DNA of 64,000 nucleotides from Candidatus Saccharimonadales bacterium (GCA_041737385.1 JBGSRU010000009.1:71015-135014); one strand, 5' to 3'. Shown: positions 1 to 64,000, counted from the first letter of the stretch. The notes: generated from the sequence alone by a model not told the origin. Numbers and translations: made by a program.

Positions 1-8571: not shown

Positions 8572-9489
8572 CTAGAAGTAAGGGAAGCCCCACCAGCCTA
8601 TTGGGTTGCAGGTGATCATATTTCTATTTAAATCATTTATCTGAGTCTTTTCTTCATTGGTAAGTGCAAAATCAGAAATATCATAGTTTTCCTGAATCCT
8701 GCTTAAAGTACTTGATTTTGGTATTGCGGTTACGCCTCGCTGCAATGCCCAGCGTAGTGATATCTGTGCAGCCGTTTTGCTATGATTCTCAGCGATTTTT
8801 AGAATGACTTTATCTTTGAGAACTGGATTATCTGACGAGCTAAGCGGAGAGTATGCGGTTATAGCAATGTTCTGACTGGCGCAGAAGTCTATCATGGCCT
8901 TCTGATTGTGGTAAGGATGTACCTCTATCTGGTTCACCACAGGTTTTACTTTCGCATAGCTGAGTAAATCAATAATATGAGAAGCGGTATAGTTGGCTAC
9001 ACCAATCGATTTAACCTTTCCATCATGAACGAGTTCTTCCATTGCACGCCACGTATCCTGGAGTGGTACTGGAGAAAGTATAGCTAAACCATTTTCATCC
9101 AACGGCTCAATGTCATCTCCACTCTTGAAGGCAACAGCCCAGTGTATGAGATAAAGGTCAAGATAGTCTAACTGTAGATCATTAAGGGTTTTTCTACACG
9201 CCCTAGCTACATCTTTTGGTGCATGATCGGTGTTCCATAGCTTTCCTGTAACGAAAAGATCTTTTCTTTTTACCAATCCAGATGAGATTGCTTCTTGTAT
9301 TCCTTCGCCAACCTCTTTCTCATTACCGTAAACTGACGCACAATCGATGTGGCGATAGCCTGTCTTGATTGCATCTAGTACAGATTGCTTTGCTGTGTCT
9401 TTTTCAAGTCTCCATGTGCCGAAGCCTTGCAAAGGTATTTTCTGTTCATTGTTTAGTTTTAGTGTGTTCATATGATCATTATTCCACAA
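8572..9489 (-). CDS. aldo/keto reductase (AKR) family oxidoreductase
   Basis: GFGTW..., GYRHIDCASVYGNEKEVG, LDYLDLYLIHW and IPKSS... motifs are typical of AKRs. A probable true start is the ATG at 9471. Confidence 0.9.
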   Translation of the reverse strand: MWNNDHMNTLKLNNEQKIPLQGFGTWRLEKDTAKQSVLDAIKTGYRHIDCASVYGNEKEVGEGIQEAISSGLVKRKDLFVTGKLWNTDHAPKDVARACRKTLNDLQLDYLDLYLIHWAVAFKSGDDIEPLDENGLAILSPVPLQDTWRAMEELVHDGKVKSIGVANYTASHIIDLLSYAKVKPVVNQIEVHPYHNQKAMIDFCASQNIAITAYSPLSSSDNPVLKDKVILKIAENHSKTAAQISLRWALQRGVTAIPKSSTLSRIQENYDISDFALTNEEKTQINDLNRNMITCNPIGWWGFPYF

Positions 9490-9573
9490 AAAACTGGGTT
9501 ATGCGAATAGCGTGTTAAGTATGCCGGTGATATAGTTTGCTATATAATCTATAGATAAAAGACAGGAGTAGAT

Positions 9574-9918
9574 ATGAAAATCATAAAAAGAGCAGCACGA
9601 GAAATTCCAAAAGAAGAAGCTCACGGTGGATCTGGAGCGAGAAAAGTATACGCATCAGAAGATCACCTTAAAGGACTTAACTTTGAGGCAATGACCCACG
9701 GGTATCTACCAGGAGGAAAGACATTTGATTGGCATGACCATAAAGACACCGAAGAAATCATGGTTGTAATGAGCGGAAGTGGTGAGGTTCACGATGAGGA
9801 CGGAGTCTACGAATACGCTCCAGGCGACGTATTCGTATTCCCGGCAAACACTCAACACAAGATACACAACCCAACTAAAGAAGAACATGAAATGATGTTT
9901 GTCAGGATAAGAGTGTAG
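9574..9918 (+). CDS. cupin domain protein
   Basis: 114 aa with a His-containing cupin-like core ...FDWHDHKDTEEIMVVMSGSGEV...GDVFVFPANTQHKIHN. Confidence 0.7.
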   Translation: MKIIKRAAREIPKEEAHGGSGARKVYASEDHLKGLNFEAMTHGYLPGGKTFDWHDHKDTEEIMVVMSGSGEVHDEDGVYEYAPGDVFVFPANTQHKIHNPTKEEHEMMFVRIRV

Positions 9919-9919
9919 G

Positions 9920-10267
9920 ATGTCCACTGCTCTAGAAATAGCACAGCTGTATTTTCATTTATCAAACAACAGTGATTTTAATGAGATAAAGAACCTTTTC
10001 ACAGATAGTACGACCTACAGTTCCCAGAACACAGGCTTATTCCTAGGGGTAGAGAGTATTCAAGCTATGCAAAAAGATTTTCACAATAAGTTCTCATCGC
10101 TTCATTGGACAATTAATTCAATTGAAAAAGTTAAAACAGGAATCATTTTAGTTGATTATAATTTTGTTGCTCAAAGTAAGTCGGGTGATGAAGTTAAGTC
10201 ATCGGGGTTTGAGTATATAGTCGTCCACAACGATAAAATTCTGCACATAGAGATCAGGAATAAATAG
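9920..10267 (+). CDS. NTF2/SnoaL-like fold protein
   Basis: 115 aa with an N-terminal helix (IAQLYFHLSNNSDFNEIKNLF) then beta-rich ...DYNFVAQSKSGDEVKSSGFEYIVVHNDKILHIEI. The family call is from the pattern only. Confidence 0.5.
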   Translation: MSTALEIAQLYFHLSNNSDFNEIKNLFTDSTTYSSQNTGLFLGVESIQAMQKDFHNKFSSLHWTINSIEKVKTGIILVDYNFVAQSKSGDEVKSSGFEYIVVHNDKILHIEIRNK

Positions 10268-10330
10268 ATTCTGCATTAGTCGTTGTGGCTATGCCGGAGT
10301 CGGATAAGTAACCATTTTTAGCTGCATTGC

Positions 10331-10357
10331 GCTGTTTTTTCTCCGAGAAAAAACAGC
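10331..10357. terminator. bidirectional hairpin between convergent genes
   Basis: Perfect 11-bp stem GCTGTTTTTTC / GAAAAAACAGC with loop TCCGA. The T/A runs are built into the stem. Confidence 0.6.
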
Positions 10358-10374
10358 CCCCAAATAAGAACAGG

Positions 10375-11124
10375 TCAGCTTGAAGCTTCTTCGGCATTTT
10401 GAGCAGCCAATAGCTTAAAATCACTCTGATCCAAATACATCTCCTCCATCTTTTCTTCAATGTATTTGTTTAGGTTCTTCACGTGCGCTTTGGATCGTCT
10501 AACTATCAAGATGTCTGGATATTCATGCCATTGCCATTCACGGTCTTCATAGTGCTGGATATACTGTCTGATGCGCTTCTTGGCTATGAATAGGTGTTGA
10601 TCATCCGGGAAGATATCTATGAGGGTGCGGTTATATATATCGTCATCGTCAGTCTCGTACAGTACCTCTAGGTTCGGTAATGGCCTTGGGTAGGATTCTC
10701 TATCGTCTTTGGGGATATCGCTGGCTGTGTTGATTGTATAGACTTTATACTGCGAGTTTAGTTTGATGTCTATATATGCAGCTAGAATAGCTACTTGATG
10801 ATCAACAAAGCTGGTGCCTTTTTTATCCTCATGTCGCCGAGTAGCTAGAATTTCTTTCTCTAGGTTGAATGTAGGATCTTGTAAATATATAACGGCTTTT
10901 GGTGTGAGATGATAACGAGCAGACTTGTTCTGTAGTCTATAGGACTTATTATGTTTTCTGCCTAGATAGCCACGATCAGTTAATTTTTTAAGTGCACTGT
11001 AGCTAGAGTTATGACTGATGCTTTTTAGTTTGGTTAGGTTGTCTGTAGTAAGGTATCTGAATTTGAATGTAAGCAGTAGTATATGTATTTGTTTATCGTT
11101 TAGTTTTCTTTCTTTAGTATTCAT
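10375..11124 (-). CDS. replication-relaxation family protein (plasmid/ICE-associated wHTH)
   Basis: The N-terminus ...QIHILLLTFKFRYLTTDNLTKL...ALKKLTDRGYLGR...YHLTPKA... and the later FVDHQVAILAAYIDI fit the Replic_Relax pattern. The ATG at 11124 is preferred over the track start at 11217. Confidence 0.55.
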   Translation of the reverse strand: MNTKERKLNDKQIHILLLTFKFRYLTTDNLTKLKSISHNSSYSALKKLTDRGYLGRKHNKSYRLQNKSARYHLTPKAVIYLQDPTFNLEKEILATRRHEDKKGTSFVDHQVAILAAYIDIKLNSQYKVYTINTASDIPKDDRESYPRPLPNLEVLYETDDDDIYNRTLIDIFPDDQHLFIAKKRIRQYIQHYEDREWQWHEYPDILIVRRSKAHVKNLNKYIEEKMEEMYLDQSDFKLLAAQNAEEASS

Positions 11125-11358
11125 TGTTGCAAGTGTTCTTATTGTAGGTTCGTTGTTATAGTTGCTTTTTTGTTCCGCTCTACACATAGTGTAAGGGGAG
11201 GAAACAGTAAAAAGCAACCATAACAGATACAGAAAGCTATAAAACTTATTATTTCGGAATTAGAAGTACTTGTGGATAAACTGTTGAATAATTTACCTTG
11301 AACTATACTTATTTAGGTAGTAAACTATATCTATATAGGTAGGTCATAGGAGGGTGAA

Positions 11359-11502
11359 ATGGGTAGAAATAAAGGGTCTCGTAACAAACCAGAACTTATA
11401 CTTGAGCTGTCTGTAGAAGAACGCATGGAGCTATTAGCCAAGCTACTGCTAGATACTGTCGAACACGAAATGTTGGAGCGAGATAATGCTACAACAAGCT
11501 AG
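11359..11502 (+). CDS. 47-aa ORF overlapping the recombinase start (possible accessory/directionality factor)
   Basis: ATG at 11359 is preceded by AGGAGGGTGAA. Sequence: MGRNKGSRNKPELILELSVEERMELLAKLLLDTVEHEMLERDNATTS. Its stop lies 17 nt inside the recombinase ORF. Confidence 0.3.
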   Translation: MGRNKGSRNKPELILELSVEERMELLAKLLLDTVEHEMLERDNATTS

Positions 11503-13198
11503 GGTTAACGCGGTTGCCGCGATACGAGTATCGACGACCAAGCAAGGTACTGACGGCGATTCGCCTGAAGCTCAGCGCGAGCAAATAGAGCGCTTTGCAG
11601 AGGCTCGGGGCGTACACATAAAGCAGTACTTTGTATTCCTAGAATCTGCTAGTAAAGAGCAACAACCTATCCAGCAAGCCATAGACTATTGTAAAGATGC
11701 CAGTAACGGCATTAACCTATTTATCATCAAATCGATTGACCGTTTTACCCGCGGTGGATCGGACGTCTATAATCCACTCAAGCAACAACTAGATACTGCC
11801 GGTGTATCGCTCGTAGATATATACGGCGTTATTAGTAGCCAGAAAGTAAATACGCTTGATCACCTAGGATTTGAATACAGCTGGAGTAGCTACTCACCTA
11901 GTAAGAAGTCAGAAATACTTGAGGCTGAGCGTGGCAAAGACGAACTACGGGATATACTGAGCCGCGTTATAGGTGCAGAGATACGCTATACGCAATTAGG
12001 CTACTGGATGCGTAAAGCACCTTACGGATTCACCAGCGAAAAAGTAGATACTAAGCATGGTAAGCGCACAATACTAAAGCCTCACCCAGTAGAAGCTAAG
12101 TTCGTGAAACAAATGTATAAACTGCGCGCAGAAAACTACCTGACTGATCATCAGATAGTAGACAAGCTAAACGACCAAGGGTTCAGGACGCGTAAACAAA
12201 ATAGACGCAGCAAACACGACAAGACAAAGATAGTCGCCCAAGCTGGTGGACAAGAGTTAACGGTCAAAGCTATGCAGAAATTGATGCTTAAACCTATCAA
12301 CGCAGGAATCAATGTAGAAAAGTGGACGGAGAATAAGCCTGTTAAAAGTGTGTTTGACGGCCTAGTTAGCATTGCACTGTTCAATAAGGCTAATCGGGGT
12401 AAAAAGATTATAGAAGTTGATGATCAGGGTGAGTACACTGTAGCGAAGGCTGAAGCACCGCAGAACATACTGAACCGCGGTACAAAGACCAAGGAGTTCG
12501 CCTACCGAAGATTTGTCCTGTGCCCTGAATGTGAGCGGCCACTGCTTGGCAGTGCAACTAAGGGGCGTAACGGTAAATACTATCCAGCCTATCACTGTAG
12601 CAACCACGGTCACTACTTCCGCGTTAATAAAGACGAGCTAGAAGAAGGTATAAATGAGTTTGTGAAGCAGTTCATCGTGCCGCAAGAGCGAATTGATGAT
12701 CTAATGACACTTGTACGCACAGAATACGAAAAGCGCCGTGACAGCCAGCAGACAGAAGTAGAGAGCATCGATGAGAAGATTGCTACTCTGCGTACAGAGG
12801 CTGAGATGACTGTCAATAAACTGAAGGTTTTAACTAACGACACAGCACTTAAATATATGGAGGAGGACTTAGACCGCATAGAGAAACAAATAACGGCCTT
12901 GCAAGCCAGAAAGGATACTTCAGATAATGAAGATATACCAAAAATAGAACAATCCATGGCACGAGTAAAATATTTCCTGGAAAACCTGGGTGAGCTACTC
13001 ATTAAACAGAGGTCAGCAGAGAAAAAAGCACTGTTCTTCCGAGCGCTATTTGATAAATTGCCAACCTACGAAAATATAAAACCTGGAAACACAAAAACAT
13101 CCCTTTTTACAGTGGTGAATTCACTAATTGCGCTGTTGCCAGCCGAAAAATCTCTTATGGTGATCCCAAGGAGAATCGAACTCCTATTGCCGGGATGA
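11486..13198 (+). CDS. large serine recombinase (integrase)
   Basis: Resolvase-type catalytic N-terminus (AAIRVSTTKQ...DRFTRG), recombinase domain, zinc ribbon (CPECERPL...YHCSNHGH) and a C-terminal coiled coil. The last 41 nt are antisense to tRNA-Glu. Confidence 0.9.
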   Translation: MLQQARVNAVAAIRVSTTKQGTDGDSPEAQREQIERFAEARGVHIKQYFVFLESASKEQQPIQQAIDYCKDASNGINLFIIKSIDRFTRGGSDVYNPLKQQLDTAGVSLVDIYGVISSQKVNTLDHLGFEYSWSSYSPSKKSEILEAERGKDELRDILSRVIGAEIRYTQLGYWMRKAPYGFTSEKVDTKHGKRTILKPHPVEAKFVKQMYKLRAENYLTDHQIVDKLNDQGFRTRKQNRRSKHDKTKIVAQAGGQELTVKAMQKLMLKPINAGINVEKWTENKPVKSVFDGLVSIALFNKANRGKKIIEVDDQGEYTVAKAEAPQNILNRGTKTKEFAYRRFVLCPECERPLLGSATKGRNGKYYPAYHCSNHGHYFRVNKDELEEGINEFVKQFIVPQERIDDLMTLVRTEYEKRRDSQQTEVESIDEKIATLRTEAEMTVNKLKVLTNDTALKYMEEDLDRIEKQITALQARKDTSDNEDIPKIEQSMARVKYFLENLGELLIKQRSAEKKALFFRALFDKLPTYENIKPGNTKTSLFTVVNSLIALLPAEKSLMVIPRRIELLLPG

Positions 13199-13232
13199 AA
13201 ACCCGATTTCCTAACCGTTAGAAGATGGGACC
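13158..13232 (-). tRNA. tRNA-Glu (anticodon UUC), CCA encoded
   Basis: The reverse complement folds as a cloverleaf: acceptor GGTCCCA/TGGGATC, anticodon arm TCGGG-TTTTCAT-CCCGG, T arm AGGAG-TTCGATT-CTCCT, then ACCA. Confidence 0.9.
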
Positions 13233-13319
13233 TTAAACTATGGTTATTAGTACTACAGTGCCATATTTTAACAGAGGTAGAGTTTTTTAGCAATATCTAC
13301 TATACTGCATACAATTTAA

Positions 13320-14495
13320 ATGCTTAAAAACAGAATAAAAACTAGGTTCAAAAATGCCTACCATACACTAATTGCTATTGAGTTTATTGGCGAATTTGTA
13401 CTTGTTTATCCACTTTATAGCATCATGTTTAGTGATAGATCGGGAATCTCGGCTGCAGGGGTTGGTTTTTTGCTTGCAGCCACGCAGATAGCGCAAATAG
13501 TGAGCGAGATTCCAACTGGTGTGTTGGCGGACAAGTTCAGCAAGAAGTATTCAATCATTGCCGGTAAGGGGCTAAAGGCTGCTTGTTTTGCAATATGGCT
13601 AGTGAGCCCAAGTTTTACAGGATATTTAATAGGATTTTTGGTGTGGGGAGTTGGAGAAGCGTTTACGTCGGGAGCAACACAGGCGTATCTATATGAGCTA
13701 AGCGAAGGCGACAAATCAACAAAGCGATACTTGAAATCATTCTCAAGACTTAAAGCGCTGACTATGGTGAGTTATGTGTTTGCTTATCTTACAACTTTTT
13801 TAATAGGCCCAAACTATCCAGTACTTTTGTTCTTCTCATCAGCTGCTGTTTTTGTTGCTTTTGCTCTTGGCTTCACATTACCGGATTCAAAACCGCTACA
13901 TAATTCGAACTCTACATTAATAATTACAGACGCTGTCACTAGACTCAAGAGCTCAGATATTTTGAGACGAAGATTTATAGAAGGCTTGGTGATTTTAGTG
14001 ACATTAACAACTCTCATTGAGGTTATAGTGATAAATTATCGAGATTTTGGTGTTTCGTTGAAACTAATGCCTCTTATTATTTCGGTAGTTGCTTTATTGA
14101 ACGCTGTTTTATTCTGGTTGCTACATTACTATGAGAAACTTTTTAGTAGATTTATTGTCACGTTATCAGTGCTGACAACTGCAACTTATCTGTTGTTATT
14201 TAATCAGTCACTATGGTTCCAAGTACTCGGACTTTTCATCGTTTCTAGGTTTTTTAGAGTTGCTGCAGTTATACAAGAATCTGACCTACAGGATGAGCTT
14301 CATGATAATTCACGAGCAACAGTATTGTCTTTCTACTCACTTGTTGCAAAGTTGTTTAGCGCCCTACAGTTACTACTGTTAGGTATTTTCGCTATCAATA
14401 ACAATATTACCATTCCAACAGTTTGGATGGTCGTGAGTACCATTATTGTTTTTATGTGCATACATACAATATACAAACGTCAGTCTAAAACGTAG
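13320..14495 (+). CDS. MFS transporter
   Basis: About 12 hydrophobic helices. The loop motif ...GVLADKFSKKYS... resembles the MFS signature between TM2 and TM3. Confidence 0.8.
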   Translation: MLKNRIKTRFKNAYHTLIAIEFIGEFVLVYPLYSIMFSDRSGISAAGVGFLLAATQIAQIVSEIPTGVLADKFSKKYSIIAGKGLKAACFAIWLVSPSFTGYLIGFLVWGVGEAFTSGATQAYLYELSEGDKSTKRYLKSFSRLKALTMVSYVFAYLTTFLIGPNYPVLLFFSSAAVFVAFALGFTLPDSKPLHNSNSTLIITDAVTRLKSSDILRRRFIEGLVILVTLTTLIEVIVINYRDFGVSLKLMPLIISVVALLNAVLFWLLHYYEKLFSRFIVTLSVLTTATYLLLFNQSLWFQVLGLFIVSRFFRVAAVIQESDLQDELHDNSRATVLSFYSLVAKLFSALQLLLLGIFAINNNITIPTVWMVVSTIIVFMCIHTIYKRQSKT

Positions 14496-15001
14496 TGTCT
14501 TAGTTCAGTACCATTATCGTTTAGTATAGTTGTTTTTGGCTCTGGGAGAGAAAAGTCTGATATTTTTTTATTGCTAAACAGAGATACACCCCTTTTATTT
14601 ATAACTGGTTCAACAGTGAGATATATTTCACTAAGCAACCCAGCTTCCAGAAAATCCGTATAGACACGTGAACCACCCAGCACTAAGCATCTGTCATATT
14701 CATTTTTATATGCGTCAATGAATTGTTGGGGCGAAAGATTTTTAAATTCTAGCTGCTCTTCTACTGTCTCCATAGCGTACTTTTCGGGACTATGAGTCAA
14801 TATGATTTGTCGTTTTATTTTAGAGGGCTTAACGTATCCGCTCTCGTAAGTTGTACTACCCATTACAAACAGTCCATACTTTGATTTCATATTTGCAAAA
14901 AATACGTGGTCTTCTTTAGACGTCCAATTTTTTGGGTTCGGATCGTTGCCTTTAGTTAAAAACTCATCCTTGCTTACTACAGCGACCATAATACATTTCA
15001 T
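14480..15001 (-). CDS. dihydrofolate reductase-like / RibD C-terminal domain protein
   Basis: ...FVMGSTTYES...LVLGGSRVYTDFLEAGLLSEIYLTVEPV... is typical of the RibD_C/DHFR-like reductase fold. Confidence 0.65.
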   Translation of the reverse strand: MKCIMVAVVSKDEFLTKGNDPNPKNWTSKEDHVFFANMKSKYGLFVMGSTTYESGYVKPSKIKRQIILTHSPEKYAMETVEEQLEFKNLSPQQFIDAYKNEYDRCLVLGGSRVYTDFLEAGLLSEIYLTVEPVINKRGVSLFSNKKISDFSLPEPKTTILNDNGTELRHYVLD

Positions 15002-15057
15002 TTGTATAGTCTACCAAACGGATCAAGACAGACACGCTAATTAAGGGGTATGAATTT

Positions 15058-16710
15058 TTATGCGTTTGGAGGAGGTGAATCGATTTTCGCACTTGATTTG
15101 TTTTTCATCAAACCAGCTTCATCTATGTCGTAAACAAGTATTTCGCCAAAAAGCATTTCAAGGTTACTTATCTCTTCATTAGAGATTGACTCAAGATATT
15201 TTATAAGTGTCCGTATGCTATTGCCGTGAGCAACAAGTAGTACGTTTTTTGCTTGTTGAAGCTGAGGCAGAACCGTACTTAGGTAAAAGGGGATAACTCT
15301 CTCGTAAACCATTTTAAGTGACTCGCCGTTTGGTATTTTGATGTCCCAACCTCGTCGAATAGCATTGAATTGTTCTTCTCCGAGAAGCTCTTTCATTTCC
15401 CATTTATTCTTTCCCGTATAGTCGCCGTAGTCACGCTCGTTAATCGCCTCTTCTCGTAAGATCTCTACATCAAATTGCTGAGAAGCATTTAACATGCCTT
15501 CAAGAGTTTCTCGAGATCGTATTTGTTGTGAGCAGTATGCAATATCTACCGGAACGCTAAATGACTGTAAAGCGCGAGCCAGAAGTATCGACTCATGAAA
15601 CCCTTTGTCCGTAAGATGAACATCTGTTATCCCGCTCCACTGGCCGGTTGCGTTCCACTCAGACTCAGCGTGTCTTGCTAGAATAAGCTTTCCGTATTTC
15701 TGGCTAATTTTAATTTTGTTTGGGGCGCTTCCATACCAAAAATCGATTATGTTTTGAGTCGTCGTTTTATTGATGCGCTGAATTGCTTCAACGGTGTTGA
15801 AGGCATTGTGAGGGCTAATGATAACGTTCGGCATTTTTTTGAGCACTGATAATTCTAGGCTGTGACGTAAGAAATCAGTCGGGACTTGTTTTCGTAGTAG
15901 TGCTTCTTCTTCGTTGTGACTCAGCATGCTTTCGCCTTCAACAACATCGATCGCCGCACCGCCCAAATATCCCATTGTTAGCGCATCGGTTAATGCAGCG
16001 GTATCAATAAGCTCCCCGCGAGCAGTATTGACTAGTAGGGCGCCTTTTTTCATTCTTGCTAGGCGTTCTTTATTGAGCATGTGGTGAGTGGTTGGTAGGT
16101 AAGGAGCATGCAATGTGACTACATCAGATGCACTAAGCAGTTCATCAAGCTCAACATATGAAAAGCCAAGTTTGCTTTCGAGCTCTTTGTGAGGCATCGC
16201 GTCGTATACTATCACCTTCATGGAGAATCCATTCGCAATTTTGATGGCGTGTTGGCCTATATGGCCTCCACCAATAATCCCAATAGTTTTGTCACTTAAA
16301 TCATGGCCTCTTAAGTTTGACTGGTCTATTTGTTCGTTTTTTGCATCAAAAACTGTTTCTAGTTTTCTCGTTAGGGCGAGCAAAAGTGTGAATGCATATT
16401 CTGCTACAGTTGATTCGCCATATGTCGGTACATTGACAACAGTGATACCTCTATCTGAAGCTGCATGAAAATCTATATTGTTAAATCCAGTCGATCTACA
16501 CGCTATGAGTCGTAATTTTGGCAAAGCGTCAATCATCTCTCGAGTTACTTGGCTGCTCACAAACACAGAAATAACCTCTGTATCGGGATTAATGTTATTA
16601 GTACTTATTTTTTCATCGACAAATTCCCAATGATGATCTGTATGTTTCAGTCCCTCACTAAGTTGTTCTTTGTCAAGGTCAGTAGAATCGTAAAAATATA
16701 TAAGTGCCAT
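15058..16710 (-). CDS. fusion protein: D-isomer-specific 2-hydroxyacid dehydrogenase (N) + 2,3-bisphosphoglycerate-dependent phosphoglycerate mutase (C)
   Basis: The N-terminal ~330 aa carry the NAD-binding GIIGGGHIGQ and catalytic-type R (NTARGELID), E (DVVEGE) and H (SPHNAF). The C-terminal ~215 aa start LILARHAESEWN (the RHGxxxWN motif of the histidine phosphatase/dPGM family), followed by ...LLVAHGNSIR.... Confidence 0.85.
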   Translation of the reverse strand: MALIYFYDSTDLDKEQLSEGLKHTDHHWEFVDEKISTNNINPDTEVISVFVSSQVTREMIDALPKLRLIACRSTGFNNIDFHAASDRGITVVNVPTYGESTVAEYAFTLLLALTRKLETVFDAKNEQIDQSNLRGHDLSDKTIGIIGGGHIGQHAIKIANGFSMKVIVYDAMPHKELESKLGFSYVELDELLSASDVVTLHAPYLPTTHHMLNKERLARMKKGALLVNTARGELIDTAALTDALTMGYLGGAAIDVVEGESMLSHNEEEALLRKQVPTDFLRHSLELSVLKKMPNVIISPHNAFNTVEAIQRINKTTTQNIIDFWYGSAPNKIKISQKYGKLILARHAESEWNATGQWSGITDVHLTDKGFHESILLARALQSFSVPVDIAYCSQQIRSRETLEGMLNASQQFDVEILREEAINERDYGDYTGKNKWEMKELLGEEQFNAIRRGWDIKIPNGESLKMVYERVIPFYLSTVLPQLQQAKNVLLVAHGNSIRTLIKYLESISNEEISNLEMLFGEILVYDIDEAGLMKNKSSAKIDSPPPNA

Positions 16711-16750
16711 AAGCCTTTATTATACATAAGCACTATGAGAAGATATAGAC

Positions 16751-18016
16751 ATGAAGATTGTAAATATAAATGCTCGCCAGATTTTAGATTCAAGAGGGAT
16801 ACCAACGGTTGAAGCCGACGTTTGGCTTGAAGGTGGCGTGTTCGGTCGCGCTGCAATACCCTCTGGAGCTTCGACGGGTATACATGAAGCACATGAGTTA
16901 AGAGATGGCGGCAAAGCATTTAACGGTATGGGAGTAGAGCAAGCAATAAAAAATATACACGAAGAAATTCTCCCACTACTTAAAGGCATTTCAGCGGATG
17001 ACCAATTTCTAATAGATCAGAAAATGATTGACCTTGACGGAACTCCTAACAAATCACGCCTAGGGGCAAACGCTATTCTTGCAGTTTCTTTAGCGGCCGC
17101 GCACGCAGCAGCGAAAGCACGAGGAATATTGCTCTATACGCATATAAACGACATTGCTCACAATCCGCCAAAATCATTACCTCTTCCTATGATGAATGTA
17201 TTAAATGGTGGAAAACATGCCACAAATTCTGCTGATTTTCAAGAGTTTATGATTATCCCTACAAAAGTTGAAAGTTTTGCAGAAGCAATTCAGGTCGGTG
17301 CTGAGATTTTTCAGACTCTGAAAGGTGAAATCGCCTCTGCCGGTGTATCGACAGCGGTAGGAGACGAGGGAGGATTTACTTTTCCCGTTACGGCACTTAA
17401 CACTGAGATGCTCGACTTACTATTACGAGCAACAAAGGCAGCTGGCTATGAGCCTGGCAAAGATGTTTCATTTGGTCTAGATATAGCTTCATCAGAGTTT
17501 TACGATGATCAGAACTATACACTACAGACTGAAAGCCGGACGATTACGTCTGGCGAGATGGTTGCTTATATTGAAGAAATAGCCCATGAATATCCAGTGA
17601 TTTCCATCGAAGATGGACTGGCAGAAGACGACTGGGAGGGATGGAGAGAACTAACCGAGAGGATCGGTCATTTACAGATTGTCGGCGATGACTTGCTGGT
17701 GACTAATACGGAACGACTTAAAAGAGCAATTAATTTGAAAGCTGGTAACGCAATTTTAATTAAACCTAATCAAATCGGCTCACTTTCGGAGACAATCAAA
17801 GCAATTCAAACAGCAAAAGAGAATGGGTGGAGAACAATTGTGTCTCATAGAAGTGGCGAAACGGAAGATGTTTCTATTGCGCACATAGCGATAGGTACTG
17901 GCGCAGATCAGATAAAAACAGGTAGTCTCTCGCGTAGCGAAAGAACTGCTAAACACAACGAATTGATGCGTATTGAGTCAATTGACGATACACTTTTATT
18001 AGCTCATCCCTTTTAG
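16751..18016 (+). CDS. eno: enolase
   Basis: ARQILDSRGIPTVE..., SGASTGIHEA.ELRD, IEDGLAEDDW and LIKPNQIGSLSET: full-length enolase signatures. Confidence 0.95.
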   Translation: MKIVNINARQILDSRGIPTVEADVWLEGGVFGRAAIPSGASTGIHEAHELRDGGKAFNGMGVEQAIKNIHEEILPLLKGISADDQFLIDQKMIDLDGTPNKSRLGANAILAVSLAAAHAAAKARGILLYTHINDIAHNPPKSLPLPMMNVLNGGKHATNSADFQEFMIIPTKVESFAEAIQVGAEIFQTLKGEIASAGVSTAVGDEGGFTFPVTALNTEMLDLLLRATKAAGYEPGKDVSFGLDIASSEFYDDQNYTLQTESRTITSGEMVAYIEEIAHEYPVISIEDGLAEDDWEGWRELTERIGHLQIVGDDLLVTNTERLKRAINLKAGNAILIKPNQIGSLSETIKAIQTAKENGWRTIVSHRSGETEDVSIAHIAIGTGADQIKTGSLSRSERTAKHNELMRIESIDDTLLLAHPF

Positions 18017-18086
18017 GGCTTCATAAATAAATTAGGAATTGATTTCTTCCTATGAATGTATACATAAGCTTGTTAAGATAAGTACA

Positions 18087-19520
18087 ATGAGCACAACAAA
18101 CAAGGCACCAAATGTGCCGCTTATAGATTTCAAGCGCACGAAAATCCTTGCTACTATTGGTCCTGCGGTGAACAACTTTGAAGCTATTAAAGGACTAATT
18201 GAAGCAGGTGCGAACGGGTTAAGGCTTAACTTTAGCCATGGGACTTATGACGAAAGAAAACAGCAAATTAAATGGATTCGTAAAGCAGCTGCTGCTTATG
18301 GAAAACCAGTGGCAATCTTACAGGATCTACAAGGCCCTAAAATTAGACTCGGAGACTTTGAAGGAGTAATCCCTGTTGAAAAAAATCAGAGTTTGCGATT
18401 TGCGCATAAAGCAGACTACGTTAGAAGTGGGATTATTCCAATTCAGTATGATCTAAGTAAAAAGGTCAAGCGAGGTCAGCGAATTTTATTATATGACGGA
18501 AAAGTGCGCACTACTGTTACAAGTGTAAAAGACAAAATAATCCATGTAAGAGTCGATAACGATGGAGTACTTCTACAGCGAAAGGGAATGAATTTACCTG
18601 ATACCGATTTTGGTGGTGATATTATCACTGCAAAAGACAAAAAAGACATCGCTTTTGGTTCGACACAAGATATTGATTACGTTGCACTTAGTTTTGTGCA
18701 CAATGCCAATGATATCGTCGAACTGAAGCGACAGCTAAAAAACTTGGGTAGTGATGTAAAAGTTATTTCAAAGATAGAAACAGTTGCAGCCTTAGAAAAT
18801 ATCGAATCAATTATAGAAGAGTCAGATGTTGTAATGATTGCACGTGGTGATTTAGCAGTGGAAACAGCCCCAGAAGTCGTACCTTTAGAGCAAAGAAGGA
18901 TTGTGGGGCTGTGCCGCAACAAGGCAAAACCTGTCATTATCGCTACGCAGATGCTCGCAACTATGATGGAATCGAGTGAGCCTACGCGTGCAGAGGTTTC
19001 TGATGTTGCAACAGCTGCAATTATCGGCACAGACTGCGTAATGCTGAGCGATGAGACGGCGAATGGGCGCTACCCGATAGAAGCAGTCAAGATAATGAAA
19101 AAAATCGTAACATACACTGAAAAGAACAGTCCTGTTGATGCTGTATTTAGAGGTCAAGAAGCTATTAAAAGTAAACAGACGGCAATTACAAGTGCGGTTA
19201 TAACGCTTGCAGCTGAAGTCAAAGCTTCAGCAATTGTTGCAGAAACAAAGTCTGGCGCAACGGCCATTCAACTTTCTTCAAGAAGACCACCTCATCCAAT
19301 TATTGCTGTGACATCACAAGAACGCGTGGCTAACCAACTAGCTCTCGTGTATGGCGTGAAGAGTTATGTGCGTCCAGACAGCAGGACGGCTGCTAGAAAA
19401 CTCACAAACTGGCTAGAAAAGGATAAAGTTCTGAAGAAGGGCGACACTGTAGTGACTGCGTCAGGCCAGTATCCGGGAGTTGTTGGGACGACTGACACTA
19501 TTAAAGTGAGAGTGCTTTAA
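18087..19520 (+). CDS. pyk: pyruvate kinase
   Basis: RTKILATIGP, GLRLNFSHG, DLQGPKIR, ISKIE, MIARGDL and ATQML.SM motifs. ATG at 18087 is preferred over the TTG at 18039. Confidence 0.93.
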   Translation: MSTTNKAPNVPLIDFKRTKILATIGPAVNNFEAIKGLIEAGANGLRLNFSHGTYDERKQQIKWIRKAAAAYGKPVAILQDLQGPKIRLGDFEGVIPVEKNQSLRFAHKADYVRSGIIPIQYDLSKKVKRGQRILLYDGKVRTTVTSVKDKIIHVRVDNDGVLLQRKGMNLPDTDFGGDIITAKDKKDIAFGSTQDIDYVALSFVHNANDIVELKRQLKNLGSDVKVISKIETVAALENIESIIEESDVVMIARGDLAVETAPEVVPLEQRRIVGLCRNKAKPVIIATQMLATMMESSEPTRAEVSDVATAAIIGTDCVMLSDETANGRYPIEAVKIMKKIVTYTEKNSPVDAVFRGQEAIKSKQTAITSAVITLAAEVKASAIVAETKSGATAIQLSSRRPPHPIIAVTSQERVANQLALVYGVKSYVRPDSRTAARKLTNWLEKDKVLKKGDTVVTASGQYPGVVGTTDTIKVRVL

Positions 19521-19576
19521 AGAAAAAGCTTTCGCTTTTATCATTTCTGTTCTAAAATTATTGCAATAGGGGTGGG

Positions 19577-20875
19577 ATGTTTCACAAAAAAACAATAAAT
19601 GATTTCGATATACAAGGGAAGCGCGTATTAGTACGCGCTGATTATAATGTACCGTTGTCTAGTTCTGGTACAGTTGAGAGCTCCTACCGCATAGAGCAAA
19701 GTTTGCCGACGCTGCGTGCGCTTATAGACAAGGGCTGTCAGATTGTTATTTGTTCTCACCTTGGTCGCCCAAAAGGTCCTGAAGATACTCACTTTTCACT
19801 GAAACCAGTTGCTCGTGAGCTCGCTAAGTTATTAAAGCATGACGTAACATTTGTAAGCGACTGTGTTGGGGATAGTGTCAAAAAAGCTACCGGCGACATG
19901 AAAGCTGGTGACATTGTGCTACTGGAGAATCTACGGTTCCATCCAGAAGAGAAGAAAAACGATGAATCTTTTGCACGAGGAATTATTGAGTCAACTGGCG
20001 TAGAAGTATTAGTTCAAGACGGCTTTGGCGTTGTGCACCGCGCACACGCCTCAACAGACGCGATTGCGAGACAAATTCCTGCCGTTGCTGGGCTACTACT
20101 CGCCCGTGAAGTGGACACAATAACAAACGTCATGCAGAACCCAGCAAAACCATTGATGGCGATTATCGGCGGCGCAAAAATCGCCGACAAAATAGATATC
20201 ATACATACTTTTATTGAAAAAGCAGATATTGTTGTCGTCGGCGGAGCTATGGCAAACACTTTTTTGAAAGCTCAAGGAGTTGAAGTCGGCGACAGTCTTG
20301 TTGATGATGAAGAACTAGACACTGCGCACGACATTATGAACAAAGTCAGAGATGAAGCAAAAAAACGTGATTTTGTATTCTACCTACCGCAAGACGGGGT
20401 AGTAGCGACCGAAATAGATAAGAAAGCGCATACAAGAATAGTTGACTGGGATGCGCATGTGATCGCAGACATAGAAGCCTATCCACAGCGACCAAAAGCA
20501 GAAGCATATAAAGTTATGGCACATGAAAAAATTCTTGATATTGGACCATTTTCAGGAGCATTTATAGCTGGAGCTGCACAGATGGTTGATACGGTTGTAT
20601 GGAACGGGACGATGGGTGTATCTGAAGTAGAAGCAGTGCGTGGTCCAATAGGTCCTTTTGCACACGGCACTGAATTAGTAATTGACGCACTGATAGGTAA
20701 GTATGGCCACAAGCCGTTTAGTTTGCTGGGTGGTGGTGATACGGCAGCTTATATTGATGAAAGAGGTCTGAACGATATGTTTAATCATGTTTCAACCGGT
20801 GGCGGAGCGAGCTTAGAGCTGATGATTGGTAAAGAGTTACCTGGAGTTAGTGTACTCTGGGACAAAGAAGGGTAG
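19577..20875 (+). CDS. pgk: phosphoglycerate kinase
   Basis: KRVLVRADYNVPL, SHLGRPKG, NLRFH.EE, GGAKIADKI and STGGGASLE motifs. Confidence 0.95.
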   Translation: MFHKKTINDFDIQGKRVLVRADYNVPLSSSGTVESSYRIEQSLPTLRALIDKGCQIVICSHLGRPKGPEDTHFSLKPVARELAKLLKHDVTFVSDCVGDSVKKATGDMKAGDIVLLENLRFHPEEKKNDESFARGIIESTGVEVLVQDGFGVVHRAHASTDAIARQIPAVAGLLLAREVDTITNVMQNPAKPLMAIIGGAKIADKIDIIHTFIEKADIVVVGGAMANTFLKAQGVEVGDSLVDDEELDTAHDIMNKVRDEAKKRDFVFYLPQDGVVATEIDKKAHTRIVDWDAHVIADIEAYPQRPKAEAYKVMAHEKILDIGPFSGAFIAGAAQMVDTVVWNGTMGVSEVEAVRGPIGPFAHGTELVIDALIGKYGHKPFSLLGGGDTAAYIDERGLNDMFNHVSTGGGASLELMIGKELPGVSVLWDKEG

Positions 20876-20885
20876 TATAGACTAT

Positions 20886-21686
20886 ATGCGTAATAATCGA
20901 AAAATCATGATTGCTGGTAACTGGAAAGAGCATTTTACGGTTGCTCAAGCAAGTATTTTTATGCATCGTTTAGAAGAAACAGTGCTTAACCGCCAAAGTG
21001 TCGAAGTCGTCATATTGCCGAATGTTTTGACGTTACAACCACTAAGTGTACAGCTTGATAGACGGAAATTTCGCCTTGGAGCACAAGATGGATATTACGA
21101 AGATGCTGGAGCTTATACAGGCGAAGTATCAATGGCCATGTTGAGAGACCTCATCCATTACGTACTTGTTGGTCACTCTGAACGGCGACATGTGTTTAAC
21201 GAAAGTGATGACGTTGCTGCTAAGAAAACCCAAGCCGCGATCAGAAATGGAATTATGCCAATTTTATGTATCGGTGAAACATTACAAGAGCGATTAAGCG
21301 GAGAGACAAATCAGATTTTACACAACCAGCTTACCGCTGGACTCATGAATCTAACGGCTCGTGAAGTTGGTGCAAGCGTGATAGCATATGAGCCTGTTTG
21401 GGCAATAGGGACTGGTGAGTTTGCAAAACCGGATCAAGTAGCTAGAGCACTAGATTATATTAGAAAGCAAGTTGAGCATTTGTTTGGTGAACGTGCGGCC
21501 AGTAACGTACGAATTCTTTACGGTGGTAGTGTTGACGAGCAAAATGCCTATTCATTCTTAAGCTTAGATGGTTGTGATGGTGCACTTATTGGGGGAGCAA
21601 GTCTGAACCAGCATAAGTTTGCGGGTGTAGTTGAAGTTGCCTATCGTGTTCATCAACTGAGACTTAGAGGTAGCAGTAATGGCTGA
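20886..21686 (+). CDS. tpiA: triosephosphate isomerase
   Basis: IAGNWKEH, VGHSERR, AYEPVWAIGTG and YGGSV motifs. The ATG at 20886 avoids the overlap with pgk implied by the track start at 20826. Confidence 0.93.
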   Translation: MRNNRKIMIAGNWKEHFTVAQASIFMHRLEETVLNRQSVEVVILPNVLTLQPLSVQLDRRKFRLGAQDGYYEDAGAYTGEVSMAMLRDLIHYVLVGHSERRHVFNESDDVAAKKTQAAIRNGIMPILCIGETLQERLSGETNQILHNQLTAGLMNLTAREVGASVIAYEPVWAIGTGEFAKPDQVARALDYIRKQVEHLFGERAASNVRILYGGSVDEQNAYSFLSLDGCDGALIGGASLNQHKFAGVVEVAYRVHQLRLRGSSNG

Positions 21687-22902
21687 TAAAAAATCTATTG
21701 ATGTCACTAGTCCAAAAGATGCAAAAGTAGATATTGGCAGTAAACCAATGATTGTCGGTCATACATCAATGGCCACTGATCCTATGGTACGAGAAAAAGT
21801 ACCTGAAGTAGCAGAAAAAAAGACTGAAGCTCAGAAATCGGAAGAGATCAAAGAACCTGAAATAACCGAGAAATCAGAACTTGTACCACCAAGCGCAAAG
21901 CAGAAAACACTCCAACCCATATCCGATGAAACGGTGAAAGAAGATGCTGTAACGTCAAAAAAAGATGTTATAGATGACTCTGGCCTTGTCGAGACAAAGT
22001 CTGTAAATAGTGCAGATGATAAAAAGTCTGACGTAACCACAGCGGTTAAAGAGCCGTCTGAAGCAAAAGAAGAGATAAAAATTGATCCTGTCGCCGCCAA
22101 TATGGAGCGGGAAGAAAATATTCGTAAAATTATTGACAGTAAAAAATATAATGTATCGATAAAACAAGCTCATCCTAAAGGCAAGGGAACAGTCTACGCG
22201 TTAATTATTTTTGCGCTGCTTGCGCTAGCTGGGCTGTTTGTCGCAATTGATACCGGTAAGTTAAATGTAGGGATTGCACTTCCTTTTAGTATTTTTGGAG
22301 AAAACAATGAAGCTGAGCAGATTCAGGCAGCTACTCAACTAGAAGTCGTAGAAACGGTGTTGCCACCAGTTGTTGAGTCAACCAAAAACGAAATAAGTAG
22401 CATCGACTCATCTGATTGGGTGCGGTTTACGGGTGAAGGCTATTCATTGCAGCTTCCTGATGGGTGGATACTACAGCAAAAAGAAGGCAACTCTGGTTCT
22501 CTGTTCGCACTCGGCGTAGTGAAGTTCAAGCAAGGCACTCCTGCAGTTGTTGATGACTATTCTGCTGAAAACTCATCAGAAGGCCAATTTATGGTATTGA
22601 TTGATAACAATGAAATAGTAGCTGATTCATCTACTTGTTCAAGTGCTACGTCGGAAACAGTGGTTCAGAGCTATAAGCTTGTAACAGTTGATAAAGAAAC
22701 TATATTTGTACAACTTGAAGAAGGTACAAAACCAGAAGCAGAAAGAGGGCTTGGCGAACTTGCTTCTGGCGAAAAGTCGTATAGTTACTGCGTTGCAACA
22801 AAAACACGCGAGATAAGAGCGCGCTACACACTGAACGATTCTGCTGACGATGAGCATACATATTTTGAAGAGTCGTTAAAAACCCTAACGTTTACGCAGT
22901 AG
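21679..22902 (+). CDS. membrane-anchored protein of unknown function with a Lys/Glu/Asp-rich N-terminal region
   Basis: Low-complexity charged N-terminal ~170 aa, one TM (VYALIIFALLALAGLFVAI), then a globular C-terminal domain. The start overlaps the tpiA stop. Confidence 0.5.
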   Translation: MADKKSIDVTSPKDAKVDIGSKPMIVGHTSMATDPMVREKVPEVAEKKTEAQKSEEIKEPEITEKSELVPPSAKQKTLQPISDETVKEDAVTSKKDVIDDSGLVETKSVNSADDKKSDVTTAVKEPSEAKEEIKIDPVAANMEREENIRKIIDSKKYNVSIKQAHPKGKGTVYALIIFALLALAGLFVAIDTGKLNVGIALPFSIFGENNEAEQIQAATQLEVVETVLPPVVESTKNEISSIDSSDWVRFTGEGYSLQLPDGWILQQKEGNSGSLFALGVVKFKQGTPAVVDDYSAENSSEGQFMVLIDNNEIVADSSTCSSATSETVVQSYKLVTVDKETIFVQLEEGTKPEAERGLGELASGEKSYSYCVATKTREIRARYTLNDSADDEHTYFEESLKTLTFTQ

Positions 22903-22925
22903 TATTTTGCTACAATAGTATTTAC

Positions 22926-25124
22926 GTGCAAGATTTATTATCAGGACTAAACGACGAACAGCAAAAAGCGGTGATCACATTAGACGGTCCACTGCTTATT
23001 CAAGCTGGTGCAGGTTCTGGCAAAACTAAGACACTCACTCATCGTGTTGCTCGCATACTGCAAGAAGGGTTTGCCCATCCGCAGCAAATTTTAGCGGTCA
23101 CTTTCACCAATAAAGCAGCTAAAGAAATGCGTGAACGTGTAGCGAGCCTACTCGGCGAAAATCCAAACAACCGTTCGTTCCTGCCTTTTATGGGAACATT
23201 TCATGGTATCTGTGTTCGGTTGCTTCGTATGGATGGAGAGCATATTGGCGTGCCAAGAACATTTGTAATATATGATGAGTCAGACCGATTAGCAGCGGTG
23301 AAGCGTGAAATAAAAGCACAGAGTATAGACGATAAAACATTTACTCCACGCACGCTTTCAAGCATGATCAGTAGCGCTAAAAACGAAGCTATGACTCCAG
23401 AACAATATAATAGTTTTGCAAAAAGTCCTGCCCAAAAAGCAGCCGCACAAGTGTATCCTGGTTATCAAAGATCGTTAAAAGACGCGGGAGCACTTGATTT
23501 TGACGACTTAATCTCAAAGACTCTGCAGCTTTTAAGTAGCGTTGAGTCGGTTCGTAATCGTTGGCGGGAACAGTTTAAATATGTAATGATCGACGAGTAT
23601 CAAGATACGAATACCGCACAATATAAACTAATAAAACTATTAGTAGACGAGCATAAAAACATAGCTGTTGTAGGAGATGACTGGCAATCAATTTATTCAT
23701 GGAGAGGTGCAGATTTTCGTAATATCCTTAAATTCGAACAAGATTACCCGAACACGACGGTTATTAAACTCGAACAAAACTACCGTAGCACCAAGCCAAT
23801 TTTAGACGGTGCACATGCGGTGATTACGAAGAACCAACAACGCAGTGACAAGAAACTATGGACTGCAAAAGAAACTGGAAAAGCAATACAAGTTATATCT
23901 GTAAGCACTGAACGTGCTGAATCAGAGACGATTGTGCGGCGTATACAAAACGTAGTCAATGGTGGCATGAGAAGATATAACGAGTGTGCAGTTCTGTATA
24001 GAACTAACGCGCAAAGTCGTAGTATTGAAGAAGCGTTTTTGCACTATGGTGTTCCGTACAAAATTATTGGCGGGCAAAGGTTTTATGATCGTAAAGAGGT
24101 TAAGGACGTTATGGCTTATCTTCGTTTCATTTTCCAACCCGCAGATAGAGTTAGTTTTGAACGTATTGTTAACGTGCCAACTCGCGGTATTGGTGCGAAA
24201 AGTCTTCAGCGTTTTTTTACTTGGCAAGAAGAGAATAATGTCACGCTTATAGAAGCACTACGTGACGTACAGATGGTTCCTCAGCTCCCAGCGAAAGCGC
24301 AGAAAGGGCTGAATGAGCTTTATGCCATAGTGAGCTCAACGCAGGCAATAATGGAGGACACGTCAGTTGCTAGTTTGATTGATACACTGCTAAGACGAAT
24401 AGATTATCTGAAATCGCTCGATGATGGTACTCCGGCTGGAGAGGCGAGACAAGAAAATGTCCAAGAACTTATGAGCGTCGCGAAAGAATACAGCCAGCTT
24501 GGACTAAGTGGCTTTTTAGAAGAAGTATCGCTCGTAAGTGATCTTGACGGCGCTGATTTGCAAGCTGACTCTGTCATCTTGATGACCTTGCATGCTGCGA
24601 AAGGGCTAGAATTTCCAGTTGTGTTTATGGCAGGGATGGAAGAAACACTATTCCCACAAAGCCGTGCGCTGTACGATCAAAGTGAAATGGAAGAAGAGCG
24701 ACGTCTCTGCTATGTGGGCATGACAAGAGCAAAGGAAGAGTTATACATGCTGCACGCAAATTCAAGAATGCTTTACGGCAATTCTCAGCATAATGTGCCG
24801 TCACGTTTCCTATCTGAGATATCTGCCGAAAATGTTGAAGAAACTAGTAGCTATAATGCAAGCACAAGTTCACTTAGATCATATAGTTTTAATGACGAGT
24901 CACGAACAAAGACACCTGAGATGATTGGCTGGGCATCTAATCGAGAAACAGTGGATGACGAACCGCGCTATGCCGTAGAGTTTGCTGAAGGAGATTCTGT
25001 TGAGCATCAGCTATTTGGCGAAGGCAGGATCGTCGAAGTGGACGATGATAATGTTGCGGTTTATTTCAAAAAAGCAGGCATCAAGAAATTAAACGCCTCA
25101 ATTGCTCCGCTAAAAAAACTATAG
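22926..25124 (+). CDS. pcrA: UvrD/PcrA-type ATP-dependent DNA helicase
   Basis: Helicase motifs are present: I (AGAGSGKT), Ia (TFTNKAA), II (DEYQDTN), III (VGDDWQSIYSWRGA), and V/VI (...TLHAAKGLEF... VGMTRAK). GTG start. Confidence 0.9.
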   Translation: MQDLLSGLNDEQQKAVITLDGPLLIQAGAGSGKTKTLTHRVARILQEGFAHPQQILAVTFTNKAAKEMRERVASLLGENPNNRSFLPFMGTFHGICVRLLRMDGEHIGVPRTFVIYDESDRLAAVKREIKAQSIDDKTFTPRTLSSMISSAKNEAMTPEQYNSFAKSPAQKAAAQVYPGYQRSLKDAGALDFDDLISKTLQLLSSVESVRNRWREQFKYVMIDEYQDTNTAQYKLIKLLVDEHKNIAVVGDDWQSIYSWRGADFRNILKFEQDYPNTTVIKLEQNYRSTKPILDGAHAVITKNQQRSDKKLWTAKETGKAIQVISVSTERAESETIVRRIQNVVNGGMRRYNECAVLYRTNAQSRSIEEAFLHYGVPYKIIGGQRFYDRKEVKDVMAYLRFIFQPADRVSFERIVNVPTRGIGAKSLQRFFTWQEENNVTLIEALRDVQMVPQLPAKAQKGLNELYAIVSSTQAIMEDTSVASLIDTLLRRIDYLKSLDDGTPAGEARQENVQELMSVAKEYSQLGLSGFLEEVSLVSDLDGADLQADSVILMTLHAAKGLEFPVVFMAGMEETLFPQSRALYDQSEMEEERRLCYVGMTRAKEELYMLHANSRMLYGNSQHNVPSRFLSEISAENVEETSSYNASTSSLRSYSFNDESRTKTPEMIGWASNRETVDDEPRYAVEFAEGDSVEHQLFGEGRIVEVDDDNVAVYFKKAGIKKLNASIAPLKKL

Positions 25125-25218
25125 TTATCGCGCTCCGAACAGAGGTGCAGAGCGCTTCAATATTTGTAGAAACACCTATAAAAATGGTAAAATAATACTT
25201 GCGTATTTATACGCGTCT

Positions 25219-26478
25219 ATGAAGAAAAAAATTATTAAAAGCTTCAATAAGAAGCGTACACAAGCTATCAAAAAATCTAGATTTTTGCTACGACATCCAC
25301 TAGTTGTGCCAGTGAGTAGTTTTGTTTTGTTGTTTTTCATAGGGCTCACAAGCTTTATTTTTCTAGGTGCATCAACACAGGGTGCTTCAGACGCACGTAT
25401 TGTTAATGTTTTTTTCGATGGTAACCAGCAGACGGTAACGACTCGTGCCAAAAATGTAGGCGAATTAATTCAAAGATTACAACTTCCAGTTGTGAAAGAA
25501 GATATCGTAGAACCCGCTAGAGACTCACTAATATTGGAAGACGATACTCAGGTAAATGTGTATAAAGCTCGACCTGTAGAAATTATTGACAGAGGAAGAA
25601 CTCTGACTCTTTTTACTGCCCAACGCGCACCACGACTTGTTGCAGCTGAAGCTGGGTTAGAGCTTGTTGTTGAAGACGAAGTTGCCTTTGACCGTTCAGA
25701 GAGTAGTGTATTAGAATCCGGAGTGTCTGAACAGTTAGTTGTTGAGCGTTCTGTTGAGGTTCAGATCAATATATACGGTGCTATTAAAACAATTCGTACG
25801 ACTGCCGATACGGTGGCAGAAGTTCTTTCTAGGGAATCAGTCACACAGCAACCAAATGAAGCAGTAGAGCCTGCTCTGTCTACTCCTGTGACTGCCGGTA
25901 TGCTCATCTCACTTAACAAAGAGGGTGTAAAAACAGCAGTTGTCACTGAACCTATTCCGTTTACTATTGAGACTCAAGATGATCCAGAACTCGAAGCCGG
26001 GAAAGTACGGCTTGAACGTGACGGTATTCTAGGCGAACGGGCGGTAGTGTATGAAATTATAGAAGAGGCAGGTGTTGAAATTTCTCGTAAAGAGCTACAG
26101 CAGGTTGTAGTAAAGCAGCCCACAAACGGGCTTCAATATAACGGAACAAAAATTGTAAAACCAAGCTTTAATCCATCCGTTACGGTTTCTGGTGATAAAG
26201 CTGCATTGATGTCGGCCGCAGGTATTGCTGAATCTGACTACGCTTTTGCTGATTTTATTATCTCTCGCGAATCGGGATGGAGACCTGGAGCAGTAAATAG
26301 TTATTCTGGTGCATACGGATTATGCCAGTCGTTACCAGCAAGCAAGATGGCTTCAGCCGGTGCTGATTATTTAACTAATCCAGTAACACAACTTCGTTGG
26401 TGTAGCGGCTATGCAAGTGGTCGTTATGGTGGGTGGTCAGGGGCGTATAACGCTTGGCTCGCTCAGAGCTGGTGGTAA
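25219..26478 (+). CDS. cell-wall protein: N-terminal TM, DUF348-like repeats, G5 domain and C-terminal SLT-like lytic transglycosylase motif
   Basis: G5-like segment ...IPFTIETQDDPELEAGKVRLERDGILGERAVVYE.... The C-terminal ...SRESGWRPGAVNSYSGAYGLCQ... carries ES...GAxGLxQ as in lytic transglycosylases. Confidence 0.6.
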   Translation: MKKKIIKSFNKKRTQAIKKSRFLLRHPLVVPVSSFVLLFFIGLTSFIFLGASTQGASDARIVNVFFDGNQQTVTTRAKNVGELIQRLQLPVVKEDIVEPARDSLILEDDTQVNVYKARPVEIIDRGRTLTLFTAQRAPRLVAAEAGLELVVEDEVAFDRSESSVLESGVSEQLVVERSVEVQINIYGAIKTIRTTADTVAEVLSRESVTQQPNEAVEPALSTPVTAGMLISLNKEGVKTAVVTEPIPFTIETQDDPELEAGKVRLERDGILGERAVVYEIIEEAGVEISRKELQQVVVKQPTNGLQYNGTKIVKPSFNPSVTVSGDKAALMSAAGIAESDYAFADFIISRESGWRPGAVNSYSGAYGLCQSLPASKMASAGADYLTNPVTQLRWCSGYASGRYGGWSGAYNAWLAQSWW

Positions 26479-26561
26479 CATCTGTCTTATGCTGAAAGTA
26501 TTAGGCCACTAAATACTCGAGGCTAGTATCTCATATTGGATAAATAAGTTAAAATGAGTTT

Positions 26562-27365
26562 ATGAGCGATACAAAAAAAAGTTTAGGACAGCATTGGCTT
26601 AAAGATACAGCGGTTTTACATGCAATTGTGGAAGCTGCGGAAATAAAAGAAGCCGATGAGGTATTAGAAATTGGTCCAGGACTAGGAACGTTAACTGATG
26701 TACTAGTAGAAAAGCAAGCAAATATTTTGTCACTAGAATTCGACCAAGATCTTATAAAACAGCTTAAAGCAAAGTATGTGAATCGTCACAATGTTACTAT
26801 TATAGAAGGAGATATACGTTCGTTTGACTATAATAGCCTTCCGAAACAATACAAAATTGTTGCAAATATACCCTATTACTTAACAAGTCATCTCGTACGA
26901 GCAATTAGCGAAACAGATAACATGCCAAGTGTTGCGGTGCTGTTAATACAAAAAGAAGTTGCTCAGAGAATTTGTGCACTTCCCGGAAAGATGGGCATCT
27001 TGTCTGTTACTGCCCAATTTTATTTTGAGTGTAGTCTAGATATAGAAGTTCCAGCGCGGCTATTCGCTCCACCACCAAAAGTAGACTCACAAGTCGTTGT
27101 GTTAACGAGTCGATCTACTAAACTTTTTGATGTCGACGAAAAGTCATTCTTTAAGCTTGTAAAAGCAGGATTTTCTGAAAAGCGTAAAACTCTACGTAAT
27201 AGTTTGAGCAGTGGCCTAGGGATTAGCAAGGATGACGCGGTGATTTTACTAGAGAAGGCAGGGCTCAACCCAAAATATCGTGCTCAGCAGCTGTCTCTTG
27301 ATGATTGGCATAGCTTACATATTGTGCACAGTAATGGTTATGTTTCGTCACCAAAAGTGCTATAA
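26562..27365 (+). CDS. rsmA: 16S rRNA (adenine1518/1519-N6)-dimethyltransferase
   Basis: KSLGQHWL..., the SAM motif VLEIGPGLGTLT, and ANIPYYLTS are typical of KsgA/RsmA. Confidence 0.9.
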   Translation: MSDTKKSLGQHWLKDTAVLHAIVEAAEIKEADEVLEIGPGLGTLTDVLVEKQANILSLEFDQDLIKQLKAKYVNRHNVTIIEGDIRSFDYNSLPKQYKIVANIPYYLTSHLVRAISETDNMPSVAVLLIQKEVAQRICALPGKMGILSVTAQFYFECSLDIEVPARLFAPPPKVDSQVVVLTSRSTKLFDVDEKSFFKLVKAGFSEKRKTLRNSLSSGLGISKDDAVILLEKAGLNPKYRAQQLSLDDWHSLHIVHSNGYVSSPKVL

Positions 27366-27384
27366 TACTTAACCGGTAAACTAT

Positions 27385-27804
27385 ATGCAACCAAGATTAT
27401 ATTGGCAAATTCATAAGCTAGCATTTCTGCTAGAGAAAAGATCAGACGAAAGCCTGAAAGAGCAGGTTGGTATTGGTTTTGCGCAGTACAAAGTCCTCGA
27501 AGCCATTGGTAGAAACATGCTTGCTCGTCAGAACATGATTGCGGAGTTGCTTGATCAAACGGAAGCAAGTATAAGCAGGCAGGTTAAAATTCTTGAAAAA
27601 AAGCGGTTAATTATAATAGGCACTGTTATGGGAAACAAACGTGCGCGTGAGCTAAGCTTGACTGAACAAGGGGAAGAACTCCTCGGCCACTGCGAAGAAA
27701 TATTAGATCTTGCCCAAGCACAAATTATCGGCGGCTTGAGTTACCAAGAGCAGCGTCATTTCCAACAATTATTCGAACGTATGCTTACGAAGGCTCGTCA
27801 GTAA
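27385..27804 (+). CDS. MarR family transcriptional regulator
   Basis: wHTH ...GFAQYKVLEAIGRN..ARQNMIAELLDQTEASISRQVKILEKKRLI.... Confidence 0.8.
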   Translation: MQPRLYWQIHKLAFLLEKRSDESLKEQVGIGFAQYKVLEAIGRNMLARQNMIAELLDQTEASISRQVKILEKKRLIIIGTVMGNKRARELSLTEQGEELLGHCEEILDLAQAQIIGGLSYQEQRHFQQLFERMLTKARQ

Positions 27805-29011
27805 TATATTTTTTTGCTAAGTATACGAAGATGCCATTCGTCCATGCGAATCCAGTCTGAGAGGGATACAGACCTTCTGATGGTTTGAGAGTCGGGCTTG
27901 CGACATTATATTTTTCTAGAAATTCTCCGTTTTTTAGATACCAGTCGTTACAGGTTTTAAGCCATTTGTGCGTGATACGCACTGCTTCTTTTTTGTAGCC
28001 ATATAGTTCAAGCCCTTCAATCACGAAAAGATGGAGCGGCGCCCAGCCGTTTGGATAAGCCCACTGAGTTTTGGTTGAGCCAAATAGTTCGTGATACATA
28101 AAATTTCCTGCAGTTGTTGCTACACCGCCTGTCTTCTCAAATCTTGTAAGATTTTTAACTAGTTTCGCCGCTTGTTGCTTTGACGCTAGCCCGCTCCACA
28201 TGGCATAGTATCCCGCTAAAGACCATACGGTGCCTTGCTTTTTTTCGTGAAAGTTATAATCAAAAAAGAATACTTTTCGTTTGTGCCACATGAGCCTATC
28301 AACGACTTTTTGTCGTTCTTCGGCTATATATTCCCACGAGGCTGCTTCATCTGTTTCTTCTAAAATCTCAGCTGCCCTGCCAAAGTCTTTTTCATATTTG
28401 TATAACAAGCAGTTTAGATCAACGGGCAAGTAGTCTAAGCATTGGCGTTTAAATCTCGGTGTCATGTCCCAGCCGCTTTCAGCTTCTGCAAGGTCATGGA
28501 GATAGTTAATATCGTAGTATCTACTAAGCCCTCTATAGATATTGCGTTTATGTGGGTGATCTTTAGACATCCACACTTCGTTGTACTCTCTTTTCGCAAC
28601 ATCAATACGGCTTCTGAGCCATTTCTTAGACTTACCATATTTGTCGTAAACATGAAAAATAAAGGTGGTGAGAATCGGTGGCTGTGATCTACTTGTGAAA
28701 TAGTATCGGTTGCCGTTTGGAATCAGCCCGAACTCTTCAAACATATAAATAAGATTATCGAGCATACCAGTGACTAAATGTTCGTCGTCAATACCAAGAG
28801 AAGTAAAATAACTATCCCAGTAATATTGTTCTTCGAACGCAAAATGGTCGTTGCCTTGGCTTGGTACAACGTAAGGATGTGGCAAGCTTATGAGTGTCGC
28901 ATTTTTTGATGTATTTTTTCGTTTTAGCGTATGCCAATAATGATCAACATAGAATAATGCTTTTTCTATATCTGTCTGTGTGAGTTCCGTATATGTTTTT
29001 TCACCAATCAT
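27785..29011 (-). CDS. alpha,alpha-trehalase (GH37-like)
   Basis: The two trehalase signature regions are present: ...FEEQYYWDSYF... and ...QWAYPNGWAPL..., plus RSQPP. Confidence 0.85.
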   Translation of the reverse strand: MIGEKTYTELTQTDIEKALFYVDHYWHTLKRKNTSKNATLISLPHPYVVPSQGNDHFAFEEQYYWDSYFTSLGIDDEHLVTGMLDNLIYMFEEFGLIPNGNRYYFTSRSQPPILTTFIFHVYDKYGKSKKWLRSRIDVAKREYNEVWMSKDHPHKRNIYRGLSRYYDINYLHDLAEAESGWDMTPRFKRQCLDYLPVDLNCLLYKYEKDFGRAAEILEETDEAASWEYIAEERQKVVDRLMWHKRKVFFFDYNFHEKKQGTVWSLAGYYAMWSGLASKQQAAKLVKNLTRFEKTGGVATTAGNFMYHELFGSTKTQWAYPNGWAPLHLFVIEGLELYGYKKEAVRITHKWLKTCNDWYLKNGEFLEKYNVASPTLKPSEGLYPSQTGFAWTNGIFVYLAKKYITDEPS

Positions 29012-29054
29012 CTGTCACCTAGTGTAACTGGTGAGGAGGTGAATGTGTAGTTTT

Positions 29055-29294
29055 TTATATGCGGATTTTCTGAACAACGGCTCCGACTGCTCCAAAAGCA
29101 GCTTTAGCAATATGTCGTGATGCTTTTATGACCGGTAGTGCACCTCTTAATGCATCAAGTGGATGAACAACTCGTAATTCAGGCGATAACATCTCTACTG
29201 CTCCACGGTAGAATACGTCATGCATAATATGACCATTAGGTTCTGCATATCCATGACCATCTGCTAAAACTTGTGCTTCAATTGTTACACCCAT
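29055..29294 (-). CDS. hypothetical small protein
   Basis: 79-aa ORF from ATG at 29294, preceded by AAGGAAC. The track start at 29345 lacks an RBS. No family recognised. Confidence 0.35.
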   Translation of the reverse strand: MGVTIEAQVLADGHGYAEPNGHIMHDVFYRGAVEMLSPELRVVHPLDALRGALPVIKASRHIAKAAFGAVGAVVQKIRI

Positions 29295-29433
29295 TTTAAT
29301 GTTCCTTGTTTTAAAAATATATCTGTAATGTACGCTTATAATCATTAGAAGTATGTGAAATAGATCACACTATCCACATATAATTGACTAATAAATAATT
29401 ATGTAGTAAAATACTAATAAATTAGGAGATAAA

Positions 29434-29694
29434 ATGTTTGATTCTTTAAGAAACGCAGTACTCGAGTGGAATCGTTCGACAGACGATCGCCAAAAACTCC
29501 AACACAGTTACATCGTTGTAGCAATTGTGTCTCTACTTGCTGCTGGACTTGTAAGTCTTGTTGATTCAGAAACCGGCCAAGATTTACTCCTTATACCATT
29601 AGCTGCAGCAATCTTTTTTATAACTAATGCTGTTTTATGGAGCCTCGTTGAATCTGGACTTGTTGCACGCCTAACAAACCGCCGAAAACGATAA
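29434..29694 (+). CDS. small membrane protein (2 TM)
   Basis: Two hydrophobic helices and a basic C-terminus. RBS AGGAGA upstream. Confidence 0.5.
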   Translation: MFDSLRNAVLEWNRSTDDRQKLQHSYIVVAIVSLLAAGLVSLVDSETGQDLLLIPLAAAIFFITNAVLWSLVESGLVARLTNRRKR

Positions 29695-29719
29695 TCATCG
29701 TTAGTGTTATAGTGTTAGT

Positions 29720-29953
29720 ATGATTTTAATAGATGTTAGAACTGCTGAAGAATATAACGAAAAACACGCTTTAAACGCGATTAACTTGAGCTTACAAGAC
29801 ATCGAAAACGGTATAACCCCTGATGTACCGTTGTCAACAGAAATAGGAGTATATTGTAGAACCGGTGGTCGGTCTTCAGCCGCTCAACAATTACTAGCAG
29901 CTAAAGGCTTTTATAGTATTAAAAACTTGGGAGGCTTAAAAGACGTTCTATGA
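29720..29953 (+). CDS. single-domain rhodanese-like sulfurtransferase
   Basis: ...LIDVRTAEEY... and the active-site loop YCRTGGRS. Confidence 0.75.
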   Translation: MILIDVRTAEEYNEKHALNAINLSLQDIENGITPDVPLSTEIGVYCRTGGRSSAAQQLLAAKGFYSIKNLGGLKDVL

Positions 29954-30498
29954 GCAAAATCTCGCATGATAGCGAAACACCAGCAGACGGCAAACAAGTA
30001 ATTAGTGCAGTTGCCTTTATACATAGAAGCATGAATAATAAGTTCGAAGTCTTTTTACCAAAACGCGCAAAAACTAAAAAGTTTCTACCTGATGTCTTCG
30101 AAATGCCTGGTGGCCATATTGATTTTGGTGAAGATATTATAGTAGGGCTTAAGCGTGAAATCATGGAAGAATTTGGCATGACTGTACGAATCGGTGATCC
30201 ATTTGCATGCTTTACCTACATTAATAAAGTTAAGGGCTCTCACTCTATTGAAGTTATATATTTTGGTCAGTTTATAGACGAGCTAGAGAATATTACGATC
30301 AACCCTGATGACCATAGTGAGTTTGGTTGGTTCTCGAGAGACTTTTTAACATCTAACAAAGAGTTGATGCGTGCGAATGCCGAAGCAGCGTCAGTGAATA
30401 CTGACGAAGACGATCAGGACAGGGAATTAAATGCAATTTTGAAGGGCTTTGATTTGCTTGAAGGCCAAAACCCCAACACCGCTTCAGCTGTTAACTAA
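29950..30498 (+). CDS. NUDIX hydrolase
   Basis: Nudix box GGHIDFGEDIIVGLKREIMEEFG (GX5EX7REUXEEXGU). Confidence 0.85.
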   Translation: MSKISHDSETPADGKQVISAVAFIHRSMNNKFEVFLPKRAKTKKFLPDVFEMPGGHIDFGEDIIVGLKREIMEEFGMTVRIGDPFACFTYINKVKGSHSIEVIYFGQFIDELENITINPDDHSEFGWFSRDFLTSNKELMRANAEAASVNTDEDDQDRELNAILKGFDLLEGQNPNTASAVN

Positions 30499-30985
30499 CT
30501 TTTGTTAGGGCCTCTACTACTTCTACATTTGGTAATTTTCTAAGTTCATCGGGGCTAAGTATGATCTTCGTTGATCGATTGCCCCCACCCATGATAATTT
30601 GTTTGGCTTTCATGACATTTGCATCGATGTAGATCGGTATATCCTCAATACCAACTGCTGTAACGCCGCCTATCATCATGCCTGTTAGCTCAACTGTCGT
30701 TTCACCGTCGGCAAATGAGCACTTTTTGACACCCATTTTTTTACGAACGACGTTGTTGACGTCAAGCCGATCGATTGCGAGAACAACACACACGGCGTAG
30801 ACGGTTGGCTCTACTTTTCTACTAGTGACGACTAAAGTATTTGCGGACTCTTCTGGTTTGTATCCATATTTTTGACAAAACGTAGCAGTATCGGCGAGGT
30901 CAGGATTACATTCGATTATTCTATGCACAACACTGTATTTCTCTAAAGTTTGTTTCACTATAGGCAACAGCAAGTCTTTGCTCAT
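30491..30985 (-). CDS. YbaK/EbsC-type aminoacyl-tRNA deacylase domain protein
   Basis: ~160 aa with ...ANTLVV... and ...MIGGVTAVG... segments typical of the YbaK/ProX editing domain. Confidence 0.65.
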   Translation of the reverse strand: MSKDLLLPIVKQTLEKYSVVHRIIECNPDLADTATFCQKYGYKPEESANTLVVTSRKVEPTVYAVCVVLAIDRLDVNNVVRKKMGVKKCSFADGETTVELTGMMIGGVTAVGIEDIPIYIDANVMKAKQIIMGGGNRSTKIILSPDELRKLPNVEVVEALTKVS

Positions 30986-31046
30986 GAGACTAATACTAGC
31001 AAACCATTAGAGTAAAGTCGCCATAGCAGGTGTAGAATAAAGTAAT

Positions 31047-31997
31047 ATGAGTAAAAATAATAATGCGATCGTTGTTAAGGCTGTAACTAAACGGTTTGGT
31101 AAATTTACTGCGCTAAATGACGTTAGTTTACTAGCGCAAACAGGTAAAGTTACAGGGTTGTTAGGGCCAAACGGCGCCGGTAAAAGCACCCTAATTAAAG
31201 TCATGACGACACTGTTAATTCCGGAACTAGGTACCGTTAAAGTTGACGGAGTAGACATAGTTAATAATCCAACAGAAGCCCGCAAACACATTGGTCTTGC
31301 CGGGCAATATGCAGCTGTAGACGACTTCCAAACAGGCAGGGAAACATTAATAATGGTTGCAAGACTTTATGGAATGTCGGCTAAAAAAGCCAAGAAACGA
31401 GCAGTAGAACTGCTTGAAAGATTGGGCTTAACAGAAGCAGCTGATAGACAAACTAAAACTTATTCAGGCGGTATGCGTAGACGATTAGACCTGGGTGCAA
31501 GTTTGGTTGCTACACCACAAGTACTTTTTTTGGATGAGCCAACTACCGGTCTTGATCCTAGGACTCGTTTGCAACTTTGGGATATTATCCGAGATCTCGT
31601 TTCACAAGGAGTAACAATATTACTAACTACACAATATCTAGATGAGGCGGACGCATTATGTGACTATATTTATGTAATAGATAAAGGCAAAATGATAATT
31701 GAAGGTACCTCAGAAAAACTTAAAAGTAGTCTTGGTCAAGATGTTATTGAACTTAAATTGAGTCAAAAAGATCTTAGTAAAGCAAAAGCCCTGCTTGTAA
31801 AAACCATGGATAGAGAAGCGCTGATCGATGAATCTGTACGTAAAATAAATATGAAAACAAGTGCAGGTGCAGATGATCTTTTGAAAGTTGCTGAGACATT
31901 AAAAAAAGCAAAAATTACTATTGAAGAGCTTAGCCTCCACCGGCCTACGTTGGATGACGTATTTTTAGCAGTCACAGACGATTCGGGGGTAAAGTGA
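31047..31997 (+). CDS. ABC transporter ATP-binding protein (DrrA/ABC-2 type)
   Basis: Walker A GPNGAGKST, signature YSGGMRRRL, Walker B LFLDEPTTGLD. Confidence 0.9.
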   Translation: MSKNNNAIVVKAVTKRFGKFTALNDVSLLAQTGKVTGLLGPNGAGKSTLIKVMTTLLIPELGTVKVDGVDIVNNPTEARKHIGLAGQYAAVDDFQTGRETLIMVARLYGMSAKKAKKRAVELLERLGLTEAADRQTKTYSGGMRRRLDLGASLVATPQVLFLDEPTTGLDPRTRLQLWDIIRDLVSQGVTILLTTQYLDEADALCDYIYVIDKGKMIIEGTSEKLKSSLGQDVIELKLSQKDLSKAKALLVKTMDREALIDESVRKINMKTSAGADDLLKVAETLKKAKITIEELSLHRPTLDDVFLAVTDDSGVK

Positions 31998-32767
31998 TGC
32001 AAGGTATTAGCAACACAATGCAGATTGTGAAACGAAACGTTAGGCGTAATTTCCGTATCCCGCAGCTTTTAATTTTTAGCTCTATTCAGCCGATAATTTT
32101 CCTACTACTATTCAACTTTGTGTTTGGTGGTGCCGTCACTCAGGGTAGTGGCGACAATTCTACCTACATCAACTTTCTACTACCTGGGATTTTAGCCCAA
32201 ACAGCACTATTTGGAGCTATTCAAACTGGTGTTGGACTGGCAGAAGATTTAAACAAGGGTGTTATTGATCGTCTGCGAAGTCTGCCTATAGCTAGATATG
32301 CAGTTCTTGCTGGGCGGACAATTGCAGATGCAGTAAGAAATACGTTTGTAATAATTTTGATGTCAAGCGTTGGGTTTCTTTTAGGTTTCAGAATTCAAGA
32401 AGGTGTTTTTAATTTTGTTTTTGCTGCGAGCTTAATAGTTTTGTTTGCTTTTGCTTTTAGCTGGGTGAGCGCTGTTATTGGACTTTTACTAAAAGATTCG
32501 GAGACTGTGCAAGTGGCTGGTTTCTTATGGGTATTTCCACTTGTTTTTGCAAGCTCTGTTTTCGTTCCAGTTGAGACAATGCCATCATGGCTTCAGGTAT
32601 TTGCACGAAACCAGCCAGTCACCCAAGTCGTGAACGCAGTTCGTCACCTGACGCAGGGTAATGTTGCTGATGGAAATACGTATATTTGGATTACGCTACT
32701 CTGGATAACTGGTATCATTACTGTCTTCGCTCCTATCGCTGTATGGCGTTACCGAAAAATTCAATAA
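31994..32767 (+). CDS. ABC-2 type transporter permease
   Basis: Six hydrophobic helices. The start overlaps the stop of the ATPase gene (GTGATG). Confidence 0.85.
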   Translation: MMQGISNTMQIVKRNVRRNFRIPQLLIFSSIQPIIFLLLFNFVFGGAVTQGSGDNSTYINFLLPGILAQTALFGAIQTGVGLAEDLNKGVIDRLRSLPIARYAVLAGRTIADAVRNTFVIILMSSVGFLLGFRIQEGVFNFVFAASLIVLFAFAFSWVSAVIGLLLKDSETVQVAGFLWVFPLVFASSVFVPVETMPSWLQVFARNQPVTQVVNAVRHLTQGNVADGNTYIWITLLWITGIITVFAPIAVWRYRKIQ

Positions 32768-33289
32768 TTATACACCTGTTTTTGTTAACTCTGCAACATC
32801 TCCCAAGTTCCAAGGCAGCAGAGGCCTAAGTTCAGTCATATTAGATAGATATTCAAAGCTCCAAGATGCATGATTAATGTCGCTTATGTCAGATGAATTT
32901 AATATCGTCCAAGAAAAATTAAACGCTGAATCTACATATTTACCTACCACTGCAATAGGAGACTTTTTTATACCGTTAATATAATCTTCTTGAGTTTGTC
33001 CTTCTTTTTTATTCATTAAATCGGTAGCTTGAACAACAACGCGTGGAATTCCTTGCTCAAGTAAATCATCTAACGTAACTTCTGTATCCTCCGGAACGTC
33101 ATGTAGCAAAGCGCCTGCCACAAATAGTGCACCATATCCAAGACGTCTTACAATTTTGGAAACAGGGAAGACGTGCATTTCAAAATAGGATCCTTCTCCA
33201 AAAAAGTGTTCCTGTCCTTTATGCGCCTCTCTTGCTATTTCTGCGGCTCGTTCAATTAATACATCACCTGATAATTCTCTTTTTAACAT
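32768..33289 (-). CDS. HD-domain hydrolase (small RelA/SpoT-type hydrolase-like)
   Basis: ...AHKGQ... and ...LLHDVPEDT... are the H...HD...D pattern of (p)ppGpp-hydrolase-type HD domains. Confidence 0.65.
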   Translation of the reverse strand: MLKRELSGDVLIERAAEIAREAHKGQEHFFGEGSYFEMHVFPVSKIVRRLGYGALFVAGALLHDVPEDTEVTLDDLLEQGIPRVVVQATDLMNKKEGQTQEDYINGIKKSPIAVVGKYVDSAFNFSWTILNSSDISDINHASWSFEYLSNMTELRPLLPWNLGDVAELTKTGV

Positions 33290-33360
33290 AGATTCTCCAT
33301 CCTTTGTTGAAGGATATAGCAGAATTCGCTACATGTAAGTAAAAGTTTTTTTACTAAAAT

Positions 33361-34044
33361 CTAGGCTATAAAGACTGGAGTAGGGCGCGAATTTATAGTA
33401 TTGTCAGTATATTTTTTTATTTTATGGATAAGAACAGCTGATTTGTGAGTATACTTTTCTATTTCGCTCCATGGCTTCCAGTAATACTCCCTAGCTCCAT
33501 CCGCTACTAAAGGTTCAAATTTTTCTACGACGCAAACGCTAATACAAAAAAGACTTCTCATAGTCTTAGTGTCTGAGTAGGTGATTTTAATCTGTGTGAA
33601 GCCAAAATCAGTTTGCTTTAACAAGCAACCCTCAGGAATAAAGTCAGTAATAGTATTTTCGATTTGTTCGCTCACATCAAGGTCGTTCTTATAATAGTTC
33701 GAAGGAAGCAGATAATCGTTAATTTGAGCTTTGAACTGGCCTGTGCGTTGACCAATTAGATAGTTGCTGTCCTTGTCGCGGATTACGAGAATAATATTAA
33801 CTCGGAGTGCCTCTGGGTAGCTCATAGACAATCCGCTATCATTCAACCAGCGTGAACCCTCAACTGTAAGTGAGTAGCCAAGTTCTGATTTTTCAACAAT
33901 GTTTTGAGCGATAAGCTGATTTAAATGGTAGCTAAACAAACTGTTTTCTATAGTTTTATCTTTTAACGACGTATAAGTAACTGGCAGTTCGCTAGTCATT
34001 AGCTTTTTGATTATTGCTAACTGTATGTGATGGTTAATGTTCAT
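33361..34044 (-). CDS. hypothetical protein with N-terminal winged-helix-like region
   Basis: The N-terminal ~70 aa resemble a wHTH (...IIKKLMTSELPVTYTSLKD...LNQLIAQNIVEKSELGYSLT.EG). The C-terminal domain is unassigned. Confidence 0.45.
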   Translation of the reverse strand: MNINHHIQLAIIKKLMTSELPVTYTSLKDKTIENSLFSYHLNQLIAQNIVEKSELGYSLTVEGSRWLNDSGLSMSYPEALRVNIILVIRDKDSNYLIGQRTGQFKAQINDYLLPSNYYKNDLDVSEQIENTITDFIPEGCLLKQTDFGFTQIKITYSDTKTMRSLFCISVCVVEKFEPLVADGAREYYWKPWSEIEKYTHKSAVLIHKIKKYTDNTINSRPTPVFIA

Positions 34045-34098
34045 TAATTATCACTATACGTCACTTCAACGAAATAAGCATAAGTTTAAAATTAAAAA

Positions 34099-34116
34099 CC
34101 TCATCTTACGATGAGG
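34099..34116 (-). terminator. rho-independent terminator on the minus strand, 9 nt after a ...GCTCCACCA sequence
   Basis: The minus strand reads CCTCATC-GTAA-GATGAGG followed by TTTTTAATTTT. Confidence 0.65.
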
Positions 34117-34504
34117 CATTTAATTTGGTGGAGCATCTACTGAATAATTGGCACCTTATTGAGGAAGAACTGAGGTTATGGTATGATCTTTTGCCTCGTA
34201 AGGGCACTCTCATAACCTGTTAACTACTCACTGTTAAGTAAGGCACCTGTCTCAAGTAACTGCTTCCGCCCTTCAACTGTCCAATAACAGACATTTTACC
34301 AATCTACTTGAGGGTATCTTAAATTAAACAGTTTCTTTGAAATTATTCTCGTTACTAAGCTTTATTGTTGTTAAATAAATGGAGTTAAATGATATATTGG
34401 TATGTTTTTTACTGCTTGAATTTAATACCTAAAATCATTATTAAAAAAGTCTTCGAGTTTAAATTTGATTAACTTCTTTCACTTACTTATTTTTGTATAG
34501 TTCT

Positions 34505-34526
34505 TGACCCACCTTTGACCCACCTT
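34505..34526. repeat. perfect tandem duplication of an 11-bp unit (TGACCCACCTT x2)
   Basis: Read directly: ttcTTGACCCACCTTTGACCCACCTTtaca. It lies just downstream of the XRE gene stop. Confidence 0.8.
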
Positions 34527-34543
34527 TACACAACCCAAGCAAA

Positions 34544-34771
34544 CTATAATTTCTTGAACAATTCTTCTAAACTTATATTTAACGATCTAGTGATTTTGTA
34601 GAGTGTACTAAGTGTAGGCCTTCTTCTTCCTTGCTCAATAAATCCTAAATGTGAGCGATCAATACCACTGTCACTCGCGAGTAACTCCTGAGACATGTTT
34701 TTATTTCTACGATACTTTACAATTCGGGCACCGATTTCTCTATAAAGCTTGTCAATATTTGCAGTAGACAT
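34544..34771 (-). CDS. XRE family helix-turn-helix regulator
   Basis: MSQELLASDSGIDRSHLGFIEQGRRRPTL HTH core in a 75-aa protein. Confidence 0.8.
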   Translation of the reverse strand: MSTANIDKLYREIGARIVKYRRNKNMSQELLASDSGIDRSHLGFIEQGRRRPTLSTLYKITRSLNISLEELFKKL

Positions 34772-34872
34772 ACCTTCAGACTAATGATTACATATGTAAG
34801 TAACCACTGACATTTGTCATCATTCATTTTAACCGATATAATGCAACTATTAGTTAACTAAGGAGACGAGAA

Positions 34873-35445
34873 GTGAACAATAAAATACTAGGTTGGATAT
34901 TTGCTTCCGTATCAATACTCTTTCTAATTTTTGCAATTACCTATCAACCAGGCGGAAACGAAGAGGTTTCTACAGCTACCCAGACAGTATCGAAAGGTTC
35001 TCATGATAGTTCAAAAGTAAACGAATCACCCTCAAACAATTCACAAATAAAAACCGATAACTATAAATACTTAACTGGATTTACTTTTAACTCAAGTATA
35101 TCGGAAGGACTCTACAGCTATACGACTTCTGAAAAAGGGAATCAGTATTCAGTTTCTCTAAATACTAAGGCTCAAGAAAGTTCTGGAATCCATGATGAAA
35201 GCTACCCTTTAGAAAGGACAAAAACTAACATAGGAAGCTCTCAAATAGAATATGGGTATAATGAAGATTTTTCTATTGAAGACGAAGTGCTAACTCCAGC
35301 ATATTCTTCTATTTCATTCGACATGACAATCAATAGCATTAGCTATACGGGCGAAATTACTAATTTACTGTCTGAAGCGTCTAAACAGCCACTATATGAA
35401 ATATTAGTTAGGCTAACAAAATCAATACAAGTTAGTTTAGAATAA
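34873..35445 (+). CDS. membrane-anchored/secreted protein of unknown function
   Basis: GTG start after AAGGAGA. N-terminal TM/signal anchor (ILGWIFASVSILFLIFAI), then a Ser/Thr/Asn-rich domain. Confidence 0.5.
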   Translation: MNNKILGWIFASVSILFLIFAITYQPGGNEEVSTATQTVSKGSHDSSKVNESPSNNSQIKTDNYKYLTGFTFNSSISEGLYSYTTSEKGNQYSVSLNTKAQESSGIHDESYPLERTKTNIGSSQIEYGYNEDFSIEDEVLTPAYSSISFDMTINSISYTGEITNLLSEASKQPLYEILVRLTKSIQVSLE

Positions 35446-35496
35446 TTATTTGACTATGAATGGGTTCAGGTAATACTATGATCTAAGCTGTTCATG

Positions 35497-35538
35497 AGAC
35501 CAACACGCAAATGTAATGTTTTCTGTTGGTCTTTTTTG
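35497..35538 (+). terminator. rho-independent terminator
   Basis: 9-bp stem AGACCAACA / TGTTGGTCT followed by TTTTTTG. Confidence 0.6.
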
Positions 35539-35732
35539 ATCCACGGCATCATTCTAATGATGGTTTCGAGGTCAAATAAGTGCCTGAGAATATAAGTAAA
35601 AATCCAACAAAACAAGAGCTACTAGAGATAGCTAATTTTTTGTATGAAAGATATGAAAAGAAGAAACAAAAAAATGGTATTAAAGATAAACAAATGAATG
35701 GATGACATGCAATCAATCATAAACACAATATT

Positions 35733-35789
35733 ACTAAAGACGATTTCTTATATCGTTGCATGCGGTCCATTCAAGAAATCGTCTTTAGT
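35733..35789. repeat. perfect 17-bp inverted repeat in the integrase 5' leader
   Basis: ACTAAAGACGATTTCTT (35733-35749) and AAGAAATCGTCTTTAGT (35773-35789) are exact reverse complements, separated by 23 nt. The repeat ends 17 nt before the ATG at 35807. Confidence 0.85.
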
Positions 35790-35806
35790 GAGTAAGGTGT
35801 TTTTGT

Positions 35807-37471
35807 ATGAAAGATCAAGCAATAGCTTTGTGCAGAGTTTCAACTCCTGAACAAAAACTTAGTAATAGCTTAAATAGACAAGCCCAGTCAGTTATTGAAG
35901 CGGCAAAAAAGTTAAATGTCAAAATCATAGATACTTTTTCTGGAGATGCTTCAAGCAAAGTTGGCAAGAACTTTAATCGGCCAGACTTAGTCAAGGCTTA
36001 TTCAATAGCAAAAGCTAATAAAAGAGTAGGCTATTTGATTGTTGATGAAGTTGATAGATTTATGCGTAGTACAGAAGAAATGTTTTACTGGATTACGAGA
36101 CTAAAATATGAGCTCGGAGTAAAAGTATATTTTGCATCAAATCCAGAATTAAATTTTGATACTGCACAGTCGAGACTAATGCTTTCTCTCGACGGATTTA
36201 AAGCAGAAGGAAGTAATGAAGAGAGACAAAAGAAATCAATCAATGGTCATGTTCAGGCTATTAAGGAAGGACGTTATACTTTTCCACCTAAAACTGGTTA
36301 TAGAAAAGGAGAAAGAGCTGGAATTCATGTTAGGGATCCTGAGACGTTCACATACTTTCAAGTAGCTTTAAAAGAGATCATAGCTGGCGTCTATAATCCC
36401 ACAGAAGCACTTAACCGTTTAATGAAAACAAACTTCGGAAATATTTATAAAAGATTTGAAATGGACAAGTTCAGAAGATTTGCTACAGATCCTTATTATG
36501 CAGGTATCGTAGAAATCAATAAGCAAGTAATTGCTCGCAATGAAAACGGACTGCATGAAAAAATGATCACAATTGATGAACACGAACAGTTAAAAGCAAT
36601 ATTCAACGGGACCTATAAATCAAGAGGAAAGGCAAAGCATTACAATCCTGAATTTCCAATGAGCAAGATACTAGAGTGTTCGGAGTGCGGTGGAAAGTTT
36701 ACAGGTGCTAAGAAAAATAATGGGGTCAGAACCAATAGTGGAAACCTTAGAAAAAAAATAAATTACTACTTTAAATATAGATGTAGAGATTGTAAGAAAG
36801 AGTATCACCGTGATGAAGTCCATCACTCAATATCACAGCACCTGGATGGTATAGAGCCTCTAAATGAACTAGAAAGCTTTAAGGAAGCATTGGAAACTGT
36901 GTGGAGACAAAAGAATGGAGATAAGTTGAAACAAGTTTTAGGCTTAAAGAATCAGTTGAATCTACTTCAAGAAAAAAAGTCAAATTTAGTCATGTCAATA
37001 AGTTCAACACCTGATGATTTAAAGTCAGATATACATGAAGCGATCACTATTATTAAACAGCAGATACTTGATAAGAGTACAGAAATCGAGAACTCAAAGC
37101 CACTTACTGAAGAGATGAAAAACTTCATAGAGTATGGAATGAATTATACTAAAAATCTAAAAGAAGATTACTGGCAACTAGATTATGACGAACGTAAAAG
37201 GTGTCAACAATTATTGTTTAAAGGCGAATTATATATAAATTCTATGAAAAAAGTTGACACCCCGAAATTGAGTAGCTTTTACAGATACAAAATACAAAAG
37301 ACCAGTCCTAAAACTGGTCAAAATGTCTCTATGGTGGAGCTGGCGAGGTTCCGCCCCTCGCGTCCATTAGTGAACTCATTGGATGACTACAAGCTTATTT
37401 CGTTTAGCTGTCTTAGGTCGCAAAACTCTAAACGAACAAAATGTTATACGACAGCAACCTTGAAATCTTAG
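35807..37471 (+). CDS. large serine recombinase (integrase)
   Basis: Resolvase-type N-terminus (AIALCRVSTPEQ...VDRFMRS), recombinase domain, zinc ribbon (CSECGGKF...YRCRDCKK) and coiled coil. The last 140 nt are antisense to the tmRNA gene. Confidence 0.9.
   Translation: MKDQAIALCRVSTPEQKLSNSLNRQAQSVIEAAKKLNVKIIDTFSGDASSKVGKNFNRPDLVKAYSIAKANKRVGYLIVDEVDRFMRSTEEMFYWITRLKYELGVKVYFASNPELNFDTAQSRLMLSLDGFKAEGSNEERQKKSINGHVQAIKEGRYTFPPKTGYRKGERAGIHVRDPETFTYFQVALKEIIAGVYNPTEALNRLMKTNFGNIYKRFEMDKFRRFATDPYYAGIVEINKQVIARNENGLHEKMITIDEHEQLKAIFNGTYKSRGKAKHYNPEFPMSKILECSECGGKFTGAKKNNGVRTNSGNLRKKINYYFKYRCRDCKKEYHRDEVHHSISQHLDGIEPLNELESFKEALETVWRQKNGDKLKQVLGLKNQLNLLQEKKSNLVMSISSTPDDLKSDIHEAITIIKQQILDKSTEIENSKPLTEEMKNFIEYGMNYTKNLKEDYWQLDYDERKRCQQLLFKGELYINSMKKVDTPKLSSFYRYKIQKTSPKTGQNVSMVELARFRPSRPLVNSLDDYKLISFSCLRSQNSKRTKCYTTATLKS
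37300..37319 (-). terminator. intrinsic terminator for the tmRNA gene, embedded antisense inside the integrase ORF
   Basis: Downstream of the tmRNA CCA, the minus strand reads ...GACCAGT-TTTAGG-ACTGGTC followed by TTTTGTATTTTG. Confidence 0.55.
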
Positions 37472-37747
37472 ACCTCGTCCTAAGGTGGCGGACTTTGGTA
37501 GCAATCAGATGATATAAGACTCTGCTCTGTATCTGATGTCCAGAACAATGAGTCGCAAACTTAAATTAAGCTGCTAGTGCGAATTGCTCGTCACTTACTT
37601 TGAAGGGGTTTAGGCCTTGTAGGTAAGCGATAGCTGAATCGCTATCAAAAGATTTTGCATCTATTGTTTAATCCGACTAACGTGCAGATAAACCCGGCTT
37701 GCCATTCCAACTTGTTAAATCTAATGTCGAGCTTAAAATTCAGCCCC
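37332..37747 (-). ncRNA. ssrA: tmRNA (SsrA)
   Basis: The minus strand starts GGGGCTGAA and ends GGACGCGAGGGGCGGAACCTCGCCAGCTCCACCA, close to the E. coli ssrA 3' end ...GGACGCGGGTTCAACTCCCGCCAGCTCCACCA. The acceptor stem has the G3:U wobble. An internal reading frame (37566-37658) encodes AKSFDSDSAIAYLQGLNPFKVSDEQFALAA then a stop. Confidence 0.9.
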
Positions 37748-37794
37748 GTATGTACTTAGAGTTTATTAATCTCTAGTCTGCAAACAACTATTGA

Positions 37795-38052
37795 TTGCAG
37801 GAATATGATTATAGCACAAAGCTCAAGCTTTATCAACTAGCAGTTGTTTTGCGGTATACTAACTGCACAATGATTAACGACAATGATAGTTCTATAAACA
37901 GTACTTGCGAAGAGAAAATGTCTTTTGATACGAGCAAACAAGCTGAAGACGCAGCTCGGGTGGCTGCTCATCAGAGAGGATCTAAATTAAAAGTATATAG
38001 ATGCCGACAGTGTTCTTTGTGGCATCTATCAAGTAAGTATGGTGAAGAATAG
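37795..38052 (+). CDS. small zinc-ribbon-like protein (start uncertain)
   Basis: The C-terminal ...KLKVYRCRQCSLWHLS... holds a CxxC pair. The track start is a TTG; in-frame ATGs lie at 37870 and 37918. It sits between the tmRNA and tRNA-Phe. Confidence 0.3.
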   Translation: MQEYDYSTKLKLYQLAVVLRYTNCTMINDNDSSINSTCEEKMSFDTSKQAEDAARVAAHQRGSKLKVYRCRQCSLWHLSSKYGEE

Positions 38053-38062
38053 GAAGTGCGCT

Positions 38063-38242
38063 TGGCTCCTCCCAGAAAAAAGCTACATAACAAATCAGTG
38101 CGCCGAAAATGGTTCGGGCAACTGACTTGTTATCGACTGGGCGCTTTCAGCGCTATCCCAGTTCGAGTCACTGACGATGTCAGTCCAAAGAAAAAGCCCC
38201 ATGATGGATCATGAGACTATTTCTTTGGTGGCTCCTCCCAGA
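38063..38242. repeat. 14-bp direct repeat of the tRNA-Phe 3' acceptor/T-stem sequence flanking a 152-bp hairpin-rich spacer
   Basis: TGGCTCCTCCCAGA occurs at 38063-38076 and at 38229-38242, the latter inside the tRNA. Confidence 0.75.
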
Positions 38243-38301
38243 CTCGAACTGGGGACACACGGAGCTTCAATCCGATGCTCTACCAACTGAGCTAAAGAGC
38301 C
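38226..38301 (-). tRNA. tRNA-Phe (anticodon GAA), CCA encoded
   Basis: Reverse complement: GGCTCTT-TA-GCTCAGTTGGTAGAGC-A-TCGGA-TTGAAGC-TCCGT-GTGTC-CCCAG-TTCGAGT-CTGGG-AGGAGCC-ACCA. Confidence 0.9.
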
Positions 38302-38507
38302 ACGTTTTTCCTGGTGTGTAGGTGCTATTTTAACAGATGTGTGGTATAGTTACTAGTATAGTAGCAAGCAAAATTTATAAGGTTCTAATTATGGCAAAAC
38401 GACGAAACATGCATAATGCATCACGCAAAAGACTCGCAAAGAAAAAAGCGAAGCAGAAATAGCACTATATTTCTAATTATCTAAGGGTAGAAGATATACT
38501 TAAAAGT

Positions 38508-39656
38508 ATGAAGAATAAAAATAGAGGTTCTGTTTTTCAAAAAAAAGCAGCTCAGTTACTGGAGCGTGCAGATATCACTATTAACGGTGATAAGCCGTGG
38601 GACATCACGGTAATTGATAAAAATATATATCCTGACGTCTTCTTAAAAGGCTCTTTGGGTTTCGGTGATGGTTACGCTGCTGGAAAATGGGAGTGTGATC
38701 AACTCGATGTGTTTTTCCAGAAATTATTAACTGCTAAAATCGCGAGTGTTCCAAGCGTTGTAGGATTTCTCGGCCGACTACGAGATAGGCTGATCAACAC
38801 GCAATCTGGGCATAGAGCTTTCCAAGTTGGGCAGAAACACTACGATCTTGGAAACCAGATGTATGAATTTATGCTCGGCAATAGCATGGGCTATAGCAGT
38901 GGTATGTTTCTCAAAGACAGTGATACACTGACTGAAGCTCAGTACAATAAGTTTGATGCTTTGTGTAAGAAGCTACAGTTAGAAAAAGGAATGAAGGTTC
39001 TAGAAATTGGTTCTGGTTGGGGGACATTCGCCCAACATGCAGCAAAAAACTACGGAGTTGAAGTAGTAGGGTTAACCGTTTCTGAAGAGCAGAAAAATTT
39101 TGCAGGGGAGCGTTGTAGCGGTCTGCCTGTAGAATTTTTGCTTCTTGATTATCAAAAAATGGATGAAAGCCATACAAAAAAATACGACCGCGTAGTATCT
39201 ATTGAAATGATTGAAGCAGTCGGCAAGAAAAACTTTAAAAAGTATTTTGAGATTGTCGCGAGAGTTATGAAAGATGATGGGCTATTTGGAATGCAAGCCA
39301 TAATTGGCACTGGTGATGTCGATCCGTTCCTTTCAACGCGCATTTTCCCAAATGGATTAGTCCCTTCTATTGAGTATATCGCAGCTTATAGTGAGGGGAC
39401 TTTACGAATTAAAAAGTGGGCTTCATTTGGAAAAGATTACGATAAGACGTTAATGGCTTGGGACGAGAACTTCAGAAAGCACTGGTCTGAAATTAAAAAT
39501 ATTGTCGATACAAATGGTAAAAAAATGTATGATGATAATTTTTATAGAATGTGGCGTTATTATCTTCTTTGTTGTGCTGGTTCTTTCCGTGCAGGTCATA
39601 ATGATGTCGCTCAAATAGTCATGTCAAAACTCAACGGGCTATCTCCACTTAGATAA
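38508..39656 (+). CDS. cfa: cyclopropane-fatty-acyl-phospholipid synthase family SAM-dependent methyltransferase
   Basis: HYDLGN..Y, SAM motif VLEIGSGWG, ...SIEMIEAVG... and the C-terminal ...WRYYLLCCAGSFR... are typical of the CFA synthase family. Confidence 0.88.
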   Translation: MKNKNRGSVFQKKAAQLLERADITINGDKPWDITVIDKNIYPDVFLKGSLGFGDGYAAGKWECDQLDVFFQKLLTAKIASVPSVVGFLGRLRDRLINTQSGHRAFQVGQKHYDLGNQMYEFMLGNSMGYSSGMFLKDSDTLTEAQYNKFDALCKKLQLEKGMKVLEIGSGWGTFAQHAAKNYGVEVVGLTVSEEQKNFAGERCSGLPVEFLLLDYQKMDESHTKKYDRVVSIEMIEAVGKKNFKKYFEIVARVMKDDGLFGMQAIIGTGDVDPFLSTRIFPNGLVPSIEYIAAYSEGTLRIKKWASFGKDYDKTLMAWDENFRKHWSEIKNIVDTNGKKMYDDNFYRMWRYYLLCCAGSFRAGHNDVAQIVMSKLNGLSPLR

Positions 39657-39671
39657 GGTTTAGCATCTTTC

Positions 39672-40457
39672 TTATTTCTTAAAACTTGTTTCGTTACTTG
39701 TGTAATTCTTCGTTCTACTTTTTAGAGTTAGTCTAACTCTTTTGGAGATTAGTCGTACTGCCTGCCAATGTATACGCGCAACTACTCTTATTGTCATGAA
39801 TGGATATGAAAAAACTGCCTGCAAGATTTTGACAGATGATATAGTAGAAATCTCCCCCCCCATGAACGTGTTCAAGATCTGTCGTTTGTCGTCAAAATAG
39901 TTAATAACAGATTTGAATTGTTCTCCGTCGTACAAGAACGTAAATTCGTAGTGTCCTTCAACCTTATTGAAAGGTGAGACGTAGAGGTTCTTTTTAGATG
40001 AGAGAACGTCAGCAGGCTTAATAACTGACATATCAGATTTTGCGAGTAGATAGTTGTGAGACTGCTTAAAAGTGTTGCGAACTTCACACATAACTGCGCG
40101 GAGCTGCTTCTTTTCGTCTTGGACGAGCCAATAAGAGATTGGGTTGAAAGCGTAGCCCAGTAGCCGCGGATGAGCTATGAGCTCAATCGTGTAGTTTTCG
40201 TTGTATGATATTTTTGCTTTTTCTAGTTCTTTCGTAATATACGTGTACCAAGAGATGTTCTTATCCTTAGCGCCGTGATCTTTGGTGTAGTGTGACAATA
40301 CGTTGAATCTGTCTTCAGATAGTAGTAGTGGCGTTTTGTCGCTCATATCTTTTTTTATAGTCGTTCTCGTGTAAAAAACATTATACAAAAACAAATTTTT
40401 CTTCGGCCACAACCTCGCATGGCCAACTTTAGCCTTTAGAAAGCTTATTTCTGCCAT
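39672..40457 (-). CDS. DUF1365 family protein
   Basis: The N-terminus ...VGHARLWPKKN.F.Y.VFY... and ...GYAFNPISYW... match the DUF1365 pattern. It has the usual partnership with cfa and an amine-oxidase-like flavoprotein. Confidence 0.7.
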   Translation of the reverse strand: MAEISFLKAKVGHARLWPKKNLFLYNVFYTRTTIKKDMSDKTPLLLSEDRFNVLSHYTKDHGAKDKNISWYTYITKELEKAKISYNENYTIELIAHPRLLGYAFNPISYWLVQDEKKQLRAVMCEVRNTFKQSHNYLLAKSDMSVIKPADVLSSKKNLYVSPFNKVEGHYEFTFLYDGEQFKSVINYFDDKRQILNTFMGGEISTISSVKILQAVFSYPFMTIRVVARIHWQAVRLISKRVRLTLKSRTKNYTSNETSFKK

Positions 40458-41710
40458 GTTGGGTGCACCCCTAATTTTGAGACTGCTTTAATTGCTGAAA
40501 ATACACCATCTTCATGAAATCCATATCCCAAGTATGCGCCAGCATAAAGTGTGTGGTTCTCTCCTTGTATAGATTGAATGAGTTCTTGGCCTTTCAGTGA
40601 TTTTAGCGTGTATTCTGGATGCTCGTATGTTTCTGTGTGATAGATCATTGACTCTGGTATTTTAATGGTTGGATTCAGCGTCACAAGCACAGGAGTTGCG
40701 TTCGGTATGTGTTGAAGTATGTTCATAGAGTACGTGAAGACTGCACGTGAGCCGTCGAGGTTACTTTTTTGAGTGTAGTTCCAAGCGCCAACAAGACGTT
40801 TGTTTTTTGGTAGTACACTTGTATCTTTGTGAAGAACGGTCTGATTTTTACTAAATTTGAACATACCAAGCGCTGCTTTTTCTACAGTTGTGGCATCTTT
40901 TAGCAGCTTTAAGCTAGTATCGGCGTGCGTTGCTAGTAAAACGTAATCGTACGATCTTGTGCCTGAATCTGTTTTTATGGAGACTCCATCTTCTGTTCTT
41001 GTAATAGCGATAATTTTTTGTGAAAGTAATATTTTTCCATTATTTTCTTCAATTGATTTTCTTATTTTTTCAACGTACTGAATTGAGCCGCCAACAATTG
41101 TTTTCCATTGAGGCTGTGTATTACTTAATAATCGGTGATTGTTTAAAAACGTAAAGGTAGCCAGCGCAGGGAAGTCACTTATTTTTGAAGTTTCCTTCAT
41201 GGACCAAATTGCTGAGAGCATAGGGAACAAAAACCAGTCTGCAAGATCAGTACTTATGTTGTGCTTACGTAAAAACTGGCCGAGTGATTCTGTATTTTGT
41301 GGGTTTTTTTGTAGCTCAGCTTTTGCTAACTTCCTAAATCGTACTATCTCTTTCAAAAACTTCAGATACCTTAAGTTAAAAATATTGGATCTTTTAGCAA
41401 AAATTCCGTTAGGGAAGCTACCATTAAAATCCACACTCTTTGGGATTTGAACGCCAAAAGACATCTTCGTGTTTGTCGTCTCTACTTCAAGTTGCTTTAA
41501 GAGAGCAATGAAGTTCGGGTACTGCTTCGGGTTGAACACCATAAAACCGTTATCTACAGCGATTTTTTTGCCATTCTCCTTGATGATATTTGTGTGAGCA
41601 TGACCGCCAATTCGGGTGTCCTTTTCGTATAGTACAACGTCATGTTGAGGCGCAAGTAAATAGGCACTTGTTAGTCCTGCTACGCCACTACCGATAATCG
41701 CAATCTTCAT
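40445..41710 (-). CDS. FAD/NAD(P)-binding amine-oxidase-like oxidoreductase
   Basis: The dinucleotide-binding N-terminus is MKIAIIGSGVAGLTSAY...YEKD.RIGGH. ATG at 41710 is preferred. Confidence 0.85.
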   Translation of the reverse strand: MKIAIIGSGVAGLTSAYLLAPQHDVVLYEKDTRIGGHAHTNIIKENGKKIAVDNGFMVFNPKQYPNFIALLKQLEVETTNTKMSFGVQIPKSVDFNGSFPNGIFAKRSNIFNLRYLKFLKEIVRFRKLAKAELQKNPQNTESLGQFLRKHNISTDLADWFLFPMLSAIWSMKETSKISDFPALATFTFLNNHRLLSNTQPQWKTIVGGSIQYVEKIRKSIEENNGKILLSQKIIAITRTEDGVSIKTDSGTRSYDYVLLATHADTSLKLLKDATTVEKAALGMFKFSKNQTVLHKDTSVLPKNKRLVGAWNYTQKSNLDGSRAVFTYSMNILQHIPNATPVLVTLNPTIKIPESMIYHTETYEHPEYTLKSLKGQELIQSIQGENHTLYAGAYLGYGFHEDGVFSAIKAVSKLGVHPTWQK

Positions 41711-41764
41711 ATCTATTAATAATATCAAGTTATGCTAGATTTATTGGATTGTTTATTAGCCAAC

Positions 41765-43972
41765 TTATAATTCTACTTTTCTAAGTAGCTGAGCATTAGC
41801 AGCAACAATTATCGTTGATAGAGACATGACTGCTGCGCCAACGGCAGGTGACAAAACAAATCCAGTGAATGCTAATGCACCACCAGCCAATGGAACGGCA
41901 AACAAGTTGTAGCCTGCTGCCCAAAAGAGGTTCTGCATCATTTTAGCGTAAGTTTTCTTAGAGAGTTTGACTATTTTGCTGACGCCGCGCGGATCACTAC
42001 TAGCGAGTACTATACCTGCTGATTCAATCGCAACGTCTGTTCCTGCCCCGATAGCGATGCCAATATCTGCTTGCGTTAATGCAGGCGCATCGTTGACGCC
42101 GTCACCAACCATGGCAACTTTTGAGCCATCTTTTTGTAATTTTTTAACCACGTCTGATTTATCCCCTGGAAGTACTTCTGCGTAGTATTCATTAAGCCCA
42201 AGTTCTTTAGATACCCAACTCGCCACGCCTTCAGAGTCACCAGTAAGCATAGCCACACGCTTACCAGATTTTTGTAATTCTTTTACCGCTTTTTTGGATT
42301 CAGGACGAATCACATCGGCTATCATGAATCCACCGATTACTGTTTTGTCTTCGATGAGGTAGATAATACTATGACCATTTTTGTGTGCTAAGTCACTGGC
42401 TTTGGTGTACTTCTCATTCAGTTTTACTTTTTGTTCTTTAAGCATCTGCGGACCACCAACGTAGTAAGTTTTTTTATTGACCGTTGCTTTGGCGCCGCGT
42501 CCTTCAAGCGCACTAAAACCGCTAGAAACTGCAGCTTTGATTTTGCTTTCATTCGCTTTCTGGACAATAGCTTTTGCAATCGGGTGTTCTGATTCAGATT
42601 CAACTGCTGCGGCTACTGACAACAATAATTCTTTATTATCAGTAATAATATCGACGACACCTTGCTGGCCTTTTGTGAGCGTGCCTGTCTTATCAAACAG
42701 TACTATGTCTATGTTGCGGGCTGACTCTAAGGCTGAACGTTCACGAACTAGCAGTCCTACACTGGCGCCTTTACTGGTCGATATTGCGGTAACAAGCGGT
42801 ATTGCTAGACCCAAGGCGTGAGGGCAGGCGATAATTAGTACGGCGACTATTCTTTCTAATATGTAGTTAGAATCTGCATTTCCAAAAAATGTCCAAGCTA
42901 TAGCGGTTATAATCGCCGCTGCTATCGCGTAATAAAACAAGTATTTAGATGCGGTATCTGCGAGTAGCTCAGTTCTAGACTTGCTGGACTGAGCATCAGA
43001 GACTAATTTCATAATGCCTGACAAGGCTGTATCGTCGCCAGTTTTCGTGACCTTAACCGTAAGCGATCCACTTGCGTTAATTGTACCGGCTATGACGTTG
43101 CTTCCAGGTTTTTTGGCCACCGCTTTTGACTCACCAGTTAGGAGTGACTCATCAACTTTTGATTCACCTTTCACAACTTCTCCATCCGTTGGAATTGATG
43201 AGCCAGGGCGCACAAGTACTTTGTCGCCAACTCTAAGCTCGGCAACAGATACGGTTTTTGTACCGCTCTTTATGATGAGTTCTGCTTCATCGGGTAGAAG
43301 TTTGGCAAGTTCTTTCAGCGCACCTTGAGCGTTCGATATTGAAGCCATTTCCAGCCAGTGTCCAAGCAACATGATGGTGATTAACGTTGCTAATTCCCAC
43401 CAGAAACTCATACCATCGACCACTTTGAGCGTTATGAGTGAGCTATATACAAACGCAACGGAAATGGCCATAGAAATAAGCGTCATCATACCAGGCGTTC
43501 TGTTGGCTAACTCAGCGCGACCACTGCGCAAGAAAACAAGTCCACCGTACAGGAATATAATCACCCCAAAGAAAGCAGGGATGTAGCTACTGCCTGTGAA
43601 GTTTACGCCTTCAAAGCCTAGTAGCATTCTGATAGTCTCGGAAAAATAGAGCACTGGCAATGTCATAGCCAAGGATGCCCAAAACTTCGTACGGAATATA
43701 TTTGAATTATGACCTTCGTGTTTATCGTGCGTCGCATGGTCAGTATGATTTATATCTACAGTTTTCTTTTCCAGTGCCATGTGGCAGTGCGGACAATCGC
43801 CGCGTTCATCTTTCATGACGTCTGGGTGCATCGGGCAGGTATAGACTACTTTTTTAGCGTCGACAGTCTTCTTCTCTAATGCCATATGGCATTCAGGACA
43901 GTTTCCTTTTTCTTCCCTTATAATTTTAGGATGCATCGGGCAGGTGTATATAGTTTTCTTGTCTTTACTCAT
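41765..43972 (-). CDS. copper-translocating P1B-type ATPase (CPH-motif, CopB-like) with two N-terminal YTCPMHP...CPxC metal-binding modules
   Basis: Tandem YTCPMHPKI...CPECHMAL and YTCPMHPDV...CPHCHMAL modules, His-rich linker, TGES, transmembrane CPH (IIACPHALGLA), DKTGTLT and GDGVNDAP. Confidence 0.9.
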   Translation of the reverse strand: MSKDKKTIYTCPMHPKIIREEKGNCPECHMALEKKTVDAKKVVYTCPMHPDVMKDERGDCPHCHMALEKKTVDINHTDHATHDKHEGHNSNIFRTKFWASLAMTLPVLYFSETIRMLLGFEGVNFTGSSYIPAFFGVIIFLYGGLVFLRSGRAELANRTPGMMTLISMAISVAFVYSSLITLKVVDGMSFWWELATLITIMLLGHWLEMASISNAQGALKELAKLLPDEAELIIKSGTKTVSVAELRVGDKVLVRPGSSIPTDGEVVKGESKVDESLLTGESKAVAKKPGSNVIAGTINASGSLTVKVTKTGDDTALSGIMKLVSDAQSSKSRTELLADTASKYLFYYAIAAAIITAIAWTFFGNADSNYILERIVAVLIIACPHALGLAIPLVTAISTSKGASVGLLVRERSALESARNIDIVLFDKTGTLTKGQQGVVDIITDNKELLLSVAAAVESESEHPIAKAIVQKANESKIKAAVSSGFSALEGRGAKATVNKKTYYVGGPQMLKEQKVKLNEKYTKASDLAHKNGHSIIYLIEDKTVIGGFMIADVIRPESKKAVKELQKSGKRVAMLTGDSEGVASWVSKELGLNEYYAEVLPGDKSDVVKKLQKDGSKVAMVGDGVNDAPALTQADIGIAIGAGTDVAIESAGIVLASSDPRGVSKIVKLSKKTYAKMMQNLFWAAGYNLFAVPLAGGALAFTGFVLSPAVGAAVMSLSTIIVAANAQLLRKVEL

Positions 43973-44256
43973 GAGTTACCCTTTACATTAGAGAGTTGAT
44001 ATAAATCTAAAAGTTCTGCTATGAGCGTGTCTTGGTCTGCATCGCTGTTTGTCTTCATGCCGTTTTTGACGTGAGTTTTTAGGTGGTTCTCGAGAATCAA
44101 TTTGTTAAGTGACTTCAGTGATTGCTGGATAGCAAGGCTTTGGGTCATTATATCTATGCAGTATTTTTCTTCGTCAATAGCTTTAACGAGACCATTAAAC
44201 TGTCCTTGAATGATCTTTGAGCGGTGCGACGCACGCTTTTTAATTTCTGAAATCAT
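43969..44256 (-). CDS. csoR: CsoR/RcnR family metal-sensing repressor
   Basis: 95 aa, all-helical, with ...RSKIIQGQFNGLVKAI...YCIDIMTQSLAIQQSL...HLKTHV. It overlaps the ATPase start. Confidence 0.85.
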   Translation of the reverse strand: MISEIKKRASHRSKIIQGQFNGLVKAIDEEKYCIDIMTQSLAIQQSLKSLNKLILENHLKTHVKNGMKTNSDADQDTLIAELLDLYQLSNVKGNS

Positions 44257-44279
44257 AGTTCCTCCATATATTCAGTATA

Positions 44280-44294
44280 TACCCCCTAGGGGTA
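44280..44294. promoter_or_regulatory. candidate CsoR operator
   Basis: Inverted repeat TACCCC-CTA-GGGGTA lies 24 nt upstream of the csoR start. It resembles known GC-rich TACCC...GGGTA CsoR boxes. Confidence 0.5.
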
Positions 44295-44370
44295 CTTAAC
44301 AAAAGCACTTCAATATTCGTTAATTCTCGCTTTGCCAAAACTTTGCTAAAAGTGATTATCTTTATCTAGC

Positions 44371-45483
44371 TTAATATCTGCAAAGTGCGCGTGGCTCGTC
44401 GTTTTCAAAAGAGCCTTTTTCAACAGCGACGACGTTTCCACCTTGCGATAACGTAGAACGGACAAGCGTCTCGGTTGTTGAAACGTCTTCTGGTAACTGC
44501 ATCACAATATCTGCTTGGTATCCTGTGCCTACACTATCAGTCGTACGCTTAAAGCTGGACAAAAACAAAGTTTCTACCTTGCCTTTGCTTGTAGCGATCT
44601 CTATATCTTTAGCTCCAACAGCCATATTGCTTGGAGGTGTTGATTTAGCCATAGCAACAAGTTTTTTTCTGTCTGCAGTTTCTGCTTTTTCAATCACAGC
44701 AATAGTTGTGTTCTCTAACTCTTGGGTATTTAATCCTTCATGATTTCCTTCTACTGCTTCTGCGAGAACTCTAGGATAGCTGAATAATGGTCGTATGTTA
44801 CCGATACGATTTTCAGTACCGGTTAGTAAAAGCGGTTCGTCGTGGTCAATAAGAAATTGTTCTACCGCATTCACTATTAATTTATAGTAGCGAATCATAT
44901 CTGCATCATCTGCTGCGGAGTCTTTTTGTCCGTGGAACATGTTTTTAAGTGAACCTTGATGCTGCAGTCGCTGTATATGTTCATCACGATCAATTGTCTG
45001 CTCAAGCGAACCAGGCATATCTTCTAAGTCTATCTCTTTTTTCATATTTGACGCGAAGTATATAAGTCTAGGTTTAGTATGGTTAATATCAAGTACATAA
45101 TATCCTGTCCCGATACTAAGCATTATTGCTAAGGGACTAATGACATAAGAATCTTGAAAGTACTGCATCTCAGTAATTTCATTATTTAGGTCGACTGTTT
45201 CAAAGCTATCTGTATCGGCAAATACTGCAAGGCCAACAGTACGATGCTTCCAAAAAGTGGTATCTTCGAGTAGTGCCTCCAATTTGTTTATTGTTTCACC
45301 GAGTTCACGTTCATCAAACTTTTCATGAGCCTTAATTATCTGTATGGCATTCTTAAATCTAATGGTGTCCTCTGACAACGTTGGGCCAGTGCTTGCAGGG
45401 TGTGTGGGGATATAGATGCTTAGTTTTGTACTGTTATTATTTTTATTAGTAATGTGCTGAATGGTCTTGTTAGATAAATTCAT
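44371..45483 (-). CDS. hypothetical protein, possibly a bacterial eRF1-like (baeRF) family member
   Basis: The N-terminal ...KLSIYIPTHPASTGP..EDTIRFKNAIQ... resembles the conserved N-termini I recall for baeRF-type proteins. ATG at 45483 is preceded by GAGGAGG. The assignment is tentative. Confidence 0.35.
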   Translation of the reverse strand: MNLSNKTIQHITNKNNNSTKLSIYIPTHPASTGPTLSEDTIRFKNAIQIIKAHEKFDERELGETINKLEALLEDTTFWKHRTVGLAVFADTDSFETVDLNNEITEMQYFQDSYVISPLAIMLSIGTGYYVLDINHTKPRLIYFASNMKKEIDLEDMPGSLEQTIDRDEHIQRLQHQGSLKNMFHGQKDSAADDADMIRYYKLIVNAVEQFLIDHDEPLLLTGTENRIGNIRPLFSYPRVLAEAVEGNHEGLNTQELENTTIAVIEKAETADRKKLVAMAKSTPPSNMAVGAKDIEIATSKGKVETLFLSSFKRTTDSVGTGYQADIVMQLPEDVSTTETLVRSTLSQGGNVVAVEKGSFENDEPRALCRY

Positions 45484-45536
45484 ACGCCTCCTCAGTCGAA
45501 AATTTAGGTGTCTATACCTATTATACACCTATGGGT

Positions 45537-46730
45537 TTACGGTATATTTCTATCCGGTGCGTTGCTTTGGTGAGTTTCTAGCTGTTTGGCAAGCTCACTA
45601 TGTGCAATATTACGAAGTAACGGTTGTCCAATACCAACCAGCAGTAACCCTACTATTAGAAAGGTTAAATGGAAATAGCCATTTCCAGCGAGTATTCCTG
45701 AAATAAAAATCATACCGCCACTGGACAGTCGGCCAGTTAGGGTTAGCCCCGATACTATCGAAGCGACGTGAGCTTGAGGTGCTTGCGAAGACAGTCGATA
45801 GCTAAGTTTATAAAACAACATCTGTGCTAGTGCGGATGAAACTACCAATAAAGCCATTCCTGCATATACACTTAAGGACACTACACTTGTTGCCATGATT
45901 ACTGCGCTGAACCATAGCAAAAGAACCCTGCTACTGATCAGCATTCTTTTCTCGACGTAGGTACCGATGATCCTCGCTCCCATTGCAAGTCCTGCGACAA
46001 TACCGATTAAAGAAATGTCGACTTGGTAAAGAGGGGACAGTGAAGATACAATTTCTTTCACGCTAAACAAAACACCCGCCACTAATCCGCCAAATGTGAG
46101 TAGCGGGAAACCGCCATCGACATTCCTTAATGATGCGGGTAAATCCCCCACCTGCTTTCTAAAAGAGACATATGTATCAGCGGCTCTAGAACTCATAATC
46201 TGGTATATAAAAAAGAGGGGAACAATCGACAAGAAGGCTAAGAGGCTAGAAAGCCCAATAGCCGCATCAAAGCTCAGATACTTAACGATAAAACCTGCAC
46301 TACCAAAGCTCAATAACAGCATCACGCTTTTTAGATAGTCGAACGACCTATTATCTCTCTCGAAGTCATTAGATGTAGCTCTGAGCAGAGCGATATCACT
46401 ACCACTAACAAGCGCAGAACCAATCGCTAAAGTTATTATCCATAATCCATCCAAGTAAATGCCGTCAAACGCTATGAAACCGAGTAGAGCTAATCCAGTC
46501 AAAAAAACGCCAAAAATAATTGATAATTTGTGACCGTAGCGATCTGCAATTATGCCAGTAGGCAGCTCTACGAGAATTGACACAGCCATGTAAATTGCAG
46601 CTAGAGTCAGAGCTGTTGATATATCGTAGCTTTTAGAAACAAAAAACGGAACAATAATTGCACCGTAAAAATACACATCATAGAGAACTTTATGCAGAAA
46701 CAATAGCTTTGTGTTTTTGTTCATTGTCAT
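45537..46730 (-). CDS. MFS transporter
   Basis: About 12 TM helices and the GIIADRYGHK loop motif. Confidence 0.8.
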   Translation of the reverse strand: MTMNKNTKLLFLHKVLYDVYFYGAIIVPFFVSKSYDISTALTLAAIYMAVSILVELPTGIIADRYGHKLSIIFGVFLTGLALLGFIAFDGIYLDGLWIITLAIGSALVSGSDIALLRATSNDFERDNRSFDYLKSVMLLLSFGSAGFIVKYLSFDAAIGLSSLLAFLSIVPLFFIYQIMSSRAADTYVSFRKQVGDLPASLRNVDGGFPLLTFGGLVAGVLFSVKEIVSSLSPLYQVDISLIGIVAGLAMGARIIGTYVEKRMLISSRVLLLWFSAVIMATSVVSLSVYAGMALLVVSSALAQMLFYKLSYRLSSQAPQAHVASIVSGLTLTGRLSSGGMIFISGILAGNGYFHLTFLIVGLLLVGIGQPLLRNIAHSELAKQLETHQSNAPDRNIP

Positions 46731-46743
46731 TACTATAACAAAA

Positions 46744-46795
46744 AATGACGTTAGAATATCGTCCCGTTTGAACTACCTAGTGTAATATTTCTAAC
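46744..46795. repeat. copy A of a ~55-bp repeat (partner at 48609-48663)
   Basis: aatgacgttagaatatcgtcccgtttgaactacctagtgtaatatttctaac versus aatgacgatttcagaacatcgtctcgtttgaactaccgtgtgtagtatttctaac. They are roughly 85% identical by eye, with one small indel. Confidence 0.8.
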
Positions 46796-47077
46796 GCATG
46801 TCCTCAACGGCTATTGCGACGGAAGGTGCGCCGCTGTTAACGAACCTCTAACAGCATTAATGTACTTAAAGCATAAAATTTCCATCAATTACTTAATGGG
46901 TTACACGCTGCATAAAACCTTCACCATCCGTATGCTTCAACTATGCTACCACCTACACTAATCCATTCAGACTCTTCTACGCTTTCGCCTACTATAAAGG
47001 CGTTGTCGCTTCTTTCTCTCCGCACAAATCGCTACAGAAAAAGCTAGCTACAGTGGTATTGTCTCTATACTCTCCAA

Positions 47078-47833
47078 CTATTTTTTAGACTTTAGGTAGG
47101 TTGCAGCTCCATCAATCAAGAACATGCTGACATCATCGCGTGTCTTTCCTTCTGCATGGAAAGGAGTGCTAATAACGTCTATAAGAATCATCATATAAAT
47201 CAGAACAAAACTGATGATCCCTATGATTGCCAAACTACCATAGAACGGATCGACGTTTGTAAATATAAGAAGTGAAATGACGAAGAAAACAATAGATTGT
47301 GACAGTATAGTCGCAGATGGAATGAACCGAATGTGCTGTATATAGGTAACTCTTTTTCTGTGCCGTAGAAGGAGAAGCTGCTGTTGTTTTAATTTGACTA
47401 TGAAGTTAGCTGGAACACCTGCCTTTTCCATTTCGCCAAAATAGGGGTTTAGGGCACGAATCTTTTCGCTCACGCCTCTTGAGAAATTACGTACCTCGCT
47501 ATCAAACTTAGTAGTTATTTCATACAGTTGTGCGCGGTATCCTTCTAGGTCAAAATCAGGATATGTTTCATGAAACACTTCAGCGTCGGCATACATGTCC
47601 TCTACATTGGCTGCAAATTCTGCTGGAATGCGCTCGGATTCTTTATAGTCAGCAATAGTCGCTGAAAGTAAAAAACCAATGACGAATGTTGCGCTGGAGA
47701 GAACGCCGTTATGCAGAGAGCTTTGTTCAATCGGCTCCCACCCTAGAGCATGGAAGAAAAATTTAGCAGTAACAATTATGACTGCTGAGATGAGGGCTAT
47801 GAAGAATATTTTGAATTCGATTAGTCTACGCAT
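47078..47833 (-). CDS. membrane protein of unknown function (N- and C-terminal TM pairs)
   Basis: Hydrophobic helices at both ends flank a soluble helical middle. Any family resemblance (DUF4239/bestrophin-like topology) is a guess. Confidence 0.5.
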   Translation of the reverse strand: MRRLIEFKIFFIALISAVIIVTAKFFFHALGWEPIEQSSLHNGVLSSATFVIGFLLSATIADYKESERIPAEFAANVEDMYADAEVFHETYPDFDLEGYRAQLYEITTKFDSEVRNFSRGVSEKIRALNPYFGEMEKAGVPANFIVKLKQQQLLLLRHRKRVTYIQHIRFIPSATILSQSIVFFVISLLIFTNVDPFYGSLAIIGIISFVLIYMMILIDVISTPFHAEGKTRDDVSMFLIDGAATYLKSKK

Positions 47834-48097
47834 GTTTACTAATTATACAGCTCAATTCTCAATTCAGATATATTAATATAGGAATCCAGAGGACTGTCCT
47901 CTAACAGATAGGATAAAGTTGAATTTTAGTCTTGCGGATAACGAGACTAACTCTTGACCTAGTCGGACAAGTACAAGGCAACTGTAACTCTCTACTATTG
48001 ATTAATATATTCGGTCGAGAAGTAGAGTCCACTCTGACCAAACAAAAAATCTGCGTAAGGTTGGTGCTTAGTACGGTGAACTGCCGTGGGCGATCTT

Positions 48098-48559
48098 CTA
48101 ACTTTTTCTTGGCAATATCGATGTAGCGAAGCAGTCATATATAGCAGTACCGCCTGCTTTTAAATCACGAACAACAAGTTCATGTTCAACAAAATCAGGT
48201 TGTGGCGCAGGTATTCGTAGTTCTACTATTGGTCGTAAATAATTATCATTAACATAAGGCATCAAAAGAGTTGTTACCCTAAGCGCCATCTCGCCAGCAG
48301 TGCTAAGCTCTTCAATAAATGGGTCGATAATCGCTTCTTCTTCATGGCCCACTCTTTCTATTTGTGGTGCAATCAGTTTGTACTGTCCGAATCTATGGGC
48401 TAGGACTCGTGAACGACGCTCAAACTGAAGTTCTTCGAACACTGGGTTTGTGTTTGGGTAGTAGTCACTAACCCATATTGCAGTATCGTCTATCCATGAC
48501 GCTTCAATACGTCCATGCCCAAGAGTCATCTGAACTGGAGGACTTAATTGTTCACTCAT
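48098..48559 (-). CDS. hypothetical protein
   Basis: 153-aa ORF from ATG at 48559 (MSEQLSPP...). The track start at 48604 would run into the repeat/tRNA trailer. Confidence 0.5.
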   Translation of the reverse strand: MSEQLSPPVQMTLGHGRIEASWIDDTAIWVSDYYPNTNPVFEELQFERRSRVLAHRFGQYKLIAPQIERVGHEEEAIIDPFIEELSTAGEMALRVTTLLMPYVNDNYLRPIVELRIPAPQPDFVEHELVVRDLKAGGTAIYDCFATSILPRKS

Positions 48560-48608
48560 AAGTATATGATTATGCAAGTTGAGGCAGTATGCAAGCATTA
48601 GCAAATAG

Positions 48609-48663
48609 AATGACGATTTCAGAACATCGTCTCGTTTGAACTACCGTGTGTAGTATTTCTAAC
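48609..48663. repeat. copy B of the ~55-bp repeat, directly abutting the 3' end of tRNA-Gly
   Basis: See copy A. Similarity stops exactly at the tRNA CCA end (48664). Confidence 0.8.
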
Positions 48664-48740
48664 TGGTGCGGGTGAAGAGACTCTAACTCTCGACCTCATC
48701 CTTGGCAAGGATGCGCTCTAAACAACTGAGCTACACCCGC
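48664..48740 (-). tRNA. tRNA-Gly (anticodon GCC), CCA encoded
   Basis: Reverse complement: GCGGGTG-TA-GCTCAGTTGTTTAGAGC-G-CATCC-TTGCCAA-GGATG-AGGTC-GAGAG-TTAGAGT-CTCTT-CACCCGC-ACCA. Confidence 0.9.
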
Positions 48741-49167
48741 GCGTCTGCATGTGATGATTGTTTAGTCACAGTACCAGTAAAATAAATTTCCTGGCACTGT
48801 TGACTACCCAATCAAGCTGCTTCCTTACACTTTTATGAATCCTCTCATAAAAGTAGACAGCTGCAAATTTGCGTATTGCACCGATTAAACTGAAATGTAC
48901 TATTTGCTGGCATCCTTGGCCTGGCAAGGAGCACTCTAGACACAGTCTTACTTCCAGTAATCTGAAAATCAGCTGTCCCCACACCTCAACTCGGGGATTA
49001 GTATCCGCCGGGTTTACGGTCTTGCATAATGCCACCGGCATTCTTCACAACCGAGCAACACCCTCATAGTTGCTAGAGAAGAGTATATAAAAATAACCTG
49101 TTATTTGCAAGATATAAAGGTGAGCTAAAACTCAAAACTGAATTTAAAAAGAGCGTACACTATATAT

Positions 49168-49338
49168 ATGGTAGACACTAACAACGACGATACACACGCA
49201 TTCAAGAAAAAGAAGGATGGGTTTGAGATAGACACGGTCGATCCAATACAAGATATAATGAGTGATACAGAGCTCGACAACGCACATGAACGAATCTTGT
49301 CGCTGATTGAAGAAGAAGCAGCGGACGAAGATGAATAA
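49168..49338 (+). CDS. 56-aa acidic protein (not in the ORF track)
   Basis: MVDTNNDDTHAFKKKKDGFEIDTVDPIQDIMSDTELDNAHERILSLIEEEAADEDE. Its stop overlaps the ATG at 49331 of the next ORF (ATGAATAA). The minus-strand ORFs offered here look like shadows. Confidence 0.35.
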   Translation: MVDTNNDDTHAFKKKKDGFEIDTVDPIQDIMSDTELDNAHERILSLIEEEAADEDE

Positions 49339-49495
49339 GAGCATGATCTACATGGGAATAGGCGTAGGGGGAGCAATTGGAGGCTATCTTCCAGTGTTGT
49401 TTGGCGACACGTCAATCCTGTCACTGTGGTCGATTATCGGCTCAACTGTAGGCAGCCTTATTGGTATCTACGTTATCTACAAACTATATAATTAA
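49331..49495 (+). CDS. small glycine-zipper membrane peptide
   Basis: MNKSMIYMGIGVGGAIGGYLPVLFGDTSILSLWSIIGSTVGSLIGIYVIYKLYN has two hydrophobic Gly-rich helices. The track start is 49307. Confidence 0.45.
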   Translation: MNKSMIYMGIGVGGAIGGYLPVLFGDTSILSLWSIIGSTVGSLIGIYVIYKLYN

Positions 49496-50214
49496 ATTAT
49501 AGTATCAATATATTGAAACAACTGGCTTGAGAACTGTCCAGAAAAGTTGTGCCGCGCACCTTCAATGATCGTATATGAGCTGAATGGCATGTCACGTAAC
49601 TCGAATCTTTCTTCGTCTACTATTTCATCATCACCTGCTTCAAAAACATGAATGTTGGGTAGTTTTTTAATAAGTTCAGCGTATTTTTCTTGCCAAATGA
49701 CATTTTTCGCAGAGTCCATGAACTCTTTGGAAATTATTTTCGTGAGTCCGTCAGTCGTTTGCACCGTTTTACCGTTCACTATGTCAGCACCGTAACGTTC
49801 GATATATTTATCGAGTTGCGCTCCAGCTCCAGGTGCAACAAACACTATTCCTGTAAGTGTAGATACATCTAGGAGCGAAATTATGCCACAACCCATTGAA
49901 TGTCCGAGCGCCCAGACGGGCAAATCAGGATACTGTTTCTGAACAGCGCTCAAAGCTTTCTGGGTACGACTAGCCATTATATCGAGGCTATTTAGTTTGC
50001 AGCCGTCTCCAACTACTTGGTTCTGATCGACCAATACAACAATGCTATCGATAAAATGATCGGACACTTGATAGAAGAATTTCTCTCCGTCCCAGCGACG
50101 CACACCATTGCCGTGAATACCAAGAATAATTCGCTTTGGACTACTACACCCAAAAACTTCCTGCTCGTATTCACCAGCAGAATCAGAAAGTCTCAAAACG
50201 GTGTCTTTTCTCAT
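49492..50214 (-). CDS. alpha/beta-fold hydrolase
   Basis: GHSMGCG nucleophile elbow, with a late ...GARHNF... His. Confidence 0.7.
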   Translation of the reverse strand: MRKDTVLRLSDSAGEYEQEVFGCSSPKRIILGIHGNGVRRWDGEKFFYQVSDHFIDSIVVLVDQNQVVGDGCKLNSLDIMASRTQKALSAVQKQYPDLPVWALGHSMGCGIISLLDVSTLTGIVFVAPGAGAQLDKYIERYGADIVNGKTVQTTDGLTKIISKEFMDSAKNVIWQEKYAELIKKLPNIHVFEAGDDEIVDEERFELRDMPFSSYTIIEGARHNFSGQFSSQLFQYIDTII

Positions 50215-50324
50215 AATCTAAATTGGAGGTGCGTACGGGTAACGCTCCCGTCTGGCAGCTTTTGCAGAGCTGTGCCTAACTTCTCGGCCAACGCACCAAA
50301 TCAGTAAATAGTATATCAGCAAAC

Positions 50325-50732
50325 GTGTATAGTAGAGATATGAAATCAGTTGTTGTATGTGGATCAAAAAAATATAAAGCAAATATGTCTGTTTTTTGCT
50401 CTGAACTGGAAAAGCTAGGAGTGCTAGTGTTCGAACCGAACTTTAGCGAAATACCTATAGGCGAGGGCGATACATTCGACTCAGAATTTGTCACGAAGGT
50501 AATTTTTAAGGGCTTAACCTTTGAGCATTTTGACTGGATACGCAAAGCTGACATCTGTTTTGTCTACAACGAAGACGACTACGCAGGTGTTAGTGTGAGC
50601 ATGGAGATGGCTTACGCATCAGCACTTGGAAAGCCTGTTTTCGCACTTTCAGCTAAAACTGGTGATCCCTGCAGGGACGCTTTGATAGATAAAGTCTTCC
50701 CAGATGCGCAATCTCTTGCTAAAGTATTGTAG
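50325..50732 (+). CDS. hypothetical protein, possibly nucleoside 2-deoxyribosyltransferase-like fold
   Basis: 135 aa. The N-terminal beta-strand + Gly (VVVCGSKKY) and ...ICFVYNEDDY.G.SVSMEMAYA..LGKPVF... recall the Rossmann-like N-deoxyribosyltransferase family. Tentative. Confidence 0.35.
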   Translation: MYSRDMKSVVVCGSKKYKANMSVFCSELEKLGVLVFEPNFSEIPIGEGDTFDSEFVTKVIFKGLTFEHFDWIRKADICFVYNEDDYAGVSVSMEMAYASALGKPVFALSAKTGDPCRDALIDKVFPDAQSLAKVL

Positions 50733-50741
50733 TACAAACAT

Positions 50742-50830
50742 GCGCAGGTGGTGGAATTGGTATACACGAGGGACTTAAAATCCCTTGCCCTTTACCGGGC
50801 TTGCGGGTTCAAGTCCCGCCCTGCGCACCA
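50742..50830 (+). tRNA. tRNA-Leu (anticodon UAA), long variable arm, CCA encoded
   Basis: GCGCAGG-TG-GTGGAATTGGTATACAC-G-AGGGA-CTTAAAA-TCCCT-(variable arm TGCCCTTTACCGGGCTT)-GCGGG-TTCAAGT-CCCGC-CCTGCGC-ACCA. Confidence 0.9.
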
Positions 50831-51017
50831 AAACAAGGAGCCCCTTCTAGAGCTTTTTTTGTTTTGGTGCGTTGTGCGTGGCTTGCACGAAAACCCAAGG
50901 CGTGTGGGTGAGATGAGCCGGTGGCTCATCGCAAGGAAGCTTTCTTCATCAAACTTGTTTGATTGAACGAAACTTCGGGGTCGCAGGATGTGACCAAGTG
51001 CCGCCCTGCGCACCAAA
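50816..51017. repeat. 17-bp direct repeat of the tRNA-Leu 3' end flanking a 168-bp spacer
   Basis: CCGCCCTGCGCACCAAA occurs at 50816-50832 (tRNA end) and 51001-51017. Each copy is followed by its own inverted repeat: CGCACCAAAACAA/TTGTTTTGGTGCG at 50824-50871 and AAACATAAAA/TTTTATGTTT at 51015-51050. Confidence 0.8.
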
Positions 51018-51078
51018 CATAAAAGCAACCTTTTAGTCGTTTTTATGTTTTATGACGGCCGTTATTCTACTCAAGTAT

Positions 51079-51933
51079 TTAAGACTCTTCTTGCTGGCGT
51101 CTAAAAGATTCTATTCTTATTTCTACAACATCCTCTTCACCTAAGTAGCCATCGGGATTGGCGTCTGTAACATTCACCACAATTCCAAGTGCCCGGACCA
51201 TATTATATTCGCCTGATATCACTTCGACTGTAGGTTTTAGGCCAGTATTGCCTATTGATAGCTGACGGGCTTGTCTAGCCTTCAAAATTTCTCGCGGGGA
51301 GGGACCATAGTGCTCTGCCAATTCGGCTGGAATAGGGTACATCGGCACCGCTATAATTTTCGCACCATTTCTTGGCATCTTCTGGTGGTGTTCTCTTGTG
51401 AGATTGAATCTCGTAGTACTACTATGCAAATCTAGCCGTAATCCAACCGCCCTAAAGTCTGTATAGGCATGCCCAAAATGGTCAGCATCAACAAAAAACC
51501 TTTTATCTTCAATCTCACGACCTTGACTTCTTGTACAGTTAAGCTCGACAAGAACACCAGTATGAGGATCGGTCAGCTCGGTAGTCGCATCTGCGTCAAA
51601 AAAAGTTCGCAGCGTCGGACTGATTGCTTTTCTTACAGCAGTAGCAATTGCTTCTTCTTTGCTACCACGCTCAGGGTATGAAGTCAGTACATTTAAAACC
51701 GATTCAGTTTGAAACAGCGAATCGATGCTCTCCTCAAGACCAAAGACATTCCTGAGTATGAGGGGCGGATTAAGGGCTGCTAAGTCTCTAAAGAAACTAG
51801 GCGGTTCGTTTCCGTTTATACGCTCTACGCCGAGCTTCGCTCGTGCAGCATCAAACTGTACTTTTGTCGAAGCAATCCCAGCTCTAAGTGCATCAAAATC
51901 AAATCCATCAGCATGTGAACTCTCAATAGTCAT
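51079..51933 (-). CDS. hypothetical protein
   Basis: 284-codon ORF with normal protein-like composition. No family recognised. Confidence 0.5.
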   Translation of the reverse strand: MTIESSHADGFDFDALRAGIASTKVQFDAARAKLGVERINGNEPPSFFRDLAALNPPLILRNVFGLEESIDSLFQTESVLNVLTSYPERGSKEEAIATAVRKAISPTLRTFFDADATTELTDPHTGVLVELNCTRSQGREIEDKRFFVDADHFGHAYTDFRAVGLRLDLHSSTTRFNLTREHHQKMPRNGAKIIAVPMYPIPAELAEHYGPSPREILKARQARQLSIGNTGLKPTVEVISGEYNMVRALGIVVNVTDANPDGYLGEEDVVEIRIESFRRQQEES

Positions 51934-52006
51934 TTACTTATAGTAAAATATAAAATGATTATACGCAATGTATTGAAGGCGTCACTCCCTGCGCTATACT
52001 ATCAGT

Positions 52007-53443
52007 ATGACAAAATTTTATGTAGCTACTGCTATTCCTTATGTTAATGCCAAACCACATATCGGGCACGCCCTCGATTTTTTGTACGCAGATATCTTGG
52101 CTCGTTATCACCGGCAACTTGGTGAGGATGTGAAATTCAGTATTGGAACAGACGAACACGGAGCAAAAATAGCTGAAAAGGCAAGTGAGCAGGGCATTAC
52201 ACCTCAAGCATACGCAGATCAGATATCTCCACTTTGGGTAGATTTTGCCGCAAAAGCTGGGATTAGTAATGATTTCTTTATCCGTACAACTAACCCAGAT
52301 CATGAAGCACGTGCTCAGCAAATCTGGAAAAACCTAGGTAAACATATCTATAAGGGTAATTATGCTGGCTGGTATTGTGTTGGCTGTGAAGAATACAAAA
52401 CTGACACGCATGTAAAAGATACAAATGGTACTTGTCCAGAACATAATCGACCGTATGACAAAATTGAGGAAGAAAATTACTTTTTTAAACTGAGTAGCTT
52501 TGGGGACCAAATAAAGCAAGCGATTGAAACAAACGACTTGCGAATAGTTCCAGAGTTCCGTAAAAAAGAAATTCTAAATTTGATTACGGAAGGACTGACA
52601 GACATTAGCATCTCTCGCCCCGCTGAGAAAATATCTTGGGGTGTTCCGGTTCCAAATGACAAAACCCAAGTTATGTACGTCTGGTTCGAAGCGCTCATGA
52701 ACTATATAACGGTCCTCGGTTATCCAGACGAAGAAGACTTCAAGACGTATTGGCCAGCTGACATGCACGTTATCGGGAAAGATATTTTGCGCTTTCACGC
52801 AGCAATATGGCCGGCAATGTTGCTCGGTCTTGGGCTACCGCTACCAAAGGCAATATACGCGCATGGTCATGTAAGTTCAGGTGGACAAAAAATGAGTAAA
52901 ACAGTTGGCAATGTTATTGATCCGACAGAAGTTATCGAAAAATACGGACTCGATGCATTTCGTTACTATTTTGCTAGGCACATATCTAGCTACGAAGACG
53001 GAGACTTTACGTTTGAAAAATACACCGCGGTGTACAATAGTGAGCTAGCTAACGAGCTAGGAAATGCAGTATCTAGAGTAGCGGCTATGGTCATCAAATA
53101 CCAAGAAGGGGTGATAGGCGATATACCTCCGGCTGAACACGACAGCGCACGTTACCACGAAGCCATACAAGACTGTCGTTTTGACAAAGCACTTGAGAGC
53201 GTTTGGGAACAAGTCCGAGGGCTTAACCAATACATCGAAGAAGAAAAACCGTGGCAAGTCGCAAAAGAGGATGATAAAGAGCACCTAAGTGAAGTGCTCG
53301 CTTACCTGTGTAGCGCACTACTTGAAATTGCCGACTTGCTGCTTCCATTTATGCCAGAAACATCAGTAAAAATTACCAATGTGTTTGCTGAAGGTATTAT
53401 TCGTCCTCTGGATGGTTCACTGTTTCCTAAAACCGAATTATAG
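52007..53443 (+). CDS. metG: methionine--tRNA ligase (short form)
   Basis: HIGH-type motif PYVNAKPHIGHA, zinc knuckle CVGCEEY...CPEH and KMSKT. Confidence 0.95.
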   Translation: MTKFYVATAIPYVNAKPHIGHALDFLYADILARYHRQLGEDVKFSIGTDEHGAKIAEKASEQGITPQAYADQISPLWVDFAAKAGISNDFFIRTTNPDHEARAQQIWKNLGKHIYKGNYAGWYCVGCEEYKTDTHVKDTNGTCPEHNRPYDKIEEENYFFKLSSFGDQIKQAIETNDLRIVPEFRKKEILNLITEGLTDISISRPAEKISWGVPVPNDKTQVMYVWFEALMNYITVLGYPDEEDFKTYWPADMHVIGKDILRFHAAIWPAMLLGLGLPLPKAIYAHGHVSSGGQKMSKTVGNVIDPTEVIEKYGLDAFRYYFARHISSYEDGDFTFEKYTAVYNSELANELGNAVSRVAAMVIKYQEGVIGDIPPAEHDSARYHEAIQDCRFDKALESVWEQVRGLNQYIEEEKPWQVAKEDDKEHLSEVLAYLCSALLEIADLLLPFMPETSVKITNVFAEGIIRPLDGSLFPKTEL

Positions 53444-53445
53444 TT

Positions 53446-54258
53446 ATGGCTAAAGCTGCTCTTTTTGATACTCACTGCCACATACATGCTAGTGAGTTCG
53501 CTAAAAATTCCGCATTAACGGCAGATCAACAGATTGAAGAAGCTATTAAAGATGGAGTAAACAGGTTCATCTGTGTGGGCACTGATGTCCTTAGCAGTAT
53601 TGAAGCTATTAGTTTTGTGCAGGGGAGAGAAAATTGCTATGCGTCAGTTGCGTTGCACCCACATGAAGCAGCAGGAAAAACTTCTCATGAACTAGTTGAG
53701 TGCGTTGCGATGCTTGATAAACTAGTCCAAGAAAACCAAGCTAAGCAAATCGTTGCTATAGGTGAATGCGGGCTTGATTACTACTATCATGCAACGGATG
53801 AAGTGAGAGAAAAACAGAAAGAACTGCTACGACTGCATATCGATATTGCTCTAAAGTACGATTTACCAGTAATCTTTCATATCCGCGATGCGTTTGATGA
53901 TTTTTTTGCAGTCATTGACTCCTACCCAAACATTCGCGGTGTCGTGCATAGCTTTTCAGCTGGAACCAAGGAGTTAGATGGCGTTTTATCGCGTGGACTT
54001 TATGTTGGACTCAATGGTATAATGACATTCACAAAACAAATACAGCAACTTGATGCCGCAAAAGCGGTTCCACTAAACAAAATGGTGCTTGAAACAGATG
54101 CACCGTTCTTGACACCAGCACCATTTCGTGGTAAAATGTGCATGCCGAAACATCTACGCGTTACGGCAGTATTCTTGAGTGAGCTTCGAAACGAAAGTTT
54201 AGTACACCTCACTGAGATAACATCACGTAATGCGCAGGATTTATTCGGTATAAAGTAG
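53446..54258 (+). CDS. TatD family metal-dependent hydrolase
   Basis: DTHCHI..., ...GECGLDYY..., ...IFHIRDA... and ...VHSFSG... ETDAPFL motifs. Confidence 0.9.
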   Translation: MAKAALFDTHCHIHASEFAKNSALTADQQIEEAIKDGVNRFICVGTDVLSSIEAISFVQGRENCYASVALHPHEAAGKTSHELVECVAMLDKLVQENQAKQIVAIGECGLDYYYHATDEVREKQKELLRLHIDIALKYDLPVIFHIRDAFDDFFAVIDSYPNIRGVVHSFSAGTKELDGVLSRGLYVGLNGIMTFTKQIQQLDAAKAVPLNKMVLETDAPFLTPAPFRGKMCMPKHLRVTAVFLSELRNESLVHLTEITSRNAQDLFGIK

Positions 54259-54269
54259 GAGATTAGTAG

Positions 54270-54734
54270 GTGTTAGACGAGTTATTAAGCGTCATAGGAA
54301 TTGAATCAGCGCGACCTCACTCAGAAATCCGTGGGTCTACTGCTGAAGTTATCAGAATTCGGCCTACTACCGTTGAAGCAAGTGTTGCTGAAGTTGGGCA
54401 CGCAATTGGCGTTATGCTTGGTGGTGTTGCTGAGCAGGTTAGCACTATCACTCAAACCAGTTACGCTATACTCTCTGACGCCGTAATACTTGACGGAAAA
54501 GCACAAAAGGCTCGTGATGATGAAGCGACTATGCGCGGGATGATTGCCGGAAATGAATTAGAAGTAGGCATTCCTGACCAGCACGATACATCCGTTTTAG
54601 ATGCAATGGTTCAGGAAACAACGATTGAAGATGCAGCTGCAAATGTAGTATCGCTTGATGCATACAAAGACGCGCAGCTAATTCAGGATCAAATGGCCGC
54701 TAAAGCTCGTGCTTTCTTAAAAAATGCAGCTTAA
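54270..54734 (+). CDS. hypothetical protein
   Basis: 154-codon ORF with a GTG start after GGAGATTAGTAG. No family recognised. Confidence 0.45.
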   Translation: MLDELLSVIGIESARPHSEIRGSTAEVIRIRPTTVEASVAEVGHAIGVMLGGVAEQVSTITQTSYAILSDAVILDGKAQKARDDEATMRGMIAGNELEVGIPDQHDTSVLDAMVQETTIEDAAANVVSLDAYKDAQLIQDQMAAKARAFLKNAA

Positions 54735-54758
54735 AAGTAGCTAATAGAAGAAAACGAT

Positions 54759-55142
54759 ATGAATATATTTACACAATTTTTTAAGAGCGGAAATAGCGAA
54801 AGCCGTACACAAGCGATTCTTCAGGATTTGATGCGCCGAGAAGCAGCATTGTCGCGTGATATTTTTGGGCCGGTGCCTAAAGATACTAAGCGAGAATTTT
54901 TCTGCTTAGATAAAAACACTTGGGTGTGGTTCGAAGAATGGACAGACGCGGACGGTAAACGACAACAAGTAACGACGCGTTATATTATTCGACCGAAAGA
55001 GATTTTGAAGTCTCAGAATGGTGGTGCATACCAGCGACTCACTATTGACGAAGCACAAAATTTCTACAGCGCTACAAAAGCCTACTACAAGAAGATAAAA
55101 ACTCATTTGTACGCTGAGAATAAAACCGCATCGGCGATGTAG
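54759..55142 (+). CDS. hypothetical protein
   Basis: 127-codon ORF. No family recognised. Confidence 0.5.
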   Translation: MNIFTQFFKSGNSESRTQAILQDLMRREAALSRDIFGPVPKDTKREFFCLDKNTWVWFEEWTDADGKRQQVTTRYIIRPKEILKSQNGGAYQRLTIDEAQNFYSATKAYYKKIKTHLYAENKTASAM

Positions 55143-55158
55143 CGTACACTGGAGGGGT

Positions 55159-56295
55159 ATGAGTATTTATCTTGATTATGCGGCTGCAACTCCGATTGAC
55201 GACTCTGTTCTCGCGGCAATGAAGCCGTTTTTTTCTGAACAGTTTTATAACCCATCTGCACTGTATCAACCTGCTAGAATCGCAAAAGAGGCGCTTGAAC
55301 TAGCGAGACATGATGTTGCCCAGTTAATAGGTTCGCGCCCGAGCGAAGTTACCTTTACTGCTGGCGGTACGGAATCTGCAAATCTAGCGATCCGCGGTAT
55401 TATGGAGCGATTTCCTGAAGCAGAAGTGCTGACAAGTTCAATTGAGCATGAGGCGGTTATGGAGCCAGCAAAACAGTTCAGGCATCGCATTGTACCCGTT
55501 GACCACAATGGTGTCGTTATCATAGCGGAGCTACCAGCACTAATCAAAGACAACACCGTATTGTTATCAATTATGTATGCCAATAATGAAGTTGGTACGG
55601 TACAACCGATCAAAGATATCGTTGCTATAGCACAAACAGTTCGAGACCGACGCAAAGAAGCTGGAAACTCTCTCCCGCTATATGTATACACCGATGCATG
55701 TCAGGCGCCTCAGTACCTTGATATAAATGTTGCTCGGCTTGGCGTTGATTTGATGACGTTGAATGGTGGAAAGATATACGGACCAAAACAATCAGGTATT
55801 TTGTATCACAAAATTAATGTGATGCTGGAACCACAAGTTCGTGGTGGTGGGCAAGAGTATGGCTTGCGAAGCGGCACAGAAAATGTCGCATCATGTGTTG
55901 GGTTTGCAAAAGCCTTAGCGTTAATTACGAAAAATCAATCAGAGATGAAGAAGCATGTTCAAAGCGTGGCACACTATTTTATCAGTAAGTTAGAGGATCA
56001 GTACGGTGCAGTGTTAAACGGTCATAAAAAACTGCGCCTACCGCACAATATCCATGTCACATTCCCAGAGTGTGATAACGAAAGAGTATTGTTTTCGCTT
56101 GATGACCAAGGAATATATGCAGCAGCCGGTTCAGCATGTAGTGCCAGTAACGACGATGCATCTCACGTGCTGCTTGCCATGGGCAAGACCGAACAAGAAG
56201 CGCGCGCCAGCATTAGGTTCTCTATAGGCAAAGAAACATCCCTGCAACAGATAGATAAAGTTGTGGCAGCTCTCTCGGTTGCGCTTAAAGCATAG
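55159..56295 (+). CDS. cysteine desulfurase (class V aminotransferase, NifS/IscS-like)
   Basis: YLDYAATTP..., ...FTAGGTESANLA..., the PLP-lysine region ...LNGGKIYGPK..., ...RSGTEN... and the active-site GSACSA. Confidence 0.9.
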   Translation: MSIYLDYAAATPIDDSVLAAMKPFFSEQFYNPSALYQPARIAKEALELARHDVAQLIGSRPSEVTFTAGGTESANLAIRGIMERFPEAEVLTSSIEHEAVMEPAKQFRHRIVPVDHNGVVIIAELPALIKDNTVLLSIMYANNEVGTVQPIKDIVAIAQTVRDRRKEAGNSLPLYVYTDACQAPQYLDINVARLGVDLMTLNGGKIYGPKQSGILYHKINVMLEPQVRGGGQEYGLRSGTENVASCVGFAKALALITKNQSEMKKHVQSVAHYFISKLEDQYGAVLNGHKKLRLPHNIHVTFPECDNERVLFSLDDQGIYAAAGSACSASNDDASHVLLAMGKTEQEARASIRFSIGKETSLQQIDKVVAALSVALKA

Positions 56296-56374
56296 AGCAG
56301 CTAAAGCGCTTGTGTCTAGATAAACAAAAGCGTTATACTACTATTTAAGGATTTATAATTCTTGAAGATTATTC

Positions 56375-57220
56375 ATGCTAGAAAAAATTAAAGAAAAAAT
56401 ATCATTTAAACGTTTCTTTTCGGCGGTGGGACTCCTATCGTTAGTTTTTTTGTCTCACGTCGCGCCTGCAACGGCACAGTCAATCACTCAAGGCTATGGT
56501 AGCGAAGAAACTATTCAGCGAGCAACTATCGTATCGTTGACACTCGACGATGCAAAAAAAGTTGAACCAACATCTCTTGATAATGATGAGCGGATGCATG
56601 GAGTAGTAGTGAGCCAAAACGATGCGCCGTTTACGCTCTCTTCTGAAGACGAAAAGACCTTCGTTGCGACAAAAGGTCGATTTGAAACATTTGCAAGCAA
56701 TGAAAACGGTGCAATACAACCCGGAGACTATGTCACGATTTCACGAGTTGCAGGGATAGGCATGAAAGCAGGTGAAAACGAACCATTTGTCATCGGAAAA
56801 GCTATCTCTGGTTTTGACGGCGAAACAGGAGTTTTGAGTACAACCAACATTGACTCAGGCGGCGAACAGAGAAAAGTTTCGATTGGGCGAATTCAGGTTG
56901 ATGTTGGTGTTGGCGGAAATCCGCTGCTGAAGAATTCAGACTCTAACCTTCCGGGGTTTTTACAAAAAGCGGCAGAGACGATTGCGCAAAAATCACCAAT
57001 AAATCCCATTCGAATATACATCAGTCTGTTCATCCTAATCGTGTCGGCTGTGGTCGCCGGAGTACTGCTCTACTCAGGGGTGAGAAGTGCAATTATTTCT
57101 ATTGGACGTAATCCACTGTCCAAAAAATCGATCACAAAGAGCCTTTTACAGGTGATTATGACCAGTATTATCATTTTGTTGTTAGGTATTTTTGGGGTAT
57201 ATTTATTACTAAGAATCTAA
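56375..57220 (+). CDS. secreted/membrane protein with a C-terminal two-helix hairpin
   Basis: Signal peptide (...LSHVAPATAQS), a ~190-aa extracytoplasmic domain, then two TM helices joined by the loop SIGRNPLSKK. Confidence 0.55.
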   Translation: MLEKIKEKISFKRFFSAVGLLSLVFLSHVAPATAQSITQGYGSEETIQRATIVSLTLDDAKKVEPTSLDNDERMHGVVVSQNDAPFTLSSEDEKTFVATKGRFETFASNENGAIQPGDYVTISRVAGIGMKAGENEPFVIGKAISGFDGETGVLSTTNIDSGGEQRKVSIGRIQVDVGVGGNPLLKNSDSNLPGFLQKAAETIAQKSPINPIRIYISLFILIVSAVVAGVLLYSGVRSAIISIGRNPLSKKSITKSLLQVIMTSIIILLLGIFGVYLLLRI

Positions 57221-57251
57221 GCATAAGCGGTGGGAGCGCTACAGATATAAA

Positions 57252-57881
57252 GTGAGTTTAGGAATATTAGCTGCATTATTAGTCGTGATCACCGGTGTGT
57301 GTGGGCTTGTGCTGTGGTTTATTTTCCATACACCACATGTGAAAAAGCTTAAATCAGACCCGAAAAATGCCCTAGAGGACTTAAGTAATCGAGCAAAAGA
57401 TGACGTTGAACATATCTTTAATGATGAATTTCGTGAGGAACTACGAAACCGTGGCCGACTGCACTTTGAAAAGATTATTGGTGAGAATGCCATGTTTTTG
57501 CAGCAAGATCTACGATTAACAACAAGCCAGCTCAACGAGTTCATGAAGAACGAGATTAGCAGTGTTTTGAAAGATGAGTTTTCAAAGTACGAAGAATCAA
57601 TAAATGACGCAAAGCAGCTTGCAATTGAATCTATTCAGAAAACACAAACAACGATTGAGCAACAACGAGAGCTGTTGACGCAACAACTTAACGAACAGCT
57701 GTCTACAGAGAAGAGTCGTAGCATGAGTCGGTTTGAGTCACATATGGCCGATATAGTGAATCACTACGTGCTTGAGGCTGTAGGAGAGCAAATTGATCTG
57801 AGTGAACAGTTGGAGTTTATCTTGTCTCAAATGGAACGAAACAAGGAAGCCATCATTAAGGACATCAGAGATGGAGCATAA
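57252..57881 (+). CDS. atpF: F-type ATPase subunit b-like protein (N-terminal TM + long coiled coil)
   Basis: GTG start, a single N-terminal TM (ILAALLVVITGVCGLVLWFIF), and a Glu/Lys/Gln-rich helix to the end. It occupies the position before the delta-like gene. Confidence 0.5.
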   Translation: MSLGILAALLVVITGVCGLVLWFIFHTPHVKKLKSDPKNALEDLSNRAKDDVEHIFNDEFREELRNRGRLHFEKIIGENAMFLQQDLRLTTSQLNEFMKNEISSVLKDEFSKYEESINDAKQLAIESIQKTQTTIEQQRELLTQQLNEQLSTEKSRSMSRFESHMADIVNHYVLEAVGEQIDLSEQLEFILSQMERNKEAIIKDIRDGA

Positions 57882-58467
57882 CGAAAACAAGCTCTCCTTA
57901 CCTGTTGGAATCGTAAGCCCAACTGATATTGCTCGACTGACACGTGAAATTGAAGCTATTGAAAATTATTTTCGAGAACAAAGAATCAGACAAGCAGGTG
58001 AACCAAACTCTATGCCACGTTTAAGTAAGCTTATGGATCAAATGGCTGCAGAAAACCAACTGAACCTGCTCGATACTGCAGATCGCACAAAAATACTTGA
58101 AGTCTTAGAGAAGCTTCATTCATCCGCTCCAGTTATGCATATAAGTTTTAGCGTTGATCCGCCAGGCCCTTACGTCCAGAAAATAGTGTCGTGGTTACGG
58201 CAAAACATTGATCAGCATGTGTTGGTAACGGTTGGGTTACAGCCAAATATTGGTGCAGGTTGCGTTGTGCGCACCACTAACAAGTTATTTGATTTTTCTC
58301 TGAGAGAATTTTTTGCGCAGAAAAGAGAATTTTTTATTAAAAAAATGCACGAGTCAATCACAGAGCAAGGCGCTGAAGAAGTGCTAGTAGCGCAACAAGA
58401 AGTCTCCGTAAGCCCTGAGTCAGTTTCAGATACTCCAGTAGCAGTACAAGTGAACGGGGCTTCATAA
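57871..58467 (+). CDS. atpH: F-type ATPase subunit delta (OSCP)-like protein
   Basis: The C-terminal ...[31 protein letters not shown]... resembles the conserved delta C-terminus (IGG..V..G....D.S). The start overlaps the b stop, and the stop overlaps the alpha start (TAATG). Confidence 0.5.
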
Positions 58468-60032
58468 TGAGCACGTCAACAGGAAATCAACATTTCGATA
58501 AATTGATTGATGCTGGCAAGCCCGTAGGAGAGGTTATTGGTGTTGAGAAGTTTCTCGTAAAAGTAAAAGGGCTCCAACCATGTCGTATTCACGCACTTAT
58601 CATGTTCGAAGATGGCAGCAAAGGCTTTGTTCACCAAGTTGCAAATGAATATGTCATGATTTTACATCTTGGTGAAACAGAATTAACACTAGGGATGATT
58701 GCAGTATTACAGCACGAAGAGCTTGTGGCAAAAGTTGGCAAAGACTTTATTGGTCGCGTGGTAACGGTAACTGGAGAACCTCTGGACGGCAAAGGTCCAA
58801 TAGCTGCTGACTCTGTCTGGCCAGTTTTTAATATTGCACCTCCTATTTATGCAAGAAAGTTACTTGATACACAGCTTGAAACCGGCGTCACAGCACTTGA
58901 TGCGCTTTTCCCTGTTGTGAGAGGCCAGCGAATGGCGATGCTTGGGGATAGTAAATCAGGTAAGAGCACGCTTGCGACGCAAATGGTTATAAACCAAAAA
59001 CACACCGATCAGATTGTTGTTTATTGTCTGATTGCCAAGAGGCGCAGTGATGTTGACACACTCTTATCTCGCTTGGAAGAGTCTGGTTCGCTCGATACGG
59101 CCATTGTTATTGTCAGTACGATGTTCGAATCGCTTATTATGAGTTATATTGCACCTTATGTTGCTTGTGCAATGGCAGAATATCTCTGGCAAGAAAAAGC
59201 TCAAGACACAATTATTATTTATGATGACTTGACCTCGCATGCACACGCCTACAGAGAAGTAGCGCTTCTGTCAGGTGTTAGTCCTGGCCGTGATAGTTAT
59301 CCGGGAGACATGTTTTATGCCCACTCTAGCTTGCTAGAACGGGCCGGTCGGCTTGAGAGCAACAGTGCTCACCTTACTAGCATTCCGCTGGTAAACGCTG
59401 CCGGAGGTGACATCACTGCTTATTTGCCGACAAACATCATGTCTATTACTGATGGACAGTGGATATTAGATATGGACATCTTTCGAAATGGTATACGACC
59501 CGCGGTGAATATGGGGCTAAGTGTTACCCGTGTCGGTGGTGTTGGTCATGGAAAACGCCAAAAAAATCTTGCTGCTCAAACACTTAAAATGCTTGCAGAC
59601 TACCGGCAGTCTGAAGAATTCTCGCACTTTGGTTCAGAGCTAGCGCTAGAAGCTAAAAAAGCACTCGATACAGGTAGGCGTGTCTTCGAACTTTTGACGC
59701 AAAGCCCTACCGAAGTGTTTTCTCTTATGGCACAACAACTCATGCTTGATATTTGTCTGAATATTGAAACTGGAGAACAGCTTGATATGGGACAACTAAA
59801 GCTTAATGTAAACGAAATCGCTGCCATGGTAAAAGATGATACTGATGAAGCATACGAAGTCGCAAAAGAAGCGTTGCGTAAAAAAGCGCTTATACAATTA
59901 GCCGGAGCCCCAGCGAAGGCCGCTCCTACAAAAGAAGCTGAAACATCTACAGAACAAAGCTCAAAAGACAAGTCTGACAAAAGTAAAGATAAAGATACGA
60001 AAAAAGATGAAAAAGCAGAGGACAAGAAATGA
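58467..60032 (+). CDS. atpA: F1 ATPase alpha subunit (divergent, with Lys/Asp/Glu-rich C-terminal tail)
   Basis: ...[17 protein letters not shown]..., [19 protein letters not shown]-loop GDSKSGKST, ...[19 protein letters not shown]...[21 protein letters not shown]... Confidence 0.88.
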
Positions 60033-60888
60033 GACATCCAAGTGATATTGAGCGAGACGTCAAGTCAATCGGAACATTAGTTGAACTCACCAGCGTTTTT
60101 GAGGGCATAGCGAGTATGCGTATTGCGCAGATCAAAAACCAAGTATTGCAAGCAACTGAGTTTTTTGATGATTTATGGGAAATATATTCACAGCTAAGAG
60201 TTGATAACCTTTTCCGATTTGGCCGTAGTCAATCTGGTGAAGAGGTTATTACAAAAGATTTGTTTATTGTCATCACCGCAGAAGGTGGTTTTAGTGGTGA
60301 TATTGACCAGAAACTGATCAAAGTTATGGCTGAAAGCTATGACAAAGAAAAGCACGACGTACTAGTAATTGGACACCACGGCGCGATGCAGCTCGCACAA
60401 CGAGGTATAGGATTTATAAAATACTTCAAAATGCCAACAAAAGACAAGAACATCAATGTTGTTCCAATTATTCGCTATGTTCAAAAGTATCAAAAAACGA
60501 CAGTTTTCTATCAGGAGTATATTTCTCTGATGGTGCAAGACGTCAAGCGTATTGATTTGTCTTCTGCGGTTCAGCAACAAGGAAAACAGAGTGAAGAACA
60601 GCAGAAAAAAGAATTTATCTCTAGCGAAAATACTATTTTTGAGCCAAGCATGTATAAAGTAATCGATCACTTGGAGCGCTCAATGTTACAAATCGCCATG
60701 AGTCAGCTGATTCTAAACTCAAAGTTGGCGCAATACGCAAGTCGCTTCCGTGCCATGACTGCTTCACACGAACGAGCAGAAGAATCAGAGGGTGATTATC
60801 GTCTAGAATATAACCGAGCTAAGCGCGCGATTAAAGATCAGCGACTTAAAGAAATTATTACTGGCATGAGAAAGTCAAAGGTGGCAGC

Positions 60889-60892
<4 letters not shown>
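60029..60892 (+). CDS. atpG: F1 ATPase gamma subunit
   Basis: N-terminal helix ...[21 protein letters not shown]..., central ...[14 protein letters not shown]... and C-terminal helix ...[14 protein letters not shown].... ATGA overlap with alpha. Confidence 0.8.
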
Positions 60893-62315
<1,423 letters not shown>

Positions 62316-62325
62316 GAGATAAACT

Positions 62326-62658
62326 GTGGCTACGAGGCAAGATGCAAGCACCGGCGAAATGATTAACGACGAATCTGCTGGAGACGATAAGAAACCAGTT
62401 ATCGCAGACGATCCTACGTTGATGCAGATTAAGGTATATTCACCGTACCAAGTATATTTTGATGAAAAAGCGACAAGCATCAGTGCCATAAACGATACCG
62501 GTCCGTTTGACATCTTAAAGGGACACCATAAGTTTCTTACGCTATTAAATCCGTGTGAGCTATCAATCCTCTCAGAAAAAGGCGAAGAAAGAATCAAAAT
62601 TTCTCACGGCATTATGTATGTTAAAGAAGATAAAGTTATCGTGTTTCTTGATGTTTAG
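62326..62658 (+). CDS. atpC: F1 ATPase epsilon subunit (beta-sandwich only)
   Basis: ...MQIKVYSPYQVYFDEKATSISAINDTGPFDILKGHHKFLTLLNPCELSI...HGIMYVKEDKVIVFLD matches the epsilon N-domain pattern. There is no C-terminal helical hairpin. GTG start after TAGGAGA. Confidence 0.65.
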   Translation: MATRQDASTGEMINDESAGDDKKPVIADDPTLMQIKVYSPYQVYFDEKATSISAINDTGPFDILKGHHKFLTLLNPCELSILSEKGEERIKISHGIMYVKEDKVIVFLDV

Positions 62659-62714
62659 ACAAATAGCTACTTGTTAAGACTTAGCTGAACAAAAAAGTAT
62701 ATTTTATATTTGTA

Positions 62715-63683
62715 TTAATCGATGACGATATAATCAAACGAAATTGAGCCAGTTCCCATTGCTGATGCAGCTGCAATAGTGAAGCCAGAAGCGGTTCGTG
62801 AACTGATGTAGTAGCTAGCAGCTGCGAGAGAGCCGCTTGTAGTGACTGGCGTGAAGACAACATGAGGGCTACCGTTAAATGCTGATGAGAAATTGATGGT
62901 TGCGAGCACACCGTTACCGGCGCCTGATCCTGCATTTACAGTGACAGTACCGGCTGTATCTGTGCCACTAATCGTGACAGTGCCTCCTGAGCCTACCGCA
63001 CCACCACGAACAACACCTGGTGTTCCACCTCCGGCATCTATATGGCGGTTGAATTGGATGTCACCACTAATAGATAGCGCATCAATAGTTATTGAAGGCG
63101 CTGAAATAGGTCCTGCGAAGGATGCTTGACCGTTAACAGTTAATCCTCTTTGTACGGTTAACACACCTTGAATACTTGTGTCTCCGGCAATAGCCAAGCT
63201 GTTAATTTGTACCTCATCTAGGGAGCTTTTCCCTGAAACAGTGATGCCAGGTAAATTGAGATCACCGCCCACTTTTATTGTTCCTGCAACATCTAGTCCG
63301 TCTCGTATGAGCACTTTGCCAGCGAAAACAGCGTTTGATTCAATGTTGAGCAGTTGTTTTGGGTCTCCTACAGTTGCTTCGTTGCTACTTAGGTTGTCGA
63401 TGGCCTCTTGAGTTAATTCCTGTGTAGCGATATTTTCTTGCTCGGCTACTTGTCTATTGCTCGATTGAATTACCACGAAAATAATTATTATGCTGATAAT
63501 GATAAGTAATATAAACCCAAGTAGGTAAATATTTATACGGTTAGCAATAGCGGTCGCTAATGAACCTTTAGGTTTCTTTACTTTTGTTTTTTCTTGAGTA
63601 GAAGACTCTGCAGAAGTAACATCAGCTGTGACTTCTGTATCTTTTTCTTCAAGTGTTTCTAGTGAATCTTTGTTCTCTTCCAT
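62715..63683 (-). CDS. membrane-anchored surface protein with Gly/Thr/Val-rich beta-helix-like repeats
   Basis: Acidic N-terminus, one TM (IYLLGFILLIIISIIIIFVVI), then repeated ...G(D/T)x(x)VxG... segments and a C-terminal globular domain. Confidence 0.55.
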   Translation of the reverse strand: MEENKDSLETLEEKDTEVTADVTSAESSTQEKTKVKKPKGSLATAIANRINIYLLGFILLIIISIIIIFVVIQSSNRQVAEQENIATQELTQEAIDNLSSNEATVGDPKQLLNIESNAVFAGKVLIRDGLDVAGTIKVGGDLNLPGITVSGKSSLDEVQINSLAIAGDTSIQGVLTVQRGLTVNGQASFAGPISAPSITIDALSISGDIQFNRHIDAGGGTPGVVRGGAVGSGGTVTISGTDTAGTVTVNAGSGAGNGVLATINFSSAFNGSPHVVFTPVTTSGSLAAASYYISSRTASGFTIAAASAMGTGSISFDYIVID

Positions 63684-63830
63684 ATCAATATAATGCTAAT
63701 GGCTATCCTTTACTGAGTAGTGTATATGATAGTCGCTTAAAAGTCACTACTATTGGTAGGTGTTATGTATAACTAAGTTGCGCATAAGCAACTGTTCGTG
63801 TCATACTTTTATTCATAGAGAGGGCTGTAT

Positions 63831-64000
63831 ATGGCACCGTACCATCATCACGTAAGTACTCACCACCGAACAAAGAGAGCAAAAAAAGTAAGAAAATTGA
63901 GTTTTTTTCTGGTTGTACTTACATTTTTGTTTGTTGGAGTGGTGAGTTTTGATTGGATAGCCACCAAACTCCGTTCGTCTACTAGCGTTGTGAGTGTTGA
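63831..64000 (+). CDS. 5' part of a membrane-anchored protein (continues beyond the window)
   Basis: ATG at 63831 after GAGAGGG, open to the window end. MAPYHHHVSTHHRTKRAKKVRKLSFFLVVLTFLFVGVVSF... has a basic N-terminus plus a TM. Confidence 0.3.
   Translation, partial: MAPYHHHVSTHHRTKRAKKVRKLSFFLVVLTFLFVGVVSFDWIATKLRSSTSVVSV

Follow-up and report, generated by a model that had tools for sequence, protein, structure and literature searches.

A serine-integrase island at the tmRNA 3' end of a Saccharibacteria-like bacterium, with an integrase C-terminus that likely depends on DNA state

In a Candidatus Saccharimonadales genome, a recombinase gene runs antisense into the 3' end of the tmRNA gene, and the last nine nucleotides of the tmRNA recur on the far side of the recombinase gene. 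Is the DNA between the two copies an integrative element, and would its integrase end differently once the element is excised? Both ideas were raised in a first-pass annotation of the window, by which is meant the whole stretch of 64,000 nucleotides that was analysed (GCA_041737385.1 JBGSRU010000009.1:71015-135014). A tmRNA-end integrative element whose integrase tail depends on the state of the DNA is considered the likely explanation (probability about 0.8), in the absence of recombination data. The features on which this reading rests, in window coordinates, are the following.

34088-34117, minus strand: displaced native tmRNA terminator, B arm of attL (stem 34117-34098, T-tract 34097-34088)
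34126-34134, no strand assigned: attL core, an exact copy of the last 9 nt of the tmRNA (TGGTGGAGC); islands of relatives are flanked by the same core
34134-34223, plus strand: integrase tail exon, P' arm, 29 codons HLLNNWHLIEEELRLWYDLLPRKGTLITC and TAA (junction translation, tail HMM)
34506-34527, no strand assigned: tandem 11-bp repeat, GACCCACCTTT twice (read directly from the sequence)
34544-34771, minus strand: XRE-family helix-turn-helix regulator, 75 aa (Pfam HTH_3, E 8.4e-15; PHROG transcriptional regulators)
34873-35445, plus strand: cargo gene for a 190-aa protein with an N-terminal hydrophobic segment (ORF list)
35580-35705, plus strand: small conserved ORF of 41 aa with the motif TKxELxEhAxxLYxRY, just upstream of the integrase gene
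35733-35789, no strand assigned: perfect inverted repeat of 17 bp around a 23-nt spacer, in the gap from the small ORF to the integrase start (repeat search)
35807-37471, plus strand: large serine recombinase gene, 554 aa (ORF list, Resolvase domain, PHROG 95)
37290-37319, minus strand: element-borne replacement terminator for the tmRNA, antisense inside integrase codons about 495-505 (terminator scan)
37332-37340, no strand assigned: attR core, formed by the last bases (GCUCCACCA) of the tmRNA gene in use (Rfam and exact repeat)
37332-37747, minus strand: tmRNA gene, the integration target, intact (Rfam RF00023)

The target gene is full-length. It was matched by RF00023 with 80 bits against a gathering score of 47 over model positions 1-374, its terminus ...GCUCCACCA ends at 37332, and it is complete to the CCA at attR. 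ARAGORN made no tmRNA call in the window, although Rfam detects one, and a low-threshold Rfam scan of the island returned nothing credible apart from the tmRNA. The plus-strand copies of TGGTGGAGC at 34126-34134 and 37332-37340 are exact; three copies are present in the window where 0.23 are expected, and none of 100 shuffles reached three. The third, at 27066-27074 on the minus strand, was rejected as a chance match, being unrelated: it falls in a gene whose product has an RsmA-like ...FAPPPKV... motif. Beyond the left core on the minus strand come 8-9 nt and then GCCTCATC-GTAA-GATGAGGT and TTTTTAATTTT at 34117-34088, where the terminator scan finds a stem of 8 pairs closed by a GTAA loop, with TTTTTAATTT as its tail. 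The first-pass claims of a repeated tmRNA terminus and of a strong intrinsic terminator beyond its left copy therefore both held. The replacement terminator consists of a stem at 37319-37300, GACCAGTTTTAGGACTGGTC, followed by TTTTGTATTT. GC content is 31-36% within the proposed island limits versus 37-44% outside. With a complete tmRNA at attR and a displaced copy of its terminus plus terminator at attL, the locus satisfies the criterion for a 3'-end island. Putative attL and attR flanking a contained integrase gene fit one part of the definition of an integrative element (PMC7192596), which also asks for sporadic occurrence with an uninterrupted attB in a related genome. It does not qualify as a prophage, as the island has no structural, lysis or viral replication genes.

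The recombinase belongs to the large serine recombinases (LSRs), with a catalytic domain, a recombinase domain and a zinc ribbon with an embedded coiled coil. The Resolvase domain PF00239 covers residues 5-157 (Pfam, E 3.8e-18), the motif CRVSTPEQ with S12 is nearly invariant across the family, and the PHROG 95 integrase is matched with E 2.6e-42. At E<=0.01 the window protein gave no match to PF07508 (Recombinase), a domain annotated in precomputed results for several homologues and visible in AF2 models at residues about 181-266. The Zn_ribbon_recom match is weak (18.4 bits, under the 25.3 cut-off); C294, C326 and C329 are conserved in the family, and the model (mean pLDDT 87.7) has beta strands at 289-351 followed by long helices at 356-470. 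The family is too distant in sequence from solved LSRs to be detected by phmmer. By Foldseek, the model of the homologue P0039 matches the full-length LSR cryo-EM structures 9dxd and 9iu2 and the crystal structure 4kis over ~550 aligned columns, with E 1e-15 to 1e-9.

The last 140 nt of the integrase ORF lie antisense within the tmRNA gene. Codons 1-511 (to 37339) are common to both DNA states, codons 509-511 (M-V-E) lie in the right core, and codons 512-554 (LARFRPS...LKS) are tmRNA antisense, found in the integrated state only. When the frame is joined after C37340/C34134, it reads HLLNNWHLIEEELRLWYDLLPRKGTLITC and stops at TAA 34221-34223; the tail exon is in the integrase frame only once attL and attR have recombined. 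A tail HMM built without the window's own tail ranked that tail first in the six-frame translation of the 64 kb, with E 0.011 against 0.48 for the runner-up. The window tail aligns without gaps to other tmRNA-type tails through NWH, EL, W and LL. It is a weak member of the motif at 13 bits, with L for R before W and without PW/PY, and may be decaying. The ORF itself is intact and retains all family-invariant residues.

Whether this arrangement is peculiar to the window can be judged from its relatives. The search returned 618 homologues of the integrase, nearly all from Saccharibacteria/Patescibacteria. Of 80 genome loci, 54 have an integrase ORF that terminates inside the 3' end of a tRNA or tmRNA gene on the opposite strand. 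The targets are tRNA-Gly(GCC), Lys, Arg, Glu, Val, Ala, Gly(TCC) or tmRNA; Rfam recognises tmRNA as the target in four further genome loci and also in L107 and L108. A tmRNA-type island of 3221 bp (L010) has the identical 9-nt TGGTGGAGC core, and another of 3068 bp (L108) has a 13-nt repeat; in other tmRNA-type relatives the repeat is 12 nt (L011), 11 (L045), 9 (L005 and L009) and 10 (L007). The same core as in the window flanks the islands of L010, L011, L045, L005, L009 and L108. In L010 and L108, the left core has a native-looking hairpin and T-run immediately next to it, and a native-looking terminator adjoins the left core of the tmRNA-type relatives with listed repeats. An antisense replacement terminator in the integrase 3' coding region was found in 53 of 55 integrated loci versus 32 of 550 control windows (6%). 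The elements are 3-8 kb long, vary in cargo and size across genomes, carry no phage or conjugation genes, and mostly have intact integrase ORFs when integrated. A phage origin was pursued through IMG/VR and dropped, as no link to phage was found; only two family members are listed there, both integrated at tRNA-Gly.

In more than 25 loci, a conserved tail, approximately NWHxIxxELxRWxxLLxxPW/Y, results when the integrase frame is continued through the upstream copy of the tRNA or tmRNA end. Ten of these loci target tmRNA (L005, L007, L009, L010, L011, L033, L045, L054, L107 and L108), some with the TGGTGGAGC core and islands of 3.1-3.2 kb. When an HMM of five free tails was searched against 85 sequences translated in six frames (2.26 M aa), all 74 matches at E<=1 were on the integrase strand; at least 70 of them are located upstream of the integrase or belong to its own 3' end. 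In 27 of 42 matches, 5-18 nt identical to a tRNA or tmRNA terminus stand immediately before the tail and in frame with it. Differences at the three codon positions of the tail are 0.44/0.41/0.60, 46% of identical residues are encoded by different codons, and the median open length is 33.5 codons (minimum 27) in the tail frame versus 8.5 and 3.5 in the other two frames. The tail is conserved at the protein level, and it is this far-end tail, not the integrated end, that the family conserves. Some of the conservation may nevertheless be at the DNA level, for example TTGGCAC (coding W-H), which is conserved 14-20 nt from the core in the window, L010, L011 and L004. The comparisons show the anatomy of the locus, its recurrence at seven tRNA isoacceptors and tmRNA, the conservation of the tail as a protein sequence, and the embedded terminator.

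These comparisons also bear on the remaining first-pass claims. The predicted circular-form C-terminus, open through 34223, was reproduced exactly by the junction translation, and the alternative C-terminus is supported through relatives and not through the window element itself. Reading the left copy as the displaced tmRNA end and att core is supported by the island limits of relatives, where the match does sit at the boundaries (L010, L108, L011, L045, L005/L009 and L007), and the chance origin that had been allowed for is contradicted by the family comparison. It had also been stated that homologues ending like the integrated version would count against the idea; most do end so, yet those ends are the antisense of the occupied gene (MVELAGTAPAS for tmRNA, LVRVRGL* for tRNA-Gly), and the conserved tail lies at the far end.

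The suggested search for a circular form was met only in a relative. L004, the one circular relative observed, is a scaffold of 4719 bp with a 25-nt terminal overlap, has the tail attached to its integrase and contains no tRNA or tmRNA. Other free-tail database proteins are on linear contigs, and at least one (L001) comes from a tandem array, not a circle. For the window element, with no close relative of its genome available for comparison, neither an empty site nor a circle was found in JGI metagenome contigs or at left-flank orthologue loci: the 3' 35-mer of the tmRNA had no match in the JGI contigs, and the closest orthologues of the left-flank DUF7347 gene do not exceed 53% identity and, in L085 and L086, lie away from tmRNA, giving no attB from synteny. 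Under the proposed anatomy, the expected circle junction is GGTCAAAATGTCTCTATGGTGGAGCATCTACTGAATAATTGG, the junction sequence contains ...TCTCTATGGTGGAGCATCTACTG..., and the expected empty site is GATGAGGCATTTAATTTGGTGGAGCTGGCGAGGTTCC.

The payload had been described as an XRE repressor, one secreted protein and the integrase. This held in part: the conserved 41-aa ORF had been missed, and 'repressor' and 'secreted' remain possible labels that rest on homology or composition alone. The 190-aa cargo protein has no Pfam match and no homologue among 20 related islands; there is a promoter-like site at 34814-34842 (11/12 matches). Among the island genes, only the integrase and the XRE regulator matched PHROGs. 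The 41-aa ORF aligns with ORFs directly upstream of the integrase in L004, L088, L012, L022, L026, L034, L038 and L052, and an ORF of this type was the sole conserved item when the cargo of 21 islands was clustered. It might be an accessory or directionality factor, an inference made from sequence alone. The GACCCACCTTT repeat lies within the 320 bp of non-coding DNA that separate the tail exon from the XRE gene; it could be a binding site, for which there are no binding data.

In the proposed explanation, the segment from 34126/34135 to 37331/37340 would be a 3206-bp integrative element, which its LSR placed at the very 3' end of the tmRNA gene in a Saccharibacteria-like (CPR) host. The core TGGTGGAGC would correspond to the CCA end together with the discriminator and the opening bases of the acceptor stem, and attP would lie inside the 3' end of the element's own integrase gene. 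The predicted order on the plus strand is integrase codons 1-508, the core and a tail exon of ~29 codons. The last ~15 of codons 1-508 would overlap the antisense hairpin and T-tract, which would end tmRNA transcription after displacement of the native terminator by 3.2 kb. Integration would split the tail exon from the gene: the integrated copy would encode an integrase ending in meaningless tmRNA-antisense residues, and the circular copy a 540-aa integrase with a conserved, probably helical tail. The identity blocks of 6-13 nt are compatible with LSR recombination, which is directional, joins dissimilar attP and attB at a 2-bp crossover and is reversed with a directionality factor, the recombination behaviour itself being inferred here; a dyad-symmetry scan of the reconstructed attP and attB revealed no convincing centre.

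The function of the tail is likewise inferred. AF2 was applied to a homologue that naturally has the free tail and to the reconstructed excised form of the window integrase; in these models the tail helix is of low confidence (pLDDT 52-65) and docks on no domain, hence offers no structural clue to function. The tail can presumably be selected only when translated, in circles or tandem arrays, and therefore most likely serves the episomal step, where it may act in attP x attB integration or in suppressing its reversal. Excision would then fall to the tail-less integrase encoded by the integrated gene, possibly helped by the small upstream ORF. This division of roles, taken as a whole, is less likely than not. 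A bolder reading, possible but not favoured, is that the DNA state itself encodes directionality: the circle would make a tailed integrase specialised for attP x attB, and the integrated copy an excision-competent tail-less form, perhaps helped by the small upstream ORF. If so, minimal 3-kb elements would need no separately regulated directionality factor, and the integrated-state integrase mRNA, antisense to an abundant tRNA or tmRNA, could keep excision low.

Other explanations were weighed against the state-dependent tail. The island and its limits might be real without the tail being a functional part of the protein, with attP merely overlapping the gene end and the conservation reflecting P' arm DNA bound by the recombinase. 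The half-sites of LSR attP sites reach about 25 bp from the crossover. The nucleotide conservation of TTGGCAC at 14-20 nt and the failure of AF2 to place the tail speak for this view. It is nevertheless unlikely, because the conserved RW, LL and PY/PW lie 42-70 nt from the core, past an LSR half-site; third codon positions vary most (0.60 vs 0.41-0.44) and nearly half (46%) of identical residues differ in codon; only the integrase frame stays open; and the motif is kept across subfamilies that have different targets and therefore different att DNA. More radically, the 9-nt repeat could be a coincidence and the recombinase a chromosomal gene abutting the tmRNA by accident. The expectation of 0.23 such 9-mers per window and the unrelated third copy leave this some room, but the architecture, and often the core too, recurs in dozens of independent loci, a conserved tail exon begins exactly after the left copy, GC drops inside the limits and each copy has a terminator beside it, so that chance is all but excluded.

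It remains possible that the window element is a genuine family member that has become an immobile relic, in which the alternative C-terminus is never made. The lack of a circle or empty site in the JGI contigs and flank orthologues, the departure of its tail from the consensus at R and PW/PY, and minimal cargo without a replication or transfer gene are in keeping with this. Against it stand the intact integrase ORF with every family-invariant residue, a tail exon open to its stop, perfect cores and two intact terminators; moreover, L010 and L108 share the minimal layout at similar size, and small size is therefore normal for the family. Finally, the tail exon might be translated alone from attL in the integrated state, as a ~31-aa peptide acting in trans on the tail-less integrase. 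The core always gives xTG-GTG in the tail frame, a possible TTG/GTG start; TTG 34125 or GTG 34128 is 9-12 nt past GAGG at 34112-34115, and the tail-frame fragment is open from 34038. This is very unlikely, as no promoter-like plus-strand site was found upstream, the nearest gene there is on the opposite strand, GAGG is merely part of the terminator stem, and nothing sets the idea apart from the simpler reading of a tail joined to the integrase.

Some elements of this design have been described in other systems. The integrases of phiC31, Bxb1, A118/LI, TP901-1 and SPbeta (SprA) likewise have a catalytic Ser domain, a recombinase domain, a zinc ribbon and a coiled coil, and the large serine integrases of phages and ICEs share the short att core and full-length Foldseek alignment to 9dxd, 9iu2, 4kis and 9rah. 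In contrast to these, the present family targets the extreme 3' end of tRNA/tmRNA genes, has attP inside the integrase ORF with a state-dependent C-terminus as the predicted result, embeds an antisense terminator in the integrase coding sequence, and consists of 3-8 kb elements in Saccharibacteria/Patescibacteria hosts. Islands of tyrosine integrases in tRNA/tmRNA genes (Williams 2002, cited in PMC12884075; Islander/TIGER, PMC7192596) are similar in inserting at the 3' end with restoration of the gene, in an integrase gene beside att and in allowing several islands to stack at one site; the enzyme family is different, and the identity blocks here are short (6-13 nt) and start at the CCA end. 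According to Mageeney et al. (2020; PMC7192596), the use of t(m)RNA genes by serine integrases was previously unreported, and their survey found only 14 of 297 candidates.

Closer parallels to the state-dependent product are found among archaeal and phage elements. In SSV1-type archaeal integrases (PMC8371274), attP also lies in the integrase ORF, and integration into a tRNA gene alters the integrase product. SSV1-type integrases are archaeal tyrosine recombinases whose gene is split in two parts; in the present family, by comparison, only the last ~30 codons would be swapped and the catalytic and DNA-binding domains stay whole. In the mycobacteriophages BPs and Brujita (PMC4557955), attP is in a coding region, and integration alters the C-terminus and behaviour of an element protein; that protein is reported to be the repressor, and the recombinase a tyrosine integrase (Broussard et al., 2013), whereas here the altered protein would be the serine integrase itself. 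State-specific sequence beside the integrase also changes output in lambda sib retroregulation, ICEclc Pcirc and ICEKp1 promoter switching (PMC13023037), which act on transcription or mRNA stability, while in the present family the coding sequence of the enzyme would change.

No published description of this integrase family was found in the open-access papers and bioRxiv searched. The antisense replacement terminator inside the integrase 3' coding region and the small conserved ORF before the integrase are new in this analysis. Serine integrases have been thought to shun tRNA/tmRNA genes (PMC7192596), and here is a large clade, seemingly common in Saccharibacteria, that specialises in their last bases. 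For practical purposes, it offers compact integrases and natural, highly conserved attB sites in a phylum with scarce genetic tools, and the tail exon together with the core provides a sharp computational marker of island boundaries in CPR genomes. The tail-swapping integrase design is likely common to hundreds of unstudied elements in Saccharibacteria-like bacteria. In these elements, about 150 nt would combine three functions, namely encoding the C-terminus of the integrase, terminating the host RNA gene in antisense and providing attP, and the isoform switch constitutes a testable hypothesis for how directionality may be achieved without a classical, separately regulated directionality factor.

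An element of the large serine recombinase (LSR) type occupies the tmRNA terminus and has its attP inside the integrase ORF. Which C-terminus the integrase carries depends on the state of the DNA, and a terminator is embedded in the gene. The probability of this overall reading is about 0.8.

Features of the element (window coordinates)
34117-34088, minus strand: native-type terminator beside the left core, 8-9 nt past it; 8-bp GC-containing hairpin with GTAA loop, then TTTTTAATTTT
34126-34134 and 37332-37340, plus strand: core TGGTGGAGC (attL and attR), exact match to the tmRNA end
35580-35705: small ORF, 41 aa, with motif TKQELLEIANFLYERY
35807-37471, plus strand: integrase ORF, 554 aa; Resolvase catalytic domain (E 3.8e-18), weak recombinase zinc-ribbon match
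37332-37747, minus strand: full-length tmRNA (Rfam 80 bits, gathering score 47), terminus ...GCUCCACCA at 37332
Integrase codons ~495-505, tmRNA strand: element-borne terminator, 12 nt past the tmRNA CCA; GACCAGTTTTAGGACTGGTC, then TTTTGTATTT

The first-pass annotation had claimed a repeat of the tmRNA terminus at the two cores, a terminator adjoining the left copy on the minus strand and a circle-state integrase frame reading SMVE-HLLNNWHLIEEELRLWYDLLPRKGTLITC-stop. The repeat is an exact sequence match, the terminator is present at 34117-34088 and the frame closes with TAA at 34221-34223, so that this observation on the tmRNA-end island was right in every detail. The core TGGTGGAGC occurs three times in the window against 0.23 expected; the third copy, at 27066 on the minus strand, lies within a gene and is irrelevant to the island. 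The GC content is 31-36% between the two cores vs 37-44% outside, and the final 140 nt of the integrase ORF are antisense to the tmRNA.

At E<=1e-5, 618 homologues of the integrase were found, the named ones being Candidatus Saccharibacteria, and the protein matches PHROG 95 'integrase' at 2.6e-42. One class of homologue C-termini, ...S(L/M)MVEL(A/V/R)G(T/I)AP.S..., is the antisense of the tmRNA 3' end, and another, ...LVRV(R/K)(G/R)L-stop, corresponds in the same way to the 3' end of a tRNA. In a minority (P0019, P0033, P0039, P0061, P0103), the protein ends in a tail resembling the one predicted for the excised form of the window's integrase. Scanning one genome per GTDB species gave 80 loci, nearly all in Saccharibacteria/Patescibacteria MAGs, and at 54 of them ARAGORN called an opposite-strand tRNA or tmRNA whose 3' end falls within the terminal part of the integrase ORF. 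The targets were tRNA-Gly(GCC) (26 loci), tRNA-Lys (9), tRNA-Arg (6), tRNA-Glu (4), tmRNA (4), tRNA-Val (2), tRNA-Gly(TCC) (2) and tRNA-Ala (1); Rfam added tmRNA targets at L007, L008, L033, L065, L107 and L108. From these calls, the family is a serine-integrase clade specialised for the tRNA/tmRNA 3' terminus. The tmRNAs at these six loci and in the window are of a Saccharibacteria type missed by ARAGORN, which made no call at 37332-37747, and found by Rfam at 55-90 bits; in the Rfam alignment, the window's copy carries a long insertion downstream of its tag region. The window's own tRNA-Gly(GCC) (48664-48740), the commonest target of the family, seems unoccupied, with no integrase homologue or tail exon beside it. 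IMG/VR holds only two members of the family, both integrated.

For each integrated locus, the repeat of the tRNA/tmRNA terminus was sought upstream of the integrase and the frame was translated over the hypothetical junction, which yields a conserved tail.

Predicted circle-state tails of tmRNA-type loci (locus; identity; island; tail)
L108; 13 nt; 3068 bp; LIEKNWHPLHDELIRWRELLAGPW
L005; 9 nt; HVQKNWHQINEELGRWRELLSVPW
L009; 9 nt; HVQNNWHQIYAELGRWKDILLIPW
L007; 10 nt; LVRDNWHRLTQEQGRWKNILAVDW
L033; LVLKNWHLLESELRRWEEILRVEW
L107; RVQILWPQIVDELRQWRLILLVPW
L010; 9 nt; 3221 bp; QVVDSWHPLLNEVARWRSFLNLQY
Window; 9 nt; 3206 bp; HLLNNWHLIEEELRLWYDLLPRKG

The tails of L011, L045 and L054 agree with the tmRNA-type pattern, and the tRNA-Gly, -Lys and -Arg subfamilies share the same core motif (e.g., YLGEKLHEIGAEISRWRDILAVPYKEY, TTPEVYTRLKQEGRRWRELLDPMYREY). 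In an unbiased test, an HMM was trained solely on the five 'free' tails known from databases and run on 85 sequences in all six frames, 2.26 M residues in total. It gave 74 matches at E<=1, across 61 loci, every one on the integrase strand, and 70/70 listed matches were upstream of the integrase or at its own 3' end. Directly before 27 of the 42 matches at loci with a called target lie 5-18 nt, in frame, identical to the tRNA/tmRNA terminus; a simple block finder failed for most of the remaining matches. With an HMM from 28 relatives, the window excluded, the window's best six-frame match was 34134-34193 (E 0.011; next 0.48), a weaker match than most family tails. Comparison with homologues, a check named beforehand, thus found the predicted C-terminus conserved in relatives.

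The codon pattern shows conservation of the tail at the protein level. When 28 tails are compared, the three codon positions differ by 0.44, 0.41 and 0.60, and 46% of identical residues are encoded by different codons. In the frame that continues the integrase, the median open length is 33.5 codons (minimum 27), vs 8.5 and 3.5 in the other two, and the conserved RW..LL..PY sits 42-70 nt from the core, past a typical serine-integrase half-site. On the DNA side, TTGGCAC near the core is common to the window, L010, L011 and L004, and part of the near-core constraint is likely to act there.

Neither an empty site nor a circle was found for the window's own element when looked for; the circular-form check gave one circular relative, L004. 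This ENA scaffold (4719 bp, 25-nt exact terminal overlap, without tRNA or tmRNA) encodes integrase P0039, with TGGTGGAGCT followed by the tail LIEKSWHSIEQEISRWRSLLVVPY, and matches what is expected of a tmRNA-targeting relative after excision. The contigs that encode the other free-tail proteins are linear. In L001, another tail exon lies upstream, so that the locus resembles a tandem array with the tail given by the next element, and L020, L022, L026 and L060 have two or three tail exons each. Not all 'free' tails in databases are therefore circles. In the tail-HMM matches at these five loci, the tail exon of another element comes after some of the integrase genes, which suggests tandem arrays at one tRNA/tmRNA. 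The terminator arm borne by the element resembles the native one (caaaaaag + hairpin), a likeness that might allow attR to act as a new attB. After the tRNA-Gly core, some loci (L027 ~1769, L030 ~11540, L036 ~11530; proteins P0113, P0119) have another tail type, xYR(I/T)YxNFLxxLW, unrelated to the first, which could mark the left end of a separate element family at the same site. At L108, an extra tmRNA 3'-end fragment (8262-8285, TGGTGGAGCGGGCGGGTAC...), 200 bp outside attL, may mark an older integration at the same tmRNA.

A hairpin of <= -5 kcal/mol with a T-run within 75 nt of the tRNA/tmRNA end was found at 53/55 integrated loci vs 32/550 control windows, taken antisense from the interior of the integrase genes at these loci. 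With the native terminator displaced, the element thus supplies a replacement for the RNA gene. In the listed examples the hairpin starts ~13 nt past the tRNA/tmRNA end, many have UUCG loops, and the antisense T-tract is supplied by the family-conserved ...NKKD... codons. The circular L004 also carries the replacement terminator.

The AF2 models of P0039 and of the window's reconstructed excised isoform (mean pLDDT 82.4 and 87.7) both predict a catalytic domain, long helix E, recombinase domain and zinc ribbon, then a ~110-residue helical coiled-coil region and two closing strands. In both, a disordered linker (~500-515) corresponds to the terminator and core codons, and the tail helix (517-530) is undocked at pLDDT 52-65. 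A PDB sequence search with the integrase gave no match; in Foldseek, the whole chain of the P0039 model aligns to LSR cryo-EM structures 9dxd/9dxf/9dxh, Bxb1 9iu2 and phiC31 9rah, and it also aligns to crystal structure 4kis.

The first-pass annotation listed a minimal payload (XRE repressor, secreted protein, integrase), in which 'repressor' and 'secreted' are labels from homology or composition only. Besides the integrase, the island encodes an XRE regulator and, in divergent orientation, a 190-aa protein that has a hydrophobic N-terminal segment and no relatives; replication, transfer and virion genes are absent. It also has the 41-aa ORF, the only conserved cargo in the comparison and a candidate for an accessory or directionality factor. 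In L004, L088 and six tRNA-Gly islands, the ORF directly before the integrase gene shares its motif TKQELLEIANFLYERY. The 16-nt TTTTTGTATGAAAGAT is present as an exact direct repeat: at 35637-35652 it codes for the conserved FLYERY of the 41-aa ORF, and at 35800-35815 it spans the integrase start codon; nothing comparable was found at any of the 54 related loci checked. An inverted repeat (35733-35789; perfect 17-bp arms, 23-nt spacer) separates the small ORF from the ribosome-binding site of the integrase gene, which it might control as an attenuator or operator. In the 320-bp AT-rich non-coding stretch adjoining the tail exon, the 11-bp GACCCACCTTT occurs twice in tandem (34506-34527), 17 nt beyond the stop codon of the XRE gene. 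LOOT RNA (Rfam RF03000, 66-82 bits), an orphan motif, lies 0.6-0.85 kb upstream of the integrase gene, on the opposite strand, in three tmRNA islands (L005 5046-5158, L007 9203-9313, L108 9165-9280) and may be cargo of this family; the window's island has none. Outside the island, the 14-nt TGGCTCCTCCCAGA is an exact copy of the tRNA-Phe 3' half (38063-38076 and 38229-38242), 166 bp downstream of that gene and between it and the tmRNA, possibly an att repeat left by another, nearly deleted island.

The use of t(m)RNA genes by serine integrase has been described as unreported, with few candidates found (Mageeney et al., 2020; PMC7192596). In the open-access/bioRxiv literature searched, there was no description of this Saccharibacteria integrase family and no state-dependent serine-integrase C-terminus. 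SSV1-type split integrase genes and mycobacteriophage integration-dependent immunity are analogues of the state-dependent C-terminus, as lambda sib and ICE promoter switching are of the DNA-state-dependent integrase.

Integrated copies mostly have intact ORFs and at least one relative is circular, so the tail-less enzyme is inferred to be probably the excision enzyme, its activity being untested. The tail would be translated as part of the integrase only with an intact attP, so that selection on it would act in the episomal state. This would suggest that the tail acts in integration or prevents its reversal, inferred without recombination data; the joint assignment, tail for the episomal step and tail-less enzyme for excision, remains tentative. 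Once the element is integrated, antisense pairing of the integrase mRNA with the tmRNA may damp integrase expression.
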